64,000 nucleotides of DNA from Promethearchaeota archaeon. GTDB lineage: Archaea > Asgardarchaeota > Thorarchaeia > Thorarchaeales > Thorarchaeaceae. The DNA lies in contig JBHLPF010000002.1 of the NCBI GenBank assembly GCA_048939765.1, forward strand, positions 1-64,000. Reading direction: 5' to 3'. The notes below the pieces were generated by a model. The model had not been told where the DNA came from, did not search any database, and was given only the letters and a program-made list of their open reading frames with translations. Of the stretch, positions 1-64,000 are shown piece by piece; the stretch's first letter is position 1; each line of letters opens with the position of its first letter. The position numbers were made by a program, and so were the translations under genes.

Positions 1-2
1 CC

Positions 3-182
3 TTGATTGAACTTGATATATTTGAGAGCAGATCTGAGGCAATCGTCGCGATGGTTGAATCCGTGATTTCATCAAAACACAAGACGTTCCATTCTCTGAA
101 GTCACAGGCTGATGATTTGAAGCGTAGAAGGGAGGAAGCGAAGGAGCTGGCTTCTAGAGTGATCAATGGTGATGTTGAGTAG
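3..182 (+). CDS. 3' end of a hypothetical protein, truncated by the window edge (possible ribbon-helix-helix-like segment)
   Basis: Open frame from the edge to TAG at 180-182: LIELDIFESRSEAIVAMVE...RREEAKELASRVINGDVE; 'IFESRSEA' resembles the second helix of CopG/RHH proteins. Confidence 0.5.
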   Translation: MIELDIFESRSEAIVAMVESVISSKHKTFHSLKSQADDLKRRREEAKELASRVINGDVE

Positions 183-327
183 CAGGATGGGTGCCTTCAC
201 CATTGATATCCGTGGAAGTTCAACTGTGATTGTATGTGCTGAAGTTTAAAGGGAATCTCTTGCTAAGAAACAGAAACTGCTTTCAATACTAAGAACCAGT
301 CTAACAGTTGAGGCATAGAAAGGGAGG

Positions 328-352
328 GAAGAGGATGCCTGTCTGCCTCTTC
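328..352 (-). terminator. Putative terminator hairpin after ahcY
   Basis: gaagagg(328-334)/cctcttc(346-352) stem just past the stop, followed on the - strand by a pyrimidine tract. Confidence 0.35.
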
Positions 353-362
353 TATCCTTCGA

Positions 363-1622
363 CTATGTTCCTTCGGCATATGCTCTAGCGTATCGTTCTT
401 GCTCTTCAGTCCACATATCAATGGAGATTCCCATGGTTTCAAGCTTGGCTAATGCGGTTTCATTGTCAAGCTCTTTCGGGAATTCATACACCGCAGGCTT
501 GAGGTCTTTACCATTCTCTGTCATCCAAATCATCGCATTGAACTGACTAGCGAAGCTCAGGTCCATGACTTCCGAGGGGTGGCCTTCAGCAGCTGCGAGA
601 TTGACCAAGCGACCTTCACCAAGCAGGTATAGTCTGCGTCCATCTTTCAGCTCATATTCATCAAGAGCATGACGAACTCTCCTCTTGGAGCCTTTACTGA
701 GGGCAATAAGATCCGGTTCATTAATCTCAACATTGTAGTGCCCGGCGTTTCCGAACATTGCCCCGTCCTTCATGACCTCAAAGTGGTTTCTCGTTATGAT
801 ATCCTTCATACCAGTGGCAGTCAGAAACAAGTCCCCTTCAGATGCAGCATCATTCATCTTCATGACTCTGAAACCGTCCATTCGAGCCTGCAGTGCACGA
901 ACAGGGTCTACCTCAGTGACAATCACGTTTGCACCCAGCCCTCTTGCGCGTTCAGCCATACCACGGCCACAGTAACCATAGCCACCGATGACCACAGTTT
1001 TCCCGGCAATCAGTATAGCAGAAGCTCTCATGACCCCATCAAAAACACTCTGTCCTGTCCCGTATACATTATCGAACAAGTGCTTAGTATCCGCATCGTT
1101 GACAGCCATGATTGGATACTTCAGGGCACCGTCCTCGGCCATCGCACGTACTCGAATCACGCCGGTGGTGGTTTCCTCTGAACCCCCGTAGAGGTTTGGT
1201 ATTAGCTCCTGATGCTTGTTGTGAAGAGTGAAGATAAGGTCTGCGCCATCATCGAGTGTTAGCGTGGGCTCAGTCTTTAGTGTTTGTTCAATACACCAGT
1301 AGTACTCCTCGTTGTTCAGATTGTGCCAAGCATAGACTGGAACATCATTTGCAGCAAGTCCAGCAGCCACCTTGTCGTTGGTGGACAATGGATTGCATCC
1401 AGACCATGCGACTTCGGCCCCTGCTGCCCGAAGAGTTTCAACCAGTACGGCAGTCTCTTTGGTCACATGGAGACATCCAGCAATTCTCATCCCCTTCAGG
1501 GGCTTGCTCTCAGAGTATTTCTTCCTGAGATGCATCAATACAGGCATGTGCTTCTCAGCGTACTCGATCAACATCCTACCTTCTTCGGCAAGACCAATAT
1601 CCTTGACCTTATAGTCAGTCAT
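363..1622 (-). CDS. ahcY: Adenosylhomocysteinase (SAH hydrolase)
   Basis: Motifs GCLHVTKET, CNPLST, DDGADL, EETTTG, KHLFDN.YGTGQS, GYGYCGRG, GRLVNLAAAEGHPSEVMD. Confidence 0.97.
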   Translation of the reverse strand: MTDYKVKDIGLAEEGRMLIEYAEKHMPVLMHLRKKYSESKPLKGMRIAGCLHVTKETAVLVETLRAAGAEVAWSGCNPLSTNDKVAAGLAANDVPVYAWHNLNNEEYYWCIEQTLKTEPTLTLDDGADLIFTLHNKHQELIPNLYGGSEETTTGVIRVRAMAEDGALKYPIMAVNDADTKHLFDNVYGTGQSVFDGVMRASAILIAGKTVVIGGYGYCGRGMAERARGLGANVIVTEVDPVRALQARMDGFRVMKMNDAASEGDLFLTATGMKDIITRNHFEVMKDGAMFGNAGHYNVEINEPDLIALSKGSKRRVRHALDEYELKDGRRLYLLGEGRLVNLAAAEGHPSEVMDLSFASQFNAMIWMTENGKDLKPAVYEFPKELDNETALAKLETMGISIDMWTEEQERYARAYAEGT

Positions 1623-1671
1623 CTAAATCACAGGTGGATGCGGAGAGGAGGACATATATGAATCCATCATA

Positions 1672-2649
1672 TTGGCAAGGAATAGATTGCACATAATCGA
1701 GGCATTGGAAGTGCAAAACATTACAGAGAGTGAGCAGAAAGTCCTATGTGAACTGATGCGAAACTCAAGATCAAGCCTTGCCGCCTTGAGTGAAAGGATT
1801 AGCAAGAGTAGAAACTGGGTTGCTCGAACCATCAAGAAGCTCGTACGCAATCGTGTCATCCTGGCATATGTGACTGTGTTTGATCCTGCCCAGGTCTATG
1901 CAGAACGCAATACAATACTCCTCTTGAAGACCAATCCACGAGAGCTTGATGTAAGTGCAGGCCTTCTTGATATGCCAGAGCTCGAGTCCTTGGATGGAAT
2001 CTCTGGCGACCATTCCCTCCTTGGCCTATTTCGATTCCGGGGATCCGGTTCTTTTGTCCAATTCCTTGACAATGTTGACCATGTTGTTGCAAAGGCCAAA
2101 GCCGACAAATACCAGCTAGTGCAAGTCCTCACAACTTACAAGACTCATGGGTATATATTGACCAGTCGACCCGTGCAACCAAAACTTGTGTCATCGAAAG
2201 ACTGGGACCTGTTGCGCATAATCTACCGCCAGGCTCCCACTAGGGATAATCCGTTTCCTCTCTCCCAGAGTGAGATTGGCGACAGGATGAGACCGTGTCT
2301 AAGTCAACCCGCAGTTTCCAAGGCAATAAGACGATTGGAAGAACGGGAAGCTATAGTTGGCTACTCAGCCGATATCAAATTCACAGACATTGGCTTGCCA
2401 ATCAAGTTCTTTCTTCAGATTAAGCCAACTCCTGGCACGATTGCCCAGACAGCTCAGAAAGTGAGCATGATGAATGAAGTCTGGGACCTCCATCGAACCA
2501 GCGAAGATTATAGCCTGTTTGCCACGGTCCGAACAGACAGTGTTGAAGGATATAATCAGTTCCTAAGAAGGCTCTACATGAATGAAGCCATTCTTGATAC
2601 TCAATCCCAAATCTCGCTGGAGGAGTGGTTTGTACCTGTTCGGTCATAG
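1672..2649 (+). CDS. Lrp/AsnC-family regulator with two tandem HTH+RAM repeats
   Basis: N-terminal HTH plus ligand domain (ISGDHSLL), then a second HTH (SQSEIGDRM..LSQPAVSKAIRRLEE) plus ligand domain (RTSEDYSLF); divergent from ahcY; TTG start. Confidence 0.85.
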   Translation: MARNRLHIIEALEVQNITESEQKVLCELMRNSRSSLAALSERISKSRNWVARTIKKLVRNRVILAYVTVFDPAQVYAERNTILLLKTNPRELDVSAGLLDMPELESLDGISGDHSLLGLFRFRGSGSFVQFLDNVDHVVAKAKADKYQLVQVLTTYKTHGYILTSRPVQPKLVSSKDWDLLRIIYRQAPTRDNPFPLSQSEIGDRMRPCLSQPAVSKAIRRLEEREAIVGYSADIKFTDIGLPIKFFLQIKPTPGTIAQTAQKVSMMNEVWDLHRTSEDYSLFATVRTDSVEGYNQFLRRLYMNEAILDTQSQISLEEWFVPVRS

Positions 2650-3224
2650 TCCTCCCCCGAAGTGCTGTATCCGAGCCAGATTTCATCCCAGAGATTTTTG
2701 TTGATGTTTGTAAAGAGTATGAGAACTCCTAGGACCCCCATGATGACTGAGAAGAGCATGTTTGCTCTCGAGAATCCTAGAACAACACTGCCTTCTCCAA
2801 AGAAGAGTACTACTGCGCCCACAATCTCGTTGGGTGGAACCCACGGCCATAATGTTGGATTATACGGATGCATAGGAATGTCAACCAATACATGAAACAG
2901 TGCACCCAGCATGCAAGAAACTACCAAGGCAGGAGTGACTCGACAGGCTTCTCTCAACTCTCTTCGGTCCACCCCAAAGATTGTAGAGATGACTGGAGGA
3001 TAGATGAACCGTGTAACTACTACTGCGAGAAGAGTACATACCGTAAAAACACCAAGCAGGCTGTGAAAGAGCAGATGATCTGATACCCCTGGAAATAGAA
3101 CCCACATGAGAGGCACTTCGATATCAGGGATGAATGATCCTACCAAAAGCCCTGGCAATGAGAGCCGCTTGTTAGTCTTGGAGAGAATGTATCCTGCAGG
3201 ATAATGTAATGGCGTAACGGGCAT
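2601..3224 (-). CDS. DUF4184-like membrane-bound metal-dependent hydrolase
   Basis: MPxTPxH, GSFIPDIE, HSLLG, HVLVDIPMH motifs with hydrophobic helices; start moved to the MPVTPLH ATG. Confidence 0.7.
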   Translation of the reverse strand: MPVTPLHYPAGYILSKTNKRLSLPGLLVGSFIPDIEVPLMWVLFPGVSDHLLFHSLLGVFTVCTLLAVVVTRFIYPPVISTIFGVDRRELREACRVTPALVVSCMLGALFHVLVDIPMHPYNPTLWPWVPPNEIVGAVVLFFGEGSVVLGFSRANMLFSVIMGVLGVLILFTNINKNLWDEIWLGYSTSGEDYDRTGTNHSSSEIWD

Positions 3225-3307
3225 CTGCATCCTGAACCGCCTATCAGCCACGCCTTTTCAATATGCTTAAAGACCAAGCGATGTACTCCCGCTCTAGGGT
3301 GCATCTA

Positions 3308-3838
3308 ATGGGACTCTATGAGTTTGAAGGCAAGACACCATCAGTCGATGAACGAGCATATGTATCTCCACGTGCCTCAGTGATAGGCAATGTTGAGATA
3401 GCTGAGGACTGCAGCATATGGGAGTCTGCAGTTATTCGAGGAGACTTCAACAAAGCCAAGATTGGGAAGGGGACGTCTATTCAGGACAACTGCTCAGTTC
3501 ATGTCACTCCCTTCAATCCCACCACAATTGGAGAGTATGTGACAGTCGGGCACAACAGCGTTATCCATGCATGTGAGATTGGTGATCGAACAGCTATTGG
3601 AATGGGAGCGGTGGTGCTGACTGGTGCCAAAGTTGGAGCCGACTGTGTGATAGGCGCAGGGTCGGTCGTGACTGAGAATAAGGTGATCCCAGACAACAGC
3701 TTGGTTCTAGGAGTACCAGGGAAGGTAGTGAAGGAGGTCTCTGAGGGGATGAAAGAAGCCTTCATGATTGGAGCCGAGATGTATGTAGAGCTTGGTCGGC
3801 GGCACAAGAAAACAACAAAAGAAGCCAACAAGTCCTAA
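3308..3838 (+). CDS. Gamma-carbonic anhydrase family (YrdA/CaiE-like) hexapeptide protein
   Basis: VIGNV, IRGD, IQDNCSVH, TVGHNSVIH, LGVPGKVV. Confidence 0.92.
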   Translation: MGLYEFEGKTPSVDERAYVSPRASVIGNVEIAEDCSIWESAVIRGDFNKAKIGKGTSIQDNCSVHVTPFNPTTIGEYVTVGHNSVIHACEIGDRTAIGMGAVVLTGAKVGADCVIGAGSVVTENKVIPDNSLVLGVPGKVVKEVSEGMKEAFMIGAEMYVELGRRHKKTTKEANKS

Positions 3839-3878
3839 GGACCTGTTCTTCCCAAGACAGTTTAATGGAGACGGAAAA

Positions 3879-4643
3879 TTGCGAAGATTATCGGTCATTC
3901 TATTCACCTGTGCACTACTCGCCCTAGTCGTTGTCAGACCTGTCACAGCGCAATCAAATCTTGAACCAAATGTCCCACGAACAATGGAGCATCTTTGGAG
4001 TGAAGAGTCGGTGACTTATGTTGCTAGTCTGACTGCAGGTCACTGGACAGTCATTGTCACTTCGGAAGCCTTCTGGGGGCTCCAGGTCAGAATCGATGTG
4101 GCCACTAACAGTTCTTTTACTGACATCATAGCGGAGAATGGTCTGACCACTGGCAATTTTCCATCAATAGAGTTTGACCTATCATCAGATGCGACAGTCT
4201 ATATCCGGCTCGAGGAGAACTCCGTCTACGGTGACACATCTGGCTTCTACGACATTGGTATCTATGATGAAGGGCATGTCCTTGGAGCGAGATTTGGGTC
4301 ATTCCTCTCAGCTAATTGGATGATCCTGTTGTTCACGGTGCCTTTCATATTCATCATCTTTCCGTGTATATTTGCAGCAAGACGCGGCAGAGGCCCTGGA
4401 GCTCAGCAATACTACCGTCGGCGAAGGTCGTTTACCATGAGTGCGCCTCCCTTTGCCATTCCTGATGAACACCGTGGACGTACAAGAGCTGATGGGAGTG
4501 ACCTCACAACGGTCCGTGTGCCAAATACGTGTCCAAACTGCAATGCAGTGCTGGCGCAGAGCACACTGGAGTGGACAGGGCCACTTGAGGCTAGATGTAG
4601 CTATTGTGGTGCCACGGTCCGAGCTACCTTTGAGAGAGTATAG
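3879..4643 (+). CDS. Single-pass membrane protein with an extracellular domain and a C-terminal zinc ribbon
   Basis: Signal-like N-terminus, TM (WMILLFTVPFIFIIFPCIF), Arg-rich juxtamembrane segment, CPNC...CSYCG; TTG start at 3879 after GGAG. Confidence 0.65.
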   Translation: MRRLSVILFTCALLALVVVRPVTAQSNLEPNVPRTMEHLWSEESVTYVASLTAGHWTVIVTSEAFWGLQVRIDVATNSSFTDIIAENGLTTGNFPSIEFDLSSDATVYIRLEENSVYGDTSGFYDIGIYDEGHVLGARFGSFLSANWMILLFTVPFIFIIFPCIFAARRGRGPGAQQYYRRRRSFTMSAPPFAIPDEHRGRTRADGSDLTTVRVPNTCPNCNAVLAQSTLEWTGPLEARCSYCGATVRATFERV

Positions 4644-4705
4644 CCTTCGCTTCAATTGACAGAAAGAAAGATACGTGGGCATCACATTGGACACCATTTG
4701 TCAGA

Positions 4706-5998
4706 GTGATGCAAATGGTGTATACAGGCGGGACTCCAAAGGAGCAAATCATCAAAGACTTTGCAGCACACGTGTCATCAGGAAAGGCTGACTTCTATGG
4801 CATGGTTGATTTGAACTTCATTCTTGGCAAAAGGGAAGGGCCCTGGATGTGGGACGTAGATGGCACGAAGAAGATCATCAACTGTCATTGCAACGGTGGG
4901 GTCTTCAATCTAGGGCATCGTCACCCTGAGATTCTCAGAGTCATGAGAGCGGCTCTAGAAGAACTGGATATTGGGAATCACCATCTAATGAGTGAACAGC
5001 GTGCGATGCTGGGAAAGAAGCTCGCTGAACACACTCCACAAGAGATTACCAGGACCGTCTTTGGTGTGGGCGGTGGCGAAGCGATTGACTTCGCTTTAAA
5101 GCTGGCTAGAGGACATTCCAAGAAGCACAAGATCGTCTATGCAACATCCGCATATCACGGGCATACAGGACTTGCTCTAGCAGCAGGAGATACTCATTTC
5201 AAGGCACCATTCGAGCCTCTCGCTCCTGGATTTGTGGATGTTCCATTTGGAGATGCAGATGCTGTCGCTAAAGCCATAGACGGTGAAACAGCTGCGGTCC
5301 TGTTCGAAACCATTCCAGCCACTCTCGGAATGCCCCTTCCGCCAGACGACTTCTACAGGAGGATTCGGGAGATTTGCGATGAAAAGGATGTGTTGCTGAT
5401 CCTGGATGAGATTCAGACCGGCCTCGGTCGGACCGGCAAGTTGTGGGGCTTCGAACACTATGATGTTGTTCCGGACATTTTTGCGATAGGAAAAGGACTG
5501 GCTGGAGGGGTCTACCCCATAACGGCTACCTGCTATAGAGAAGATTTGGATTCATTCATGAACGAACATCCTTTCATCCATGTTTCGACATTCGGAGGGG
5601 CTGAGGTAGGCTGTCCTGTGGCAGCCAAAGTGCTTGATATCACATCAGAGGCAAAATTCCTCGATAATGTCAATCGAGTGAGCGATAGATTAGTTTCCGG
5701 TCTAGAATCCGTCAAGGAGCGATACTCGGAGATTCTTGTTGAGATTAGACGAAAGGGTCTGTTCATGGGGCTCAAGATGAGTGATATCGGGTATGGTCCA
5801 CTGATGAGTATCGCAGGCTACAACTGTGGGGTATTTGCTGTTTATGCTGACAATGATCGCTCAGTCCTTCAGTTTCTCCCGCCCTTAATAATAGGGAACG
5901 AGGAAGTGGAGTACATCATTGATGCAATGGACAAGGCCTATGCATATGCAAAAGAACGTCCCAACTACTTAGAGTTGGCTAGGAACTTAGCAATGTAG
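4706..5998 (+). CDS. Class III PLP aminotransferase (putrescine/acetylornithine type)
   Basis: NLGHRHP, GGGEAIDFALK, YHGHT, LILDEIQTGLGRTG, GKGLAGG, STFGG. Confidence 0.9.
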   Translation: MMQMVYTGGTPKEQIIKDFAAHVSSGKADFYGMVDLNFILGKREGPWMWDVDGTKKIINCHCNGGVFNLGHRHPEILRVMRAALEELDIGNHHLMSEQRAMLGKKLAEHTPQEITRTVFGVGGGEAIDFALKLARGHSKKHKIVYATSAYHGHTGLALAAGDTHFKAPFEPLAPGFVDVPFGDADAVAKAIDGETAAVLFETIPATLGMPLPPDDFYRRIREICDEKDVLLILDEIQTGLGRTGKLWGFEHYDVVPDIFAIGKGLAGGVYPITATCYREDLDSFMNEHPFIHVSTFGGAEVGCPVAAKVLDITSEAKFLDNVNRVSDRLVSGLESVKERYSEILVEIRRKGLFMGLKMSDIGYGPLMSIAGYNCGVFAVYADNDRSVLQFLPPLIIGNEEVEYIIDAMDKAYAYAKERPNYLELARNLAM

Positions 5999-6002
5999 GA
6001 GG

Positions 6003-6983
6003 ATGATGGAGATGACAATAGAGATTGATCTGGCTCTTTTGAAAGAGTTTGAAGAAGAGCTGAATCCAGCCAAGCCTGAAGAATCACCTATACCGGCTGG
6101 AGTCCTCGGTTATGGAGAGATTAGCACGGTCTTTGAGATTCATCATGAGTCTCAATCAGACATTGCATTCAAGCGAATGCCACTGTTTGATACTCATGAG
6201 CAGATTGAGCAGTACTCAGACGTCTACTTCAGATACCATGAACGACTAAAGGAGATTGGGATCGAGTTGCCTGAATTCGGTGCATCTTCTATATCGACCG
6301 ACGACAAGAGGTTGGTGTTATATCTCTGGCAGCGGAAGCTGCCTGCAGAGTCAATAGGTGACAAGATAATCCAGACTGCGTCTGAGGAGGAGATCAAGGC
6401 TTTAGTCAAGACCATTCTACGTCAGCTCCTCAAGGTTTGGGAGTTCAATGAGAAACAGAAACCGGTAGTCGAGGTGGCAATTGATGGTCAGGTTTCCAAC
6501 TGGGCAGTAAAAGACACTGCTGCTATCGTGCAGGGAATACGGGAAGGAGTCGAATTGATCTATCTCGACACTAGTACGCCCCTCTTCAGAGAGAATGGGA
6601 TTGAGCAACTGGACGTGGAGCTCTTCCTCCGACCAACACCGCCTGGGGCTCGATATATTCTCAAGAAGTTCTACCTTGATGACATTGTCAACAGATACTA
6701 CGACTTCCGAAAGGTGATTATCGACCTAGTTGCAAACTTCTTCAAGGAGCAGAAACCGGAGCTTGTACCTGTACTCATAGAAGTTGCAAATGACTTCATA
6801 TCTTCCGAAGCCGGCGCTCTCGCCATTGATCCCATCAACTATGAAGAGGTGGAAGACTACTACAAGGATGATGCATCAACTTGGAAGCTCTACCTTCGAA
6901 TGCGAAGATTACATCGTTTCATTCGCACAAAAATACTCAGACGGTACTATGCCTATATCCTCCCTGGCGAGATTCAGAGATGA
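6003..6983 (+). CDS. DUF6206-like protein with protein-kinase-like motifs
   Basis: LGYGEISTV (Gly loop), AFKR (VAIK-like Lys), DGQVSN (DxxxxN), YLDT (DFG-like Asp). Confidence 0.6.
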   Translation: MMEMTIEIDLALLKEFEEELNPAKPEESPIPAGVLGYGEISTVFEIHHESQSDIAFKRMPLFDTHEQIEQYSDVYFRYHERLKEIGIELPEFGASSISTDDKRLVLYLWQRKLPAESIGDKIIQTASEEEIKALVKTILRQLLKVWEFNEKQKPVVEVAIDGQVSNWAVKDTAAIVQGIREGVELIYLDTSTPLFRENGIEQLDVELFLRPTPPGARYILKKFYLDDIVNRYYDFRKVIIDLVANFFKEQKPELVPVLIEVANDFISSEAGALAIDPINYEEVEDYYKDDASTWKLYLRMRRLHRFIRTKILRRYYAYILPGEIQR

Positions 6984-6992
6984 CGATTACAG

Positions 6993-7616
6993 CTAGAATA
7001 CCTTGAGCAGCTTATAGCCTTGGAACACGGAATAAAGCACAAGCGAATAGACTGCGACCTTCTGCATTGCTGCATTGCCAAATCCAGGAATAAGCACATG
7101 TGTGTAGCAGATGATTGCAACGATTATTCCAACGAGAGCATAGACATTCTCATAGTCCTTGTTGAGAAGAATCGCTATTGAGAAGATGATGATTGCTGAG
7201 GAAAAGAGCAGAAAGAAGTAGATCGTTGAGAAGCCATGCTGTGCAGGAAACACATCCGCAGCGAAAATGCCTACGCCCGCCAGTAATGGGCCTGCAACTA
7301 AGCCTAGAATCGTTCCTACACCAGTCAATGCCTTCAACGGGGTTGTTTCGGTGAAAAGCGTTCTAATCGTTAGCCAGAACGGCATTGAGAGTGCGCCTGC
7401 CAAGGTCGTAGCTGTGGCAAACATAAACCAGTTCATAGGTGTCGGATAGCCGCGTGTGACTAGCAGTCCTAAGGCGCTGAAGGGTATTTCCATGAAAGAG
7501 TATCCTTCGGGATAGAACACCATCAGAATGAATGTGATGATGACGAACTGAATTCCCGCAAGGATTCCACACCAAGCTCCGATTCTCTTCCAGTTCACGA
7601 CCATCATCTTCCTCAT
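6993..7616 (-). CDS. DUF998-like integral membrane protein
   Basis: About six TM helices; YPEGYSF...SALG, GVGIF...H pattern. Confidence 0.65.
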   Translation of the reverse strand: MRKMMVVNWKRIGAWCGILAGIQFVIITFILMVFYPEGYSFMEIPFSALGLLVTRGYPTPMNWFMFATATTLAGALSMPFWLTIRTLFTETTPLKALTGVGTILGLVAGPLLAGVGIFAADVFPAQHGFSTIYFFLLFSSAIIIFSIAILLNKDYENVYALVGIIVAIICYTHVLIPGFGNAAMQKVAVYSLVLYSVFQGYKLLKVF

Positions 7617-9367
7617 TTGCCGCTGCGTTTCTTGATTTCCTCTTCCCTCAGTACTCGGCGCAAGACTTTCCCTACGTTGCTAAGGGGTAGCGAGTCGACA
7701 ATGTCTACCTCCTTAGGTCTCTTGTACCCCGCCATCTTCTCCCTTGCCCATTCGATGAACTCCTTCTCTGTGGCAGATTCTCCTTCTTTTAGCACGATGT
7801 ACGCCTTCACAAACTCATTACTTGGATCATCATCTCTTGGAATCCCAACTGCGGCAGCCAATTGCACCTTTGGATGCGTGAACAAGATGTCCTCTATCTC
7901 TCTCGGGTATGCTTTCAGGCCTCCGACATTGATCATCTGCTTCTTCCTGTCACTGATGAAGGTGTATCCCTCTTCATCCATGCGCCCTACGTCTCCAGTC
8001 AGGAAGAAACGCTTGCCATTGATGTTGCGCATCACGTTATCTGTTTCTTCGGGTTTCTGCCAATATCCTTTCATAACCTGCGGACCATGAATCGCTATCT
8101 CACCAGTTTCGCCAATGGGCATCTCCTTTGTTCCTGTTTCAATGTCAACAATCTTGCATATCGTGTCCGAAATGGGAAGACCAATTGAGCCAAACCTGCG
8201 GTTCCGTGAGTTAAACGGGTTCATGTGGGTCACTGGGGATGTTTCAGTCAGACCATAGCCCTCGAAAAGAAGTGCTCCAGTCACTGCTTCGAACGCATTG
8301 GCCAGCTCAGGCGGTAATGGTGCAGCTCCAGAGCTGCATATCCTTACATTGGTCAAGTCGTACTTGTCCACTTCGGGATGGGTAGCAATGCCTGCATATA
8401 GGGCTGGCACACAATTCAATGAAGTTCCTTTGCTCTTCTCCAAGTCATTGAGCAAGTCTGATAGAGGGGGTTTACCTGCTCTAGGATCTGGGATACACAC
8501 GAGTTGGCCTGCGTTCCATACTGCCAACAATAGAGTTGTAGTAAGTCCGTAGCTGTGATACCATGGAACTGCTCCAACAAAGACCTCCTCCTCGTATCTG
8601 ATTCCTGCCGCAAGCTCAACATCCGGAGGCTCAAGATAGACCCACTCACAGATTTGTAGAATATTCGATACCAAGTTGGCATGAGTTAGCTCAGCTCCCT
8701 TCGGAGTTCCCGTGGTCCCTCCCGTATAGATGAGAACTGCAGTATCCTCGGGGTCCACGTCTGTTTGAGGTGACTTAGGTTCATATTCAGCAATAATGTC
8801 ATCGTAGAAGAAAGTCTTGTCCTCTTCATAGTACCCGCTCTTTGGAATCTTACCCGTAAGACCTCCTAGGAATGCCTTGACAGTTGGTATGAATGACTTG
8901 AGACTGCAGACCACTACTGTTTCAATATCTGTACCCTTGATAGCCTCATAGCAAGTCGGAGTGAAAGTTGGGTGGTCCAGCACAAAGACAGCTACAGCTG
9001 CCGTGTCCGCGAGTTGATAGTTCAGCTCTCCTGCTTTATACATGGGGTTGCAGGTCACAACCTTCGCTCCTGCTTTCAGTGCTCCAAAAAACACCGATGG
9101 AAAGTGCGGTACGTTAGGCAGGAAAACCGCTACTCGATCACCCGGTTTGATTCCTTGAGTAGATAGGAAGTTTGCTATCCTATCAGCATGATCTCGAACC
9201 TCAGCAAAGGATCTTGTCTTTCCCATAAACCATGTAAAGGGGTGATCTCCGCTTTTCTCAGCAGTCCTGTCAAGCATGGTATACAGTGGTTCCTTTGGAT
9301 ATTCCAATGTCGTTCTTGCAGTAGGTGGCCACCTTGGACCTTTCTGCCAATACAGTTCTTTCATCAC
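7613..9367 (-). CDS. Long-chain-fatty-acid/acyl-CoA ligase (AMP-forming)
   Basis: YTGGTTGTPKG, EGYGLTETSP, TGD, DRKK..INVGG, SNVGK. Confidence 0.93.
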   Translation of the reverse strand: MMKELYWQKGPRWPPTARTTLEYPKEPLYTMLDRTAEKSGDHPFTWFMGKTRSFAEVRDHADRIANFLSTQGIKPGDRVAVFLPNVPHFPSVFFGALKAGAKVVTCNPMYKAGELNYQLADTAAVAVFVLDHPTFTPTCYEAIKGTDIETVVVCSLKSFIPTVKAFLGGLTGKIPKSGYYEEDKTFFYDDIIAEYEPKSPQTDVDPEDTAVLIYTGGTTGTPKGAELTHANLVSNILQICEWVYLEPPDVELAAGIRYEEEVFVGAVPWYHSYGLTTTLLLAVWNAGQLVCIPDPRAGKPPLSDLLNDLEKSKGTSLNCVPALYAGIATHPEVDKYDLTNVRICSSGAAPLPPELANAFEAVTGALLFEGYGLTETSPVTHMNPFNSRNRRFGSIGLPISDTICKIVDIETGTKEMPIGETGEIAIHGPQVMKGYWQKPEETDNVMRNINGKRFFLTGDVGRMDEEGYTFISDRKKQMINVGGLKAYPREIEDILFTHPKVQLAAAVGIPRDDDPSNEFVKAYIVLKEGESATEKEFIEWAREKMAGYKRPKEVDIVDSLPLSNVGKVLRRVLREEEIKKRSGK

Positions 9368-9450
9368 TCATCTGCTCCTAAGTCAATACTACAGACTATC
9401 TGTTCGCTATTGCATTGCCTACTCATATTTCTTCGGGAAAAATAGGAAAC

Positions 9451-9467
9451 AGGGGGAAAATCCCCCT
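9451..9467 (-). terminator. Hairpin between the two ligase genes
   Basis: aggggga/tccccct stem, followed on the - strand by gtttcctattttt. Confidence 0.55.
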
Positions 9468-9476
9468 ATTGATGTT

Positions 9477-11222
9477 CTACTTCTTCATCTTGGCGAGTTC
9501 TGCATCGCGAAGCTCTCGACGAAGAACTTTTCCAACTGCCGTCATTGGAAGCTCTTTGACAAATTCAACTTCCTTGGGTCTTTTGTAGCCCGCCATATTC
9601 TCCTTCGCCCATGCGATGAACTCGTCCTCAGTGGCAGTCACTCCCTCTTTCAGGATAACATATGCCTTGACATACTCATTGCTCGGGTCGTCCTTTCTGG
9701 GTAGACCGATGACAGCGGCCATCTGCACCTTTGGATGCTCAAAGAAGATGTCTTCAATCTCTCTCGGATACGCCTTCAGGCCACCAACATTGATCATGTC
9801 CTTTTTCCTGTCGGAGATGACAAAGAATCCATCCTCATCGATGTGTCCAATATCACCAGTGAGGAAGTAACGCCTTCCTTTGATTTCTCTCATCACCGCC
9901 GCAGTTTCCTCGGGTTTATGCCAATATCCTTTCATGACTTGCGGACCACTGATGGCTATTTCACCAGTTTCTCCCTGCTCAAGTTCCTTCTTTCCGGTTT
10001 CAATGTCGAGAACCGTGGCATATGTATCAGGGATAGGAACCCCTATTGAACCAAACTTGCGCAATGACTTCAACGCAGGATTAGCGTGAGTCATTGGGGA
10101 TGTTTCAGTCAGACCGTACCCCTCAAAGAGCGTAGCTCCAGTCGTGCTCTCAAAGACTTTCGCGAGCTCCGGAGGCAGTGGTGCAGCACCAGATCCACAG
10201 GCCTTGAGACTGGTCAGGTCATATTTCCCTACATCCGGGTTGTTCACCATACCTGCATAAAGTGCAGGCACACAGTGAAGGATTGAGCCCTTGTATTTCT
10301 GAATATCTTTGAGAAGATCGCTCATAGGTGGCTTTCCGCCCCTTGGGTCTGGCACACAGACTAGTGAGCTTCCCATATAGTAGGAGGCTATCATGGTCAG
10401 TGTCAACCCATAGCTATGGTACCATGGGAGCGCTCCCACGAATACTTCTTCGCCAGGCTTAAGCTTCTCGGGTGGTCCTCCTTCTTTAGGTTCCAACTGA
10501 CTCCACTCCTCAACCTGCATGACATTGCTGTACAAGTTGCTGTGAGTGAGCATAGCACCCTTTGGTGTACCTGTTGTACCCCCAGTATAGAGAATCAAGG
10601 CGAGGTCATCCTTTGGGTCGATAATCACATCTGGTGATTTCGCATCGAATTGCGCAATGATGTCATCATAGAAGACAGTTCCCTCCTCGTACGAATCACC
10701 CTTCGGAATCTTTCCCAGAAGACCGCCTAGAACCGCCTTTGCTTTCGGCAAGAAACTCTTGATACTGCATATCACAACCGTTTCAACGTCAGTGCCTTTG
10801 ATCGCTCCATATGCAGTGGGCGTGAAGATTGGATGGTCAAAGACAAATACACCCTTTGCCCCTGAGTCCTTCAGTTGGAAGTTCAGTTCGTTTGTCTTGT
10901 ACTGGGGATTACAGGTCACAGCGGTTGCTCCAGCCTTCAGAATTCCAAAGAACACAGGTGGATACTGGGGCACATTAGGCATGAAGATAGCCACTCTATC
11001 ACCCTTTCCAATGCCTCTACTTGAGAGGAAATTGGCTATCCGGTCAGCATGATCCTTTACTTCAGCAAACGAATGCGCTATCCCCTCGAATAACGTGGAT
11101 GGCGCTTCAGGATGCTGAGCAGCGATCTTGTCCAATATAGCAAAGAGTGGCTCATCAGGATAGTCAAGTGATTTCTTGACAGTCTCCGGCCATCTATGCT
11201 TGTGCCAAATCATTTCTTCCAT
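9477..11222 (-). CDS. Long-chain-fatty-acid/acyl-CoA ligase (AMP-forming), paralogue
   Basis: YTGGTTGTPKG, EGYGLTETSP, TGD, DRKKDMINVGG, TAVGK; start set at MEEMIW. Confidence 0.93.
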   Translation of the reverse strand: MEEMIWHKHRWPETVKKSLDYPDEPLFAILDKIAAQHPEAPSTLFEGIAHSFAEVKDHADRIANFLSSRGIGKGDRVAIFMPNVPQYPPVFFGILKAGATAVTCNPQYKTNELNFQLKDSGAKGVFVFDHPIFTPTAYGAIKGTDVETVVICSIKSFLPKAKAVLGGLLGKIPKGDSYEEGTVFYDDIIAQFDAKSPDVIIDPKDDLALILYTGGTTGTPKGAMLTHSNLYSNVMQVEEWSQLEPKEGGPPEKLKPGEEVFVGALPWYHSYGLTLTMIASYYMGSSLVCVPDPRGGKPPMSDLLKDIQKYKGSILHCVPALYAGMVNNPDVGKYDLTSLKACGSGAAPLPPELAKVFESTTGATLFEGYGLTETSPMTHANPALKSLRKFGSIGVPIPDTYATVLDIETGKKELEQGETGEIAISGPQVMKGYWHKPEETAAVMREIKGRRYFLTGDIGHIDEDGFFVISDRKKDMINVGGLKAYPREIEDIFFEHPKVQMAAVIGLPRKDDPSNEYVKAYVILKEGVTATEDEFIAWAKENMAGYKRPKEVEFVKELPMTAVGKVLRRELRDAELAKMKK

Positions 11223-11259
11223 AGATATGTTCACTCCATTCTCTCTCATTACTTGTCAG

Positions 11260-11284
11260 CCGCAAAATGCCCGAGATTTTGCGG
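11260..11284. promoter_or_regulatory. 9-bp perfect inverted repeat in the divergent ligase/dehydratase intergenic region
   Basis: ccgcaaaat-gcccgag-attttgcgg. Confidence 0.4.
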
Positions 11285-11481
11285 GTGTCATGATGAAATC
11301 CTAAAAAAACACTGCTTGATATAATCTTCTGCTCACCTTTGAAACACTATCTGAGCCAGGGAATTGCTCTCTTTTGTCAAAATTCGTTCTGAGTTGAGTG
11401 GTAGCACAAGAAATAAGAAAGCAGAGGAGAGGTTGTTCGCTATTGTTGATACTATCAACTACTGAAAGATGAGGTGTCCAA

Positions 11482-12684
11482 GTGAGCTATCCTACAGTCA
11501 TCGAACAATCTAATCAGGTCCTGAAGGCGCTTGTTGATGCTGGCGAGCGAGTTCTTGGCTACATATATCCACACCCTCCGCACGAGTTGATCATAGCTCA
11601 TGGGTTCAAGCCCTCTCTTGTCCGCACTAATCCGGCGGTGGTCGGGGCATATGAAGCAAGTCTACAGACTTTTGCCTGCTCCTTGACGAGAAACCTGTTC
11701 AGTCAAAGGGTCAGTGACAGCTTCCCACAACTGACTGGCATACTCTTCTCAGGAAACACGTGTGACGCACTCCAGAACGTTGGTGATGTCTGGCAGAAGC
11801 GATTTCCTGAAGACAAGGTGTTTCGTCTAACATATCCAGTTGGTGATGCAGGCGAATCAAGTGTTGACTTCCTAGCCATGGAGATCAAGGCCTTCTCCGA
11901 AAACCTGGCCACCTTATATGGCAATGATTTTTCGGAATCGAATTTCAAGACCGCTGCACTACTTCTTCATGAGATTCGAGATGTTTTGCAGTTGATGTAT
12001 TGTACTCGACTCCTCTATCCATCTTTTCTTTCATACGATGAGCTCTCTCATTTCGTTGGAGAGTTTCTCACAGCTCCTACACAAGAGGTTTCAGAACGAA
12101 TGAAAAGAAAATGGGAGGAGGCTATGGAGAGTTTCGAGAATGAAAATCAAAGGAACAAGGTAGAACAACTTCGCGAATCCTTGCTAAACCAAGATCTATC
12201 AGACTTTGAGGTGGATATCGATACATCTAGTCCAAGAATTGTTGTGATTGGTGGAATGATAGAGCCGAGAACATTTGCTGGACTTATCGAAAATGTCCCC
12301 GGATTCACTGATACAACACTTGTGCTCGATATGTTTTCCCTTGGATTCAAGACAGTCTTCACGCCTCCAGTGAATGTTGAGGGCGAACCTTTCAAAGAAT
12401 CAGCGAGATCGATTCTTGGAGCTCATGGTGAGCCAACTCAAGAAGGCTTGCCGAAACGTGTCGCCTTCCTCAAAGATGTCCTTACAAAGCTATCAATCCA
12501 GGGATTGATAGTATGTGAGCAGTCTTTCTGTGACCCAGATGAGTTTGAATCCCCATCCTTGGAAAAGGCCGCGGAAGAAGTTGGTGTGCCAACAGTGAAA
12601 CTTCCTCTTGACTCTGAACTCTCTGATCGTGCCCGAATTGAAGGCAGGATTCAGACTTTTCTAGAAACCATTGATGCCAATTGA
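11482..12684 (+). CDS. 2-hydroxyacyl-CoA dehydratase / benzoyl-CoA reductase family subunit (HgdB/BcrC type)
   Basis: PHELIIAHG, LQTFACS, NTCD, SFCDP.EFE, RIQTFLE. Confidence 0.85.
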   Translation: MSYPTVIEQSNQVLKALVDAGERVLGYIYPHPPHELIIAHGFKPSLVRTNPAVVGAYEASLQTFACSLTRNLFSQRVSDSFPQLTGILFSGNTCDALQNVGDVWQKRFPEDKVFRLTYPVGDAGESSVDFLAMEIKAFSENLATLYGNDFSESNFKTAALLLHEIRDVLQLMYCTRLLYPSFLSYDELSHFVGEFLTAPTQEVSERMKRKWEEAMESFENENQRNKVEQLRESLLNQDLSDFEVDIDTSSPRIVVIGGMIEPRTFAGLIENVPGFTDTTLVLDMFSLGFKTVFTPPVNVEGEPFKESARSILGAHGEPTQEGLPKRVAFLKDVLTKLSIQGLIVCEQSFCDPDEFESPSLEKAAEEVGVPTVKLPLDSELSDRARIEGRIQTFLETIDAN

Positions 12685-12697
12685 AGGAGTGATAAGA

Positions 12698-13912
12698 ATG
12701 AGTGACGACGAGAAACCCTATAGGAAACTAGAAACCCAAGCTCTCCTGCAGCAGATCGCCTTTCGTCACGGAATGGAAGCTATGGCGGCATCAGAAGAGG
12801 GAAATTTGGCATGGGTTTCATCTGGATTTCCAGTTGAGATTCCAGTTGCCATGAATGTGTTTCCAACCTATCCCGAGCAGGCTGGAGCTATTATTGGTGC
12901 AACAAAGATAGGACCGGAAGTATGTGGATTTGCAGAGGACTTGGGATACTCGCAGGAATTGTGCTCTTATGCTCGAGCGAGCATTGGGTCAACAGACAGG
13001 CCTGATGATGTAGCCATGGGTGCATTGCCAAAGCCACAGGCTCTTCTTGGGTGCAACAACATCTGCGGTACTATTTTGAAATGGTATGATGCAAATTCAG
13101 AACAGACCGGAGCTCCCGTGTTTCTTCTTGACACGCCACCTCTGGAAGAAGAGCAAAAGCCTCACCATCGAGCATATGTTAAACAAGGTCTGTTGCGACT
13201 TATTGATTTCTTGGCAAAGACGTTTAACACGACACTGGAAGAGGACAGGTTCCGTGAAGTGTCAGAACTCTCGAGTAGGGCAATAAAACTCTGGACGCAA
13301 TCGCTCAGTGCCTGTCAGAATAGGCCCAGTCCACTAAATTGCGCTGACCGCTTTCTGACAATGGCTCCGGTCGTTTCCAGTCGCGGTATGGAGCATTGCA
13401 CTGAATTCTATGAGGTCTTGCTGACTGAAGTCGAAGACCGTGTCAAGCAGGGTGTCGGTGCAATACGAGAGGAGAAGATCAGGCTATTATGGGACAACAT
13501 TCCTCCATGGTTCATTCTCAAGTTCTTCAACAAGCTAGCTGCTCGAGGTGTCGTGTTTCCTGCAGATACTTACACTCATGCTTGGTGTGGGGCCGTTGAG
13601 GGAACTGACACAAGCTCACTTCTCGATGGCATCGTTGACATCTATTCGAATGTCTACCTCAACAAGAATCTGGATGCCAAAGTCGACAAGATGGTCCAGC
13701 TGATAAAGGACTTCGACCTTGATGGATTTGTCATGTTCTCAGTCCGGTCCTGCAAGCGCTATTCACTAGGTCAGCTTGTGTCAAAGGAGATTGTGACAGA
13801 GCGAACCGGCGTCCCTGGCGTTGTGATTGAGGGTGACATGGTTGACAGTCGGCTCTTCAATGAGGCTCAGATTCAGACTCGTGTCGATGCTCTTCTTGAG
13901 ATGTTCGTCTAG
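12698..13912 (+). CDS. 2-hydroxyacyl-CoA dehydratase / benzoyl-CoA reductase family subunit (HgdA/BcrB type)
   Basis: YPE, GYSQELCSY, NNIC, LDTP, WDNIPPW, RSCK, EGDMVD.R, TRVDA; start at MSDDEK after GGAG. Confidence 0.88.
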   Translation: MSDDEKPYRKLETQALLQQIAFRHGMEAMAASEEGNLAWVSSGFPVEIPVAMNVFPTYPEQAGAIIGATKIGPEVCGFAEDLGYSQELCSYARASIGSTDRPDDVAMGALPKPQALLGCNNICGTILKWYDANSEQTGAPVFLLDTPPLEEEQKPHHRAYVKQGLLRLIDFLAKTFNTTLEEDRFREVSELSSRAIKLWTQSLSACQNRPSPLNCADRFLTMAPVVSSRGMEHCTEFYEVLLTEVEDRVKQGVGAIREEKIRLLWDNIPPWFILKFFNKLAARGVVFPADTYTHAWCGAVEGTDTSSLLDGIVDIYSNVYLNKNLDAKVDKMVQLIKDFDLDGFVMFSVRSCKRYSLGQLVSKEIVTERTGVPGVVIEGDMVDSRLFNEAQIQTRVDALLEMFV

Positions 13913-13924
13913 GAAGTTAAAACT

Positions 13925-14713
13925 GTGACAGAGAAAGCATTTGGAATCGGACTTGATGTTGGGTCAACAACAACGAAAGGGGTCATGGTAGACAGGGATG
14001 GTGCCATCCTTGCAAGCCATCTCCAAGGCACTGGAGCCTCAGCAGCATCTGCAGTTGCCCAAGTCTTGGGAAATCTATTCACAGCATCTGGAAAGACCAA
14101 GGATGAGTGTCGCATCATAGGTACAGGATACGGTAGAAATATTGTTGATATGGCTCATAAGACTGTGACAGAGATTACCTGTCATAGTGTTGGTGTGAAT
14201 TCACTGAATCCTGACATTCGGCTCCTTATCGATGTGGGTGGCCAAGACTCCAAGGTAATTCGAATAGGGTCCAATGGTCGACCTGAAGACTTTGAACTGA
14301 ATGACAAATGTAGCGCTGGTACAGGCAGATTCCTAGAAGTGATGGCACGTGTACTAGAAGTATCACTGGACGAGTTGGGACCTTTGGCTCTTGAGTCCAA
14401 GTCGCCTTGTACAATCAGCAGCACATGTACAGTATTTGCTGAGAGCGAGGTAATTGGACGCATAGGGTCTGGCGATTCCCCGGCTGATATCGCCGCAGGG
14501 ATCCATCAGTCAATGGCCTCAAAGATCGGGTCACTTTCTAAGAGGGTAGGAATTGCCACCCCCATAGGTGTGACCGGGGGCGTTGCATTGAATCCTGCCT
14601 TCCGATATTACCTTTCAGAAGTCCTGAAGACGGAACTCTGGATGCCGGAGATTCCTCAACTCACAGGAGCTCTTGGTGCAGCAATTATTGCTTTGAAAGA
14701 TGCGGAAGCATAG
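13925..14713 (+). CDS. ATP-dependent [4Fe-4S] activator (HgdC/BadFG family, ASKHA)
   Basis: GLDVGSTTTK, TGYGR, EITCH, DVGGQDSK, NDKCSAGTGRFLE, CTVFAESE, GGVA.N. Confidence 0.93.
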   Translation: MTEKAFGIGLDVGSTTTKGVMVDRDGAILASHLQGTGASAASAVAQVLGNLFTASGKTKDECRIIGTGYGRNIVDMAHKTVTEITCHSVGVNSLNPDIRLLIDVGGQDSKVIRIGSNGRPEDFELNDKCSAGTGRFLEVMARVLEVSLDELGPLALESKSPCTISSTCTVFAESEVIGRIGSGDSPADIAAGIHQSMASKIGSLSKRVGIATPIGVTGGVALNPAFRYYLSEVLKTELWMPEIPQLTGALGAAIIALKDAEA

Positions 14714-14778
14714 TTGTACTGTGGCAGTAGAACTTCTGCCCCAGTATCTCGGGCTTTTCCTAGGAATATTCATTTGAG

Positions 14779-15345
14779 CTACTGTTTGGCGGCCAGTGCT
14801 GCCTTTCCTGCCTTCATTCCCAAATCGAGGGCCTTGAGGTTCGTGTCCACAAATCGTGGCCATCGCTCTTCTATCCTCTTCTTCAGACCCTTGACCGAGA
14901 GCTTTCCCGTTATGGCTGTAAACGCCCCAATCATTACAACATTTGTGGCCTGTTTTGTTCCAACCTCTTCATCAGCAATCCTGGTGGCTGGTATCTTGTA
15001 GAGAGTCACTCCTTCTGGAAGGTCCCCCTCAATTGACACAAGGTCTTCGTCGATTATGAGAATTCCATCATCCTTGAGACCATCGACGTACTCCAGATAG
15101 GCTGCCCTACTCATGGCAATGAACACATCTGGTTCCAGGACCTTGGGATAGTCGATCTCTTCATCACCGATGACAACCTCGCTCTTGCTGGCTCCTCCAC
15201 GCGCCTCGGGGCCGTATGATTGAGTCTGGACAACGAACTTCTTGTCATATAGGGATGCAGTTTCTCCCATCACCACAGCCATGGTGACTACTCCCTGTCC
15301 ACCAAACCCGCCAATTCGGACCTCATACCTGCTCACCGAGATCAC
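14779..15345 (-). CDS. korC: 2-oxoacid:ferredoxin oxidoreductase gamma subunit
   Basis: GFGGQG, QSYGPEARGGAS, NVVMIGA. Confidence 0.88.
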   Translation of the reverse strand: MISVSRYEVRIGGFGGQGVVTMAVVMGETASLYDKKFVVQTQSYGPEARGGASKSEVVIGDEEIDYPKVLEPDVFIAMSRAAYLEYVDGLKDDGILIIDEDLVSIEGDLPEGVTLYKIPATRIADEEVGTKQATNVVMIGAFTAITGKLSVKGLKKRIEERWPRFVDTNLKALDLGMKAGKAALAAKQ

Positions 15346-16190
15346 CCTTTCTTCTTGAGCTTCTCATTCATCTGCTTCAGAACAGAGGTGTATTCCTGCT
15401 TCTCGATGTCTACAAACTCGCCGCATACTATTCGTGTATCATATTCAAGTTCGGCCTCATGAGGAGGAAGGCCATTTTGAATTTCCGCAACCTCAAGCAG
15501 ATGCTGGTGCATTTCAACACCATCACCGAGTCTGTTCATCCTGCCGAATTCGGTGGGGCATGCACCAATAATCTCGATGAAGGACAAGCCCTTCTTCTTG
15601 AGCCCTCTCTCAATGGATTTGGTTGCTCTCCTCGCCTGCACAGCGGTCCACCTGGCGACGAATGTAGCTCCTGATGATGCAGCGAGTTTCACAAGGTTGA
15701 AAGGATGCTCCACATTGCCAATTGGCCTCGGGCTCGTCTGGGAATATCTCTCATGCTCCGTAGTTGGGCCGAATTGCCCTCCGGTCATTCCATAGTTGAA
15801 GTTGTTCACACATACAATGGTCATGTCGATGTTTCGTCTACAGGCGTGAATAAGGTGGTTACCTCCAATAGCAGCGAGGTCTCCATCACCGCTGACTACT
15901 ATGACCTCTAGTTCGGGATTCGCAATCTTCACTCCCTCCGCGAAAGCAATCGCCCTCCCATGGGTTGTGTGATATGTACCAGTCTTGAAGTACCCAGAAG
16001 TTCTTCCTGTGCATCCGATTCCTGAAACAACAACCACTTTTGAGAAGTCGAGACCCAGATTGTCAATAGCGCGTGCTATCATCTGTGTGACAACTCCAAT
16101 GGAGCAGCCAGAACAGTAAATCCATGGTTGTCGGTCATCTCTGACGTACTTCGCCATTGGATGTCGCAGTATTGATTCTGACTCGGTCAT
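15342..16190 (-). CDS. korB: 2-oxoacid:ferredoxin oxidoreductase beta subunit (TPP-binding)
   Basis: YCSGC, SGIGC, HGRA, GDGD...GGNH, NN..YGMTGGQ..PT, ACP; start set at MTESES. Confidence 0.9.
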   Translation of the reverse strand: MTESESILRHPMAKYVRDDRQPWIYCSGCSIGVVTQMIARAIDNLGLDFSKVVVVSGIGCTGRTSGYFKTGTYHTTHGRAIAFAEGVKIANPELEVIVVSGDGDLAAIGGNHLIHACRRNIDMTIVCVNNFNYGMTGGQFGPTTEHERYSQTSPRPIGNVEHPFNLVKLAASSGATFVARWTAVQARRATKSIERGLKKKGLSFIEIIGACPTEFGRMNRLGDGVEMHQHLLEVAEIQNGLPPHEAELEYDTRIVCGEFVDIEKQEYTSVLKQMNEKLKKKG

Positions 16191-16316
16191 GACGATGCCA
16201 CAATAGCGCTCTCGGCACCATCCTGATATAACAGTTGTTGATGAGGATGCCCTCACAGCTCTCCGAAGAATGCTAATATTCATTCAGCACCACTTTCTGG
16301 AACTAGGTGGGCCGAA

Positions 16317-17894
16317 ATTACAGGACATTCCATCGAGGCCATTCTCATCACAGATAAGGGTGGAAGCCCTCGATTCTATATGCAGCTCGATCCGCGTGCA
16401 TTTGGAATGGACCCTGTAATGGCATCAAGCTTCTTCGCAGCCATCGACATGTTCTCAAAGGAGGTCTTTGAGCAGACAGCACCTCAGTTCCAGATTGACT
16501 ATGGAACGAGAATTTTCACGGTGATAAGTGGTGCGCAGACCAATCTTATCTCCGTTGGTGTGCATCGTCTCATACAGGATACTATAGAAGTGTTGGACTC
16601 TCTCTTGGCGGAGTTTGAACTTGAATGGCTTCCAGCGTGCACATCAGTAGAGCTAGGCACATCATTTGTTGATGCCTACCTGGAGTCCTTTGGAGAGAGT
16701 GTGATGAAGAAGCTCTCCTTTGAAGAACTCTCAGATAATTGGGTGCCGTATTTCACTATCAAGCCCGATGCAATTGAGCTTGTTGACAGCGTAATTGCTC
16801 CTTTCATTGATGGTTCGAGAAACGTTAGGGAGATTCGCGAGGTAAGTGGGATAACTGAAGAAGAGATGATTGTTGAAACCTCAACACTATGGGCACATCG
16901 CGTTATTCGCTTTCGAAACACACTTAGTTTCAATGACTTCGTGACATCCCGCACTCTATTCCTAAGATATGTACAGTCGACATCCAAGGAGACAGCAGAC
17001 CTGCGCAATCTGCACCCAGAGATGGTAGGCGTCATTCCAAGACTAGCTGGGCTTATGGATGGCCGGCGTACTGTTCGAGAAACGCTAGCTGAGCTAGGAG
17101 GGGCTTATGATGAGCGTGAGATTCTCCGAGTGATGGACTATCTGCTTGAGAACGATGTCATCGAGGCTTTGTCCCCTGAGAAGAGGCGAATTCTGCTGGT
17201 TAAGGAAGCCCTAGAGTCTGCGCTTCGCGTTGCCGAGGAGCATTATCAGAGACAGGCAACAGAAGCACTAAGAAGCGTAATGAACCGGAGTGATACTCCC
17301 GAAACTCTAGGCCAGCTCCGCTTCGTGGATGGCCGCTGGAGGGTTGACTTTGACTTCAAAATACTGGAAGGTCTGACCCAGCAAAGGCTCATGCTTCTAT
17401 ATGGCGAATGGATGAAGATGCTAGCCCAGTTTGTTGGAGAATTGGATAGAGAGCGGCTGGATGGGTTCATCGCTGGCCTAACCCAGACATTCTATCATCG
17501 CATCCTCGATCGGTATGCTTCATATGATCTTAGAGGATTTGAGGAGTTCACCTTTTGGCTTGAGCAGCTCAGTGCGGATCGGTGGTCTCAGGTCAAGGTG
17601 ATAAAGACTGGATCATTGCAGCCCACGAAAGTTGAGGCTGTGGAAGAAATGGTCTATATTCTTGTAACTAGAGGACAGGTGATTTATGGTCCTGAACGTA
17701 TCTCCCGAATTTGTGCTGTAGTTGGAATACCTCTGGCTGACATTCCTCCAGATTTCTGGGTGGGCTGGCAAAAGACAGAAAGCCTTGAACGATTCCTAGT
17801 TGAATATGGGAAGCTTGGCAACGCCGCGAAGCTCACTCTGCTTATTCTATCAAGACAACTAGGTGTAGCCCTTCCAAGAGGGATTTTTCGATGA
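16317..17894 (+). CDS. Asgard-type longin + winged-helix protein, NPRL2/NPR2-like
   Basis: Frame is open upstream of ATG 16380 (IEAILITDKGGSPRFY, a longin-like first strand), so a possible ATT start at 16317 after aggtgg; VPYFT...IAPFIDGSRNVREI...LWAHRVIRF and a second DGRRTV.E repeat resemble the NPRL2 C-terminal region. Confidence 0.6.
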   Translation: MTGHSIEAILITDKGGSPRFYMQLDPRAFGMDPVMASSFFAAIDMFSKEVFEQTAPQFQIDYGTRIFTVISGAQTNLISVGVHRLIQDTIEVLDSLLAEFELEWLPACTSVELGTSFVDAYLESFGESVMKKLSFEELSDNWVPYFTIKPDAIELVDSVIAPFIDGSRNVREIREVSGITEEEMIVETSTLWAHRVIRFRNTLSFNDFVTSRTLFLRYVQSTSKETADLRNLHPEMVGVIPRLAGLMDGRRTVRETLAELGGAYDEREILRVMDYLLENDVIEALSPEKRRILLVKEALESALRVAEEHYQRQATEALRSVMNRSDTPETLGQLRFVDGRWRVDFDFKILEGLTQQRLMLLYGEWMKMLAQFVGELDRERLDGFIAGLTQTFYHRILDRYASYDLRGFEEFTFWLEQLSADRWSQVKVIKTGSLQPTKVEAVEEMVYILVTRGQVIYGPERISRICAVVGIPLADIPPDFWVGWQKTESLERFLVEYGKLGNAAKLTLLILSRQLGVALPRGIFR

Positions 17895-17980
17895 GAACCC
17901 AAACAGAGCCTCAAGTTTAGAATCTGGATATGTCAGGATAATTATTAACTGAGAATCTGCTCAAAGAATACCGTTAATCC

Positions 17981-18511
17981 GTGGGAAGTCTGATAATGAG
18001 TCCGACTTATCTCTTCAAGGTGGTTACTGTTGGAGCTCCATCAGTTGGTAAGACCAGTCTCATCATCCGCTACTCCACGGGAGTGTTTCGCGAGCATTAT
18101 TCACCGACACTTGGAACTGGATTTGCATACAAGAAGATGCGTATTGACAACAACACGGTGAATCTTCAGATATGGGATCTTGGATCCCAAGACTTCCTGG
18201 AACGAGTTCGTGCCAACTACTACGGAGGAACGCAGGGAGTCATTTTCATGTATGATGTGACTTCTTGGGAATCACTGACCGCGATTTCAGATTGGAAACT
18301 TGAAGTTGACAGAAATGTAGAAGAATACCAGGCGCTGTTAGTCGGCAACAAGACGGATTTGATCGATGATCGAGTGGTGTCTGCGGAAGAAGGCCAGAAT
18401 ACAGCCACAAGGCTTGGCATGAATTATATAGAAAGCTCGGTCGCACTTGACAAGAATGTCAATCGGGCCTTTGAACTGATTGCCCGAAGTGTCCATGACT
18501 GGCTCTTCTGA
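17981..18511 (+). CDS. Rab/Ras-like small GTPase (eukaryotic signature protein)
   Basis: FKVVTVGAPSVGKTS (G1), TLG (G2), LQIWDLGSQ (G3), VGNKTD (G4), ESSV (G5); no C-terminal Cys. Confidence 0.92.
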   Translation: MGSLIMSPTYLFKVVTVGAPSVGKTSLIIRYSTGVFREHYSPTLGTGFAYKKMRIDNNTVNLQIWDLGSQDFLERVRANYYGGTQGVIFMYDVTSWESLTAISDWKLEVDRNVEEYQALLVGNKTDLIDDRVVSAEEGQNTATRLGMNYIESSVALDKNVNRAFELIARSVHDWLF

Positions 18512-18520
18512 AACCAGGAG

Positions 18521-19492
18521 TCAATCCTCTTTCTTCGGCATGTATGGAGACGATGCGACAATCTTCTTCATAGCCTGCCCCTTGAAAAGATTCGCAAGAT
18601 ACCGCTTGAATCCCAATGCTTTCTTGATTTCCTCAATGTACTCGTCAAATGTTCTACTCTGATATTGAAGCAGCTTCTGTGATTCTTCGGTGTCTAACCA
18701 ATCTGTGTAGAAGTACTCTTCTGGCTTAGACGGAGTTCTAAAGGCTTCCTTGGGGGGCAGATCAAGTCCGGTAGCTGACAGTATTCTTCCAATGAAATCA
18801 ATCTGAAGCATTTGGCTGTCCTTTCCTCCTCCGATTAGCAGAGTCTTTCCTTGGGTCTCGGCCGTCACTGAATTCGCAAAAGCAACACCGACATCTCGAG
18901 TATGAACGAACTCTATCCGTTGGTCAAGAGGTATCTCAAACATTACAGATGTGTCGCTATTCATATCGAGTGGTGGGACTGCAGTCAGTCTCAGAATCGT
19001 CCATGGAATCGTACTCTCTCGAATCATGGCTTCACATTTCATCTTCGTCTGAGTGTAGGTGTCAGTTGGATTAACTGGGTCAGATGTTCTACGTGGAGGC
19101 TGAAGATGCATTGTTGGCCCGAATATTGACACCGAACTCGCAATGATGAGCTTGGGCTTTTTTGGGCTTCCTTCAGCTGCATTGATGATGTTTCTTGTTC
19201 CCTCGACGTTCACGCGAAATGCAAGGTCCGGGTTCTGGTCACTCATGGGTGGGATGATCGCAGCCAGATGAATGATGCACTCTATGTCCTTTACGGCATC
19301 ACTCACGATCTCTGAGTCTAGAATATCCCCCCAAATTGTTTCAAAATCGCCTACGCGTCGAAGTAGCTTTTGCTTCCTATCATTCGCTTTTGTCTGAAGG
19401 TCAAAGCACCGAACACGATGATTATTCTCCAAAAGCGCGATTAGCGTGCTTTCGCCAATGTTACCAAAGGATCCCGTCAATAGAACGAACAT
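18521..19492 (-). CDS. NAD-dependent epimerase/dehydratase (extended SDR)
   Basis: TGSFGNIG, HLAA, NVEGT, YTQTK. Confidence 0.88.
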   Translation of the reverse strand: MFVLLTGSFGNIGESTLIALLENNHRVRCFDLQTKANDRKQKLLRRVGDFETIWGDILDSEIVSDAVKDIECIIHLAAIIPPMSDQNPDLAFRVNVEGTRNIINAAEGSPKKPKLIIASSVSIFGPTMHLQPPRRTSDPVNPTDTYTQTKMKCEAMIRESTIPWTILRLTAVPPLDMNSDTSVMFEIPLDQRIEFVHTRDVGVAFANSVTAETQGKTLLIGGGKDSQMLQIDFIGRILSATGLDLPPKEAFRTPSKPEEYFYTDWLDTEESQKLLQYQSRTFDEYIEEIKKALGFKRYLANLFKGQAMKKIVASSPYMPKKED

Positions 19493-19539
19493 GCGACAGC
19501 CAGTTTTGAGTGTATTTTAAGCATTTAGCTTATGAACCA

Positions 19540-20676
19540 TCAGAGGGCCTTGACTTCCTTAATCTTATCGAGAATCTCGCTTGGAATCTGCGGCATGCCT
19601 GCAGGCTTGGCCATCAAGTGAACCGGAGTCGGGGCTGCCTCTGCCCTGACCATGTGATACATTTGACCAAGATTCTGTTCAGCGACAATGATATGGTCAA
19701 CTTGAGAAGCAAGTTTCGCTACCTGCTTTTCTGGAAACGGCCACACAGTTTTGAGGCGTAGCATCCCTGCTTTGATTCCTTGTTCCCTGGCATCCTTGAT
19801 TGCTCTCCTTGCGCTTCTAGATGGCGTGCCGTAGGCGACAACTGCTATCTTGGCGTCATCAAGCATGAATTCCTCAATATCAATTATCTTGTCAGCATTG
19901 TGGATTATCTTGTCGTTTAGCCGAGTAATCAATTCAATCTGGACATTCTCCTTGTCACTCGGATATCCGCGCTCATCATGGGTGAGACCAGTAGCATAGA
20001 ATTGATATTTGGACCCAAGTAGTGCCATGGGTGGTACGAGGTCCTCGTCTGGCTTAAATGGAAGGTAGTCCTCGGGAGGTCCTGAAGCCAGTTTCCTGTA
20101 TTCAACCTTGAGGTCTTTCTCATCAGGTATTACAAGACGTTCTCTCATGTGACCTACGGTTTCATCTGCCAGTACAAATACTGGCGTTCTATATCTTTCA
20201 GAGAGATTGAAAGCCTGAACTGTCTGGTCGAACATCTCTTGGACAGATGCTGGTGTGAGGGCGATGATCTGATAGTCTCCGTGGCTTCCCCATTTTGGTT
20301 GCATTACGTCACCCTGCTGACCCCTGGTAGGCTGTCCAGTACTTGGACCGCCCCTCATGATGTTCACTAGTACGAGTGGAGTCTCAGTCATGACTGCCAA
20401 GCCAATTGCCTCTAACATGAGACTGACACCTGGTCCTGACGTTGCAGTCATAGATTTCGTGCCCGTCCACGATGCTCCAATCACACTTGTAATTGATGCA
20501 ATCTCATCCTCGTATTGGACATAAGCTCCGCCCACCTCTGGCATTCTGATTGCCATCCACTCTGCAATCTCAGTCGCTGGTGTGATGGGATATCCCCCGA
20601 AATATCTGCAGCCAGCACTTAGTGCTCCTTCTGCACATGCGATATCACCCATTGTGAACATGACCCTCTTAGGCAT
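19540..20676 (-). CDS. korA: 2-oxoacid:ferredoxin oxidoreductase alpha subunit
   Basis: GYPITPATE, EDEIAS, TATSGPG, RGGPSTG.PT, VWPFP. Confidence 0.92.
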   Translation of the reverse strand: MPKRVMFTMGDIACAEGALSAGCRYFGGYPITPATEIAEWMAIRMPEVGGAYVQYEDEIASITSVIGASWTGTKSMTATSGPGVSLMLEAIGLAVMTETPLVLVNIMRGGPSTGQPTRGQQGDVMQPKWGSHGDYQIIALTPASVQEMFDQTVQAFNLSERYRTPVFVLADETVGHMRERLVIPDEKDLKVEYRKLASGPPEDYLPFKPDEDLVPPMALLGSKYQFYATGLTHDERGYPSDKENVQIELITRLNDKIIHNADKIIDIEEFMLDDAKIAVVAYGTPSRSARRAIKDAREQGIKAGMLRLKTVWPFPEKQVAKLASQVDHIIVAEQNLGQMYHMVRAEAAPTPVHLMAKPAGMPQIPSEILDKIKEVKAL

Positions 20677-21024
20677 CTAGTTCTTCTCCTTAGACTCTCG
20701 GTCAAACTCGGGAATCGCAGTGTTGTCCTCCATTGCTCCCTCGTCGTAGGCCTTCCGTGCCTCATCTTTCTTTGCCAAGAATATCGCCATGTCTGGGCAT
20801 ATCCGTTCACAAAATTCGCAGTTCACACATGCATCGATGTCGCATGCAGTCACTGGATGGTAGCCCTTCCGATTGTACTTGGACATGTCAAAGCAGAGAA
20901 CTTTCTTTGGACAAAACTCGATGCAGAGGCCACACTGCTTGCACTGTTCCTCTAATATCACCAGGACTTTCTCCCTTTCTCTTGCGGGTTTTGGTGTTAT
21001 TGGTTTTCGAACAGCTGACACCAC
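20677..21024 (-). CDS. korD: 2-oxoacid:ferredoxin oxidoreductase delta subunit, 2x[4Fe-4S]
   Basis: CKQCGLCIEFCP and CVNCEFCERICPD.AI; abuts korA. Confidence 0.88.
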   Translation of the reverse strand: MVSAVRKPITPKPAREREKVLVILEEQCKQCGLCIEFCPKKVLCFDMSKYNRKGYHPVTACDIDACVNCEFCERICPDMAIFLAKKDEARKAYDEGAMEDNTAIPEFDRESKEKN

Positions 21025-21215
21025 TGTTATTCTCCTGATGCCTTCCTATCAGTTTTCAGAGGGTTGACTGAGGCAATATCTTGACTGCCTTGAGCATGGG
21101 CGAACTGCTGAGCTATATGAGCCTTACCTTGGTGGACTATATATTGGATGGGCAAAGGGCCAGAGTTCAAAGCGTGCATTTACATTCCATCGATTATCGA
21201 AATGAGCTGTGGGCA

Positions 21216-21400
21216 TTACCTGATAACGAGCCAACTGAAGAAGAATTGGCTGAACGAATCAAAGGCAAGACCCTACAAGGTCTACTGGTGTCTCTTGCGG
21301 CATCCCACGCCTTTGACAGCGCGAGAGGTCCAACGCGGAACAGAACTCTCTAGCCCCTCTCTTTCACTTCACCATCTCGAGAAGCTGCGTCAGTTTGGGC
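21216..21400 (+). pseudogene. Frameshifted, truncated archaeal HTH transcription regulator
   Basis: One frame reads EEELAERIKGKTL; after one extra base near 21276 the next frame continues KVYWCLLRHPTPLTAREVQRGTELSSPSLSLHHLEKLRQFG, then runs into the hdrB 3' end. Confidence 0.7.
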
Positions 21401-21429
21401 ATGGTTCTGAAACAGACAAATCCCGGCTA

Positions 21430-22332
21430 TCATCCAGATATCTTGCTCAATAGTGGTTGAGTACTAACAACATGCTTGTCAAGACCTAATTCACCTGCGT
21501 CCAGACCAAGGGCCAGACCGAGGAGCTGCGTGTAATATACCACGGGTATGTGGTATCTCTCCTCTCCAATCTCCTTGTTCAGCTGTGGCTGGGCTAGCTC
21601 ATACTGGAGATGGCAAAATGAACAGACGTTGAGAACACAGTCAGCTCCTGCCGCCAACATGTTGTCTAGCTTCTCTTTGGCGATATCCACACTGATTGCC
21701 ACATTGCCTCCCCTCATGCCTCCTCCAGCGCCACAGCAAAGCGATTTGTCCTTGTATCTCACGCTCTCTGCGCCTGTCGCTTCGACTAATTCATCGAGAA
21801 ATGTGTGGTTCTGCGTCTTCTTCCAAGGTTTATTCTTGCTTGGCTTAAGGAGGTGGCACCCGTAGTGAACTGCGATCCTGATGCCGTCCAGTGGGCGTGT
21901 AACAAGCTCCTTGATTCGATCTGCACCGATATTGTAAATGACTTCTATGACATGCTTTGCATCGACTTCCCCCTTGAATGTGATATTCATCCCATCAAAG
22001 ACGTTCTGTACCTCTTTCAGCCTCTCTGGATGATCGTGAACCTCTGAGAGAGCCTCCTTAAACGTCCCATAGCAGCCGTTGCATCCCGTGATAATGTTGT
22101 TTCCTGCCATCTCCGCAAGTGCCAAGTTCCGAGCCGCAAGGGCAAGCCATGTAGGTTCATCGAATGATCGGACCACACCAGGTGCAGGACAGCAACTAGC
22201 CCCATCCAGATCCTCGAGTTCTACACCAAGCAGAGGGAGCACGACTCTGATGCTCTTTTCCAGATTGGGGAATCGATTAGGCATGACGCAACCAAGGAAG
22301 AGCGAGTACTTTTGACTCTCCGTTTCTGTCAT
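21430..22332 (-). CDS. hdrB: Heterodisulfide reductase subunit B (copy 1)
   Basis: FLGC, CCPAPG, GCNGC, HYGCH, CCGAGGG, CSFC. Confidence 0.93.
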   Translation of the reverse strand: MTETESQKYSLFLGCVMPNRFPNLEKSIRVVLPLLGVELEDLDGASCCPAPGVVRSFDEPTWLALAARNLALAEMAGNNIITGCNGCYGTFKEALSEVHDHPERLKEVQNVFDGMNITFKGEVDAKHVIEVIYNIGADRIKELVTRPLDGIRIAVHYGCHLLKPSKNKPWKKTQNHTFLDELVEATGAESVRYKDKSLCCGAGGGMRGGNVAISVDIAKEKLDNMLAAGADCVLNVCSFCHLQYELAQPQLNKEIGEERYHIPVVYYTQLLGLALGLDAGELGLDKHVVSTQPLLSKISG

Positions 22333-22333
22333 G

Positions 22334-22882
22334 TCATGTCCCCTCCTTGTTCTGTCTATCAATGAGCGTCTTAAACCCAGTTTTCTTCATTATCTTCTGA
22401 ACATCTTTCAGAGCCTTCTTCCTTGAATGCGTTGTGGGTGGCAATTCTTCCAGACCTAGGTCTTTTCGCATCTCACGATGTTCCTCATCAATCGGAACAG
22501 CATGTCCAGTTGAGATGAGCTTCTGAGAGGCTTTCCTGTGTTGAGGAAGCATGAACCCCTCGTCAACGGCCATGTTCCTCATGATAATTATCGCATCCGT
22601 CACCTTGATTTCTCTGGGACATCTCTCAAGGCATGTATAACAAGTCGCACAGAGCCAGAGATCAGGACTGGCTAGAACCTCTTCTTTCAGCCCCAGAACC
22701 GCCTTTCTCATCAGTTCACGTGTTCTGAATGCAGTCCGACGACCACTCGGGCAGACACTGGAACATGTCCCGCACTGAATACATGTCCGAATTCTATCTG
22801 CCCCCGCCTCAATGATTTTCTCAGTGAATTGTGGGTCGATGTCTTCGGAATGTATTCTTTCGCCCGAGAAACTGTTCTCCAT
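22334..22882 (-). CDS. hdrC: Heterodisulfide reductase subunit C (copy 1)
   Basis: CIQCGTCSSVCP, WLCATCYTCLERCPR, GHAVPI. Confidence 0.93.
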   Translation of the reverse strand: MENSFSGERIHSEDIDPQFTEKIIEAGADRIRTCIQCGTCSSVCPSGRRTAFRTRELMRKAVLGLKEEVLASPDLWLCATCYTCLERCPREIKVTDAIIIMRNMAVDEGFMLPQHRKASQKLISTGHAVPIDEEHREMRKDLGLEELPPTTHSRKKALKDVQKIMKKTGFKTLIDRQNKEGT

Positions 22883-22972
22883 GAAGCTACCTTCGTAAAC
22901 TTGGATTCCGTTAGGACGCCGAGTACTTGGCGATATAAGGATTGGTTTTGGGTCTAGATTTCTTGGAATGCA

Positions 22973-24055
22973 TTAATCATATGGGTATTCCTTTGTCGAG
23001 AGCAGACCCATGTTTCCTATTCTCACATTTGTCAGACCGGCCTCTTTCGCCGCCTCCTTCGCAGCCATTGCATGGGCCCTGCTTGTGCGAGGCAGATCAG
23101 ACATGGCATGATGGGGATGAAATCCAAGAAGGGCAGTTGGAATAGTCGAATCGCATTCCACTATGAATTCACACAGCCTCTTTACCTCACTTACCCCCAC
23201 ATATCCTGGTACAAGTAGAATGCTTGCAACGAGAAACTCTCCATCCCGTTTCAATCCCTTCTTTGCCAGGACCCTGAAGTTATTGAGGACAGCTGTGTTG
23301 GTCATGCTGGTGAGCGAAGCATACAATCTAGGAGATACTGCCTTGAGATCGAACTTGTAGGTTCCCCCAGATTTCAGGACTATATCCGCAGTCCTGATGA
23401 GCCACTTTCGGGACATGTTCCCATTGGTTTCATAGCATACTCTAGTTTGACGTTCCTCATAGAGTATCTTTGATGTGTCCAAGGAATGAACTGGATTGCA
23501 TGCTGGGTCGCCACCGAAATAGCAAACACAGGCAGTCCTGTCATTTGCTACAGACGCCAACTCTCTTGGCGTCATTAGGGGTTCTCCTTTCGCCATCATC
23601 TCCCTGAAACTGTCATTCTGGCAGAATAGACAATTGGAATTGCATGACCCATAGAATACTGCAAGATTGTTGAGCTGTCTGGCGTAGGTGAAAGTTGGAT
23701 CTCCCTTTGTGACAGGACATACCCAATCAGCCACGCAATTGGTAGGAAGCGGGTCAAAGTACCACGAGACTATTGCCTTTCCCTGAAATCGATGAGTGAC
23801 CACTCCCTGCTCTACGACACGGAGGTTGCAGTATCCAATCTCCCCCTCATTGAGCCTGCAATGGTTTCCGCAGTCGGGACATACTATGTTCCCGCTTTCA
23901 GGTATTTCGGGAACCAAGTTCTGATTGAATCTAATCTGTTTGTGTTTGTCCTTAGCAGCCTGAATAGCACTGTCATCGGTATCCAAACACGTTGAACAGT
24001 GTCCAATGGACCTTGATGCGATTCTGCCTTCACGCTCATGCTTTGGACAGAGCAT
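22973..24055 (-). CDS. Radical SAM protein (PFL-activase / AmmeMemoRadiSAM-like)
   Basis: CNSNCLFCQN (CxxxCxxC), YFGGDP, ETNG, FDLKA, RIGN; extra N-terminal Cys clusters. Confidence 0.85.
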   Translation of the reverse strand: MLCPKHEREGRIASRSIGHCSTCLDTDDSAIQAAKDKHKQIRFNQNLVPEIPESGNIVCPDCGNHCRLNEGEIGYCNLRVVEQGVVTHRFQGKAIVSWYFDPLPTNCVADWVCPVTKGDPTFTYARQLNNLAVFYGSCNSNCLFCQNDSFREMMAKGEPLMTPRELASVANDRTACVCYFGGDPACNPVHSLDTSKILYEERQTRVCYETNGNMSRKWLIRTADIVLKSGGTYKFDLKAVSPRLYASLTSMTNTAVLNNFRVLAKKGLKRDGEFLVASILLVPGYVGVSEVKRLCEFIVECDSTIPTALLGFHPHHAMSDLPRTSRAHAMAAKEAAKEAGLTNVRIGNMGLLSTKEYPYD

Positions 24056-24090
24056 GGGTCAAGGTGGACGCAAAAGGGAATGAGTCTTTG

Positions 24091-24104
24091 CGTTTCGCGA
24101 AACG
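24091..24104. promoter_or_regulatory. Perfect 14-bp palindrome in the divergent radical SAM/hdrC promoter
   Basis: cgtttcgcgaaacg; TATA-like tttaag at 24121. Confidence 0.4.
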
Positions 24105-24164
24105 TCCTTTTGACAATGGATTTAAGGTTGGAATCTAAGCACCGCGGGTAGTCGGTGCATCACC

Positions 24165-24716
24165 ATGACTAGCGCAGACCAATCGGATGTCCATGTGATT
24201 GATGAGGTCGACACAGAGTTTGTTGACATGATCAAGAGAATAGGTGGTCCGAATATTCAAAGCTGCTATCAGTGTGGGACATGTAGTGGGAGCTGCCCTG
24301 CAGGAGCTCGTACAAACTACTTGGTTCGAGGTATCATCAGAAAGGCTCTACTTGGTCTAAAAGAAGATGTGATTTCTGGCATGGAGCTATGGTTCTGCAC
24401 TACATGCTACACCTGTACTGATCGATGTCCTCAGGATGTTCAGCCCACAGAGGTCATCAAGGCGATCCGAAATGTTGCAGTTGCCGAAGGATATATGCTC
24501 GAGCCTCATCGAAAGGTGGGGATGAACGTGCTCACGACAGGACATGCAGTTCCTCTCGGCGGTGAAACATGGGAAGGTCTCAGAAAGAAGGTTGGCCTTG
24601 ATGAAAAGCCGCCAAACGCAAGTAGCTTCCCTGAAGCCATTGAGGAAATAGTCAAGATTGCTAAAAAGAGCGGTTTCGACAAGCTCGTTGCTGAGAAGGA
24701 AGAGAAGGAGGAGTGA
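24165..24716 (+). CDS. hdrC: Heterodisulfide reductase subunit C (copy 2)
   Basis: CYQCGTCSGSCP, WFCTTCYTCTDRCP, GHAVP. Confidence 0.93.
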   Translation: MTSADQSDVHVIDEVDTEFVDMIKRIGGPNIQSCYQCGTCSGSCPAGARTNYLVRGIIRKALLGLKEDVISGMELWFCTTCYTCTDRCPQDVQPTEVIKAIRNVAVAEGYMLEPHRKVGMNVLTTGHAVPLGGETWEGLRKKVGLDEKPPNASSFPEAIEEIVKIAKKSGFDKLVAEKEEKEE

Positions 24717-24722
24717 AGCAAG

Positions 24723-25670
24723 ATGGCGAAGAAACCAAAGTTCCTACATTTCCTAGGGTGCATAATCCCCCATAGATATCCAAGCGTACAGAAGGCAGCC
24801 GAGCTTGTGTTTGAAGACCTCGACATGGATCTCCTACCGATGGAGAAAGCCAGCTGTTGTCCGGCTCCTGGAGTCTTTGGCTCATTTGACAAAGTGACTT
24901 GGGCATCAGTGGCAGCACGAAACCTCACCATTGCAGAGGAGGCGGGAGCAAACATTACCACGGGATGCAACGGATGCTTTGCAAGTCTTTGGGACGCTGA
25001 CCACGAGCTCAAACATGATGAAGAGCTCAGAGCAACAGTAAATGAGAACCTGGCTGAGATTGGGCGGGAGTTCAAGGGCACAATTGAGGTCACTCATTAT
25101 GTTGATGCACTCTGCAACACGGCAGGATTGGAAAAGATTCGAAACCGAGTTACACGCCCGTTTGAAGGTGTACGAATGGCACTCCATCCCGGTTGTCATT
25201 GGATGCGGCCCAAGCTGGTCAAGAAGAAGGATGATTCAGAGAGACCGCATATATTCCGAGAACTCTGTGAAACCTCTGGTGCAACCTATGTGCCGTACAA
25301 AGACGAGCTAATTTGCTGTGGCGCTGGAGGAGCAGTTAGGACTGCAGACGTCAAGACCGCCCTTGACTTCACGAAACAGAAGTTTGATAGTCTCCTAGCC
25401 GCGGGAGGGGCTGACATCATAGTTACTCCATGTCCATTCTGCGAACTTCAATTGGACCTTGGACAGGTTGAGATTCAGAAACACTTTGAGGCAGAGTATC
25501 ATTTCGATGTCCTGCACGTCATGGAGCTACTCGCCCTAGCCTTCGGACATGAGCCTGATGAATTTGGTCTTGCCACTCACTTACAGTACCTGCAAAGGAA
25601 GAGCCAACCAAATTGGGAGAAGCTTGGCATTGAGATTGAAACGCCTAAGGATGCGGCAGTCTCCGAGTAA
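24723..25670 (+). CDS. hdrB: Heterodisulfide reductase subunit B (copy 2)
   Basis: FLGC, CCPAPG, GCNGC, HPGCH, CCGAGG, PCPFC. Confidence 0.93.
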   Translation: MAKKPKFLHFLGCIIPHRYPSVQKAAELVFEDLDMDLLPMEKASCCPAPGVFGSFDKVTWASVAARNLTIAEEAGANITTGCNGCFASLWDADHELKHDEELRATVNENLAEIGREFKGTIEVTHYVDALCNTAGLEKIRNRVTRPFEGVRMALHPGCHWMRPKLVKKKDDSERPHIFRELCETSGATYVPYKDELICCGAGGAVRTADVKTALDFTKQKFDSLLAAGGADIIVTPCPFCELQLDLGQVEIQKHFEAEYHFDVLHVMELLALAFGHEPDEFGLATHLQYLQRKSQPNWEKLGIEIETPKDAAVSE

Positions 25671-25687
25671 GTCAAGAGCGGCAAGTC

Positions 25688-26710
25688 TTATGTTTCCATC
25701 TTGTGGACGACGTTCTCGCGGCCATCTCGAAATCGCTTGATTAGGCCCCTCTCCTCGAGCGAGTTCAGCAGCATGCTTGCCATTGATTGAGACATATTCA
25801 ACTCCTCATAAATCTCTCTCTGAAGACATGACCCTCCCTTCTTATCTAGTAAGGATAGAACCTGCTGTTCCTGACTTGAAACAACACTGATTGTGCTCTC
25901 TCTCCTAGTGCGGAGCAGTCTGAGGGCCGCAGGTAGCCTCTCAATCAATAATGCAGCAACTGCACCAATTGCCACACCTAACCCCGAAAAGAGGAAAGGA
26001 TTAACTGGATCTGAAGATTCGGTCTGCAAAAGGCCAGTAGGCAGTTGATACTTCACGATAAAGGCTTGTTCGTTTCCTGGGAGTAGAGTCGGGGTTTCCC
26101 ACGTGAAGACTATCCTGTTTCCATCGGTGAAATTGCTTGTTGGTATAGGGAACAGTGGCGCTGGTGCATCCGCTTCCAATGTAGCGTGAGCAGGGAGGTG
26201 AGTCCTGAAGGTCAGACCCTGTATCTCATTCAAGGGCCGTATGTAATAGATGAAATGATTCGTACACAATGGTCCAGTTGGCGTCGGATCCTGACGTTGT
26301 TGGAGTTCATCAGTTGTCAATGTGAGCGAAAGATGGCTCGTACTATTGAACGGAATCAAAGATGCTGAAGAAACTCTGACAACAGTATATCGCTCCTCAG
26401 GCGCAAGAACTGCTTCAGCATGACTGCCTCCAAGAACACTGCTTGTCAAATTCAAACTCCGAATATCTAGCCTCAGGTCGATGAAGCTCAGATCGACTAG
26501 CCCATCATTCACAATATCCGCTTCAATTGAGATGCTTGTAGTGCAATTCTGGTTTAGAATGGCATCTATCACCATATTGGAGAGCGAAAATTGCTGTGTC
26601 TGACCCTGAACTGGAATAGGAGGTCCTATCACAATTAGCATCACAAGAAAGATGGTTGCTAATGTGAATGTCTTTGCGTTCATGGTGGGCATCGTCAGCA
26701 ATCCTGTCAT
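25688..26710 (-). CDS. Membrane-tethered winged-HTH protein with an extracellular domain
   Basis: Signal/TM, beta-rich domain, TM (LFSGLGVAIGAVAALL), then EQQVLSLL..GG..LQREI..MSQS.AS.LL..LEERGLIKR..GREN.V. Confidence 0.75.
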   Translation of the reverse strand: MTGLLTMPTMNAKTFTLATIFLVMLIVIGPPIPVQGQTQQFSLSNMVIDAILNQNCTTSISIEADIVNDGLVDLSFIDLRLDIRSLNLTSSVLGGSHAEAVLAPEERYTVVRVSSASLIPFNSTSHLSLTLTTDELQQRQDPTPTGPLCTNHFIYYIRPLNEIQGLTFRTHLPAHATLEADAPAPLFPIPTSNFTDGNRIVFTWETPTLLPGNEQAFIVKYQLPTGLLQTESSDPVNPFLFSGLGVAIGAVAALLIERLPAALRLLRTRRESTISVVSSQEQQVLSLLDKKGGSCLQREIYEELNMSQSMASMLLNSLEERGLIKRFRDGRENVVHKMET

Positions 26711-26760
26711 GTCTGTTGTGACAATTCATCCAATAAGGTTGTGGTGTGAAACTAAATGGT

Positions 26761-26783
26761 TGGAGGGGATGATTCCCCCTCCA
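26761..26783 (-). terminator. Hairpin downstream of the acidic surface-protein gene
   Basis: tggagggg/cccctcca 8-bp stem just after the stop at 26791. Confidence 0.4.
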
Positions 26784-26790
26784 GTTTCCA

Positions 26791-28044
26791 TTAACGTTTC
26801 TTTACTGCTATTCCTACACCAAGTACTGCAACAAGTGAGATGGCAGCAATTGCCGGGAGTACTATGCCCTCTGGGATAATGAGTCCACCATTCCCTGTAG
26901 GTGCTGCAAGCTCCTCAAATCTCATAGATGGGTCGTGTAAGAGCGACCCGCCGTCAAAGTTGGGGTAGGAGAAGAATAGCAGAAGAGCATTTCCGTTGGT
27001 CCAGTACGACGCTTCGACATCAACTGCCTCTTGGCTTCCGCCAGGAAGGGTCATGACAGCTTTATCCAGCCAGCGATAGAATCCGTGTGTTGTATCTGTT
27101 GAATCTTCGACCAGGGAGAGTTCCTGAACATCATCATGATGCCCATCATCGTCCTCATCGACATCCTGGAATTTCTTGCCCCAATCCTCCTCCGGCATTA
27201 AATCCTCAGAGTCACGGTTCTCATCCCCCTCATCCTCATGAAGTCTGAAGTGATGATCAGAGTCATCCTCAGAGGCGAGATCCTCTTGCAGGAAGTTCAG
27301 TATAGCGACATGAGATGTTTCAGAGAGATACGGGAAGTTTCCGATCTCGATGTCGATTTTCAACTCGACACCTCCTAGCACTGTGTAATTGGCCTTGACG
27401 CCTTCGTCATCGCTGACAGTCCCATTGTAGTCATCTAGGTACATATGGGCGTAGAATTGGAGGGTCATTCCTTCGAAACGAGTGAAGTTGATGTCTTCGT
27501 CGCTACTCAAGATGAAGGGCTCTTCAGGCTCATCCTCCCCTCCGTAACCGGGCATCCAGTCCTTAAACCAGTCGTCCTCCCAATCTTCACTCAGCCCGCC
27601 CTTTGTATACGAAGCATAGACCTCAGTGTTATGTCCAAGTTCATCAGTGACTGCTCCAGTCTGAAGGACCCAATCAAAGGCGTCCAGCGGAGCAAAGTCT
27701 AGGGTTTCATTAACCTGGTAGACATTATCACCGTTGAGATCTTCAAACTCAACAATCATCAGATAGCTCACAAGGAATCGGGCGCGGCTTCCATTGCTAT
27801 CGGATGAGTACCAGAACTGGAAACTCGGTTGTTCACTATCAAGCCGTACAGTGGCTATGTCGGTCTGTATCCAAGCTGTACCATCGCTATCTCTAGAGTA
27901 TTCAGGCTCATGTGCCTCTTCGTACTCGTCGTCATCGGTATGATCGTCACCATTATCGCTTTGTGCAAGTACACTCATTGGAGAGAGCACCAAGACCAGA
28001 AATGTGAGAACAGCTGCATATTTCAGAAGTCTGGGATGTTTCAC
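26791..28044 (-). CDS. Acidic secreted protein with a C-terminal membrane anchor
   Basis: GTG start MKHPRLL plus signal peptide, D/E/H-rich tracts, DLNGDN motif, C-terminal TM followed by KKR. Confidence 0.7.
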   Translation of the reverse strand: MKHPRLLKYAAVLTFLVLVLSPMSVLAQSDNGDDHTDDDEYEEAHEPEYSRDSDGTAWIQTDIATVRLDSEQPSFQFWYSSDSNGSRARFLVSYLMIVEFEDLNGDNVYQVNETLDFAPLDAFDWVLQTGAVTDELGHNTEVYASYTKGGLSEDWEDDWFKDWMPGYGGEDEPEEPFILSSDEDINFTRFEGMTLQFYAHMYLDDYNGTVSDDEGVKANYTVLGGVELKIDIEIGNFPYLSETSHVAILNFLQEDLASEDDSDHHFRLHEDEGDENRDSEDLMPEEDWGKKFQDVDEDDDGHHDDVQELSLVEDSTDTTHGFYRWLDKAVMTLPGGSQEAVDVEASYWTNGNALLLFFSYPNFDGGSLLHDPSMRFEELAAPTGNGGLIIPEGIVLPAIAAISLVAVLGVGIAVKKR

Positions 28045-28617
28045 CGTATCACCAAGACAAGTCTTGAATTGAGTATATATAATGAAGATGAAGAAGAGTG
28101 CTGAATTCCGCCTGCTAGAAGCCCCCATAGTCCTCCTAGGGCTAATAGAACCTTCATGATGCTTCAAATTGTCCCGTGGAAACACAATAGTTGGATACAA
28201 CGAGCATCTAGGGAACACCCTGAGGGGCTATTATCAGAAGAAGGTTCTCTTTGGAAACTAGTTCTTGATTCGCTGCGGCAGAACAATCTCAATTTCAGAG
28301 AGATCATGCGTCCTGTCAACATAATCCCTTGATTTCATCCGTGTAAGATATGCCCGCGTGTATAGCCGCCTGCACTTCATCTGCGTCTCCCGCATCGGAT
28401 GTTATCCCTGTAATATATGAGGTCACCTATTTGAAATAGTTAAGTCTGGGACTCGAAAATGGTTTGGCGCCAATCAATGCATGTAAAACTCTCGAGAATA
28501 GAGGTAGCAGCTGTTTTTGGCCTCTAGCGATACCCTAATTGCCAGCTTCGTGTTCCCTTCCATCGCCTGCTGAGGGGAAAGACTTGTCCAGACTGGAAAA
28601 GGTCTGGTCAGGAGGAA

Positions 28618-28992
28618 TTGAGATTGACGAATATTGACGCAGATGATACTTATCTTCACAGGCTCGGTAAGCTGACGCCTATCTACATAATTGCGCTAAT
28701 GACTACCGTAGAGGGATTGTTGACTCCATTTGCCACACTGAACGTTCCCTTTCAAGTCACAGCAGTCGTGATGGTTCTCATTGCAGCAATTGTGCTGTTC
28801 TGGCATTTTGAGATTCGAGATCAGAAGGTCGATCTTCGACCCCAACTTGTCATTGCATTCGTGACATCGATGCTCTACATCATTCTATCAAGTATAAGAA
28901 TCTTGGACATTAGCTTGGGAGACTTGAACTACATAGTCTTGCTTGGGGTAGGGCTCTGGACGTTTGTCACACCCATGATCGTCAAAGGCTGA
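28618..28992 (+). CDS. Small four-TM hypothetical membrane protein
   Basis: GGAGG at 28611-28615; hydrophobic helices; D.Y..RL.KL.P pattern. Confidence 0.6.
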   Translation: MRLTNIDADDTYLHRLGKLTPIYIIALMTTVEGLLTPFATLNVPFQVTAVVMVLIAAIVLFWHFEIRDQKVDLRPQLVIAFVTSMLYIILSSIRILDISLGDLNYIVLLGVGLWTFVTPMIVKG

Positions 28993-29058
28993 AAACCGCT
29001 TGAGATAGCAGCATCCTGATATAGCTAAACCGTCCCAGGTACATGTGGCGCATCCATA

Positions 29059-29709
29059 ATGGCGACCATACTGATGAAGCTATCAGAGGATAGAGCAGCA
29101 ACTCAGTACGATAGATGGATATCTCTCCTCACATTAAGACAGGACACGTCACTCAGGAATTATGTCATCGGCCATCTCTTGCCTGGGAAAGGCACCTTGC
29201 TTGATGTGGGCTGTGGTACAGGGAAACTCCTAGTGGAAGCTGGACGACGAGGAATGCGAGGAGTTGGAGTAGATACTAATAGAGAGATGCTCCAGATTGC
29301 TAAAGAACACGTCAAGAGGCACAATTTGACAAGACGTATCCATCTCAAATATGGAGATGCCACCTCACTGGAGTTTGATGATGGAGCTTTTGATGTAGTA
29401 GTGAGCACTTTGATGGTCAGCGAACTACAGTCAAGACAACTGAAGGCATTCTTGAGAGAGGCGGCAAGAGTGGTTGCTCCCGGAGGGCAGGTCGTTATTG
29501 GAGGCGAGGGAATTCCAGAGAGTAAACTCATGGGACCTTTCTTCGGACTGATACGGAGCTTCGGCTTTAGATTGGTTTCACGATGGAGTGATATTGAATC
29601 TCATCCCCATCACAATCTTCCTGCAGCAATGAGTTCTGTTGGTCTGAATCCCAGGTATAAGGTGATTCTGATGGGGGGTCTCTTCGAGTTGTTCGTGGCG
29701 GAGGCATGA
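29059..29709 (+). CDS. Class I SAM-dependent methyltransferase (corrinoid-protein-associated, CpaM-like)
   Basis: LDVGCGTG, GVD, GDA..L.F.DGAFDVVVS..MVSEL, RVVAPGG; stop overlaps the next ATG (ATGA). Confidence 0.85.
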   Translation: MATILMKLSEDRAATQYDRWISLLTLRQDTSLRNYVIGHLLPGKGTLLDVGCGTGKLLVEAGRRGMRGVGVDTNREMLQIAKEHVKRHNLTRRIHLKYGDATSLEFDDGAFDVVVSTLMVSELQSRQLKAFLREAARVVAPGGQVVIGGEGIPESKLMGPFFGLIRSFGFRLVSRWSDIESHPHHNLPAAMSSVGLNPRYKVILMGGLFELFVAEA

Positions 29710-30692
29710 AATTGAAGAAGGGTTGGAAGTACTACGCGTGTCTACTTGGTTCACAGCTGATGTGGCCCGCGTTAGCCATTAAATCACCGCAAGGTCTATT
29801 CTCCTTTAATGAAGCGGACGCTGACTCACCGGTGCTCATCACCACTAATTACTATATGACCGTGTTCAGAGTGACTCAGGAGATTCAGAAGCAGAACCTG
29901 AGATGCCATCTTCTCGTTGTTGATGGTCATGGAATTAATGTGTGGTGTGGAAGCAGAGGAGGTCATGTGAACACTGACTCTGTACTATCCGCGATAAGCT
30001 CAACCAAGCTGGAGAGTATTGTTTCTCATAGAAATCTCATCCTCCCTCAACTAGCGGCAAGCTCAGTTTCAAAGGCTGTTCTATCCGACAACGGCTGGCA
30101 TGCTGTCTTTGGACCCGTAGATATCGTGGACGTCGCTGAGTTCATCGAAAATGAAAACAAGAAGTCGCTCGAACAAAGTGTTGCTAAATTCGATATCCAC
30201 AAGCGAATGGAGTGCAACCTTGCTCATCTCATCTTTGAAACCACGATGTTTCTGTTTATGACACCCATTTTCTGGGCACTCGGTCTAATGGGTGGCGTCT
30301 TCCTGTCCTGGTCCAACTATTGGATGGCAAATCTTCTACTGTTACTTCTTGGAGTATGGATTCTGGGCACCGCTATGGCAATTGTTGATCCAAAGATGCC
30401 AACATCTTCTGGTTATGTGAGGGGTGCGATTATTGGAGTACTGGCACTGATTATATGGAAGACTGCTCTATTAACCATGGCATTCCTTTCAAACACGGTG
30501 ATTTCGCAATGGGCCTGGCTGGACACAAGCGGAATCACGGTGTTGGGTCTATCCTTATTTGTGGGCTTCAATTGGGGCGGTGCTACGCCTCAACTAGGTG
30601 AAGACCAGATGACTCGTGATATAATCGCAGGCATTGGAACACTGATTGTTCTCTTTATTCTGGGGTTCTACTTCCCTGTGGGTATCTTTTGA
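29706..30692 (+). CDS. HgcA-like corrinoid-binding membrane protein (CdhD/CFeSP-like domain plus TM helices) with a non-canonical cap helix
   Basis: SPVLITTNYYMT, LLVVDGHGINVWCGSRGG, SHRNLILPQLAA, VFGPV, followed by about five TM helices. Confidence 0.82.
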   Translation: MKLKKGWKYYACLLGSQLMWPALAIKSPQGLFSFNEADADSPVLITTNYYMTVFRVTQEIQKQNLRCHLLVVDGHGINVWCGSRGGHVNTDSVLSAISSTKLESIVSHRNLILPQLAASSVSKAVLSDNGWHAVFGPVDIVDVAEFIENENKKSLEQSVAKFDIHKRMECNLAHLIFETTMFLFMTPIFWALGLMGGVFLSWSNYWMANLLLLLLGVWILGTAMAIVDPKMPTSSGYVRGAIIGVLALIIWKTALLTMAFLSNTVISQWAWLDTSGITVLGLSLFVGFNWGGATPQLGEDQMTRDIIAGIGTLIVLFILGFYFPVGIF

Positions 30693-30703
30693 GGTGAGAA
30701 TTA

Positions 30704-30928
30704 ATGATAATCTATGATTACAAAGCCTGTTCAGGGTGCAGAGAGTGCTTGAATGTGTGTCCAAGGGGCGTCTGGGGCTTCATTGAGAGCACCAAGAAGG
30801 CGGATCTTGTCAATCCCAAGAAATGTATTGATTGTACTTCCTGCGAGTTTCAGTGTCCAGTGCGCGCTATCCGGATTGAGAGAGCTCTCATTCCAAGGAG
30901 CCCGCGTATTATAGGCTTGCCCGAATAA
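30704..30928 (+). CDS. 2x[4Fe-4S] ferredoxin in the HgcB position
   Basis: CSGCRECLNVCP and CIDCTSCEFQCP; GAGGTGA Shine-Dalgarno upstream. Confidence 0.88.
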   Translation: MIIYDYKACSGCRECLNVCPRGVWGFIESTKKADLVNPKKCIDCTSCEFQCPVRAIRIERALIPRSPRIIGLPE

Positions 30929-31030
30929 TCCGAGCCTATCATCTGTGAATTCAGATTTCTTTGTCCGATAACAAACATTTTATCATGCTATTCAACCGAT
31001 GCGCATTGTTACGTCGGAGTGGACTAACGA

Positions 31031-34000
31031 ATGGCCGAGTCTGCTACAAAGCCAGTTGTTATCATAGGCGCGGGTATTGCAGGAATGCGTGCTGCACTTG
31101 ATCTTGCTGACATGGGTGTCCAAGTCTTTATGGTCGAGAAGAATCCTTCAATAGGAGGTCATATGTCCCAACTGGACAAGACGTTTCCCACGCTTGACTG
31201 TTCAATGTGCATTCAAGGTCCATGGATGGTCGATTGTTCTCGTCATCGCAATATAGAGCTACTAGCTTATTCTGAAGTCACTGATGTCTCCGGAGGCCCT
31301 GGTGACTTCATGGTCAAGGTTCTGAAGCATACAAGAAGGGTGGACCTCGACAAGTGTACTGGGTGCGGTGACTGCGAGCGTGTCTGTCCCATTGAAGTCA
31401 GAAACGAGTATGACATGGGACTGAAAATGCGGAAGGCAGCCTATATTCCATTTCCACAGGCTGTACCAAACATCGCCACCATTGACATTGAAAACTGCAT
31501 TGAGTGCATGACTTGTGTCAAGACCTGCAAGGCGGAGGCTATCGACTTCGAGATTTCCGATGAGGTTGTCAATATCAATGCTGGATCGGTAATCATTGCG
31601 ACTGGATATGACTTGCTTGATGCGGCATCAGTCCCAGAGTACGGGTATGGACGATTTCCGAATGTTATAACGGCACTGGAATATGAAAGAATGGTTTCAG
31701 CCAGCGGTCCAACGAAAGGTATTGTGATGCGACCATCGGACGGGAAAGAGCCTCATCGAATTGCGTTTATTCAATGTGTAGGTAGCCGAGATGTAAACCA
31801 CTGTGCATATTGTTCGAGAATCTGCTGCACTTATGCTACCAAAGAAGCGATCATCACCAAAGAGCATACTCCTGAGGTCCATATTGATATTCTCTACAAT
31901 GACATTCGAGCATTTGGGAAGGGCTTCGAAGAGTTCGTGGTGAGAGGAGAAACAGAATACGGGATCAACTATGTCAAGGGACTGCCTAGCTATATCACTG
32001 AGGAACCTGAAACCCAAAACCTGATTGTACGACACAGTGATGCAAAAGGTCATGAGGTCCTGAAGGACAGCTACGACCTTGCCGTTCTCTGTCCTGCTAT
32101 GGTACCAAACAAGAACTCCGAACTGATGGAGAAGTTGGGAATAAAGGTAGACCAATACGGATTCATTGAAGGCAAGGGTGATGGGATTGACTCTGTCCAG
32201 ACAGGGGTTCCTGGTGTGCACATGTGTGGAGCCTGTAATTTTCCCAAGGACATCCCTGATTCCGTAGCCCAGGGGAGCGCAGCAGCTGCAATGGCCGCCA
32301 TGGATATCGTTCTGCCAGAGGCCTCAGAGAGCGAGGCTCTTACTGAAGCAGATTTGGAACTCATTGCTGCTGAGCCCCGAATTGGTGTAATAATATGTTC
32401 ATGCGGCATCAACATCGCTGGGACAGTTGATGTTGCAGAAGTCACAGATTATGCAAGTACCCTTCCCGGTGTAGTCTATGCTAAGAATCTTCTCTACTCA
32501 TGTTCATCAGACGCCCAAGACGTCATCAAGGACGCCATAAAGGAACATAACCTCAACCGTTTGGTAGTCGCCTCTTGCACACCTCGAACGCATGAGCCTT
32601 TGTTCCGAGCCACTATCGAAGAGGCTGGCCTCAACAAATATCTGTTCGAGCTCGCGAACATCAGAGAACATTGTTCATGGGTGCATCAGGCTGCAAAGGA
32701 CGAAGCGACCTCCAAAGCAAATGACCTTGTAAGAATGTCTGTTGCACGAGCGAGACTGCTTGAAGCCCAGGAGGAAGCCGTCAGCCAGATTGAGCCAACC
32801 GTTCTAGTCATTGGTGCTGGCGTTTCTGGAATGGCTGCAGCTGACCTCATCGCTCAGAAAGGTTTCAAGGTACTCATTGTTGAGAAGGATGACAAGGTTG
32901 GAGGCTTTCTGAATGAGCTGCGGACAGTCAACTTTGACCATCGCCCGAGTGTGGAAGTGGTAAGTGAGTTCGAGGCGGCAGTTACAGGTAATCCGAATAT
33001 TGAACTGATGCTTAATTCCGAGATAGTTGATGCAAAAGGGTCGATCGGCGATTTTGACATCACCATCAAGACTGGGAAGCAAAAGCAAGAGGTCAAGGTC
33101 GGTGTCGTCATCGTAGCCACAGGTGCTACCGAACTCGTTGAAAAAGGCCTCTACGGCCTGAAGAAGCTGGACAACGTCATCACTGAGGTCGAGTTCAATC
33201 ACAAGATAGCAGACGGTGAAGGAATTGAAGATGGTCAGACCTTTGCCGTCATACATTGCGCCGGATCTCGTGAGGAGGAGTCACTCGAAGGCGCCCGAAC
33301 CTGGTGTTCCGGGATCTGCTGTACAATCGCCTTAGAACACACACTAGAACTTCTTGACAAGTATCCCAATTCTAGGGTCTTCCATCTCTATCGTGACATC
33401 AGAGTGTCCTATGAGGACGAGGACAAATACAGAGAGGCTCGAGAGAAGGGAGTTGTGTTTCTCAGATTTGATCAGGCTAGTCCACCAAATGTGAAGAAAG
33501 GCAAGGACAAGGCGCTACGAGTAGAGGTCATGGACCAGGTTTTCGGTGCCGAGGTGGCATTTGATGTTGACCATGTTGTTCTCTCAACTGCCATGATTCC
33601 ACGAGAGAAGAACAAGGAGATCTCTGAGATTTTCAAAGTCCCACTCAACATGTCGGGGTTCTTCATGGAAGCACATCCCAAACTCCGACCAGTAGATTTC
33701 CAGACAGATGGAGTCTTTGTTGCAGGGACTGCCACTGCTCCAAAGACAATTGCTGAATCCGTGGCTCAGGGTCGAGGTGCTGCATCAAGAGCACTGATTC
33801 CCTTGGCTAGCGGTATCCGGAAGGCTGAGGCCATCGTTTCTGTAGTTGATCCTGAGGTCTGTGTTGGCTGCGGCACATGTGAGATAAACTGTGCCTACAA
33901 TGCTATCGAAGTCGTACCTGGGGACGGCGGTTCTGACTATGCGGTATCCAATCCAGTTCTGTGCGCGGGCTGTGGTAAGTGTGCTGCTGGATGCCCCGCT

Positions 34001-34489
34001 GGAGCCATCACAATGAAGCACTTCACTGACGACCAGATACTGGCTCAAATTCGTTCGGCTTTGGAGGACATGCCCGCCACAGCGTCGAGGATAGTGACGG
34101 TTCTCTGTAACTGGTGCTCCTATGCTGGGGCCGACAGTGCAGGTGTTTCGAGGTTTCAACAGCCTACAACGGTCCGTGACATCCGGGTGATGTGCACAGG
34201 CAGAGTCAGTGTGGCTCACATGCTGGAGGCTTTCAGACTAGGTGCTGACATGGTGTGGATTTCGGGCTGCCACTTTGGAGACTGTCACTATGTCGATGGG
34301 AACGTGTCCTTTGAGCGAAGGTTTGCCATTGCAAGGAAGATCCTTGAGAAAGCAGGTCTGGAGCCTGAGCGACTCCAGTTCACTCAGATAAGTGCAAGCG
34401 AAGGTCCAATCTGGGCGGAGACCGTGAAGAAGCTGACAGAGATTGCAGACAAACTGGGCCCAAGCCCGCTCAGACCAAGGAGGCGATAA
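31031..34489 (+). CDS. hdrA: Double-module HdrA fused to a C-terminal MvhD
   Basis: Two GAGxxG FAD sites, KTFPTLDCSMC, QCVGSR...CSRICC, second module from RIGVIICSCG.NI, ferredoxin motifs, MvhD CNWCSY/RVMCTGRV/GCHFGDCHY. Confidence 0.92.
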   Translation: MAESATKPVVIIGAGIAGMRAALDLADMGVQVFMVEKNPSIGGHMSQLDKTFPTLDCSMCIQGPWMVDCSRHRNIELLAYSEVTDVSGGPGDFMVKVLKHTRRVDLDKCTGCGDCERVCPIEVRNEYDMGLKMRKAAYIPFPQAVPNIATIDIENCIECMTCVKTCKAEAIDFEISDEVVNINAGSVIIATGYDLLDAASVPEYGYGRFPNVITALEYERMVSASGPTKGIVMRPSDGKEPHRIAFIQCVGSRDVNHCAYCSRICCTYATKEAIITKEHTPEVHIDILYNDIRAFGKGFEEFVVRGETEYGINYVKGLPSYITEEPETQNLIVRHSDAKGHEVLKDSYDLAVLCPAMVPNKNSELMEKLGIKVDQYGFIEGKGDGIDSVQTGVPGVHMCGACNFPKDIPDSVAQGSAAAAMAAMDIVLPEASESEALTEADLELIAAEPRIGVIICSCGINIAGTVDVAEVTDYASTLPGVVYAKNLLYSCSSDAQDVIKDAIKEHNLNRLVVASCTPRTHEPLFRATIEEAGLNKYLFELANIREHCSWVHQAAKDEATSKANDLVRMSVARARLLEAQEEAVSQIEPTVLVIGAGVSGMAAADLIAQKGFKVLIVEKDDKVGGFLNELRTVNFDHRPSVEVVSEFEAAVTGNPNIELMLNSEIVDAKGSIGDFDITIKTGKQKQEVKVGVVIVATGATELVEKGLYGLKKLDNVITEVEFNHKIADGEGIEDGQTFAVIHCAGSREEESLEGARTWCSGICCTIALEHTLELLDKYPNSRVFHLYRDIRVSYEDEDKYREAREKGVVFLRFDQASPPNVKKGKDKALRVEVMDQVFGAEVAFDVDHVVLSTAMIPREKNKEISEIFKVPLNMSGFFMEAHPKLRPVDFQTDGVFVAGTATAPKTIAESVAQGRGAASRALIPLASGIRKAEAIVSVVDPEVCVGCGTCEINCAYNAIEVVPGDGGSDYAVSNPVLCAGCGKCAAGCPAGAITMKHFTDDQILAQIRSALEDMPATASRIVTVLCNWCSYAGADSAGVSRFQQPTTVRDIRVMCTGRVSVAHMLEAFRLGADMVWISGCHFGDCHYVDGNVSFERRFAIARKILEKAGLEPERLQFTQISASEGPIWAETVKKLTEIADKLGPSPLRPRRR

Positions 34490-34492
34490 GAG

Positions 34493-35011
34493 ATGACAGA
34501 GTCGTGGGGTCAGTTCAAATCATTTGAGGGCAAGAAGCTCGAGGCTCTGGATGCAGAGTTCACAAAGGAGGTTTCCAACCTACTTGGTGGGGCGGATCTC
34601 ACAGCATGCTTCCAGTGTGCCAAGTGCAGTGCAGGCTGTCCGGTGAGTGACAAAGTCAACATTCAGGTCCACGAGTTAATGCGAATGCTTCTCTTCGGAC
34701 TCCAGGAGGTCCTAGACACCGACATGGTATGGTTGTGCACGACCTGCTATACCTGTCAGGAGCGATGTCCACAAGGCATAGAGATCACTGACATCATCTT
34801 TGGCCTAAAGAACATGGCATTCAAGAAGAAGATAGCTCCGCCCGGTTATGTCGCCGCTAGGAAGTCATTGTATGACAACGGGAAATTGTACGAGCCTACT
34901 GAATGGGAACGTGAGGACCTAGACCTCGATGACGTGCCGGAGTTGAATGTAGAGGACACGCGAAAAGTCCTGGACAAGATGGGTCTGATGAAGTTGGAGG
35001 AGGATGAGTGA
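34493..35011 (+). CDS. hdrC: Heterodisulfide reductase subunit C (copy 3)
   Basis: CFQCAKCSAGCP, WLCTTCYTCQERCPQ. Confidence 0.9.
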   Translation: MTESWGQFKSFEGKKLEALDAEFTKEVSNLLGGADLTACFQCAKCSAGCPVSDKVNIQVHELMRMLLFGLQEVLDTDMVWLCTTCYTCQERCPQGIEITDIIFGLKNMAFKKKIAPPGYVAARKSLYDNGKLYEPTEWEREDLDLDDVPELNVEDTRKVLDKMGLMKLEEDE

Positions 35012-35888
35012 GATGACCCAGAGCTACGAGGTGTTCCTAGGGTGCGCAATCCCCAACCGCTTCAACAACTATGAGGCATCGATGCGTGCAGTGGCCAAGG
35101 AACTCGGTGTGAAACTCATCGACTTCGAAGGCGCATCATGTTGTGGTACAGTGGTCCTGAAGTCGATTGATGAGAATAGCTGGCTCTCCATGTCAGGCAG
35201 GAACATTGCTCTGGCTGAGAGTAGAGGTCATGATATCGTGACCCCATGTAACGGCTGCTTTGGTTCACTCAAAGACACGGATCATGTACTGCATGATGAC
35301 GAGACCTATCGAAAGAAAGTCAACAGCGCCTTGAAATCACTAGGACTTGAATACACAGGAAAGACCAAGATACGCCATTTTGTCGAGGTCCTCTATGACA
35401 TGAAAGACGACATAAAGGCAAAGATTGTGCGACCGCTCACCGGGCTCAGAATCGCCTTTCATCCTGGCTGTCATCTGATTCGACCATCAAACGTAGCAGG
35501 CTTTGATGATCCAGAACTCCCAAGAAAGGTAGATGAACTCCTTGAACTCACTGGTGCGCAAAGCGTTCCATGGGGTGCAAAACTCAATTGTTGTGGATCT
35601 CCTCTCTTGATCGCAAGTGAAGAAGTGGCAACAGACGTTCTGAAGGACAAGATGATCTCTGCGAAAGAAGGGAGAGCCAATGTTCTCGTGACCAACTGTC
35701 CAGCTTGCCATACACAGTTCGATGTACAGTTGATTGGGATGAAGGATGACAATGGTGAGTCTCTCGAACTCCCAGCTATGTTTGTCACTCAGATTCTTGG
35801 GCTAGCGATGGGTCTTGACCATGAACAGCTCGGCCTCGAACTGAACAGAATCTCTTTGGACCCAATCAGTGATATACTTGGAATCTAG
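35004..35888 (+). CDS. hdrB: Heterodisulfide reductase subunit B (copy 3)
   Basis: FLGC, CCG, PCNGC, HPGCH, CCG, NCPAC. Confidence 0.9.
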   Translation: MSEMTQSYEVFLGCAIPNRFNNYEASMRAVAKELGVKLIDFEGASCCGTVVLKSIDENSWLSMSGRNIALAESRGHDIVTPCNGCFGSLKDTDHVLHDDETYRKKVNSALKSLGLEYTGKTKIRHFVEVLYDMKDDIKAKIVRPLTGLRIAFHPGCHLIRPSNVAGFDDPELPRKVDELLELTGAQSVPWGAKLNCCGSPLLIASEEVATDVLKDKMISAKEGRANVLVTNCPACHTQFDVQLIGMKDDNGESLELPAMFVTQILGLAMGLDHEQLGLELNRISLDPISDILGI

Positions 35889-35911
35889 AATGGTCAATCT
35901 TGATAGTGATA

Positions 35912-36487
35912 CTATTTCTTTAGCTTGCTATCTCCATAGAATAACTCACCAAGTCGTTTCATAGCATCCCTAACGCAATCCTTCTTCCCGCTTACTTGCA
36001 GATGTCGATCGCCGTCCAAGGAGATGAGGACTCCACAGTCTTCAGCCAATTCTGATATGATCTCAACTGGAATCTCGTCCGGCAGCCTGATTCTGAAGAA
36101 GCCAATGTCCTTCTCCCTAGGTATATCGGAGATTGGAGTCTTCTCCTCCTCGACATATTTGGATTCCCCTTCCAGGGCCCGCTGAAACCTGTCTTCCCAG
36201 ACCTGTCTGTATCCGGTGCCCTCCCTGTCCTCAGCCCACACCATCATGGTTTCGCGGAGTCTTAGGATTTTTGTTTCCATCTCAATCCGGAGTTTCTCAT
36301 CTGCATGATCTGAGGCTCTGAGGTCACCCTCAAAACTTGAGAGATACTCTAAGACCATCTTTGAGTTGCGCAGATCTGCATAGGTCAGGTCGGGTATAAA
36401 CACCTCCTTCTCTCGCAGTTCCCCAAGAAGGTCGTTCAAAACGGTCCACGCTGCACGAAGACCGTCTAGGTTCACCAAGGTGCTCAC
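35912..36487 (-). CDS. DUF2096-family protein
   Basis: W.VL.DL..EL, DLR..K, C-terminal E..GV......HL.V.G.K..V..A.K pattern; overlaps the hdrA stop. Confidence 0.65.
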   Translation of the reverse strand: MSTLVNLDGLRAAWTVLNDLLGELREKEVFIPDLTYADLRNSKMVLEYLSSFEGDLRASDHADEKLRIEMETKILRLRETMMVWAEDREGTGYRQVWEDRFQRALEGESKYVEEEKTPISDIPREKDIGFFRIRLPDEIPVEIISELAEDCGVLISLDGDRHLQVSGKKDCVRDAMKRLGELFYGDSKLKK

Positions 36488-39400
36488 TCCTTGAGCATCT
36501 CTTCGATTTGCTCCATGAAGCTTCCTTCACGCCACCATCGTAGATCACGAGCCCCGGTAGGACAGATTGCACAACAGGCTCCACAGCCTTCGCAGCGCAT
36601 CTCATCAGTGGCACTCTTCTTTACCCCTGGCTCGATTTCAATCATTGAAACGGCATCATAAGGACAGATGTCTGAATAGTGACAGAGATCACATCCTACG
36701 CAGAGGTCTTGGTCCACCTCTGCAGTTTCAAGCTCAATCTCCACGGTGCCTAGGTTCAATGGGACTGCAGCCTCACCAGCAGCCCCTCTCGCCTGGTTTA
36801 TCGAGTCTACGACATTCTTTGCATATGTGACTCCAAGAAACACTCCGGGGACGGTAGTTTCTACTGGACGGTATTTCATGTGCATCTCAGCTAGGAAACC
36901 ATCTGCTCCCCTGTTTATGCCAAGTGCCTTCGCCAGCTCATCTACATCGTCGGGAGCGTGGAGGCCTAGAGCGAGTACTACCATGTCCGACTTTATCTTG
37001 AAGGTCTCTTGAGCCAATGTGTCGTAGATTGTTACAATGGCATCATCACTGTCAGGGTCTTGCTCCACGGTGACAGGTCTTTCTCTCACCCATCTCAAAT
37101 AGGAAACGCCATTTTGCCTGTTCTCGCGCCACATCTCCTCCATGCCATTTGCATAGGGTCGAATATGCTCCTTGTACGCTGAGAATATCTTGATTTCAGG
37201 AAACATTTCCTTCAATTCATGCTGCATAGTAATGACAGCTGAGCAGCAGACTCTTGAGCAGTGTCTGAAACCCTCTCCTGGATTCTGTCTCGAGCCTACA
37301 CAGTGAATGAACACCGGATTCTTTGGTGCCTTCTTCAGTTCGCCGTTTCTGAGCTTCTTCTCAAGATCCAGAGTTGTTATGACACCTGGGACTTGTCCAT
37401 AGCCGTACTCTCCAAGTTTTGGAGTGTACGTATCAGTGCCTACTGCAACTACCATTGAACCAATGCGATGGATTTCCTTCTCGCCAGTTTCAACGTTCTC
37501 TACCTCAATGTCATAGTTGCCGTAGGAGCCATCACGGCCCACAACCTTGGAGTTGAGCATGACGCTGATCCGCTTTTCCTTTTGAACCTCATCAACAAGC
37601 CTGTCTACAATCTCTTTTGCTGACTCCATCTCAGGGAAGAGCTGATGGAGGTCATTTAGCCTGCCTCCCAGCCTATCTTGCTTCTCCACTAGTATAACAT
37701 CAAAGCCTTTCCGAGCAATATCCAGTGCAGCGGTCATTCCAGACACTCCGCCTCCGACAATCATGCTGACACGTGTGACTTCAACCTCCTTGACAGGGAC
37801 CACTTCTGAATTCACTGCCTGGGCCACTGCACTACGAATCATGTCCTGAGCCTTTTCTTGACGCTCATCAGCAGGCGCATTGGCATTTACAAGAGAAAGC
37901 TGTTCTCGAAGGCCAACTGGCCCAACGAAGTAGTAGGGTGAAAGCCCTGCGGAAACCAGAGCCCGCCTAAATGTTTCCTGATGCTGAAGCGGAGAGCACG
38001 AGCCAACAACCACCCGGTTCAGCTTATGTTCCTTTATTGCTTCCACGATCAATTCTTGGCCCGGATCTGAACACATGAAGAGATAGTCGGTCGCGTATGC
38101 CACATTTGGGAGTTCTTTAGCCCATTCGGCCAGTCCAGGAGAGTCTATGACATTGCCAATTATGCCTCCACAATGACAAACGAATACCCCAACACGCGGT
38201 TCTTCACCAAGCTCGGCAGGTGGTATCTCCTCTGGAGCTGCTGGAGTCGGGATTGGAAGCAGAGAATGAGCAGCCATGCCTGCGCCTTTTCCCTCATTTA
38301 CACTATCAGTACCATCCTTTGGCCCTGTCGCGCAGCCGGCAACAAAGACTCCTTTGCGAGTTGTTTCCAGACCCTTCGAGTTTGCATGTGCTTTTTTCAC
38401 CCATCCAGTTTCATCTATTTCGATTCTCAGGATTTTTGCGAGTTCCTCCTGTCCTTCATTTGGCCTGAAACTGGCATTCAGCACGACCATTGAGATCTTG
38501 TCGATCTCGATGATATCTCCCTTATCCGTGTCCTCCATCTTGATGTAGAGGTCATGAGTATCCGGGTCTTCAGAGATCTCCGCAACACGTCCTCGAATGA
38601 AATTAATGGCATGATTTCGTTCCGAGTCCCAGAGAAACTCTTCTAGTGCCTTTCCAGCAGTCCGCATATCCATGTAGGTATAGATGATCTCACAGTGATC
38701 CTCAGGATAGTGCATCCGAGTGACCTGGGCCAGCTTGAGTCCAAAGGAACAACAGACCCTATTGCAATGTTGGCTGTATCCTCCGATGTTCTCTCGAACA
38801 TCCCTGCTTCCCACACAGTTGATGAACAGGATCTTCTCAGGCTCCTTCCCATCAGATGGTCGGACCATGTGCGCATCAGTAGGCCCGGTAGGATGAGTCA
38901 TCCGGTCATATTCCAAACTTGTGACAACATTTGGAAAGACACCATAGCCATACTCGCCATAGTCAATTGGCTTGTATTCCTGAAATCCTGTGGCAACGAC
39001 TATTGAACCCACATTGAGATCATAGACCTTATCTTCATCATCATAGCTAATGCAGTCTTGGGGACACACTGCCGCACACGTCCCGCAGCCTATGCATGCT
39101 TCTCTGTCGATAGTTGCAACAAGGGGAACCTGTTGTGGGAAATTCATGTATATGGCCTTCCGCAACGAAAGCCCATGATTGTACTCATCAGGGACCTCTA
39201 CCGGACAATTACGAATGCACGCCTGACAACCAGTACAGGTATCCTCATTCACATATCGAGCTCTCTTTCTAACTGTGACAGTGAAATCGCCTGCGGAACC
39301 AGTTACCTTTTCCACTGTAGACAACACATGGACCGTGATGTTTGAATGCTTTCCCACGTAGGATGTCAGAGGTGTCATGACACACGCACTGCATTCAAGA

Positions 39401-39588
39401 GCTGGAAAGATCTTGTAAACCGCCACATAGTTGCCACCAATATTCACCGACTTCTCAATGACATGAGCGTGGTGCCCGCCTTCGGCTAGAGAAAGCGCTG
39501 CATTGATACCAGCCATTCCAGCGCCAATGACTAGGACATCAGTTGGTTTGGTCGCAGGTGCCGACTTCTTGGACGAGGTTGTGGCCAT
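36484..39588 (-). CDS. hdrA: Double-module HdrA-like flavoprotein without MvhD
   Basis: GAGMAG and GGGVSG FAD sites, KIFPALECSAC, CVGSR..CNRVCC, RVGVFVCHCG, several CxxCxxCxxxCP motifs. Confidence 0.9.
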   Translation of the reverse strand: MATTSSKKSAPATKPTDVLVIGAGMAGINAALSLAEGGHHAHVIEKSVNIGGNYVAVYKIFPALECSACVMTPLTSYVGKHSNITVHVLSTVEKVTGSAGDFTVTVRKRARYVNEDTCTGCQACIRNCPVEVPDEYNHGLSLRKAIYMNFPQQVPLVATIDREACIGCGTCAAVCPQDCISYDDEDKVYDLNVGSIVVATGFQEYKPIDYGEYGYGVFPNVVTSLEYDRMTHPTGPTDAHMVRPSDGKEPEKILFINCVGSRDVRENIGGYSQHCNRVCCSFGLKLAQVTRMHYPEDHCEIIYTYMDMRTAGKALEEFLWDSERNHAINFIRGRVAEISEDPDTHDLYIKMEDTDKGDIIEIDKISMVVLNASFRPNEGQEELAKILRIEIDETGWVKKAHANSKGLETTRKGVFVAGCATGPKDGTDSVNEGKGAGMAAHSLLPIPTPAAPEEIPPAELGEEPRVGVFVCHCGGIIGNVIDSPGLAEWAKELPNVAYATDYLFMCSDPGQELIVEAIKEHKLNRVVVGSCSPLQHQETFRRALVSAGLSPYYFVGPVGLREQLSLVNANAPADERQEKAQDMIRSAVAQAVNSEVVPVKEVEVTRVSMIVGGGVSGMTAALDIARKGFDVILVEKQDRLGGRLNDLHQLFPEMESAKEIVDRLVDEVQKEKRISVMLNSKVVGRDGSYGNYDIEVENVETGEKEIHRIGSMVVAVGTDTYTPKLGEYGYGQVPGVITTLDLEKKLRNGELKKAPKNPVFIHCVGSRQNPGEGFRHCSRVCCSAVITMQHELKEMFPEIKIFSAYKEHIRPYANGMEEMWRENRQNGVSYLRWVRERPVTVEQDPDSDDAIVTIYDTLAQETFKIKSDMVVLALGLHAPDDVDELAKALGINRGADGFLAEMHMKYRPVETTVPGVFLGVTYAKNVVDSINQARGAAGEAAVPLNLGTVEIELETAEVDQDLCVGCDLCHYSDICPYDAVSMIEIEPGVKKSATDEMRCEGCGACCAICPTGARDLRWWREGSFMEQIEEMLKE

Positions 39589-39794
39589 CTTTGAGTCCCC
39601 AAGCTGCGGTTGTACTCGGGGCTTCAGTTTACTGGGGATATAATCTTTCTGTCATGACCAGATTCTGTCAGGGATTTTGGGTTTCATCATGCGATTCAAT
39701 AATTCCCCCCAGAAGCATGGCTACGACCAAGGGTCCCAGTTTTGTATAGATGAATCATTCTTGGCCTAGCCAACTGGTTGTCCAGGAATGCTAT

Positions 39795-40907
39795 CTACCA
39801 GTTTTGTTTGACTTTTTCCACAGTTTGAACCATAAGGCTTGTTACTATTGCCAGGACGAGTGCTATAGACCCGATTACTGCCAGAATTGAGTCCGGTAGT
39901 GGGTCGACTGGGATCCTTACATTCGTGGCACTAGCTTCAATGGAGAGGCTAACTTCAACATCATTATCCACTCTATCAAGTTTCAGACTGTGCTCCTGAA
40001 TTACAGATCCCCCAATAATCTCCCATGCTATGGATGAGTTTTCATGAGTTGCAGAGAGGTCCACCTCACCAGCGACACCAAGCAGTTCAAAATGATACCT
40101 CTTGTTGTCATCCTCGAACGAATGGATTCTGAATGATTCCACGTCGTTTGGAATCTCATTGCCAAAGAGGAGAAGGCTGTTGGGATTGGAATCATTCAGC
40201 ACTAGAGTTCTTGTATCAGAATAGACCAGCTCTGTCATCTCTGTGGGAGTGAAGAAACCCCCCAGAGACCCGGAAATGAATGGAGTTACTAGTACGAGGC
40301 CAAGCAATACTAGGACAGCTATCAAGGCTGGTCGAATGCTTTTGCGAACTGTCTTCATTGTGACTATTTTCCAAAAAACATACGCCGCAAATCCCAGAGG
40401 GAACAAGATGCTGTAATAGATGACTACGACTGTAGGATCGAAGGTTGGTACGATCACTATTTCCCATATCAATATCACGAAACTTCCGTTGGCATCTCCA
40501 GTTTCTCTAGTCACAATGACTCTAGAGTCTTCTGAAGCTTGAACGACCAGAGAGCTATTGGAAATGAGATTAACACCAGATATTGCAAAGACCGTGACAT
40601 TATTCCTATTCTGGATGGAAAGCCCAACCGATGTCCCATTTGTTTCCATGTCAGTAATTCCAATTCGAGTGACCATGCTGGCGTAGGCGAGGGGCTCAAT
40701 TGGATAATATCGTTCAGAGTCATCTAATGAAACGTTGAAAGAAACGTAGTGAGAATGTAGAGATTGTTCAGGTGGAACATAATAGTGTGGATGAGGACTA
40801 ATTACTATAAAGAATGAACCTAGTAGCATCAGGACTAATGCCATTCCAACGAGCTTTACATTCCCACGCTTCAATCTCAATCTCGGCCTTTCCACTCTAC
40901 CACCCAT
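39795..40907 (-). CDS. Hypothetical multi-pass membrane protein with two extracytoplasmic domains
   Basis: TM-domain-TM-TM-domain-TM hydropathy pattern. Confidence 0.55.
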   Translation of the reverse strand: MGGRVERPRLRLKRGNVKLVGMALVLMLLGSFFIVISPHPHYYVPPEQSLHSHYVSFNVSLDDSERYYPIEPLAYASMVTRIGITDMETNGTSVGLSIQNRNNVTVFAISGVNLISNSSLVVQASEDSRVIVTRETGDANGSFVILIWEIVIVPTFDPTVVVIYYSILFPLGFAAYVFWKIVTMKTVRKSIRPALIAVLVLLGLVLVTPFISGSLGGFFTPTEMTELVYSDTRTLVLNDSNPNSLLLFGNEIPNDVESFRIHSFEDDNKRYHFELLGVAGEVDLSATHENSSIAWEIIGGSVIQEHSLKLDRVDNDVEVSLSIEASATNVRIPVDPLPDSILAVIGSIALVLAIVTSLMVQTVEKVKQNW

Positions 40908-40971
40908 ACCAAGTGGTAGATTCTTGTGTTATTGAATGGACCGGATGAATCATATTGCAACTGGAGGTTCC

Positions 40972-42048
40972 TTATTCCGTCTTCTTAGTAGCCTTCAAGT
41001 AGACATAGCCAATTCCAGCTACAACCGCAGCGAGCAGATACAAGATGATGGGTATCCAAAGCATCTCAAATCGCAACAGATACGAAATATCTCGTCCATA
41101 TCCAAATGGTGCCGGGATGTAGATCCATGCTAGGAATACGAAGTAGAGCAGTGTGACAAGAGTCTTGACTTCTCTTCTAACATTCAGCGCGTACATGTAT
41201 GTGAAAACCCACATGAACACAAATCCCGAAAGGAACATCGGCCACATGTCTGTGCTTCCATGGTCTAGAGTGTTGAAGATGGCAACCACCAACGCATGTA
41301 CTCCAACAAAGCCCTCGACAGTGATGACCCACCTCTTGTCAATATGGACCGATGTATAGGCCACCGTCATCTGTGTGAATAGCAAGAACATGTAGAAGAA
41401 TCCAGTGAGCAGTTGTGGGTCATAGAACATTGGATGGAACCAGAATGTATAGACTAGTCCCCATGCAATTGGGTACATGTGGATGCGTCTTACAAGACCT
41501 GATACACGTGCAGTAAATGGTTTCCCAGCTCTCTTTCCGAGAATTAAGCCTCGTCTGGGATTCTCAATAACAAGTATGAGAACAAGCATCAGAATAACTG
41601 AGCCTTGACTGGTCCAAATGGGGACATCCTGAGCAAGTCCATCGAACCAGATGTGCGTCTGAACAAAGTGCAGTGCAACAAAGAAGATGTTGATGATCAC
41701 CATGGCCCAGTTGTATTTCGTCAGAGATGTTGTTGGCTTTGTCTTCTGTTCTATCAGATTCTTCTGAGCCCAGTATATTGTGAACCACACCACAAACTGG
41801 TGGGCAAGATAGAAGGACCATACTATGAGCTGGGCAATTGTGTCAGGGGAAGGGAGCTGCCAATAGTACCATGCAGGGCCTTGATCTGGACCCAACACAA
41901 ATCTGTCAAGCAGAGGTCCAAAGAACCAGATAACAAAGGTGAAACCAAATGCGAAGGCGATTCCACCGGCCCAAAGCACATAGGCTGCTCTTGATTTCTT
42001 GTCAGTCGGGGTTGGATCAGTATCCATGGACTGGTCTTCAGAAGCCAT
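40972..42048 (-). CDS. Conserved integral membrane protein (Trp/His-rich)
   Basis: WYYWQL, HQ...W, H..QTH.WFDGLAQD, YTFWFHP motifs; about nine TM helices. Confidence 0.65.
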   Translation of the reverse strand: MASEDQSMDTDPTPTDKKSRAAYVLWAGGIAFAFGFTFVIWFFGPLLDRFVLGPDQGPAWYYWQLPSPDTIAQLIVWSFYLAHQFVVWFTIYWAQKNLIEQKTKPTTSLTKYNWAMVIINIFFVALHFVQTHIWFDGLAQDVPIWTSQGSVILMLVLILVIENPRRGLILGKRAGKPFTARVSGLVRRIHMYPIAWGLVYTFWFHPMFYDPQLLTGFFYMFLLFTQMTVAYTSVHIDKRWVITVEGFVGVHALVVAIFNTLDHGSTDMWPMFLSGFVFMWVFTYMYALNVRREVKTLVTLLYFVFLAWIYIPAPFGYGRDISYLLRFEMLWIPIILYLLAAVVAGIGYVYLKATKKTE

Positions 42049-42137
42049 CTATTGATCACTCTCGACGAGGCGCGGGGAACGTGCCTATCCCCTTGATAAA
42101 GCCTACGCATAACCAAGAACATTGTAGAAAAAGAATG

Positions 42138-42162
42138 AGAGAAGGGAAATTATCCCTTCTCT
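42138..42162 (-). terminator. Intrinsic-terminator-like hairpin after the ABC permease gene
   Basis: Perfect 10-bp stem agagaaggga/tcccttctct, followed on the - strand by cattcttttt. Confidence 0.6.
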
Positions 42163-42172
42163 AACGGGTTGC

Positions 42173-43333
42173 TCACCTTGTTCCAAATCGGCGAAAGAGG
42201 GCTATACCGATAAGAAGGAGCGCAACACCAATGACTGACACTAGAGCCAGATTCGTCCAGATGGAGAGAGTTGTCACGGATGCCCCACGTAGGAACAGAG
42301 TTGTCAAGGACTCGGTCACATAATTGCTTGGCATGAACTGGGCGATGGCTTCAGCTCCTCCACTAAGAGGCATGAAAGTGCCCAGAAACATCTGTGGCAT
42401 GATGAAGACGAACGAAACACCAGAGGCTATCTCTGCGGATTTAGATATGGTGGCAGCAATCATGCCAAAGCCGACGTTTACAAGAGAGAATGCCAGCAAC
42501 ATCGCAAAAGCAAATGCCAATCCACCGACATCAGTGACAGGTCGATAGCCTATTGCATATGACGTGGTGAACACGAGGAGAACTTGGACGACTGCAATGA
42601 TCATGTACGCAATCACATTACTCAACATGAACTCATGTGACTTGAGTGGAGTCGTGCCCATTCTCTTCAGCAGTCCACCATCTCGTTCCCCAGTCAATGA
42701 CTGTGCGACTATCATTATCATGAAGATGCTCGCAAAGGCGAATATCCCTGGAGCCATGAAGTCCCACTGTGAGAGAGTGCTTGCTTGTACCATGGAAGGA
42801 CTGCCTACATCCACTGGTAGATCCAATGTAGTAGCCTCACTTCCAAACATTGTTGTCAAGACAACTTGCTGCACAATCGGAGGAACTGCACTGCTAGCAA
42901 TCATGGACCCACTGTCTACATAGAGCTCTACGGTTGTATTAGTCCAAGAACTTCCATTGAATGGAGAGTTCCAGTAGGAAGTGCAGCTGTTTCCAAAACC
43001 TTCCGGAATCACAATGAATGCGTCAAGGCCTCCCTGAAGCAACTCTGCTTGACCAGTTTCATTTGTTTCATAGTGAAGTACCGTGATCCCCTCGAGGTCG
43101 GTGAGGTTTCCTTCGAAGCTGTCAGCCCACTGAGTATTCGTCGTGGAAGTATCTAGATTCAGGAGCCCCACATCGAAGTTGGTTGCCCCTCCTTCACCCA
43201 CACCTCCAAAAGCCAGTCCGAAGGTTGCTGTGACAATTAATGGAAATAGCAGGAGAAGGAATAGGACTGCAGGCTGCCTCGTGAACATCTTCAGGTTCTT
43301 CTTGGTGAGGGCTGTTATCCGTCGTAGACCCAT
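42173..43333 (-). CDS. ABC-2 type exporter permease
   Basis: N-terminal TM, extracellular loop, PGI, ER..G.LKR..TP, five more TM helices. Confidence 0.88.
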   Translation of the reverse strand: MGLRRITALTKKNLKMFTRQPAVLFLLLLFPLIVTATFGLAFGGVGEGGATNFDVGLLNLDTSTTNTQWADSFEGNLTDLEGITVLHYETNETGQAELLQGGLDAFIVIPEGFGNSCTSYWNSPFNGSSWTNTTVELYVDSGSMIASSAVPPIVQQVVLTTMFGSEATTLDLPVDVGSPSMVQASTLSQWDFMAPGIFAFASIFMIMIVAQSLTGERDGGLLKRMGTTPLKSHEFMLSNVIAYMIIAVVQVLLVFTTSYAIGYRPVTDVGGLAFAFAMLLAFSLVNVGFGMIAATISKSAEIASGVSFVFIMPQMFLGTFMPLSGGAEAIAQFMPSNYVTESLTTLFLRGASVTTLSIWTNLALVSVIGVALLLIGIALFRRFGTR

Positions 43334-44092
43334 CTAAACTCCCTCCCTCAGTTGCTTGCCAGTGAGCTTGATGAAGACCTCTTCGAGATCCTCAGCGTTG
43401 TACTGCTGCATCAGTTCCGTTGGAGTACCAAGAGCTATGAGCTTGCCTTGGTCTATGATTCCTACTCTGTCGCAGAGCTCCTCAGCTTCCTCCATGTAGT
43501 GAGTAGTGAGGATGATGGCTTTCCCATTATTCTTCAGCTCCCTGATGAAGTCCCACACTGCACGTCTGGACACAGGATCCATAGCCACCGTGGGCTCGTC
43601 AAGTAGAGCAACTCGAGGGTCGTTTATGAGAGCCATTACAGTACTCACCCGGCGAATCATTCCGCCGCTGTATTGACCAGCACGTCGGTCTGCTGCCTCC
43701 ACCATCCCGATCTTCTCAAGCATGTTCTCAACTCGTTCCTTTAGCACATCTCTTGGTACATCATGGAGGTCTCCAAAGAGTTCGATGTTTTCCCTTCCGG
43801 TGAGGTGCTGATAGAATGCTGGTTCCTGCGGACAGACACCGATTATTTCCCGAACTGCATCAGCATCAAAGACCACATCGTGGCCAGCAACTGCTGCAAC
43901 TCCCTCAGTAGGTTCGAGAAGGGTACAGAGTACATTGATTACGGTGGTCTTGCCTGCACCATTTGGTCCAAGCAAGCCAAACAGTTCGCCCCAACCAATC
44001 TCAAGGTTAAGTCCATCAACAGCAGTGACTTCCTCAAACCTCTTGGTCAGGTTTTCTATCTTTATTGCTTGTTTAGTAATTGTAGATGACAT
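43334..44092 (-). CDS. ABC exporter ATP-binding protein (DrrA-like)
   Basis: GPNGAGKTT, YSGGM, LLDEPT, TTHYMEEA. Confidence 0.93.
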   Translation of the reverse strand: MSSTITKQAIKIENLTKRFEEVTAVDGLNLEIGWGELFGLLGPNGAGKTTVINVLCTLLEPTEGVAAVAGHDVVFDADAVREIIGVCPQEPAFYQHLTGRENIELFGDLHDVPRDVLKERVENMLEKIGMVEAADRRAGQYSGGMIRRVSTVMALINDPRVALLDEPTVAMDPVSRRAVWDFIRELKNNGKAIILTTHYMEEAEELCDRVGIIDQGKLIALGTPTELMQQYNAEDLEEVFIKLTGKQLREGV

Positions 44093-44121
44093 ATGTATGC
44101 TAGTACATAGTTTGTATATAA
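44092..44121 (-). promoter_or_regulatory. TATA box and inverted repeat in front of the ABC operon (probably leaderless)
   Basis: TTATATAC on the - strand (44121-44114), about 22 nt before the ATG; tatgta-N6-tacata inverted repeat at 44092-44109. Confidence 0.45.
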
Positions 44122-44241
44122 TACGTGGAATCTTTTTGCATCAGAAAGCGTTTTGCGGCGCAAAGTGGCTTTTCTTGCATTTCCTATCCATATGCACACA
44201 AGATATATCGCGTAATGCATGCGATTCTGGGTGGTGCTTGA

Positions 44242-44574
44242 ATGACTAAGGATGAGATCTTAGCTCAATTGAAAGAACTGGGGACGCGGTTTGAAGATCC
44301 CAAGATTCAGCGACGATTCAAGGGTTTCCACAAGACGCTGCAGTTCATCTTCCCCGACATTGATGCTCAGATGTACATGAAAATTGGCGACGCCGAGCTG
44401 GTGGAACTTGCAGAGGGAACCGTAGAAGCTGAGATGACGGTGACAATGGACTCGACAGTCTTTCTCAGGATTATGGACAAGAGTGAGAGTCCTATGGCTG
44501 CCTATCAGGCTGGGAAGCTGAAGACCAAGGGAGAGGTTCCAGACCTTCTTAAGCTACAGAAGTTGCTGCTGTAG
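44242..44574 (+). CDS. SCP2 sterol/lipid-binding domain protein
   Basis: LQF, TVTMDS..F..I, P..AY..GKLK.KG...L.KL signature. Confidence 0.8.
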   Translation: MTKDEILAQLKELGTRFEDPKIQRRFKGFHKTLQFIFPDIDAQMYMKIGDAELVELAEGTVEAEMTVTMDSTVFLRIMDKSESPMAAYQAGKLKTKGEVPDLLKLQKLLL

Positions 44575-44617
44575 TTCCAATCCCGTCGCTGTGATGAATA
44601 TTAAGGAGGCCATGACT

Positions 44618-45628
44618 ATGAAGGTGCTAATCACCGCGCCTTTCTCAGAGTCAGGATTAAAACTACTAGAAGATGCGGGGCTAGAAGTTCGACATGAGAG
44701 TTGGCAAGACACGGGCAAGCTCTACCTGGGGGATAAACTCCTCCCAATCATCAAAGAAGGCGGCTATGAGATTGTAATTGTTGAGGGTGACGAGGTGAAG
44801 GAAGAGGTCATTGAGGGATCTGATTTGAAAATCATTGCTTCAGCAAGAGACAACCCCAACAATGTTTCCATCTCTGCAGCCACAACAAAAGGCATTCCTG
44901 TGATTGGAGCACCAGGTCGAAATACAAATGCGGTCGCTGAGCTGACACTCGCTCTTATACTGGGTCAAGCACGGCGAATTGTGACAGCAGATCGCCTATT
45001 GAAGAATGACTTTATGGTCGATGACTACTCAGACTTTGCACAGATGTACAAGACGACGAAAGGCTTCGAACTGAATGGACGGACGGTTGGCATAATTGGT
45101 CTAGGGAAAATCGGATATGAAGTAGCAAAGCGATTACTAGCATTCGGTGCCGAGATTATGGTCCATGACCCCTACGCACCTAAAGAAAGGCTGAAAGAAT
45201 TTAATGCAAAAGACGTGTCATTGGAGGAGCTCCTGAGAAATTCCGATATAGTGTCAGTCCACTGCCCGCCAACAGACGAAACCAAAGGAATGCTGGGCGC
45301 GGAGCAGTTTAAAATGATGAAGCAGACTGCGATCTTCATCAACACCGCCCGTGCATCAATCACGGATGAGTATGCGCTCCGAGAGGCATTGAAATCAGGG
45401 ACTATTGCAGGTGCCGGACTCGATGTATTCTCAATGGAACCAGTGGACTGTGATAATGAGTTTCTGGAATTGGAAAATGTCATTGTGACTCCGCATATTG
45501 GAGGCAATACTGTCGACACGATTGAGCGGCAGTCCATGATGATTGCAAGGGATATTACAGCAATCCTTAACGGAGGACGCCCTGAGAACGTGCTAAACCC
45601 AGAAGTCCTGAAGAAGGAGGCGACCTAG
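44618..45628 (+). CDS. D-isomer-specific 2-hydroxyacid dehydrogenase (SerA2-like)
   Basis: APGRN..AVAE, GIIGLGKIG, INTARA, GLDVF..EP, TPHIGG. Confidence 0.9.
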   Translation: MKVLITAPFSESGLKLLEDAGLEVRHESWQDTGKLYLGDKLLPIIKEGGYEIVIVEGDEVKEEVIEGSDLKIIASARDNPNNVSISAATTKGIPVIGAPGRNTNAVAELTLALILGQARRIVTADRLLKNDFMVDDYSDFAQMYKTTKGFELNGRTVGIIGLGKIGYEVAKRLLAFGAEIMVHDPYAPKERLKEFNAKDVSLEELLRNSDIVSVHCPPTDETKGMLGAEQFKMMKQTAIFINTARASITDEYALREALKSGTIAGAGLDVFSMEPVDCDNEFLELENVIVTPHIGGNTVDTIERQSMMIARDITAILNGGRPENVLNPEVLKKEAT

Positions 45629-45629
45629 A

Positions 45630-47135
45630 ATGCCTGTTGCTGCGATAGATGCTGGTACTACTGGCGTTCGATGTATGATTGTTGGAAGACAGGGAGAAGT
45701 CTTAGGCTTTGGAAGAAGGACATGGGGATATGAAACCCCTGAGTTTCTTGAGATAGCAAAAGAGTTCGATCCCCCTCACTTCTGGGATTTGATATGTACA
45801 GTGACCAAGGAGGCGGTGAAGGCCTCTGGACTGCCTTCTTCAAAGATTGAGAGCGTAGCCACAACGAGCCAGCGTCACGGAGTAGTATTTCTAGATGCTG
45901 ACGGAAAGGAGCTTTACGGTGGTCCAAATATAGATGCACGGGGCGCTATGTCTCAATATGTAGTCGAAGACGCACTAGGAAAGAAGTTCTTGGAGGTAAC
46001 TGGTTGCTGGCCTCCCATGATGTTTACTCCCGCAAGAATGGCCTGGTTTGAGGAAGAGGCGCCTGAGATTCGTCAGGCTGTGGCGCATGTTCTTCCCATC
46101 AACGACTGGATCACGTTTAGGCTCAGTGAAGGATATGTCACAGAGCCGGCCTCAGCCAGTGCCACGGGCTGTTACGATATCAAGGCTCAGAATTGGAGTC
46201 AAGAAATATTCTCAGCCTTAGGTATTGACAAATCCATTTTTCCCAGTCTGAGGGAGGCGGGTGACGTTGTTGGCAGTGTCACAGTCAATGCAGCCAAAGA
46301 CTCAGGACTTCCTGAGGGTCTGCCTGTCATCCAAGGGGGCACTGACACACATTGTGCTCTCCTTGCCGCGCAGGCTAATCCTGGTGAAATCACTGTCATT
46401 GCAGGCAGTACAACTCCTGTAATGCTCACATTGGACAATCACGTCTGCTCGTCTGAACAGACACTCTGGTCTTCCTGTCATATGGTTCCCGGTATGTGGA
46501 CACTAGAGAGTAACGCAATGCTCACAGGAGCATACATCGAATGGGTCATTGCTCTTTTGTGTGAGCTCTCCGAGGATCCTGTTAGATGCAGAGAGAAGAC
46601 GCTTGACAGTCTGCCCCAGCTCCTCAAGGATGTTCCCCCTGGAAGCAACGAGGCCTTTGCCGGCTTAGGGCCCCGAATCATGGACTCAACTAGAATGGCT
46701 GACATACCCATGGCTCGGCTTCATTTTCCACAGCCGGCATTGCCTCAGGTCAAACCCCTCGACTCAGCTAGTCTGATTCATGCAGTTCTTGAGAACATCG
46801 CATTTGCGGTGCGAGGCAACATAGAACAGTTGCAGGAGTATAGCGATCCGCCAGTTGTAAAAGCAATCGGCGGTATCTCAAGATCGGAGGTCTGGCGACA
46901 GATTCTTAGCAATGCCATAAGAAAGCCAGTGATGAATCCTAGGGAGTTCGAAGGCAGCCTCATTGGAGCCGCAATCTGCGCAGCGGTTGGAGTAGGCTGG
47001 TATCCTGATCTGAGGAAGGCCTCGGAAGCAATGGTGTCATGGCAACCGACACTGATACCTGATGAGCGAGCGTCTGAGTATGATTTCTATTACTCCCGCT
47101 GGAAGGAGATATGGTCTCTTGGAAGTGATGAATAG
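45630..47135 (+). CDS. FGGY carbohydrate kinase, LsrK-like subgroup
   Basis: IDAGTTG.R, EFD, TSQR.G.V..D..G.E....NIDAR, GG.D, GSTT, GG.SRS. Confidence 0.85.
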   Translation: MPVAAIDAGTTGVRCMIVGRQGEVLGFGRRTWGYETPEFLEIAKEFDPPHFWDLICTVTKEAVKASGLPSSKIESVATTSQRHGVVFLDADGKELYGGPNIDARGAMSQYVVEDALGKKFLEVTGCWPPMMFTPARMAWFEEEAPEIRQAVAHVLPINDWITFRLSEGYVTEPASASATGCYDIKAQNWSQEIFSALGIDKSIFPSLREAGDVVGSVTVNAAKDSGLPEGLPVIQGGTDTHCALLAAQANPGEITVIAGSTTPVMLTLDNHVCSSEQTLWSSCHMVPGMWTLESNAMLTGAYIEWVIALLCELSEDPVRCREKTLDSLPQLLKDVPPGSNEAFAGLGPRIMDSTRMADIPMARLHFPQPALPQVKPLDSASLIHAVLENIAFAVRGNIEQLQEYSDPPVVKAIGGISRSEVWRQILSNAIRKPVMNPREFEGSLIGAAICAAVGVGWYPDLRKASEAMVSWQPTLIPDERASEYDFYYSRWKEIWSLGSDE

Positions 47136-47773
47136 TGTATGAGAAAGTGAAAGAGGAACTTCTAGCAGCTTGTGGTGAGATGATCAAAGAGGACTTAGTC
47201 ATCATCTCAGCGGGCAACGCGAGCATCCGAGTGAGTGATGAGCATGCGGTAATCACACCAAGCTCAGTTCCTTACGCCAAGATGACATTGGATGATATTG
47301 TAGTAATCAATATGGAGGGGGATGTCATAGAGGCCGACCGGAATGCGAGTGTAGAGACCCCCACGCATCTTGAGATATACAAACAGCGAGATGACGCAAA
47401 CGCAGTCGTTCATTCTCACAGCGTGTATGCCACAGCTCTTGCTGTTCTCCACAAGCCTCTTCCTCCAATTCTGGATGAGGTGGTTCCAAAGCTGGGCGGC
47501 GAGATTCGCGTCACATCCTATGCGATGCCAGGGACAAAGGACTTGGCCAAGAATGTTGTTGAATCCATGGACCGAAGAAGTGCGGTTCTTATCGCCAATC
47601 ATGGTGCAGTGACTTGTGGAAACACTATCAGAAAGGCCCTTGACAATGCCATGCTTCTCGAGAGGACCTGCCGGATTTATCTGCTAGCGTTGAGAGCTGG
47701 TGAGCCTATTCCTCTTCCTGAGGATGTTGTTGAGGACGAGGAAGACCTTTGGGAAATCATGAGGGATTTCTAG
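47135..47773 (+). CDS. Class II aldolase (FucA-like)
   Basis: GNAS.R, ITPS, SVETPTH, VHSHS, NHG. Confidence 0.9.
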   Translation: MYEKVKEELLAACGEMIKEDLVIISAGNASIRVSDEHAVITPSSVPYAKMTLDDIVVINMEGDVIEADRNASVETPTHLEIYKQRDDANAVVHSHSVYATALAVLHKPLPPILDEVVPKLGGEIRVTSYAMPGTKDLAKNVVESMDRRSAVLIANHGAVTCGNTIRKALDNAMLLERTCRIYLLALRAGEPIPLPEDVVEDEEDLWEIMRDF

Positions 47774-47784
47774 GAGACTTGGAC

Positions 47785-49554
47785 ATGCATGGCTACATGG
47801 GTCAGATACTTGTAGTTGACCTTAACGAGAAGACAACATCTCAACTTCCTATTGATGAGGAAATCGCCTCAAAGTTCATTGGCGGGAGTGGCTATGCCAG
47901 CAAACTGCTTTTTGATTCGATGGGCCAATCTGTGGACCCTTTGGGACCTGACAACATGCTTCTGTTCATGACCGGTCCACTGACAGGTACTCTTGCCCCA
48001 AGCACAGGACGACTTGTGGTTTGTGGAAAGTCACCTCTAACTGGTATCTGGGGCGAGGCACATGTAGGAGGGCATTTCGGTGCGAATCTGAAGTTCTCTG
48101 GCTTTGATGGAATCCTCATCAAGGGAAAATCTGACGAACCTGTTGTTGTTCACATCAATGAAGGTGAAGCTGAGATTGCCCCAGCCGAAGAATTATGGGG
48201 CATGAAGACTGATGAAGTTCAAGAGAATCTGAGGAAGAAACTCGGACGCGTTCGTGTAGCCTGCATAGGCCCTGCGGGAGAGAACCTCGTCAAATTCGCA
48301 TCTATCATGACGGATGAGAGAGCCGCAGCCAGATGTGGACTGGGAGCCGTGATGGGCTCAAAGAAATTGAAGGCAATCACTGTAGCAGGCTCGAAGACAG
48401 TACAGGTGGCTGATTCTGAGGGATTCACAAGCCTAGCCAGAGAATCATCAAGGACTCTCGGTGAAGTCATGCATCATCTCCGTGACTCCGGCACTTCCAT
48501 GTATGTTGAAGTCGGGATGATGTTCAATGACATGCCTATCAAGTATTTTCAGGAAACTGAGTTTGACTATGATTCATTGACCTCAGCAGCAATGAAGGAG
48601 TTCCTGACTGGCAGAACAGCCTGTTATTCATGTCCTATTGCATGCGGGCGAGTGATTACCTTACCAGAGTACGGTCTTGAAAAGGTAGCAGGACCTGAGT
48701 ATCAGACAATCGCGGCATTTGGGTCCAATATGATGATTTCCGACCTGAAGAAGGTATCAGTCATCAACAATCTATGTAATCAATACGGAATTGACACCAT
48801 CAGCTGTGGCAGTACCATCGCATTTGCCTTTTATCTCTGTGAATTGGGCAAGCTGGACCTTGGTCTAAAATGGGGAGATGCGGACAAGGCAATCGAGCTT
48901 GTTCATGCGATTTCATCAAGGTCAGGCATCGGAGATGAGTTGGCCGAAGGCTCAGTACGGTTTGCGAAGAACCACGACGCATCCGAATTGGTCATCCATG
49001 TCAAGGGGCAAGAAGTGCCAAACCATGATCCAAGGGCGTTTGGAGGAATGGCCACAGTATATGCAACTGCCTCTCGCGGAGCAACTCACCTGGAGGGTGA
49101 TATGTACAGTGTCGACATGGGCGTGGATGTACGCGAGATTGGCATCGAATCCGGTGATCGTTTGGACAATGAGGGTAAGGGAAGTACAGCCGCAAGGGCA
49201 CAGGATTTCAGAGCCTTCTTCGACTCAATCATGATGTGCCATTTCGTGCAGGTGCCATTTGGAACGATTCTGGGTCTTGTGAGCAAAGCGACAGGATTGA
49301 CAATTACAAATGAGGACGTCCTATTGATAGGTTCACGGGCAGTCACAATGAAGCGTCTGTTCAACCTCAAGTGTGGACTCAAGCCAGAGGATGACCGCCT
49401 TCCAGCACCACTATTGAAGCCATTGCCGGATTATGCTACGGATGACTTTGTGCCTGATATGGAAATGCAACTAAGCGACTACTATGAGTACAGAGGATGG
49501 GATCGAGAATCTGGAGCACCTACTAAAGAGACCCTAGAGAGGTTGGGTCTCTAG
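47785..49554 (+). CDS. aor: Tungsten aldehyde:ferredoxin oxidoreductase family
   Basis: GY.G.IL.VDL, KSPLTG, IGPAGE, ARCGLGAVMGSKKLKA, CYSCPIAC, GPEY, G.DTIS, RG..H, DD.LP. Confidence 0.92.
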   Translation: MHGYMGQILVVDLNEKTTSQLPIDEEIASKFIGGSGYASKLLFDSMGQSVDPLGPDNMLLFMTGPLTGTLAPSTGRLVVCGKSPLTGIWGEAHVGGHFGANLKFSGFDGILIKGKSDEPVVVHINEGEAEIAPAEELWGMKTDEVQENLRKKLGRVRVACIGPAGENLVKFASIMTDERAAARCGLGAVMGSKKLKAITVAGSKTVQVADSEGFTSLARESSRTLGEVMHHLRDSGTSMYVEVGMMFNDMPIKYFQETEFDYDSLTSAAMKEFLTGRTACYSCPIACGRVITLPEYGLEKVAGPEYQTIAAFGSNMMISDLKKVSVINNLCNQYGIDTISCGSTIAFAFYLCELGKLDLGLKWGDADKAIELVHAISSRSGIGDELAEGSVRFAKNHDASELVIHVKGQEVPNHDPRAFGGMATVYATASRGATHLEGDMYSVDMGVDVREIGIESGDRLDNEGKGSTAARAQDFRAFFDSIMMCHFVQVPFGTILGLVSKATGLTITNEDVLLIGSRAVTMKRLFNLKCGLKPEDDRLPAPLLKPLPDYATDDFVPDMEMQLSDYYEYRGWDRESGAPTKETLERLGL

Positions 49555-49583
49555 AAACAGAATTATCTGATGGGTGGAAATAG

Positions 49584-50507
49584 TTGCAGGTAATGGATCT
49601 TTTGATGAACTTAGGCTCTTTCTACAGTTCGATTGTCATAGGTTATGCTATCGCCAAGATTTCGGGTCGGGGACAAGAGGTGAATAATCATCTGATAGCA
49701 CTCCTCGTGAACCTGCTAGTACCCATCCTATTCATCCAGTCCCTACTCACTTCCTCCCTGGAAACCCTGGTTGAACTTCCTATGGTCCTCTTGGCTGCAC
49801 TGATTGTTCATCTATCCGGCACGCTAATCATGTATATTCGGCTTAAAGGCAGCACAATCGAGAACAGGAGAAAAGGGGTTCTTCTGCTCTGCTCCACATT
49901 TCAAAATGCTCTGTTCATCCCTCTCCCATTGGCAATTCTATTCATTGGCGAACAGGCAGTACCCTTTGTTATCATGTTCTCGCTGACACAGATGCTTCTC
50001 TTGGTTAGCTTAGGATCGATGATTGGCTCGAGGTATAGTGAAACTGGCACTAATTGGAGGAGCATGGCAGAACAATGGCTGAAGTTTCCTCCATTCATCG
50101 CTGTCCTCTTCGCGATTGTGCTATTGCTTGTCGGAGTCACATTGCCATCGGAGGTCGTTTCTGTCCTCTCATTCAACGGAACCATCACAACCTACCTCTC
50201 GCTGGTCACTGTTGGACTTGGCATTGGCACACGATTCTCTAGGATTGATATGATAGGCGGTCTGGAAGTGGCAGCAGTCAGGCAATTGATAGTTCCCATC
50301 ATGATTGGTGTTCTGCTTTTCCTACTTGGCCTCTCGGATTTGGCGGCGAGAGTCGTTATCATTGAGGCGCTCATGCCACCTGCAGTGTTTACTGTAGTAT
50401 TCGCTGGGGGTCTTAAGCTAGACACAGAATCAGCCGCGACCGCGGTTACAATAGGGACTCTTCTACTTCTTCCGGTGGTGCCGATACTACCCTTCTTGCT
50501 TGGGTAG
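49584..50507 (+). CDS. AEC (auxin efflux carrier) family transporter
   Basis: About ten TM helices; FQN..F..LP, KFPP, MPPAV. Confidence 0.82.
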   Translation: MQVMDLLMNLGSFYSSIVIGYAIAKISGRGQEVNNHLIALLVNLLVPILFIQSLLTSSLETLVELPMVLLAALIVHLSGTLIMYIRLKGSTIENRRKGVLLLCSTFQNALFIPLPLAILFIGEQAVPFVIMFSLTQMLLLVSLGSMIGSRYSETGTNWRSMAEQWLKFPPFIAVLFAIVLLLVGVTLPSEVVSVLSFNGTITTYLSLVTVGLGIGTRFSRIDMIGGLEVAAVRQLIVPIMIGVLLFLLGLSDLAARVVIIEALMPPAVFTVVFAGGLKLDTESAATAVTIGTLLLLPVVPILPFLLG

Positions 50508-50559
50508 GTCTTTTACAGCCCCATCTCAACGCATATATCGAATCAAAATCGAGGTGATT

Positions 50560-50883
50560 ATGGTGTTGAGCCTGAAAGAGGACCGCAAAGACGCTGAGGA
50601 AATCAAGAGTTCTCTCGATGAGGTAGTTGGCAAACTCGAGCAGGATTCCGAGTCGAGTGAGAGCTGGGGTGAATCGGTTTCCACCCACCGTAATCGTTGG
50701 CAAGAGATCAAGGAGAAGATAAGAGAGCGTCAAAGCGAGCTAAAGCGACTTGTGATGGAGAAGAAGGCCGGAACCATTGGTCAAGATGAGTTCGATAGGA
50801 AGTATCGCAAGCTTCAGGATGAACTGACTGAGCTGGAGTTTCAGGTCTACAACATGCGACTAGGAACCTCCGTAGAATTCTAA
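50560..50883 (+). CDS. Small coiled-coil hypothetical protein
   Basis: GAGGTGA Shine-Dalgarno before ATG 50560; heptad-rich; G.I...EF....L motif. Confidence 0.6.
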   Translation: MVLSLKEDRKDAEEIKSSLDEVVGKLEQDSESSESWGESVSTHRNRWQEIKEKIRERQSELKRLVMEKKAGTIGQDEFDRKYRKLQDELTELEFQVYNMRLGTSVEF

Positions 50884-50918
50884 ATCTCCTCATCGACTTG
50901 CTCTATCACTTCAAGCAC

Positions 50919-52337
50919 TTATCTTTGAATCCTGGCCTCAGGAAGTGGCTTTTGATAGGTGAACCCCAATCTAAGGATGAGTGCACCCGCGGTAGACACT
51001 GTTCCACTCAGGACAAGCACGATAGGGATTCCAACTAGGGGGACCAACCAACCAAGTATTGCGGTCAGTGGAATTGAGGCAAATACAACCAGTGTAGGCA
51101 AGAGTGAGTATACGCCATTTCGGATTCGATTTGGAACCACGTCAATCAGCACGCGCATCCAGAGAATGGCTGCAATTGTGAAAAGGATACCACCTGAGAA
51201 CCAGATGACAAGAATGAGAAATACTGGAGTAGCGGACAGCAATGGTACATGCAATATTGATACATCTGTAAACGGTATGAGGATGCTCATCATCTCCGAA
51301 TCAACTGGCGGGGGAGGAAATGCCCACATTAGAATGGCAAAGAGCCAGAAGAATACCGCTCCTGTAGACTGAATGAATCTAAGGCGAGGTATCCATTTCT
51401 CAGGTTCAAATCTTTTTGCCCAGACACCTGATCGCTCCCAGAAGCCTGCAAATGCTATAATCACGACAGTCATTAGACTTGCAACCGCTACATCAGAACT
51501 CAAGTATTCGTAGAGAAAGGGATACATGATTAGCTCGCTCCATGTAAAACCGATGCTGAGGAACAACGTATTTCCGAGTACGATGTATTTGAGATATGGG
51601 CTGCTAACAATATGCCTGGCAGCTTGTTTTAGCAGAGATACATAATCCTCTGCAATCGTTTCCGATTCTCTGTGTTCCTGTATCATAGGAAGGTCTCTAA
51701 CGAGAAAAAACGATGCAAGTGCCAACAGGACGCATGCGACTGACTGTATCTGAAATACAAAGACTCGGGCAATTAGTACTGCGAAAATCGCTCCAGGTAG
51801 TATCACGAGAGCACGAGAAATTCTGAGCAGCATAGCAAGTTTACCAATGAACACGCCATATTGTGCCTTATTCTTGTCTTCAGGTACAGATAGAGAATAG
51901 TTGTTGTCAAACCATGAATTCATCGCCCCGCTTTCTTGCGACGCAGCGAATCCCATCAATATGTAAACAAGAAGATAGTGATCAAAATGTGAACTACTTG
52001 AGATTAATGACACAAAGTAAAATGCGATTGAGTACGTTAGAAATGCCGATGACAGAACCCATCGCTGCCCCACAAGATCTCCAATAGTGCCTGTGGGATA
52101 GTCAAAAAGAGTCTGCACGACTTTCTGCACAACAATTAGCAAGCTAGCTAGCGCCAAGCCGTCTATGTAGGATCCTTTCCCCAAAGCCTCAGCTACGAAA
52201 ATGAGGTAAAACGTTGTTGAAATGCTTATTGCAGCAGTCATTGATGTGGATAAGATGATGAATCTAGCTGCTAGCCTGACAACTTCTGGATTGTCATCCG
52301 GCAGGCCAAAGTAAGAGGTGATCCTACTCAAACGCAA
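50919..52337 (-). CDS. MFS-type transporter
   Basis: FDYPTG..GD..G.R, SGA...W, multiple TM helices, P...R...YS. Confidence 0.8.
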   Translation of the reverse strand: MRLSRITSYFGLPDDNPEVVRLAARFIILSTSMTAAISISTTFYLIFVAEALGKGSYIDGLALASLLIVVQKVVQTLFDYPTGTIGDLVGQRWVLSSAFLTYSIAFYFVSLISSSSHFDHYLLVYILMGFAASQESGAMNSWFDNNYSLSVPEDKNKAQYGVFIGKLAMLLRISRALVILPGAIFAVLIARVFVFQIQSVACVLLALASFFLVRDLPMIQEHRESETIAEDYVSLLKQAARHIVSSPYLKYIVLGNTLFLSIGFTWSELIMYPFLYEYLSSDVAVASLMTVVIIAFAGFWERSGVWAKRFEPEKWIPRLRFIQSTGAVFFWLFAILMWAFPPPPVDSEMMSILIPFTDVSILHVPLLSATPVFLILVIWFSGGILFTIAAILWMRVLIDVVPNRIRNGVYSLLPTLVVFASIPLTAILGWLVPLVGIPIVLVLSGTVSTAGALILRLGFTYQKPLPEARIQR

Positions 52338-52477
52338 GCCCCCTTCTCTCTAATGATAAGGTCCCGCCTAATATGTGAAACCAATTGCTTTTCTGACCTT
52401 GGAACAACCTTGAATCGGTCGGTATCTTTAAGTGTGACACACAGACATCTCGGACTCCAAGACCGGTGTGAGAAACA

Positions 52478-52882
52478 TTGAGTGACGAGATTCCCGAACG
52501 AAGCGAAATTATACGATCTACAATCATCACGATTATTCTTACAGTGGTACTATTGAGTGTGGGATTAGCACTATGGGCATGGTCTTCTCCAGAGGTCATC
52601 GAAACCGAATTGAGTCCTATTGACGTGCTCAACGACATTAATCCATTTCTTGCTCCTATCATTGAGATACTTGTCATGTCTGGCATGTTTCTCTTTCTCA
52701 CAATCACAGTGGTCAATATTCGTCTCTATCTGACTCAAATCCGAGCAGGATGGACGGAGCTGATTCTCCTTCTCATCGTAGTCTTTGTGATGACCTTCCT
52801 GATGTTCGAATCTGGTGTTGCAATAGTCACACTGTTGCTCTCATTGGCAATCGTTGTGTATCTATACATGTTGCAAGAGTGA
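52478..52882 (+). CDS. Four-TM hypothetical membrane protein
   Basis: Hydrophobic helices; TATA-like tttaag upstream. Confidence 0.6.
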   Translation: MSDEIPERSEIIRSTIITIILTVVLLSVGLALWAWSSPEVIETELSPIDVLNDINPFLAPIIEILVMSGMFLFLTITVVNIRLYLTQIRAGWTELILLLIVVFVMTFLMFESGVAIVTLLLSLAIVVYLYMLQE

Positions 52883-53072
52883 ATCTCTACATTCACACCA
52901 GAAGCTTTATGAGTCTAGGTCAACGAAGGCCATTTGAGCCTAGAATGCAGAAATGCCGAGGGCTGGGAAAATAAAGGAGTTTGACAGTATCTATTCGGAA
53001 TTGTCAGGCGTTGCCCACTATGAGGCTCTGGCTTCCGGATTGATACAGGTTGACTACTTGGAGGAAAGCACC

Positions 53073-53813
53073 GTGTTTGGTTTACCCGGACAAGGCTATG
53101 ATATGTCTACAAGCATTTTCAGTCCTGAAGGACGAATCTTCGCAGCGGAATATGCCAAGAAGGCAGTCGAACAAGGAGCCACGTCAATTGGAATCCTTGT
53201 TAATGAAGGGATTATCCTGCTCGCTGAGAAGAACATAAAGGAACTTCAAGAACCAGACAGCATTGAGAAGATCTCTAAGATTGATGATCACATTGGTGTG
53301 GCAACATCTGGTCTTATGGCTGATGCTCGAAAACTAATACAGGAAGCCCGAATCAAGGCTCAGTCATATTGGCTAACATACGAGGAGCCTATTCCTGGAG
53401 AAGTGCTAGCTGAGCACATCTGTGATGTGAAGGCTCAGTTCACTCAGGGAGGTGGAGCGAGACCCTACGGTGTTGCAATGATCATCGGTTCTATGGACCA
53501 TGATGATTCGCCAAGGCTCTTTGTGACGGATCCGGTGGGTACATACTGGGGATATTTGGCTGTAGTAATTGGTCGAGGAAGCGCAAGAGCTGGAGAGTAC
53601 TTAGAAGGCAAGTATGATCTTAGTAAGAAACAGACTCTTGATCAGGCCATACAACTTGCTCTCGAAGCACTTCGTCAAGCCACCGAAGCGGATCTCTCTG
53701 CTGACAATGTAGAAATCGCCAAGATTCCTGTCAGCACCCGGAAATTCGAGAAGCTCAGCAGATCTGATACGCAGGCCATCTTGGATCCCTCCAGTACAAA
53801 GGCGAATGAATAG
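53073..53813 (+). CDS. psmA: 20S proteasome alpha subunit
   Basis: GYD..T..FSPEGR, EYA.KAV, EKI..IDDH, SGL.ADAR, RPYGV; GTG start at 53073 after GGAGG. Confidence 0.95.
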   Translation: MFGLPGQGYDMSTSIFSPEGRIFAAEYAKKAVEQGATSIGILVNEGIILLAEKNIKELQEPDSIEKISKIDDHIGVATSGLMADARKLIQEARIKAQSYWLTYEEPIPGEVLAEHICDVKAQFTQGGGARPYGVAMIIGSMDHDDSPRLFVTDPVGTYWGYLAVVIGRGSARAGEYLEGKYDLSKKQTLDQAIQLALEALRQATEADLSADNVEIAKIPVSTRKFEKLSRSDTQAILDPSSTKANE

Positions 53814-53815
53814 GA

Positions 53816-54553
53816 GTGGACTGCCGCTTGATGGGTTCAGGGAAGAAATCCGGCGAAAAATGGCTTGAACTTGATGCTGTCGTCATTGGAATTCAAAAGG
53901 GCCACCTGCGATTTGAGATATTTGTTGATCCGGACCTGGCCTTTGAATTCAGACGAGGCGAAGACATCCCGATCGAGGAAATCTTGAAGAGTTATGACCT
54001 ATACGAAGATGCCAAGAGAGGAGAACGTGCATCTGATGAGCTTGCAGAAGAGGAGTTTGGGTCGTCTGATGTCTTTCAGATAGCGCCAATTATACTCAAG
54101 GATGGAGAGTTCAGACTCACCCATGAGCAGCGCAACCAGCTTGTAAAGGAGAAGACCGAAGCAATAATCGAGAGCATCTCTAAGCGGGCAATGAATCCGC
54201 AGACAGGGCATCCTCATCCGCCTGACAGAATTAGGCAGGCTATGGAGGAGGCAAAGGTCCATGTCGACCCCTTCATCAAGGTGGACGAACAAATCCCCGG
54301 AATTGTGAAAGCTCTCTTGGTGATTATCCCTATCTCATTTGAGAGTGTCAAGCTTCAGATCACTCTTCCAGCAGCCTTCTCAGGGAAGGGCTACAATCTA
54401 GTTGCAAATGCTGGACTAATCAAGTCCGAGGCGTGGGCACAGAACGGGGAATGGTCTGGCATGGTTGAAATCCCTGCATCAAAACGACAAGAACTCTATG
54501 ATGATCTGAACAAGCTCTGCAAAGGACAAGTAAGGATAGAGACCGTTCGATAG
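53816..54553 (+). CDS. Ribosome maturation factor SBDS/Sdo1
   Basis: FEI.VDP, DA.RG.RAS, NPQT..PHPP.RI..AM. Confidence 0.93.
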   Translation: MDCRLMGSGKKSGEKWLELDAVVIGIQKGHLRFEIFVDPDLAFEFRRGEDIPIEEILKSYDLYEDAKRGERASDELAEEEFGSSDVFQIAPIILKDGEFRLTHEQRNQLVKEKTEAIIESISKRAMNPQTGHPHPPDRIRQAMEEAKVHVDPFIKVDEQIPGIVKALLVIIPISFESVKLQITLPAAFSGKGYNLVANAGLIKSEAWAQNGEWSGMVEIPASKRQELYDDLNKLCKGQVRIETVR

Positions 54554-54597
54554 CGGTTGAGAATATTGATGATAACAATTTGAAATGAGGGAATACA

Positions 54598-55539
54598 TTG
54601 GCTGTATACTTTCAAAAACGAGAAGTAGTGGTCCCGGGGCAATTATTGGCCGAAGGCAGATATCGTGCCTCTTTTGGGACCTATGACGACGGAGATAAGA
54701 TATACTCCGCATTGGTAGGCCTCGCTGAGCTGCGGGGCAATACTGTAAAAGTGGTTGCACTTGAGGGGGTTTATATCCCTCGCGAGGGCGACCTGGTCCT
54801 CGGAACCATTACAATGGTGATGGGGAATAACTGGAAGGTGGACATCGGAGGGCCATACCTCGCATCTCTTCATGCAAATAATGCTCTACGACGGCCATAT
54901 GATGACGATATCAGCAGATACATGGACATAGGTGATGTTATTGCTGCTGAAGTAATTGCATTCGACAGGGTGACAGGACCTTTCCTCGGGATGAAAGGAA
55001 GAGGGCTCAGGCGTCTGGATTCCGGAATGATTCTTGAAATCCGCCCGGCAAAGATTCCTCGCGTGATTGGAAGACGGGGATCGATGATCAACATGATTCA
55101 GGACATACTCAAAATCCAGACTATGGTTGGTCAGAATGGCCGGATTTGGATTCGCACACCCAACACTGAGGTCATGCGTCTAGCAGTAAAGGCGTTCAAG
55201 ATGATTGAAGCCCAGGCACACACATCGAAGCTCACCGATCGTGTGAAGGCGATGCTTGAGGAGGAAATGGCCAATATTCGTGGTGATGAGCCTCTAGAGG
55301 ATATGCCCGATGAGTCGATGGAGATGGAGGATTCTGAGGAATCTGAAGGCTCTGGCGAACCTGTTGAAGAAATCAAAGAGGAGGACACGGCTGAAGGTGA
55401 GGAGCCAGTGGTGACTGAAGAGCCTCTTGAAAATGATGTTGCTGATGAGGCAATTGAAGACTCACCTGAAGATGTTAAAGAAGAAGAAACCGAGTCCGAA
55501 GAGAATGATAGTGAAACTACGGAGGAAGTGAGTGAATAA
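54598..55539 (+). CDS. rrp4: Exosome RNA-binding subunit Rrp4 with an acidic C-terminal tail
   Basis: VVPG, YIP..GD, P.KIPRVIG..GSM, GQNGRIW, AHT..LTD. Confidence 0.93.
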   Translation: MAVYFQKREVVVPGQLLAEGRYRASFGTYDDGDKIYSALVGLAELRGNTVKVVALEGVYIPREGDLVLGTITMVMGNNWKVDIGGPYLASLHANNALRRPYDDDISRYMDIGDVIAAEVIAFDRVTGPFLGMKGRGLRRLDSGMILEIRPAKIPRVIGRRGSMINMIQDILKIQTMVGQNGRIWIRTPNTEVMRLAVKAFKMIEAQAHTSKLTDRVKAMLEEEMANIRGDEPLEDMPDESMEMEDSEESEGSGEPVEEIKEEDTAEGEEPVVTEEPLENDVADEAIEDSPEDVKEEETESEENDSETTEEVSE

Positions 55540-56351
55540 TGAGTCCAGAAGTGAAACCTGACTCCTTGCTTAACGCTGAGGGCCTACGAGTTGATGGCAG
55601 AAGACTAGATGAGCTAAGGCCAATTCAAATGGAGGTTGGAGTGCTCAAGACTGCTGATGGTTCAGCCTCTATAAGGCAAGGCAAGACCTACATCATGGCA
55701 GCAGTCTACGGTCCACGAGAGCTACATCCTAGACATTTGACGTTGAATGATCGTGCATATCTTAGAGTTGTCTACAGAATGGCCACGTTCTCAGTTCCAG
55801 ACAGAAAGAGACCTGCACCATCTCGACGAGAACGTGAGATCTCGATGGTCATTGCTAATGCACTGCAACCAGTATTGTTCTTGGAGCAATATCCAAAGGC
55901 TGTGATTGATGTATTCATACAAGTCATTCAAGCTGATGGTGGCACAAGATGTGCTGCCATTAATGCAGCTTCGCTTGCATTAGCTGATGCAGGAATCCCG
56001 ATGAGGTCTCTTGTTCCTTCTGTTGCCGTGGGCAAAGCTGAAGGTAAACTAATTGTGGACCTTGGTGATGAAGAGGACAAATACGGGCAGGGTGATGTTC
56101 CACTAGCCATTCTTCCTGATACAAATGAACTGACACTATTGCAGCAGGATGGGTCATTCACACGTGAGGAGCTTGTTGAGGCAATGCAGATGGGAATTAA
56201 CGCCTGTAAATACCTGCATGAACTGCAGAAAGACGCTCTGAAGCGGTCGTACTCAAAAAGGGCTCCTGAGGATGATGACGAAGAGATGGACGACTACGAT
56301 GACGACCTTGAGACTGACCTCGGCGAAGCCGAGATAATGGAGGATGAGTAG
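55539..56351 (+). CDS. rrp41: Exosome exonuclease Rrp41
   Basis: R.DGR..DELR, ADGSA, VYGPRE, ADGGTR, EED..G..D. Confidence 0.95.
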   Translation: MSPEVKPDSLLNAEGLRVDGRRLDELRPIQMEVGVLKTADGSASIRQGKTYIMAAVYGPRELHPRHLTLNDRAYLRVVYRMATFSVPDRKRPAPSRREREISMVIANALQPVLFLEQYPKAVIDVFIQVIQADGGTRCAAINAASLALADAGIPMRSLVPSVAVGKAEGKLIVDLGDEEDKYGQGDVPLAILPDTNELTLLQQDGSFTREELVEAMQMGINACKYLHELQKDALKRSYSKRAPEDDDEEMDDYDDDLETDLGEAEIMEDE

Positions 56352-57180
56352 AATGACTGATTTCAGCTCAGAAATCATCAGCCACATTGACAGGGGCTAT
56401 GTTGCAGACCTGCTGAACAAAGGTGAAAGGGTTGACGGTCGAGCCTTTGACGAATATCGAGAAATTGTCATTGAACCTAATCCCGTGGCTGCAAAGGCAG
56501 AAGGATCTGCAATTGTACGGATTGGCGGCACATCTGTCGTTGCTGGCGTGAAGGTACTGACAGGAGCACCCTATCCAGACACGCCCGATGAAGGTGTGAC
56601 AATGGTAACAGCTGAAATGGCACCCATGGCTTCTCCTCTATTCGAGTTGGGTCCCCCAAAGGAACCCGCCATCGAACTGGCAAGAGTTGTTGACAGAGGA
56701 GTCCGTGAGTCAGAGACAATGGATGCCAAGGCCCTTTGCATTAAGCCAGGGAAGCTTGTGTATATGGTCTTTGCAGATGTCTATACACTCGAATATGATG
56801 GCAATCTGATTGATGCATCATCAATAGCGGTTAATTCTGCGCTAGTCGGAACCAGGTTTCCAGAAGTCAAGCTGGAAGATGATAAGGAAGTAGCCACTGG
56901 CAAGATGCTCGCTCTGCCTCTTCAGAATATGGCAATAGAACATACTGTTGCTAAAATTGGAGAGCACCTAGTCATCGATCCTGTCATCAAGGAAGAGATG
57001 GTCATGGATTGCCGTCTAACCATGGCGGTTGACAAAGACGATAACTTCACCGCTATGCAGAAAGGTGGAGGCGTAGGCCCTATGTCGCTCGAGATGATTG
57101 ACCATTCAATGGGCATGGCTCTTGAGAGGTCAAAAGAGATTCGAGAGCTCATAGACGAAGCAATGAAGTCCGCAGAATAG
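56344..57180 (+). CDS. rrp42: Exosome subunit Rrp42
   Basis: R.DGR.FDEYR, KAEGSA, P.PDTP..G, ELARVVDRG.RES, DGNLIDA, QKGG. Confidence 0.95.
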   Translation: MSRMTDFSSEIISHIDRGYVADLLNKGERVDGRAFDEYREIVIEPNPVAAKAEGSAIVRIGGTSVVAGVKVLTGAPYPDTPDEGVTMVTAEMAPMASPLFELGPPKEPAIELARVVDRGVRESETMDAKALCIKPGKLVYMVFADVYTLEYDGNLIDASSIAVNSALVGTRFPEVKLEDDKEVATGKMLALPLQNMAIEHTVAKIGEHLVIDPVIKEEMVMDCRLTMAVDKDDNFTAMQKGGGVGPMSLEMIDHSMGMALERSKEIRELIDEAMKSAE

Positions 57181-57275
57181 GAACAGATGCGTGTCTCAGT
57201 CAATCTGGGATACGCTCTCTTCTCTTCACCGATAGATATGCTAATAAGCGAAATCGTTGGGCGACTGATAGACTC

Positions 57276-57297
57276 GGAGCGCCAAGTCAGGCGCTCC
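57276..57297 (+). promoter_or_regulatory. GC-rich hairpin in the rrp42-rpl37ae spacer
   Basis: Perfect 8-bp stem ggagcgcc-aagtca-ggcgctcc, 27 nt before the TTG start. Confidence 0.45.
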
Positions 57298-57324
57298 TAA
57301 TGACCACACCAGGAGAATACCGGT

Positions 57325-57732
57325 TTGGGAAGAAAGACAAAGAAAGTTGGCAGCACTGGAAGACTTGGTGCTAGGTACGGGGCGAAACTACGACGCAGAG
57401 TGCTTGATATCGAGAAACGTCGTGCTGAACCGCAGCGTTGCCCGTCCTGTGCCACAAGAGCCCTCACCAGAGAAGCTGTTGGTCTGTGGAGCTGCAAGAA
57501 GTGTGGTCTGAGTTTTGCTGGCGGAGCATATGTTCCATTCACAGATGCAGGTAAGGCTGCTAAACGTGCCATTGCACAGAGGGTTTCAGGTGACTTTCTT
57601 GCCTTGAGAGACGAAGACGAAATCGTCGACCCTTCTGAGTTCCTTCCTAACATTGAGGAGGAAGTGGCTGTAGCAGTTTCCATTGATGATGAATCGGATG
57701 TTCCCGTTGAGGAACCTGAGGCTAGTGACTAG
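57325..57732 (+). CDS. rpl37ae: 50S ribosomal protein L37Ae (eL43) with an acidic extension
   Basis: KKVG.TGR.GARYG, CPSC...W.CKKC, GGAY.P. Confidence 0.95.
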   Translation: MGRKTKKVGSTGRLGARYGAKLRRRVLDIEKRRAEPQRCPSCATRALTREAVGLWSCKKCGLSFAGGAYVPFTDAGKAAKRAIAQRVSGDFLALRDEDEIVDPSEFLPNIEEEVAVAVSIDDESDVPVEEPEASD

Positions 57733-57756
57733 CCGCTAACAGGGCAGTGAACTGCA

Positions 57757-58320
57757 TTGCCCCAAGCATTGATCACCACATCCCGAAAAACATCAAATCG
57801 AGTTCGCTCTTTTGTACGCGATCTCTGGTCTGTTCTACCCGGCACTGAAAGGTTCAACCGAGGAGGGATGAGTATCGATGAGTTGCGGTCAAGAGTGAAA
57901 CAATCCGGTGCGAAACTCGCCCTCATCGTTACAATATGGAAGGGCAATCCAAGAACTATCAGGTTTCTATATCCGCACGGTGATGATGCACTGGAAGTCA
58001 GAGTGGAGAGTGCTGCGCTTAGAAAAGAAGTTACGGGGAATAAGGCGCCTAGAATACAATCCCTTTATGGTGTAACTGTTGAAGAGAATTGTACACAAAA
58101 TGCCCGAGAGTTTGCTTCAGCTATTGCATCAATGCTTGGGACTGATGTGAAGAATGAACCACAGCCAGTGATTCTAGACGAAGCGGCTTCTGGCATGGTC
58201 GAGATAAGAGTTACCGACCTTCGCGGAGGCAAACTCCTTTGGACATTTTATCATGCGCATAATGGACTGGAGGTAGGTCCACGCATTCGAATTTCAAAAT
58301 TCTGGAGAGGATTGTCCTGA
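57757..58320 (+). CDS. Brix/Imp4-domain ribosome biogenesis protein
   Basis: LITTSRK.S.RVRSF.RDL, NRG.M, KGNP, GP.I. Confidence 0.88.
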   Translation: MPQALITTSRKTSNRVRSFVRDLWSVLPGTERFNRGGMSIDELRSRVKQSGAKLALIVTIWKGNPRTIRFLYPHGDDALEVRVESAALRKEVTGNKAPRIQSLYGVTVEENCTQNAREFASAIASMLGTDVKNEPQPVILDEAASGMVEIRVTDLRGGKLLWTFYHAHNGLEVGPRIRISKFWRGLS

Positions 58321-58580
58321 TACGACAAGGACGGGCCATTATCGAAATCCCAATGGAATCAGAAGAAATCGCCGAAACAATTCGTTCTGCATTAGATCCT
58401 GAGACAAACTCAGCTCCATCAGATAGAGCTCGTGCTGCAGTGATTATACGCGGCTCAGTCCTAGTCATTCAAATCTCATCTAGTGACTTGACTTCTTTAA
58501 GGGCTGCAATGAATTCGTATATCGCATGGGTTTCAGCGAGTCTTGAAACGATTAATGCAGTCCTAGGCCAAAATCCTTAA
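58317..58580 (+). CDS. pcc1: KEOPS complex subunit Pcc1
   Basis: A.IEI....E.A..I..AL.PE, D...LRA.MNSY..W; probable CTG start at 58317 overlapping the Brix stop (first ATG is 58353). Confidence 0.85.
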   Translation: MIRQGRAIIEIPMESEEIAETIRSALDPETNSAPSDRARAAVIIRGSVLVIQISSSDLTSLRAAMNSYIAWVSASLETINAVLGQNP

Positions 58581-58632
58581 GTCGCTTACCAGATGGCGCA
58601 GGCGAAGTTAACCTCGCAATTAGAGGGAGTAG

Positions 58633-59001
58633 ATGCATATGGCACAACAGATACCACCAGAAATTGAACATGAGATTATGAAGCTTGAGAATATGCGGCG
58701 TCAGTTCGAACAGCTAATGGCCGCAATACAGACCAGGCAGTCTGAATTAAGGGAATCAGAAATCACGCTTGAGGAATTGAAGAAGCAGCCTGATGATACA
58801 GTCACATACAAGTCTGTTGGCCAAATCATGTTTCAGGTTGACAAGGCACAACTCCAAGAGGAGCTGACGAGCAGAGTCAGTGACCTCAAGATTTGGCTGG
58901 AAGCCAAAACAAAGGGCGCTGAAAAGGATCGAAAAGAGATTGAAGAGTTAACAAAGAAGATTCAGCTCGATATCTCCACGCGAAACCTAAAGGTTCAGTG
59001 A
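58633..59001 (+). CDS. pfdB: Prefoldin beta subunit
   Basis: Coiled coils flanking YKSVG.IM; conserved position after Pcc1. Confidence 0.9.
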   Translation: MHMAQQIPPEIEHEIMKLENMRRQFEQLMAAIQTRQSELRESEITLEELKKQPDDTVTYKSVGQIMFQVDKAQLQEELTSRVSDLKIWLEAKTKGAEKDRKEIEELTKKIQLDISTRNLKVQ

Positions 59002-59309
59002 ATCATATGTGTCCCACACCAACTGAGATTGGATTACCCAGTCTCAATGCTCGGCTGATAGAGAGTCTTGCGGAGGATTGTGAGGACGAGATAACCAAAT
59101 TCATTCTTGGCAAGATTCCTAGGAAGAGCGTGGCAGAAATCTCTGTTAGTTGTATTCTAGAATTCGATGAAGAGCTTGACGTCGACATCCAGATTGACCT
59201 TGAGCAGAGCTATGACACTGGGGACAACCTTGATGAGATTCTGGATGCTGCGACGCGATATGGTACTGAGTGGTTAGAGAAGCGCCTAAAGGAGCTGAAG
59301 GCAACTTGA
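58998..59309 (+). CDS. DUF3194-family protein
   Basis: IGLP.L, acidic alpha/beta protein, conserved neighbour of pfdB. Confidence 0.7.
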   Translation: MNHMCPTPTEIGLPSLNARLIESLAEDCEDEITKFILGKIPRKSVAEISVSCILEFDEELDVDIQIDLEQSYDTGDNLDEILDAATRYGTEWLEKRLKELKAT

Positions 59310-60304
59310 GCTCTAGATCTCTTCTTGCTGAATCATCGAACCCCCTGATATTGGGTCATCAGAATGCAGATCCTGATGCAGTGTGTTCCATGGTTGCAGT
59401 AAAAGAGCTCTACCTCGCACTACGCCCGGATGGCAACGTGACGCTCGTGTGTGATGATGTTAGCCGCTTATCCAATCAGGTGTTGAGTCATTTCTCATTA
59501 GATGTTGCTATTTCTGATTATTCAGAGGACACACATGATTTTGTCATCCTCTTGGACACAAATAGTGAATTTCAGCTGGGCCCTCGAGTGAGAACCCTTC
59601 TCACAGACCCTACGAGAACCCTTGCTATTGATCACCATGAAGAGACTGCGGATTTGTCATCAATTGCAACGCACCAGATAGTGGATAGCAATGCCTCATC
59701 CACATGCGAGCTCGTCATTGGCCTATATGATGACCTGGGAGTCCCAATATCGTCCAACGTAGCCAATCTGCTTCTTACAGGCATGATTTTTGATACTCGT
59801 CGTTTCTTCCACTCCGGACGCGAGTCTCTTCAAATGGCTGTGAAGCTCATCGACGCAGGTGCTGACTATGACTCGTGTGTAAGAGCATTGGTCATCAAGC
59901 CGGACCGATCTGAGAGAATCGCTAGACTGAAAGCTGCCGGACGATTGCAGGTTCACGATATGGGTGGTTGGATAGTCGCTGTTTCCAAGATAGGCGCCTA
60001 CGAGGCGAGTGCATGCAGAGCCTTGATTGAGATTGGTGCGGATGTTGCTATTGTTGCAGGAAAGACCACAAAGGGGGTCGTTAGATTCAGTTCTCGGAGC
60101 AGTCGTCACTTCTCCTCGGAAACTGGCGTCAACCTTGGGACTGATGTAATGGAGCCTATTGGGGAACTCATAGGGGGCGAAGGCGGGGGACACGCTAATG
60201 CAGCAGGGGCAAATGGCACAAAGAATCGAAGTGAGGGGCTGGCAAAGGCAATTGAGCTTCTCCAATTGGCAATAGAGAAAAGCACAGGAGAGAAGGTAGG
60301 CTAG
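59306..60304 (+). CDS. DHH/DHHA1 phosphoesterase
   Basis: HQNADPDA, LLD, IDHH, GM..DT..F, GGGH..AAG; TTG start overlapping the upstream stop. Confidence 0.9.
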   Translation: MSSRSLLAESSNPLILGHQNADPDAVCSMVAVKELYLALRPDGNVTLVCDDVSRLSNQVLSHFSLDVAISDYSEDTHDFVILLDTNSEFQLGPRVRTLLTDPTRTLAIDHHEETADLSSIATHQIVDSNASSTCELVIGLYDDLGVPISSNVANLLLTGMIFDTRRFFHSGRESLQMAVKLIDAGADYDSCVRALVIKPDRSERIARLKAAGRLQVHDMGGWIVAVSKIGAYEASACRALIEIGADVAIVAGKTTKGVVRFSSRSSRHFSSETGVNLGTDVMEPIGELIGGEGGGHANAAGANGTKNRSEGLAKAIELLQLAIEKSTGEKVG

Positions 60305-60311
60305 GAGGCAT

Positions 60312-61163
60312 TTGTCGATGGCCTTGGTCGAGTTTGCAGATTTCAGTTTCAAATACTTGGGAGCTGATTTTCTTGCTCTACGCAAGGTCAGTGTTTCAGT
60401 CAATGAAGGGGAATATGTTGTTATAACGGGCCCATCGGGATGCGGAAAAACAACTCTGTGCCGAGCTATCAATGGGCTAGTCCCGCATTTTCATCGAGGA
60501 TATATTGCAGGAAATGTGTACGTAGACGGACACAATACACGCGAAGCAACAGTTGCCCAACTGGCATCCACGGTAGGCTTGGTTTTTCAAAATCCAGCCA
60601 ACCAACTGGTCACATTGAATGTAGAGAAAGAGATTGCCTTTGGACCTGAGAATCTCGGTGTGGAGCCACAGGAGGTCAGGAATCGAGTTGAGGAGATTAT
60701 TGATCTTCTGAATCTTGAACATCTGCGAGATAAACATCCACATGAGATGAGTGGTGGCGAACAACAGCGACTTGCTATGGCTGCAACATTGGCACTCAAG
60801 CCTAAAGTCCTGGTGGCTGATGAACCAACCTCAAATCTTGATCCAAAGAGTGCTGAACTGATTCTAGAAATCATTGCTGAGCTTAACAAGCGAAATGGAA
60901 TGACGGTCATTCTTGTGGAGCATAGACTTGATCTAGTGGCCAAGGATGCATCTAGAGTAGTCCTGATGGATAGGGGGCAGATTGTGGCTGACGGGCCACC
61001 CCGAGACATTCTGCCCATGGACATCTCTATGGAAATTGGAGTAGGGGTTCCAAAAGCAACCCAAGTTTACAGACGACTTCAAGCCAAGGGAATAGAACTA
61101 GGCCGAGTTCCTCTCACTGGTGAGGAGCTTGCGACTTTAGTTGGGGAGGTGCCCCATCAGTGA
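60312..61163 (+). CDS. ecfA: ECF transporter ATPase A
   Basis: GPSGCGKTT, VFQNP..Q, FGPEN, SGGEQQR, DEPT..LDP, EH. Confidence 0.9.
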   Translation: MSMALVEFADFSFKYLGADFLALRKVSVSVNEGEYVVITGPSGCGKTTLCRAINGLVPHFHRGYIAGNVYVDGHNTREATVAQLASTVGLVFQNPANQLVTLNVEKEIAFGPENLGVEPQEVRNRVEEIIDLLNLEHLRDKHPHEMSGGEQQRLAMAATLALKPKVLVADEPTSNLDPKSAELILEIIAELNKRNGMTVILVEHRLDLVAKDASRVVLMDRGQIVADGPPRDILPMDISMEIGVGVPKATQVYRRLQAKGIELGRVPLTGEELATLVGEVPHQ

Positions 61164-61987
61164 TAATTGTGGAGGACGTGCATTATACCTATGATGGTAT
61201 CTATACTGCTCTCCAAGGAGTGTCCTTGCAGATTGAGAAGGGTGAAAGAGTTGCCATTATGGGAACCAACGGAGCAGGAAAAACGACTCTAATCAAGCAT
61301 ATGAATGGGCTTCTTCGACCTCAGCAAGGAAGAGTGATTGTGGATGGTATCGATGCGAAATCTCTCTCTATCGCTGAGCTCTCGAGGACTGTTGGTCTTG
61401 TCTGGCAGAACCCTGACCACCAGCTGTTTCTTGATAGTGTCAAGAAGGAGATTGAGTTCGGACTGAAGAACCTTGGCTTCACCACAGAGGAGGCTGAGGA
61501 AAAGTGTGTCAAGACACTTCAGGATCTTGGACTGGAAGGATTTGCAGAGAGATCTCCCTTTGCTCTTTCCGGAGGCGAAAGAAAGCGAGTCGCATTAGCA
61601 ACTGTATTGGCGACGGAGCCGCAGGTTCTTGCACTAGATGAACCTACTATTGGACAAGACGCTCACCAGAAAGAACGACTTGCTCGCATGTTGATCGATC
61701 TCAACGAGCGAGGGCGCACAGTTATTGTTGTGACTCACGATGTTGAGTTTGTTATTGAAAACTTTCCACGAACCATCGCAATGGCTGAGGGACGAATTGT
61801 TGCAGACGGTTCGACTGGGGCAGTCTTGAGTCATGATGATGTTCTGGAACGCTGTTCTCTGACACCTCCACAGTTGACAGTGGCAGCACGGACACTTCAC
61901 AGAGTCTTTCCACAGGTACCTGCGCGTCTATCCCTGCTATCGGAATTGGAGGAAGCGGTCTCTGAGATACTCGGAGGTACGACGTGA
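61160..61987 (+). CDS. ecfA: ECF transporter ATPase A'
   Basis: GTNGAGKTT, QNPDHQLF, PF.LSGGE.KR, DEPT.GQD, THD. Confidence 0.9.
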   Translation: MIIVEDVHYTYDGIYTALQGVSLQIEKGERVAIMGTNGAGKTTLIKHMNGLLRPQQGRVIVDGIDAKSLSIAELSRTVGLVWQNPDHQLFLDSVKKEIEFGLKNLGFTTEEAEEKCVKTLQDLGLEGFAERSPFALSGGERKRVALATVLATEPQVLALDEPTIGQDAHQKERLARMLIDLNERGRTVIVVTHDVEFVIENFPRTIAMAEGRIVADGSTGAVLSHDDVLERCSLTPPQLTVAARTLHRVFPQVPARLSLLSELEEAVSEILGGTT

Positions 61988-62757
61988 TGTCATTTCTTGA
62001 GGTGTTTCAGTATACGCGCCAGGCCTCTCTGGTCCATGACCTAGACCCACGGTCAAAAATGATGTTGACTCTCACTCTTGCCGTTATATCTCTCCTCTTT
62101 CTGGACATTGTTCCACTGCTGATTATTCTAATCACAATGGTTCCTCTTCTCATTGCAGCTAAATCCCTCCGAAGATGGGCACGTAGCATGAAGGGGATGT
62201 CCTATCTATTGCTCTTCATTGTCATCTTTAACACACTACTCTCAAATGTTTCAAATCCATTCTCGCATTCAATAGCATTGGCCATCAGGCTTCTTGCGTT
62301 GATGACTTCCTTCTCCATCTTCTTCTTGACTGTGCATCCAGACCAACTTGCGCAATCCCTGATTCAGATGCGGGTTCGTTTCGAGTTTGCATTTGCTATG
62401 AGCATGGCTATGCGATATGTTCCCACACTTGGACAAGAGGCTTATGCAATCATGGATGCGCAGAAGGCCCGCGGGGTGGAGCTGGACAAAGGCAACATTC
62501 TGAAGCGCATTCGCAATATAGTGCCAATCATTGTTCCTCTGATTATTGTTTCAATACGAAGAGCCTTGTCTGTGGCTGAGAGCATGGAATCGAGGGGATT
62601 CGGAGCAAATGAGAACAGAACATACATGGAGCTTTTAAGATTCAGAAGGAGGGACTGGGCGGTCCTGCTCGTATCACTTCTCGTGCTAGTCTGTGGCATC
62701 TATGTGAGGTTCTTTGTTCCACTTCCATCCTGGATGTTGTTCCAGCTACCATTCTAA
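61984..62757 (+). CDS. ecfT: ECF transporter transmembrane subunit T
   Basis: H.LDPR.K, R.VP, AQKARG, MESRGF. Confidence 0.92.
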   Translation: MMSFLEVFQYTRQASLVHDLDPRSKMMLTLTLAVISLLFLDIVPLLIILITMVPLLIAAKSLRRWARSMKGMSYLLLFIVIFNTLLSNVSNPFSHSIALAIRLLALMTSFSIFFLTVHPDQLAQSLIQMRVRFEFAFAMSMAMRYVPTLGQEAYAIMDAQKARGVELDKGNILKRIRNIVPIIVPLIIVSIRRALSVAESMESRGFGANENRTYMELLRFRRRDWAVLLVSLLVLVCGIYVRFFVPLPSWMLFQLPF

Positions 62758-62823
62758 CGCTTAATGGTTCATATGGATTTTATTTATCTAATCCCACACG
62801 TAATTTCTGGGGTGCTTCAGTAG

Positions 62824-63417
62824 GTGAGGAGCTTGTCTAAGAAAAAGTCTACCGGACTCACGAAGAGAAGGAAGTATACGGTCAAGAATCTAGTTACTGA
62901 TTTGAAGAAGATAGGGTGCTCTCCTAGAGTTCTTGACAACATCGGTCGCGAAGTAGTCTATTTTGAATGGACTCAAGCTCAACACTTGTTGGGAGAGGAC
63001 CATCCAGTCACCACGAATTTAGAATCACTTCTAGAGTTTATGCAAGGTGGCTGTGAGAAACAACTTGTTGAGGGTGAACTATGGCGTGCTGCTGACACTC
63101 CTCAGTCCGCACTCAATGACGCAATAAAGGGTGCACCAGCGGAGTTTCTATCCTACCAATTCGTTCGTTCGTCAGATCACGTCCATGAAGTTCTTGAAGC
63201 TGCCAAGAAAGAGCGTAAGATGGAAATCAAGACCTACAAGGAAATTGAGAAAGGTGTGAGAAAAGAAATCAAGGCAGACCCAGATAATCCTGACCTTTGG
63301 AATAAGCTACGGCTTGTCCTCTGGCTTGTCGGAAAGCACAAGGAATCTAGTGAGGCCTTCAAGAAGGCAAAGAAGCTTGGCTGGGACAGTGCCACAAGTG
63401 CCTTTGTTGCTCTCTAG
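62824..63417 (+). CDS. Hypothetical protein with a C-terminal TPR-like repeat
   Basis: DPDNPDLWNKL..VL...GK.KES.EAFKKA. Confidence 0.6.
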   Translation: MRSLSKKKSTGLTKRRKYTVKNLVTDLKKIGCSPRVLDNIGREVVYFEWTQAQHLLGEDHPVTTNLESLLEFMQGGCEKQLVEGELWRAADTPQSALNDAIKGAPAEFLSYQFVRSSDHVHEVLEAAKKERKMEIKTYKEIEKGVRKEIKADPDNPDLWNKLRLVLWLVGKHKESSEAFKKAKKLGWDSATSAFVAL

Positions 63418-63514
63418 ACGAAGTCTGATGATTAGTGCATATTGATTCATCTCATCCGAATGATGAATCCAGAGGTGAACGATACAATCATTGGGCGGCT
63501 TTGTCAATGTTTCA

Positions 63515-64000
63515 ATGACGCTCATCATGACTCGAATCCTACATCTCATGAGGCACGCAGAAACAGAAATTGATCCTAATATTCCAGCATCTGATTGGCA
63601 GCTCACTGAGGATGGCCTTTGCCAAGCAGAAGAACTTGCTTCGGTGGGCATCTTTTCTGGTGTGGATGGCATCTTTTCATCAACTGAAAGCAAGGCGTTG
63701 CAGACGGCACGCCCTTTTGCTGACAGGCTCGGAATTGAGATTATGGAATACTCTGAGTTCAGAGAGCTTAACAGAGGAACCGAAATGCTCTCTGATACGG
63801 AATACTTACACTCTGTGGAGGGGCTTCTGAATAGATCTGATGCCGTACCTGGCTGGGAGTTACGAGAGCATGCCATGAATCGTTTTCAAACAAGGCTAGA
63901 ACGAATAATGAACAAGGGTGATTTCAGAGAGGGTCTTCTCATTTCTCATGGACTTGTTCTCTCAATGCATTTCGCAGATCTCTTGCAACTTGATGATGTC
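63515..64000 (+). CDS. Histidine phosphatase (phosphoglycerate mutase-like), truncated by the window edge; absent from the ORF track
   Basis: Hand translation: LHLMRHAET...LTEDG..QA...SS...KA.QTA...FRE...LISHG. Confidence 0.85.
   Translation, partial: MTLIMTRILHLMRHAETEIDPNIPASDWQLTEDGLCQAEELASVGIFSGVDGIFSSTESKALQTARPFADRLGIEIMEYSEFRELNRGTEMLSDTEYLHSVEGLLNRSDAVPGWELREHAMNRFQTRLERIMNKGDFREGLLISHGLVLSMHFADLLQLDDV

Follow-up and report, generated by a model that had tools for sequence, protein, structure and literature searches.

Which reaction is served by an HgcAB-type corrinoid protein that is encoded together with a methyltransferase of its own is the question raised by three genes of a thorarchaeal genome (Promethearchaeota archaeon, family Thorarchaeaceae, assembly GCA_048939765.1). 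The window analyzed here is the stretch of 64,000 nucleotides covering positions 1 to 64,000 of contig JBHLPF010000002.1. Non-mercury paralogues of HgcAB are a natural starting point in the search for the original chemistry of this pair.

Organization and recurrence of the locus

The three genes are co-oriented on the forward strand and occupy positions 29059–30928 of the window. They are open reading frames for a CpaM-like class I SAM-dependent methyltransferase (29059–29709, 216 aa), an HgcA-like corrinoid membrane protein (29706–30692, 328 aa) and an HgcB-like 2x[4Fe-4S] ferredoxin (30704–30928, 74 aa). The stop codon of the methyltransferase gene overlaps the start codon of the HgcA-like gene in the sequence ATGA (29706–29709), and the ferredoxin gene follows after a gap of 11 nt (30693–30703, ggtgagaatta) that contains a GGTGA word resembling a Shine-Dalgarno ribosome-binding site. 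A preliminary description of this DNA had reported the tight coupling of the genes, the overlap and the gap, all of which are present in the sequence, and each protein motif it quoted occurs in the translations; the cap-helix motif NVWCGSRGG, which it placed within 29931–29966, is read directly from the forward strand at 29937–29963.

The same three-gene arrangement is found at 30 split loci of other genomes and hence is not a chance juxtaposition. The methyltransferase gene is adjacent and upstream in 29 of these 30 loci, and the ferredoxin gene is downstream in 28, the two exceptions being contig ends. In all three of the fusions between the HgcA-like and HgcB-like parts (A-B) that were checked, a methyltransferase gene is located directly upstream. 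Fusions that include the methyltransferase itself (MT-A and MT-A-B) are numerous among the relatives, and the genome studied here encodes a CpaM-HgcA-HgcB triple fusion (644 aa), the CpaM part of which scores above the family cut-off (250.7 bits), as well as a CpaM-HgcA fusion (579 aa). Taken together, adjacency and fusion indicate a strong functional link between methyltransferase and corrinoid protein, and the dedicated methyltransferase proposed from the window is thus borne out in other genomes.

The methyltransferase

The first protein matches the Pfam family Methyltransf_25 (E = 4e-23), and its top NCBIfam match is NF043040, CpaM (142.5 bits, E = 1.2e-41; the runner-up family reaches 70.7 bits). 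The alignment to this model is end to end (residues 4–215 on model positions 3–215 of 216), with a score below the curated cut-off of 180 bits. Residues M6, E10, Y17, T25, M77, S121-E122, E150, P153 and R166 are retained from a CpaM signature that is common to the methyltransferase domains compared, of which 18 are split, 3 are adjacent and 27 are fused (one CdhE row was left out of the comparison). Neither "CpaM" nor "corrinoid protein-associated methyltransferase" occurs as a term in the papers searched.

The AlphaFold2 model (pLDDT 83) shows a generic class I fold, and when CpaM was compared with the PDB by sequence and by fold, all matches were to generic small-molecule methyltransferases of class I. 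The nearest known families are UbiE/MenG, Coq5 (TM 0.76), phosphatidylethanolamine N-methyltransferase (TM 0.72) and ArsM-type models. Such neighbors, the closest among known families in both sequence and fold, would fit a CpaM that is itself the enzyme for the final substrate, for instance a quinone, lipid head group or metalloid, in the manner of UbiE, PmtA or ArsM. The corrinoid protein and ferredoxin would then assist in another way, such as activating or reducing the substrate or passing a methyl group on to a second site. This possibility is regarded as quite unlikely, since the family-specific residues also occur in the fused forms, where the methyltransferase is tethered to the corrinoid domain, an arrangement that fits the corrinoid as both partner and substrate of CpaM. 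Furthermore, the only cysteine of the protein is that of the SAM motif (VGCGTG); the arsenic-binding cysteines are missing and an ArsM-like function was ruled out.

The corrinoid protein

The motifs of the HgcA-like protein are SPVLITTNY (residues 41–49), GINVWC (76–81), HRNLILPQL (108–116) and FGPV (135–138). Matches were obtained to PF03599 (CdhD C-terminal part; E = 2.5e-18) and, with E-values of 1e-43 to 1e-53, to the NCBIfam models NF043039 (HgcAB_like, 181.6 bits for a cut-off of 285) and NF040863 (HgcA, 149.1 bits for a cut-off of 275). No protein of the whole genome matched the HgcA model NF040863 above its cut-off. In fold comparisons the HgcAB model 9a0b_A ranks first with a full-length match (327 columns, E = 1.4e-10), ahead of large subunits of corrinoid iron-sulfur proteins (CFeSP). 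The protein is composed of a predicted N-terminal corrinoid-binding domain and five predicted transmembrane helices, seen as long C-terminal helices (residues 164–322) in the AlphaFold2 model and in agreement with a hydropathy scan. The cap-helix region (residues 78–85) was modeled with low confidence (pLDDT < 50). A complex prediction for CpaM and the soluble part of the corrinoid protein scored 0.00 in two runs performed without controls and was given no weight for or against an interaction.

The corrinoid domain is homologous to the C-terminal domain of the CFeSP large subunit (CdhE/AcsC), as seen in matches to positions 266–381 of the 387 in PF03599 and to PDB 4djd_C (E = 2e-9). Unlike CdhE/AcsC, the HgcA-like protein has neither the N-terminal [4Fe-4S] cluster nor the TIM barrel and possesses instead a transmembrane domain and a presumed cysteine ligand; the genuine CdhE and CdhD of this genome are encoded elsewhere, on contig C49.

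With HgcA itself the protein shares the cysteine-containing cap helix of the corrinoid domain, the five transmembrane helices and invariant residues in both domains, the core set retained being G76-x-N-x-W-C81, H108, P114-Q-L, G136-P, F162, R167, P229, P232, G240 and G292. N78, W80 and C81 do not vary across the 77 HgcA-type sequences compared, and Cys81 is presumed to be the lower axial ligand of cobalt. The two proteins differ in the cap helix, which reads WCAAGK in true HgcA and WCGSRG here. All 22 sequences that carry the true-HgcA motif have Lys at position 85, whereas the thorarchaeal protein and 41 of 48 HgcAB-like sequences have Gly there. In addition, His174 replaces a Glu and Gly236 a Phe. 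The high-stringency cap motif of Hg-MATE, given as N(V/I)WC(A/S)(A/G/S)GK in PMC10087281, is not matched by NVWCGSRGG. The preliminary description had pointed out that this cap keeps the cysteine and has lost AAGK; it is one among dozens of WC-x3-G variants that occur in the HgcAB-like radiation.

The ferredoxin

The third protein belongs to the Fer4 families of Pfam (E about 1e-11). It scores 53.5 bits with the HgcB model NF040864, the cut-off of which is 99, and 53.5 bits with the B-part of NF043039. All of its eight cysteines are contained in two CxxCxxCxxxC motifs, the second being CIDCTSCEFQC, so that each cluster has four cysteine ligands. The tail, RALIPRSPRIIGLPE, is free of cysteine, and its pattern IP[KR]xPxI is kept throughout the clade of thorarchaeal homologs described below. 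Neither the extra cysteine that follows the second cluster in HgcB nor the C-terminal cysteine pair is present in this ferredoxin; by contrast, a paralogue encoded on contig C59 of the same genome has both a CGC sequence and a tail ending in CCS. The HgcB cysteines C73 and C94/C95 are listed as crucial in PMC11588087.

Placement among HgcA relatives

The HgcA-like protein falls in a tight clade ("Thor clade", support 100) of at least 56% identity that was found only in Thorarchaeia and has the cap helix GIN[VA]WCGSRGG. Its sister (support 82) is a second clade of split genes from another Asgard family, with which it shares about 30% identity. Both split clades are located inside the radiation of A-B, MT-A and MT-A-B fusions (SH-aLRT 87–89), and the clade with the true-HgcA motif is separate (support 100). 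The exact place of the Thor clade within the radiation is uncertain, given inner SH-aLRT supports of 82–89, quick tree searches and a long stem (1.2 changes per site). An AU test ruled against a tree constrained to unite it with the true-HgcA clade (p = 0.0155; 38 rows, LG+G4, with the tested group chosen after the first tree had been viewed).

The tree and the scores, together with the loss of the cap lysine and of the additional HgcB cysteines, agree with the preliminary description in that this is an HgcAB-type corrinoid/ferredoxin pair, with CpaM, HgcAB-like/HgcA and HgcB as best matches, and not canonical HgcAB. That the trio is nevertheless a cryptic HgcAB able to methylate mercury is considered highly improbable. 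It has the HgcA fold, the cysteine ligand and the transmembrane-domain invariants in common with the mercury enzyme, and SAM would be the methyl source in both, but a lysine invariant among sequences with the true-HgcA motif is replaced by glycine, the ferredoxin has no equivalents of C73 and C94/C95, both HgcA and HgcB scores are far under the cut-offs and the protein lies outside the true-HgcA clade, with the constrained grouping rejected. Besides, organisms that carry fused HgcAB-like genes made no methylmercury in culture, as reported in PMC10087281, which cites Podar 2015 and Gilmour 2018.

The sequence comparisons rather identify the trio as one conserved module, a divergent, unfused thorarchaeal subfamily of the CpaM plus HgcAB-like system, the non-mercury paralogue group of HgcAB. 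The system as such is not new. Its two components are already catalogued (NCBIfam NF043040 and NF043039), the family includes the "fused HgcAB" of the mercury literature of the type found in Pyrococcus furiosus, and a fused-HgcAB clade including Thor- and Lokiarchaea appears in the trees of PMC10083202. The trio shares with these fusions the order of domains (methyltransferase, corrinoid plus transmembrane, 2x[4Fe-4S]), the CpaM signature, a WC-x3-G cap helix devoid of lysine and a place within the same radiation. It differs from them in consisting of three separate genes, in the GSRGG cap and cysteine-free ferredoxin tail that are specific to its clade, and in the long branch of this clade, which was found only in Thorarchaeia. 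The HgcA-like and HgcB-like parts are thus distributed over two genes in place of one NF043039 chain (181.6 + 53.5 bits vs. 285), and since all three proteins score below the curated NCBIfam cut-offs, their function could have drifted.

Gene neighborhood

In genus g1 and on two metagenome contigs the trio is bordered by genes for heterodisulfide reductase-type (Hdr) proteins; in genus g2 such genes are found at a distance of about 4 kb. None occur within roughly 3–9 kb of the locus in g9, g14 or the second split clade; Hdr was therefore dropped as an obligatory partner, its occurrence being specific to certain lineages. Other neighbors considered as clues to the substrate (a Ras-like GTPase, TrmO, MFS and EamA proteins, an Rce1-like protein and PmbA/TldD) are not recurrent, and no conserved neighbor pointing to a substrate was found among the loci examined. 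Regulators of the ArsR type were observed beside CpaM loci in 2 of 3 cases.

The neighborhood also bears on a different role for CpaM, that of a repair module. Corrinoid methyltransferases need reductive reactivation, as known for MetH and discussed in PMC11588087, and CpaM could re-methylate the inactive Co(II) form in a MetH-like manner with SAM and with an electron that the ferredoxin provides, the methyl group for turnover coming from a methyl-pterin or a methylated substrate. The constant presence of the ferredoxin would suit such a role, and the Hdr genes around the trio in genus g1 and some other lineages of the Thor clade could supply low-potential electrons. The proposal is judged unlikely, as the second methyltransferase it calls for (pterin-binding or of the MtaA/URO-D type) is not linked to any locus examined and is not encoded in the vicinity of the three HgcA-like loci of this genome. 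Moreover, CpaM belongs to the class I Rossmann methyltransferases, the fold of which differs from that of the MetH activation domain. For true HgcAB, SAM is described as the donor in turnover (PMC11588087).

A proposed methyl relay at the membrane

As an alternative to repair, a relay in which CpaM loads the corrinoid is preferred and, together with the family assignment above, is held to be reasonably probable. We infer that the HgcA-like protein binds a corrinoid, that SAM is the donor through CpaM, that the ferredoxin is the reductant and that an acceptor receives the methyl group. The ferredoxin would reduce the corrinoid on the membrane-anchored protein to Co(I); CpaM would bind SAM and hand its methyl group to Co(I), producing methyl-Co(III) with Cys81 as lower axial ligand; and the methyl group would pass from methyl-Co(III) to the acceptor at the membrane face. 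Given a ferredoxin devoid of the extra cysteines of HgcB, this acceptor is probably neither Hg(II) nor a soft metal that thiols deliver.

Purified HgcAB offers a chemical precedent: according to PMC11588087, SAM methylates Co(I), the corrinoid is ligated by a cysteine thiolate and HgcB mediates electron transfer. HgcAB resembles the trio as well in having a separate dicluster ferredoxin gene downstream and SAM as likely methyl source, and a SAM-binding partner for one of its paralogues is chemically coherent. It differs in the dedicated methyltransferase of the trio. True HgcAB draws its methyl group from SAM with no partner methyltransferase, in the account of PMC11588087, and the role of CpaM could consequently be other than corrinoid loading. 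The half-reaction proposed (SAM + Co(I) -> methyl-Co(III) + SAH) is also that of cobalamin-dependent SAM methylases (TsrM, class B radical SAM), an analogy drawn for HgcAB in PMC11588087. The folds are unrelated, however; the trio has no radical-SAM cluster, both clusters of its ferredoxin having four cysteine ligands, and SAM would be held by a class I Rossmann protein.

A broader hypothesis, which is advanced as possible though doubtful, is that the trio constitutes a self-contained SAM-driven machine whose cysteine-ligated methyl-corrinoid would transfer its methyl group, as a carbanion or a radical, to some electrophile other than mercury at the membrane (such as a metalloid, or a lipid or cofactor carbon). 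Such a reaction would be the ancestral occupation of the HgcA superfamily, with mercury methylation as a side branch, and the adjacent HdrA-MvhD/HdrBC complex would supply the thorarchaeal module with electrons of low potential. The preliminary description had likewise suggested a function close to the native one. The Thor clade arises within the radiation, on a long branch, and is not basal, so that the tree gives no backing to that suggestion.

Implications for HgcAB studies

The fact that HgcAB paralogues are nearly always fused or adjacent to a SAM-binding methyltransferase constitutes independent genomic support for SAM. The split thorarchaeal form consists of three small separate proteins that are easier than the fusions to express, mix and match, and the residues in which it departs from true HgcA and HgcB (Gly for Lys at position 85, His for Glu at 174, Gly for Phe at 236, and the missing extra cysteines of the ferredoxin) are candidates for determinants of substrate choice. 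In screens for hgcA that rely on HMMs alone, members of the Thor clade should not be scored as mercury methylators.

The CpaM/HgcA-Like/Ferredoxin Trio

The trio comprises a 216-aa CpaM-like methyltransferase (29059-29709, +; Pfam Methyltransf_25, E = 4e-23, a class I methyltransferase), a 328-aa HgcA-like middle protein (29706-30692, +; C-terminal corrinoid-binding part of PF03599, profile positions 266-381 of 387, E = 2.5e-18) and a 74-aa ferredoxin (30704-30928, +; Pfam dicluster ferredoxin). The first two genes share an ATGA overlap (29706-29709) and the third follows after an 11-nt gap containing GGTGA. All motifs quoted in the preliminary description were found in these proteins; the cap helix NVWCGSRGG of the middle protein, read from the sequence, lies at 29937-29963 (+), and the ferredoxin contains eight Cys in all, none of them in its tail. 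The trio is a real, conserved feature under selection.

Among NCBIfam profiles, the methyltransferase matches NF043040 ("corrinoid protein-associated methyltransferase CpaM") end to end with 142.5 bits (E = 1.2e-41; cut-off 180), its second-best family reaching 70.7 bits. The middle protein scores 181.6 bits against NF043039 ("HgcAB-like fusion protein"; cut-off 285) and 149.1 bits against NF040863 (HgcA; cut-off 275), and the ferredoxin 53.5 bits against both NF040864 (HgcB; cut-off 99) and the HgcB-like part of NF043039 (cut-off 285 for the whole model). As every best score falls below its curated cut-off, the trio is a divergent relative of a curated, uncharacterised system, namely a split Thorarchaeial variant, with its three parts on separate genes, of the CpaM/HgcAB-like system already known to curators without an assigned function. 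The name CpaM occurs in none of the papers searched. The "fused HgcAB" clade described in the literature takes in Thor- and Lokiarchaea (PMC10083202), and organisms with fused HgcAB, when tested, made no methylmercury (PMC10087281).

The AlphaFold2 model of CpaM (pLDDT 83) is a class I fold of generic type whose closest counterparts are Coq5, PE N-methyltransferase and RebM/AtmM; confidence is lowest in the 150-185 insert and in the N-terminal helices, which are conserved. The HgcA-like model (pLDDT 76) combines a Rossmann-like domain with five long helices; the published HgcAB model 9a0b_A is its top match (full length, E = 1.4e-10), followed by CFeSP large subunits over about 130 residues.

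Distribution and Gene Linkage

Among the matches listed from 5.8 billion proteins, at least 39 cluster representatives are 56-94% identical to the middle protein, the named ones being Thorarchaeota or Promethearchaeota. Outside this Thorarchaeial (Thor) clade identity falls to 34%, the next matches being methyltransferase-HgcA fusions of about 549 aa, HgcA-HgcB fusions of about 363 aa and true-motif WCAAGKGT sequences. When a library is clustered at 50% identity, the Thor clade is reduced to one representative, and the middle protein finds 8 proteins below E = 1e-30 and 545 below 1e-10. Across 301 phylum genomes surveyed (that of the window among them), the clade turns up in 12 of the 13 other members of the window's genus and, within the same family, in some members of three sister genera. 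A second stand-alone clade (30-34% identity, cap GVNVWCSAAGG) occurs in genus g44 of another Asgard family, f22. In these g44 loci (L040-L049, L056-L060) the ferredoxin tail ends in FFAQLI, and the neighbours, which include a Ras-family small GTPase, TrmO and MFS and EamA transporters, comprise no Hdr genes.

The preliminary description had proposed a dedicated SAM enzyme, and its linkage does recur in other genomes. A CpaM-like gene lies immediately upstream in 29 of 30 loci of the two split clades and a small ferredoxin immediately downstream in 28, the other two ending at contig ends. All three proteins co-vary between the clades (identities of 29-34% for the methyltransferase, 31-33% for the corrinoid protein and 38-42% for the ferredoxin). 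Elsewhere, a methyltransferase gene of 212-219 aa abuts or overlaps the upstream end of an HgcA-HgcB fusion (3/3 examined). Together with the many fusions of the methyltransferase to HgcA or to HgcA-HgcB, this adjacency provides strong genomic evidence that the methyltransferase works with the corrinoid protein.

The window's assembly (3.37 Mb, 88.5% complete) itself encodes such fusions. On contig C37, CpaM, an HgcA-like domain, transmembrane helices and a dicluster ferredoxin are combined in a single 644-aa chain (L005:1498-3432, +; cap WCASEAGK), whose CpaM part exceeds the NCBIfam cut-off at 250.7 bits; this chain is a Rosetta-stone fusion for the trio's three genes. On contig C59, a 579-aa CpaM-HgcA fusion (L001:718-2457, +; cap WCAARGIH) precedes a 109-aa ferredoxin encoded by its own gene (L001:2464-2793, +). 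Like true HgcB, and in contrast to the trio ferredoxin, this ferredoxin carries CGC behind cluster 2 and ends in ...CCS. Genuine CODH/ACS CdhE and CdhD are encoded on contig C49, and no HgcA match in the profile search of the genome attains the HgcA cut-off.

Phylogeny and Residue Conservation

In a quick IQ-TREE PMSF tree (77 HgcA-type sequences; outgroup, CdhE from the same genome), the true-HgcA motif sequences fall into one clade (SH-aLRT 100). The Thor sequences are likewise monophyletic (100) and sit on a long stem (1.21), inside a group (89) of HgcA-HgcB, methyltransferase-HgcA and triple-fusion proteins. A tree constrained to unite the Thor clade with true HgcA is worse by 37 log-likelihood units and is rejected by the AU test (p = 0.0155; LG+G4, 38 rows; group chosen after the first tree had been seen), which bears out the earlier reading of the middle protein as a non-canonical HgcA. 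The further suggestion that it could be close to the native function of the HgcA lineage gains no support from the tree, since the Thor clade is not basal. With g44 sequences added, the two split clades are sisters (82) inside the same group (87), a relation suggesting that the split three-gene form may have a single Asgard origin, long branches being a caveat. The WCAARG clade of methyltransferase-fused proteins (C59 type) is sister to true HgcA (SH-aLRT 80), and among the genome's systems the one on C59 may be the stronger candidate for a methylase that handles metal.

The residues kept superfamily-wide (G76-x-N-x-W-C81, H108, P114-Q-L, G136-P, F162, R167, P229, P232, G240 and G292 in the middle protein) indicate that both the corrinoid site and the core of the transmembrane domain are conserved. 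Position 85 is Gly in the Thor clade and in 41/48 HgcAB-like sequences vs Lys in 22/22 true-HgcA motif sequences; likewise, His174 and Gly236 of the Thor clade and HgcAB-like group correspond to Glu (21/22) and Phe (22/22). The pattern GIN[VA]WCGS[RK]G occurs in 37/37 Thor-clade sequences covering the cap site, and the WC-x3-G cap has dozens of variants within the HgcAB-like group; by sequence comparison, GSRGG is a signature of the Thor clade and not a unique oddity. No Cys beyond the two clusters was found in the ferredoxins of either split clade.

Split, adjacent and fused forms of CpaM have a common signature (N-terminal h-h-[YF]-M-x-x-L-E...Y, then S121-E122, E150, P153 and R166). Residues 2-10 (29062-29088; ATILM-x-L-x-E) are invariant across the two split clades at about 29% overall identity, with M6 and E10 also nearly invariant throughout the fused and adjacent CpaM domains; this N-terminus, modelled by AlphaFold2 with low confidence, may serve in docking or as a lid.

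Proposed Mechanism

Purified HgcAB methylates Co(I) from SAM, giving Cys-ligated methyl-Co(III), with HgcB as electron mediator (PMC11588087). HgcAB homology and the obligatory presence of a SAM-binding partner make a methyl relay the most economical model for the trio: the ferredoxin would reduce Co, CpaM would present SAM, methyl-Co(III) would form on Cys81 and the methyl group would pass to an acceptor at the membrane domain. A role of CpaM in repair only is weakened, as no pterin-type methyltransferase is linked to the genome's three HgcA-like loci. For the Thor clade, loss of the cap Lys and of the thiol-rich ferredoxin tail argues against an acceptor such as Hg(II) or other soft metals delivered by thiols; no recurrent neighbour naming the acceptor was found at the loci examined.

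Hdr Genes and Regulators

The trio is flanked by an hdrC/hdrB pair (24165-25670) and by hdrA-mvhD/hdrC/hdrB (31031-35888; HdrA-MvhD fusion of 1152 aa). This flanking is kept in the window's genus (g1) and some relatives, including two contigs at 60-65% identity, is interrupted by a 4-kb insert in g2 and is absent from the loci compared in g9, g14 and g44. Because the context varies among genera, Hdr does not belong to the conserved module, though in the window's lineage it may act as electron supplier.

The gap separating the ferredoxin gene from hdrA contains the 18-nt GATAACAAACATTTTATC (30967-30984; inverted repeat GATAA-N8-TTATC). Of 13 same-genus loci scanned, counting that of the window, 10 have the identical sequence, as does one metagenome contig; the proteins flanking it in these loci are down to about 65% identity. 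A probable operator, it suggests a separate regulated promoter for hdrA-mvhD.

Divergent upstream of the trio are a 340-aa membrane-anchored MarR_2/DUF7343 regulator-like protein (25688-26710, -) and a very acidic protein of 475 aa, secreted or anchored (26791-28218, -), a pair also found ahead of the trio in two Thor-clade metagenome contigs. Outside the Thor clade, ArsR-type HTH regulators (PF01022/PF12840; L062:1656-2030 and L063:2083-2478) lie just upstream of the CpaM and HgcAB-like pair in 2/3 loci examined, resembling the ArsR-like regulator of the true hgcAB of P. mercurii (bioRxiv 10.1101/2022.10.17.512643).
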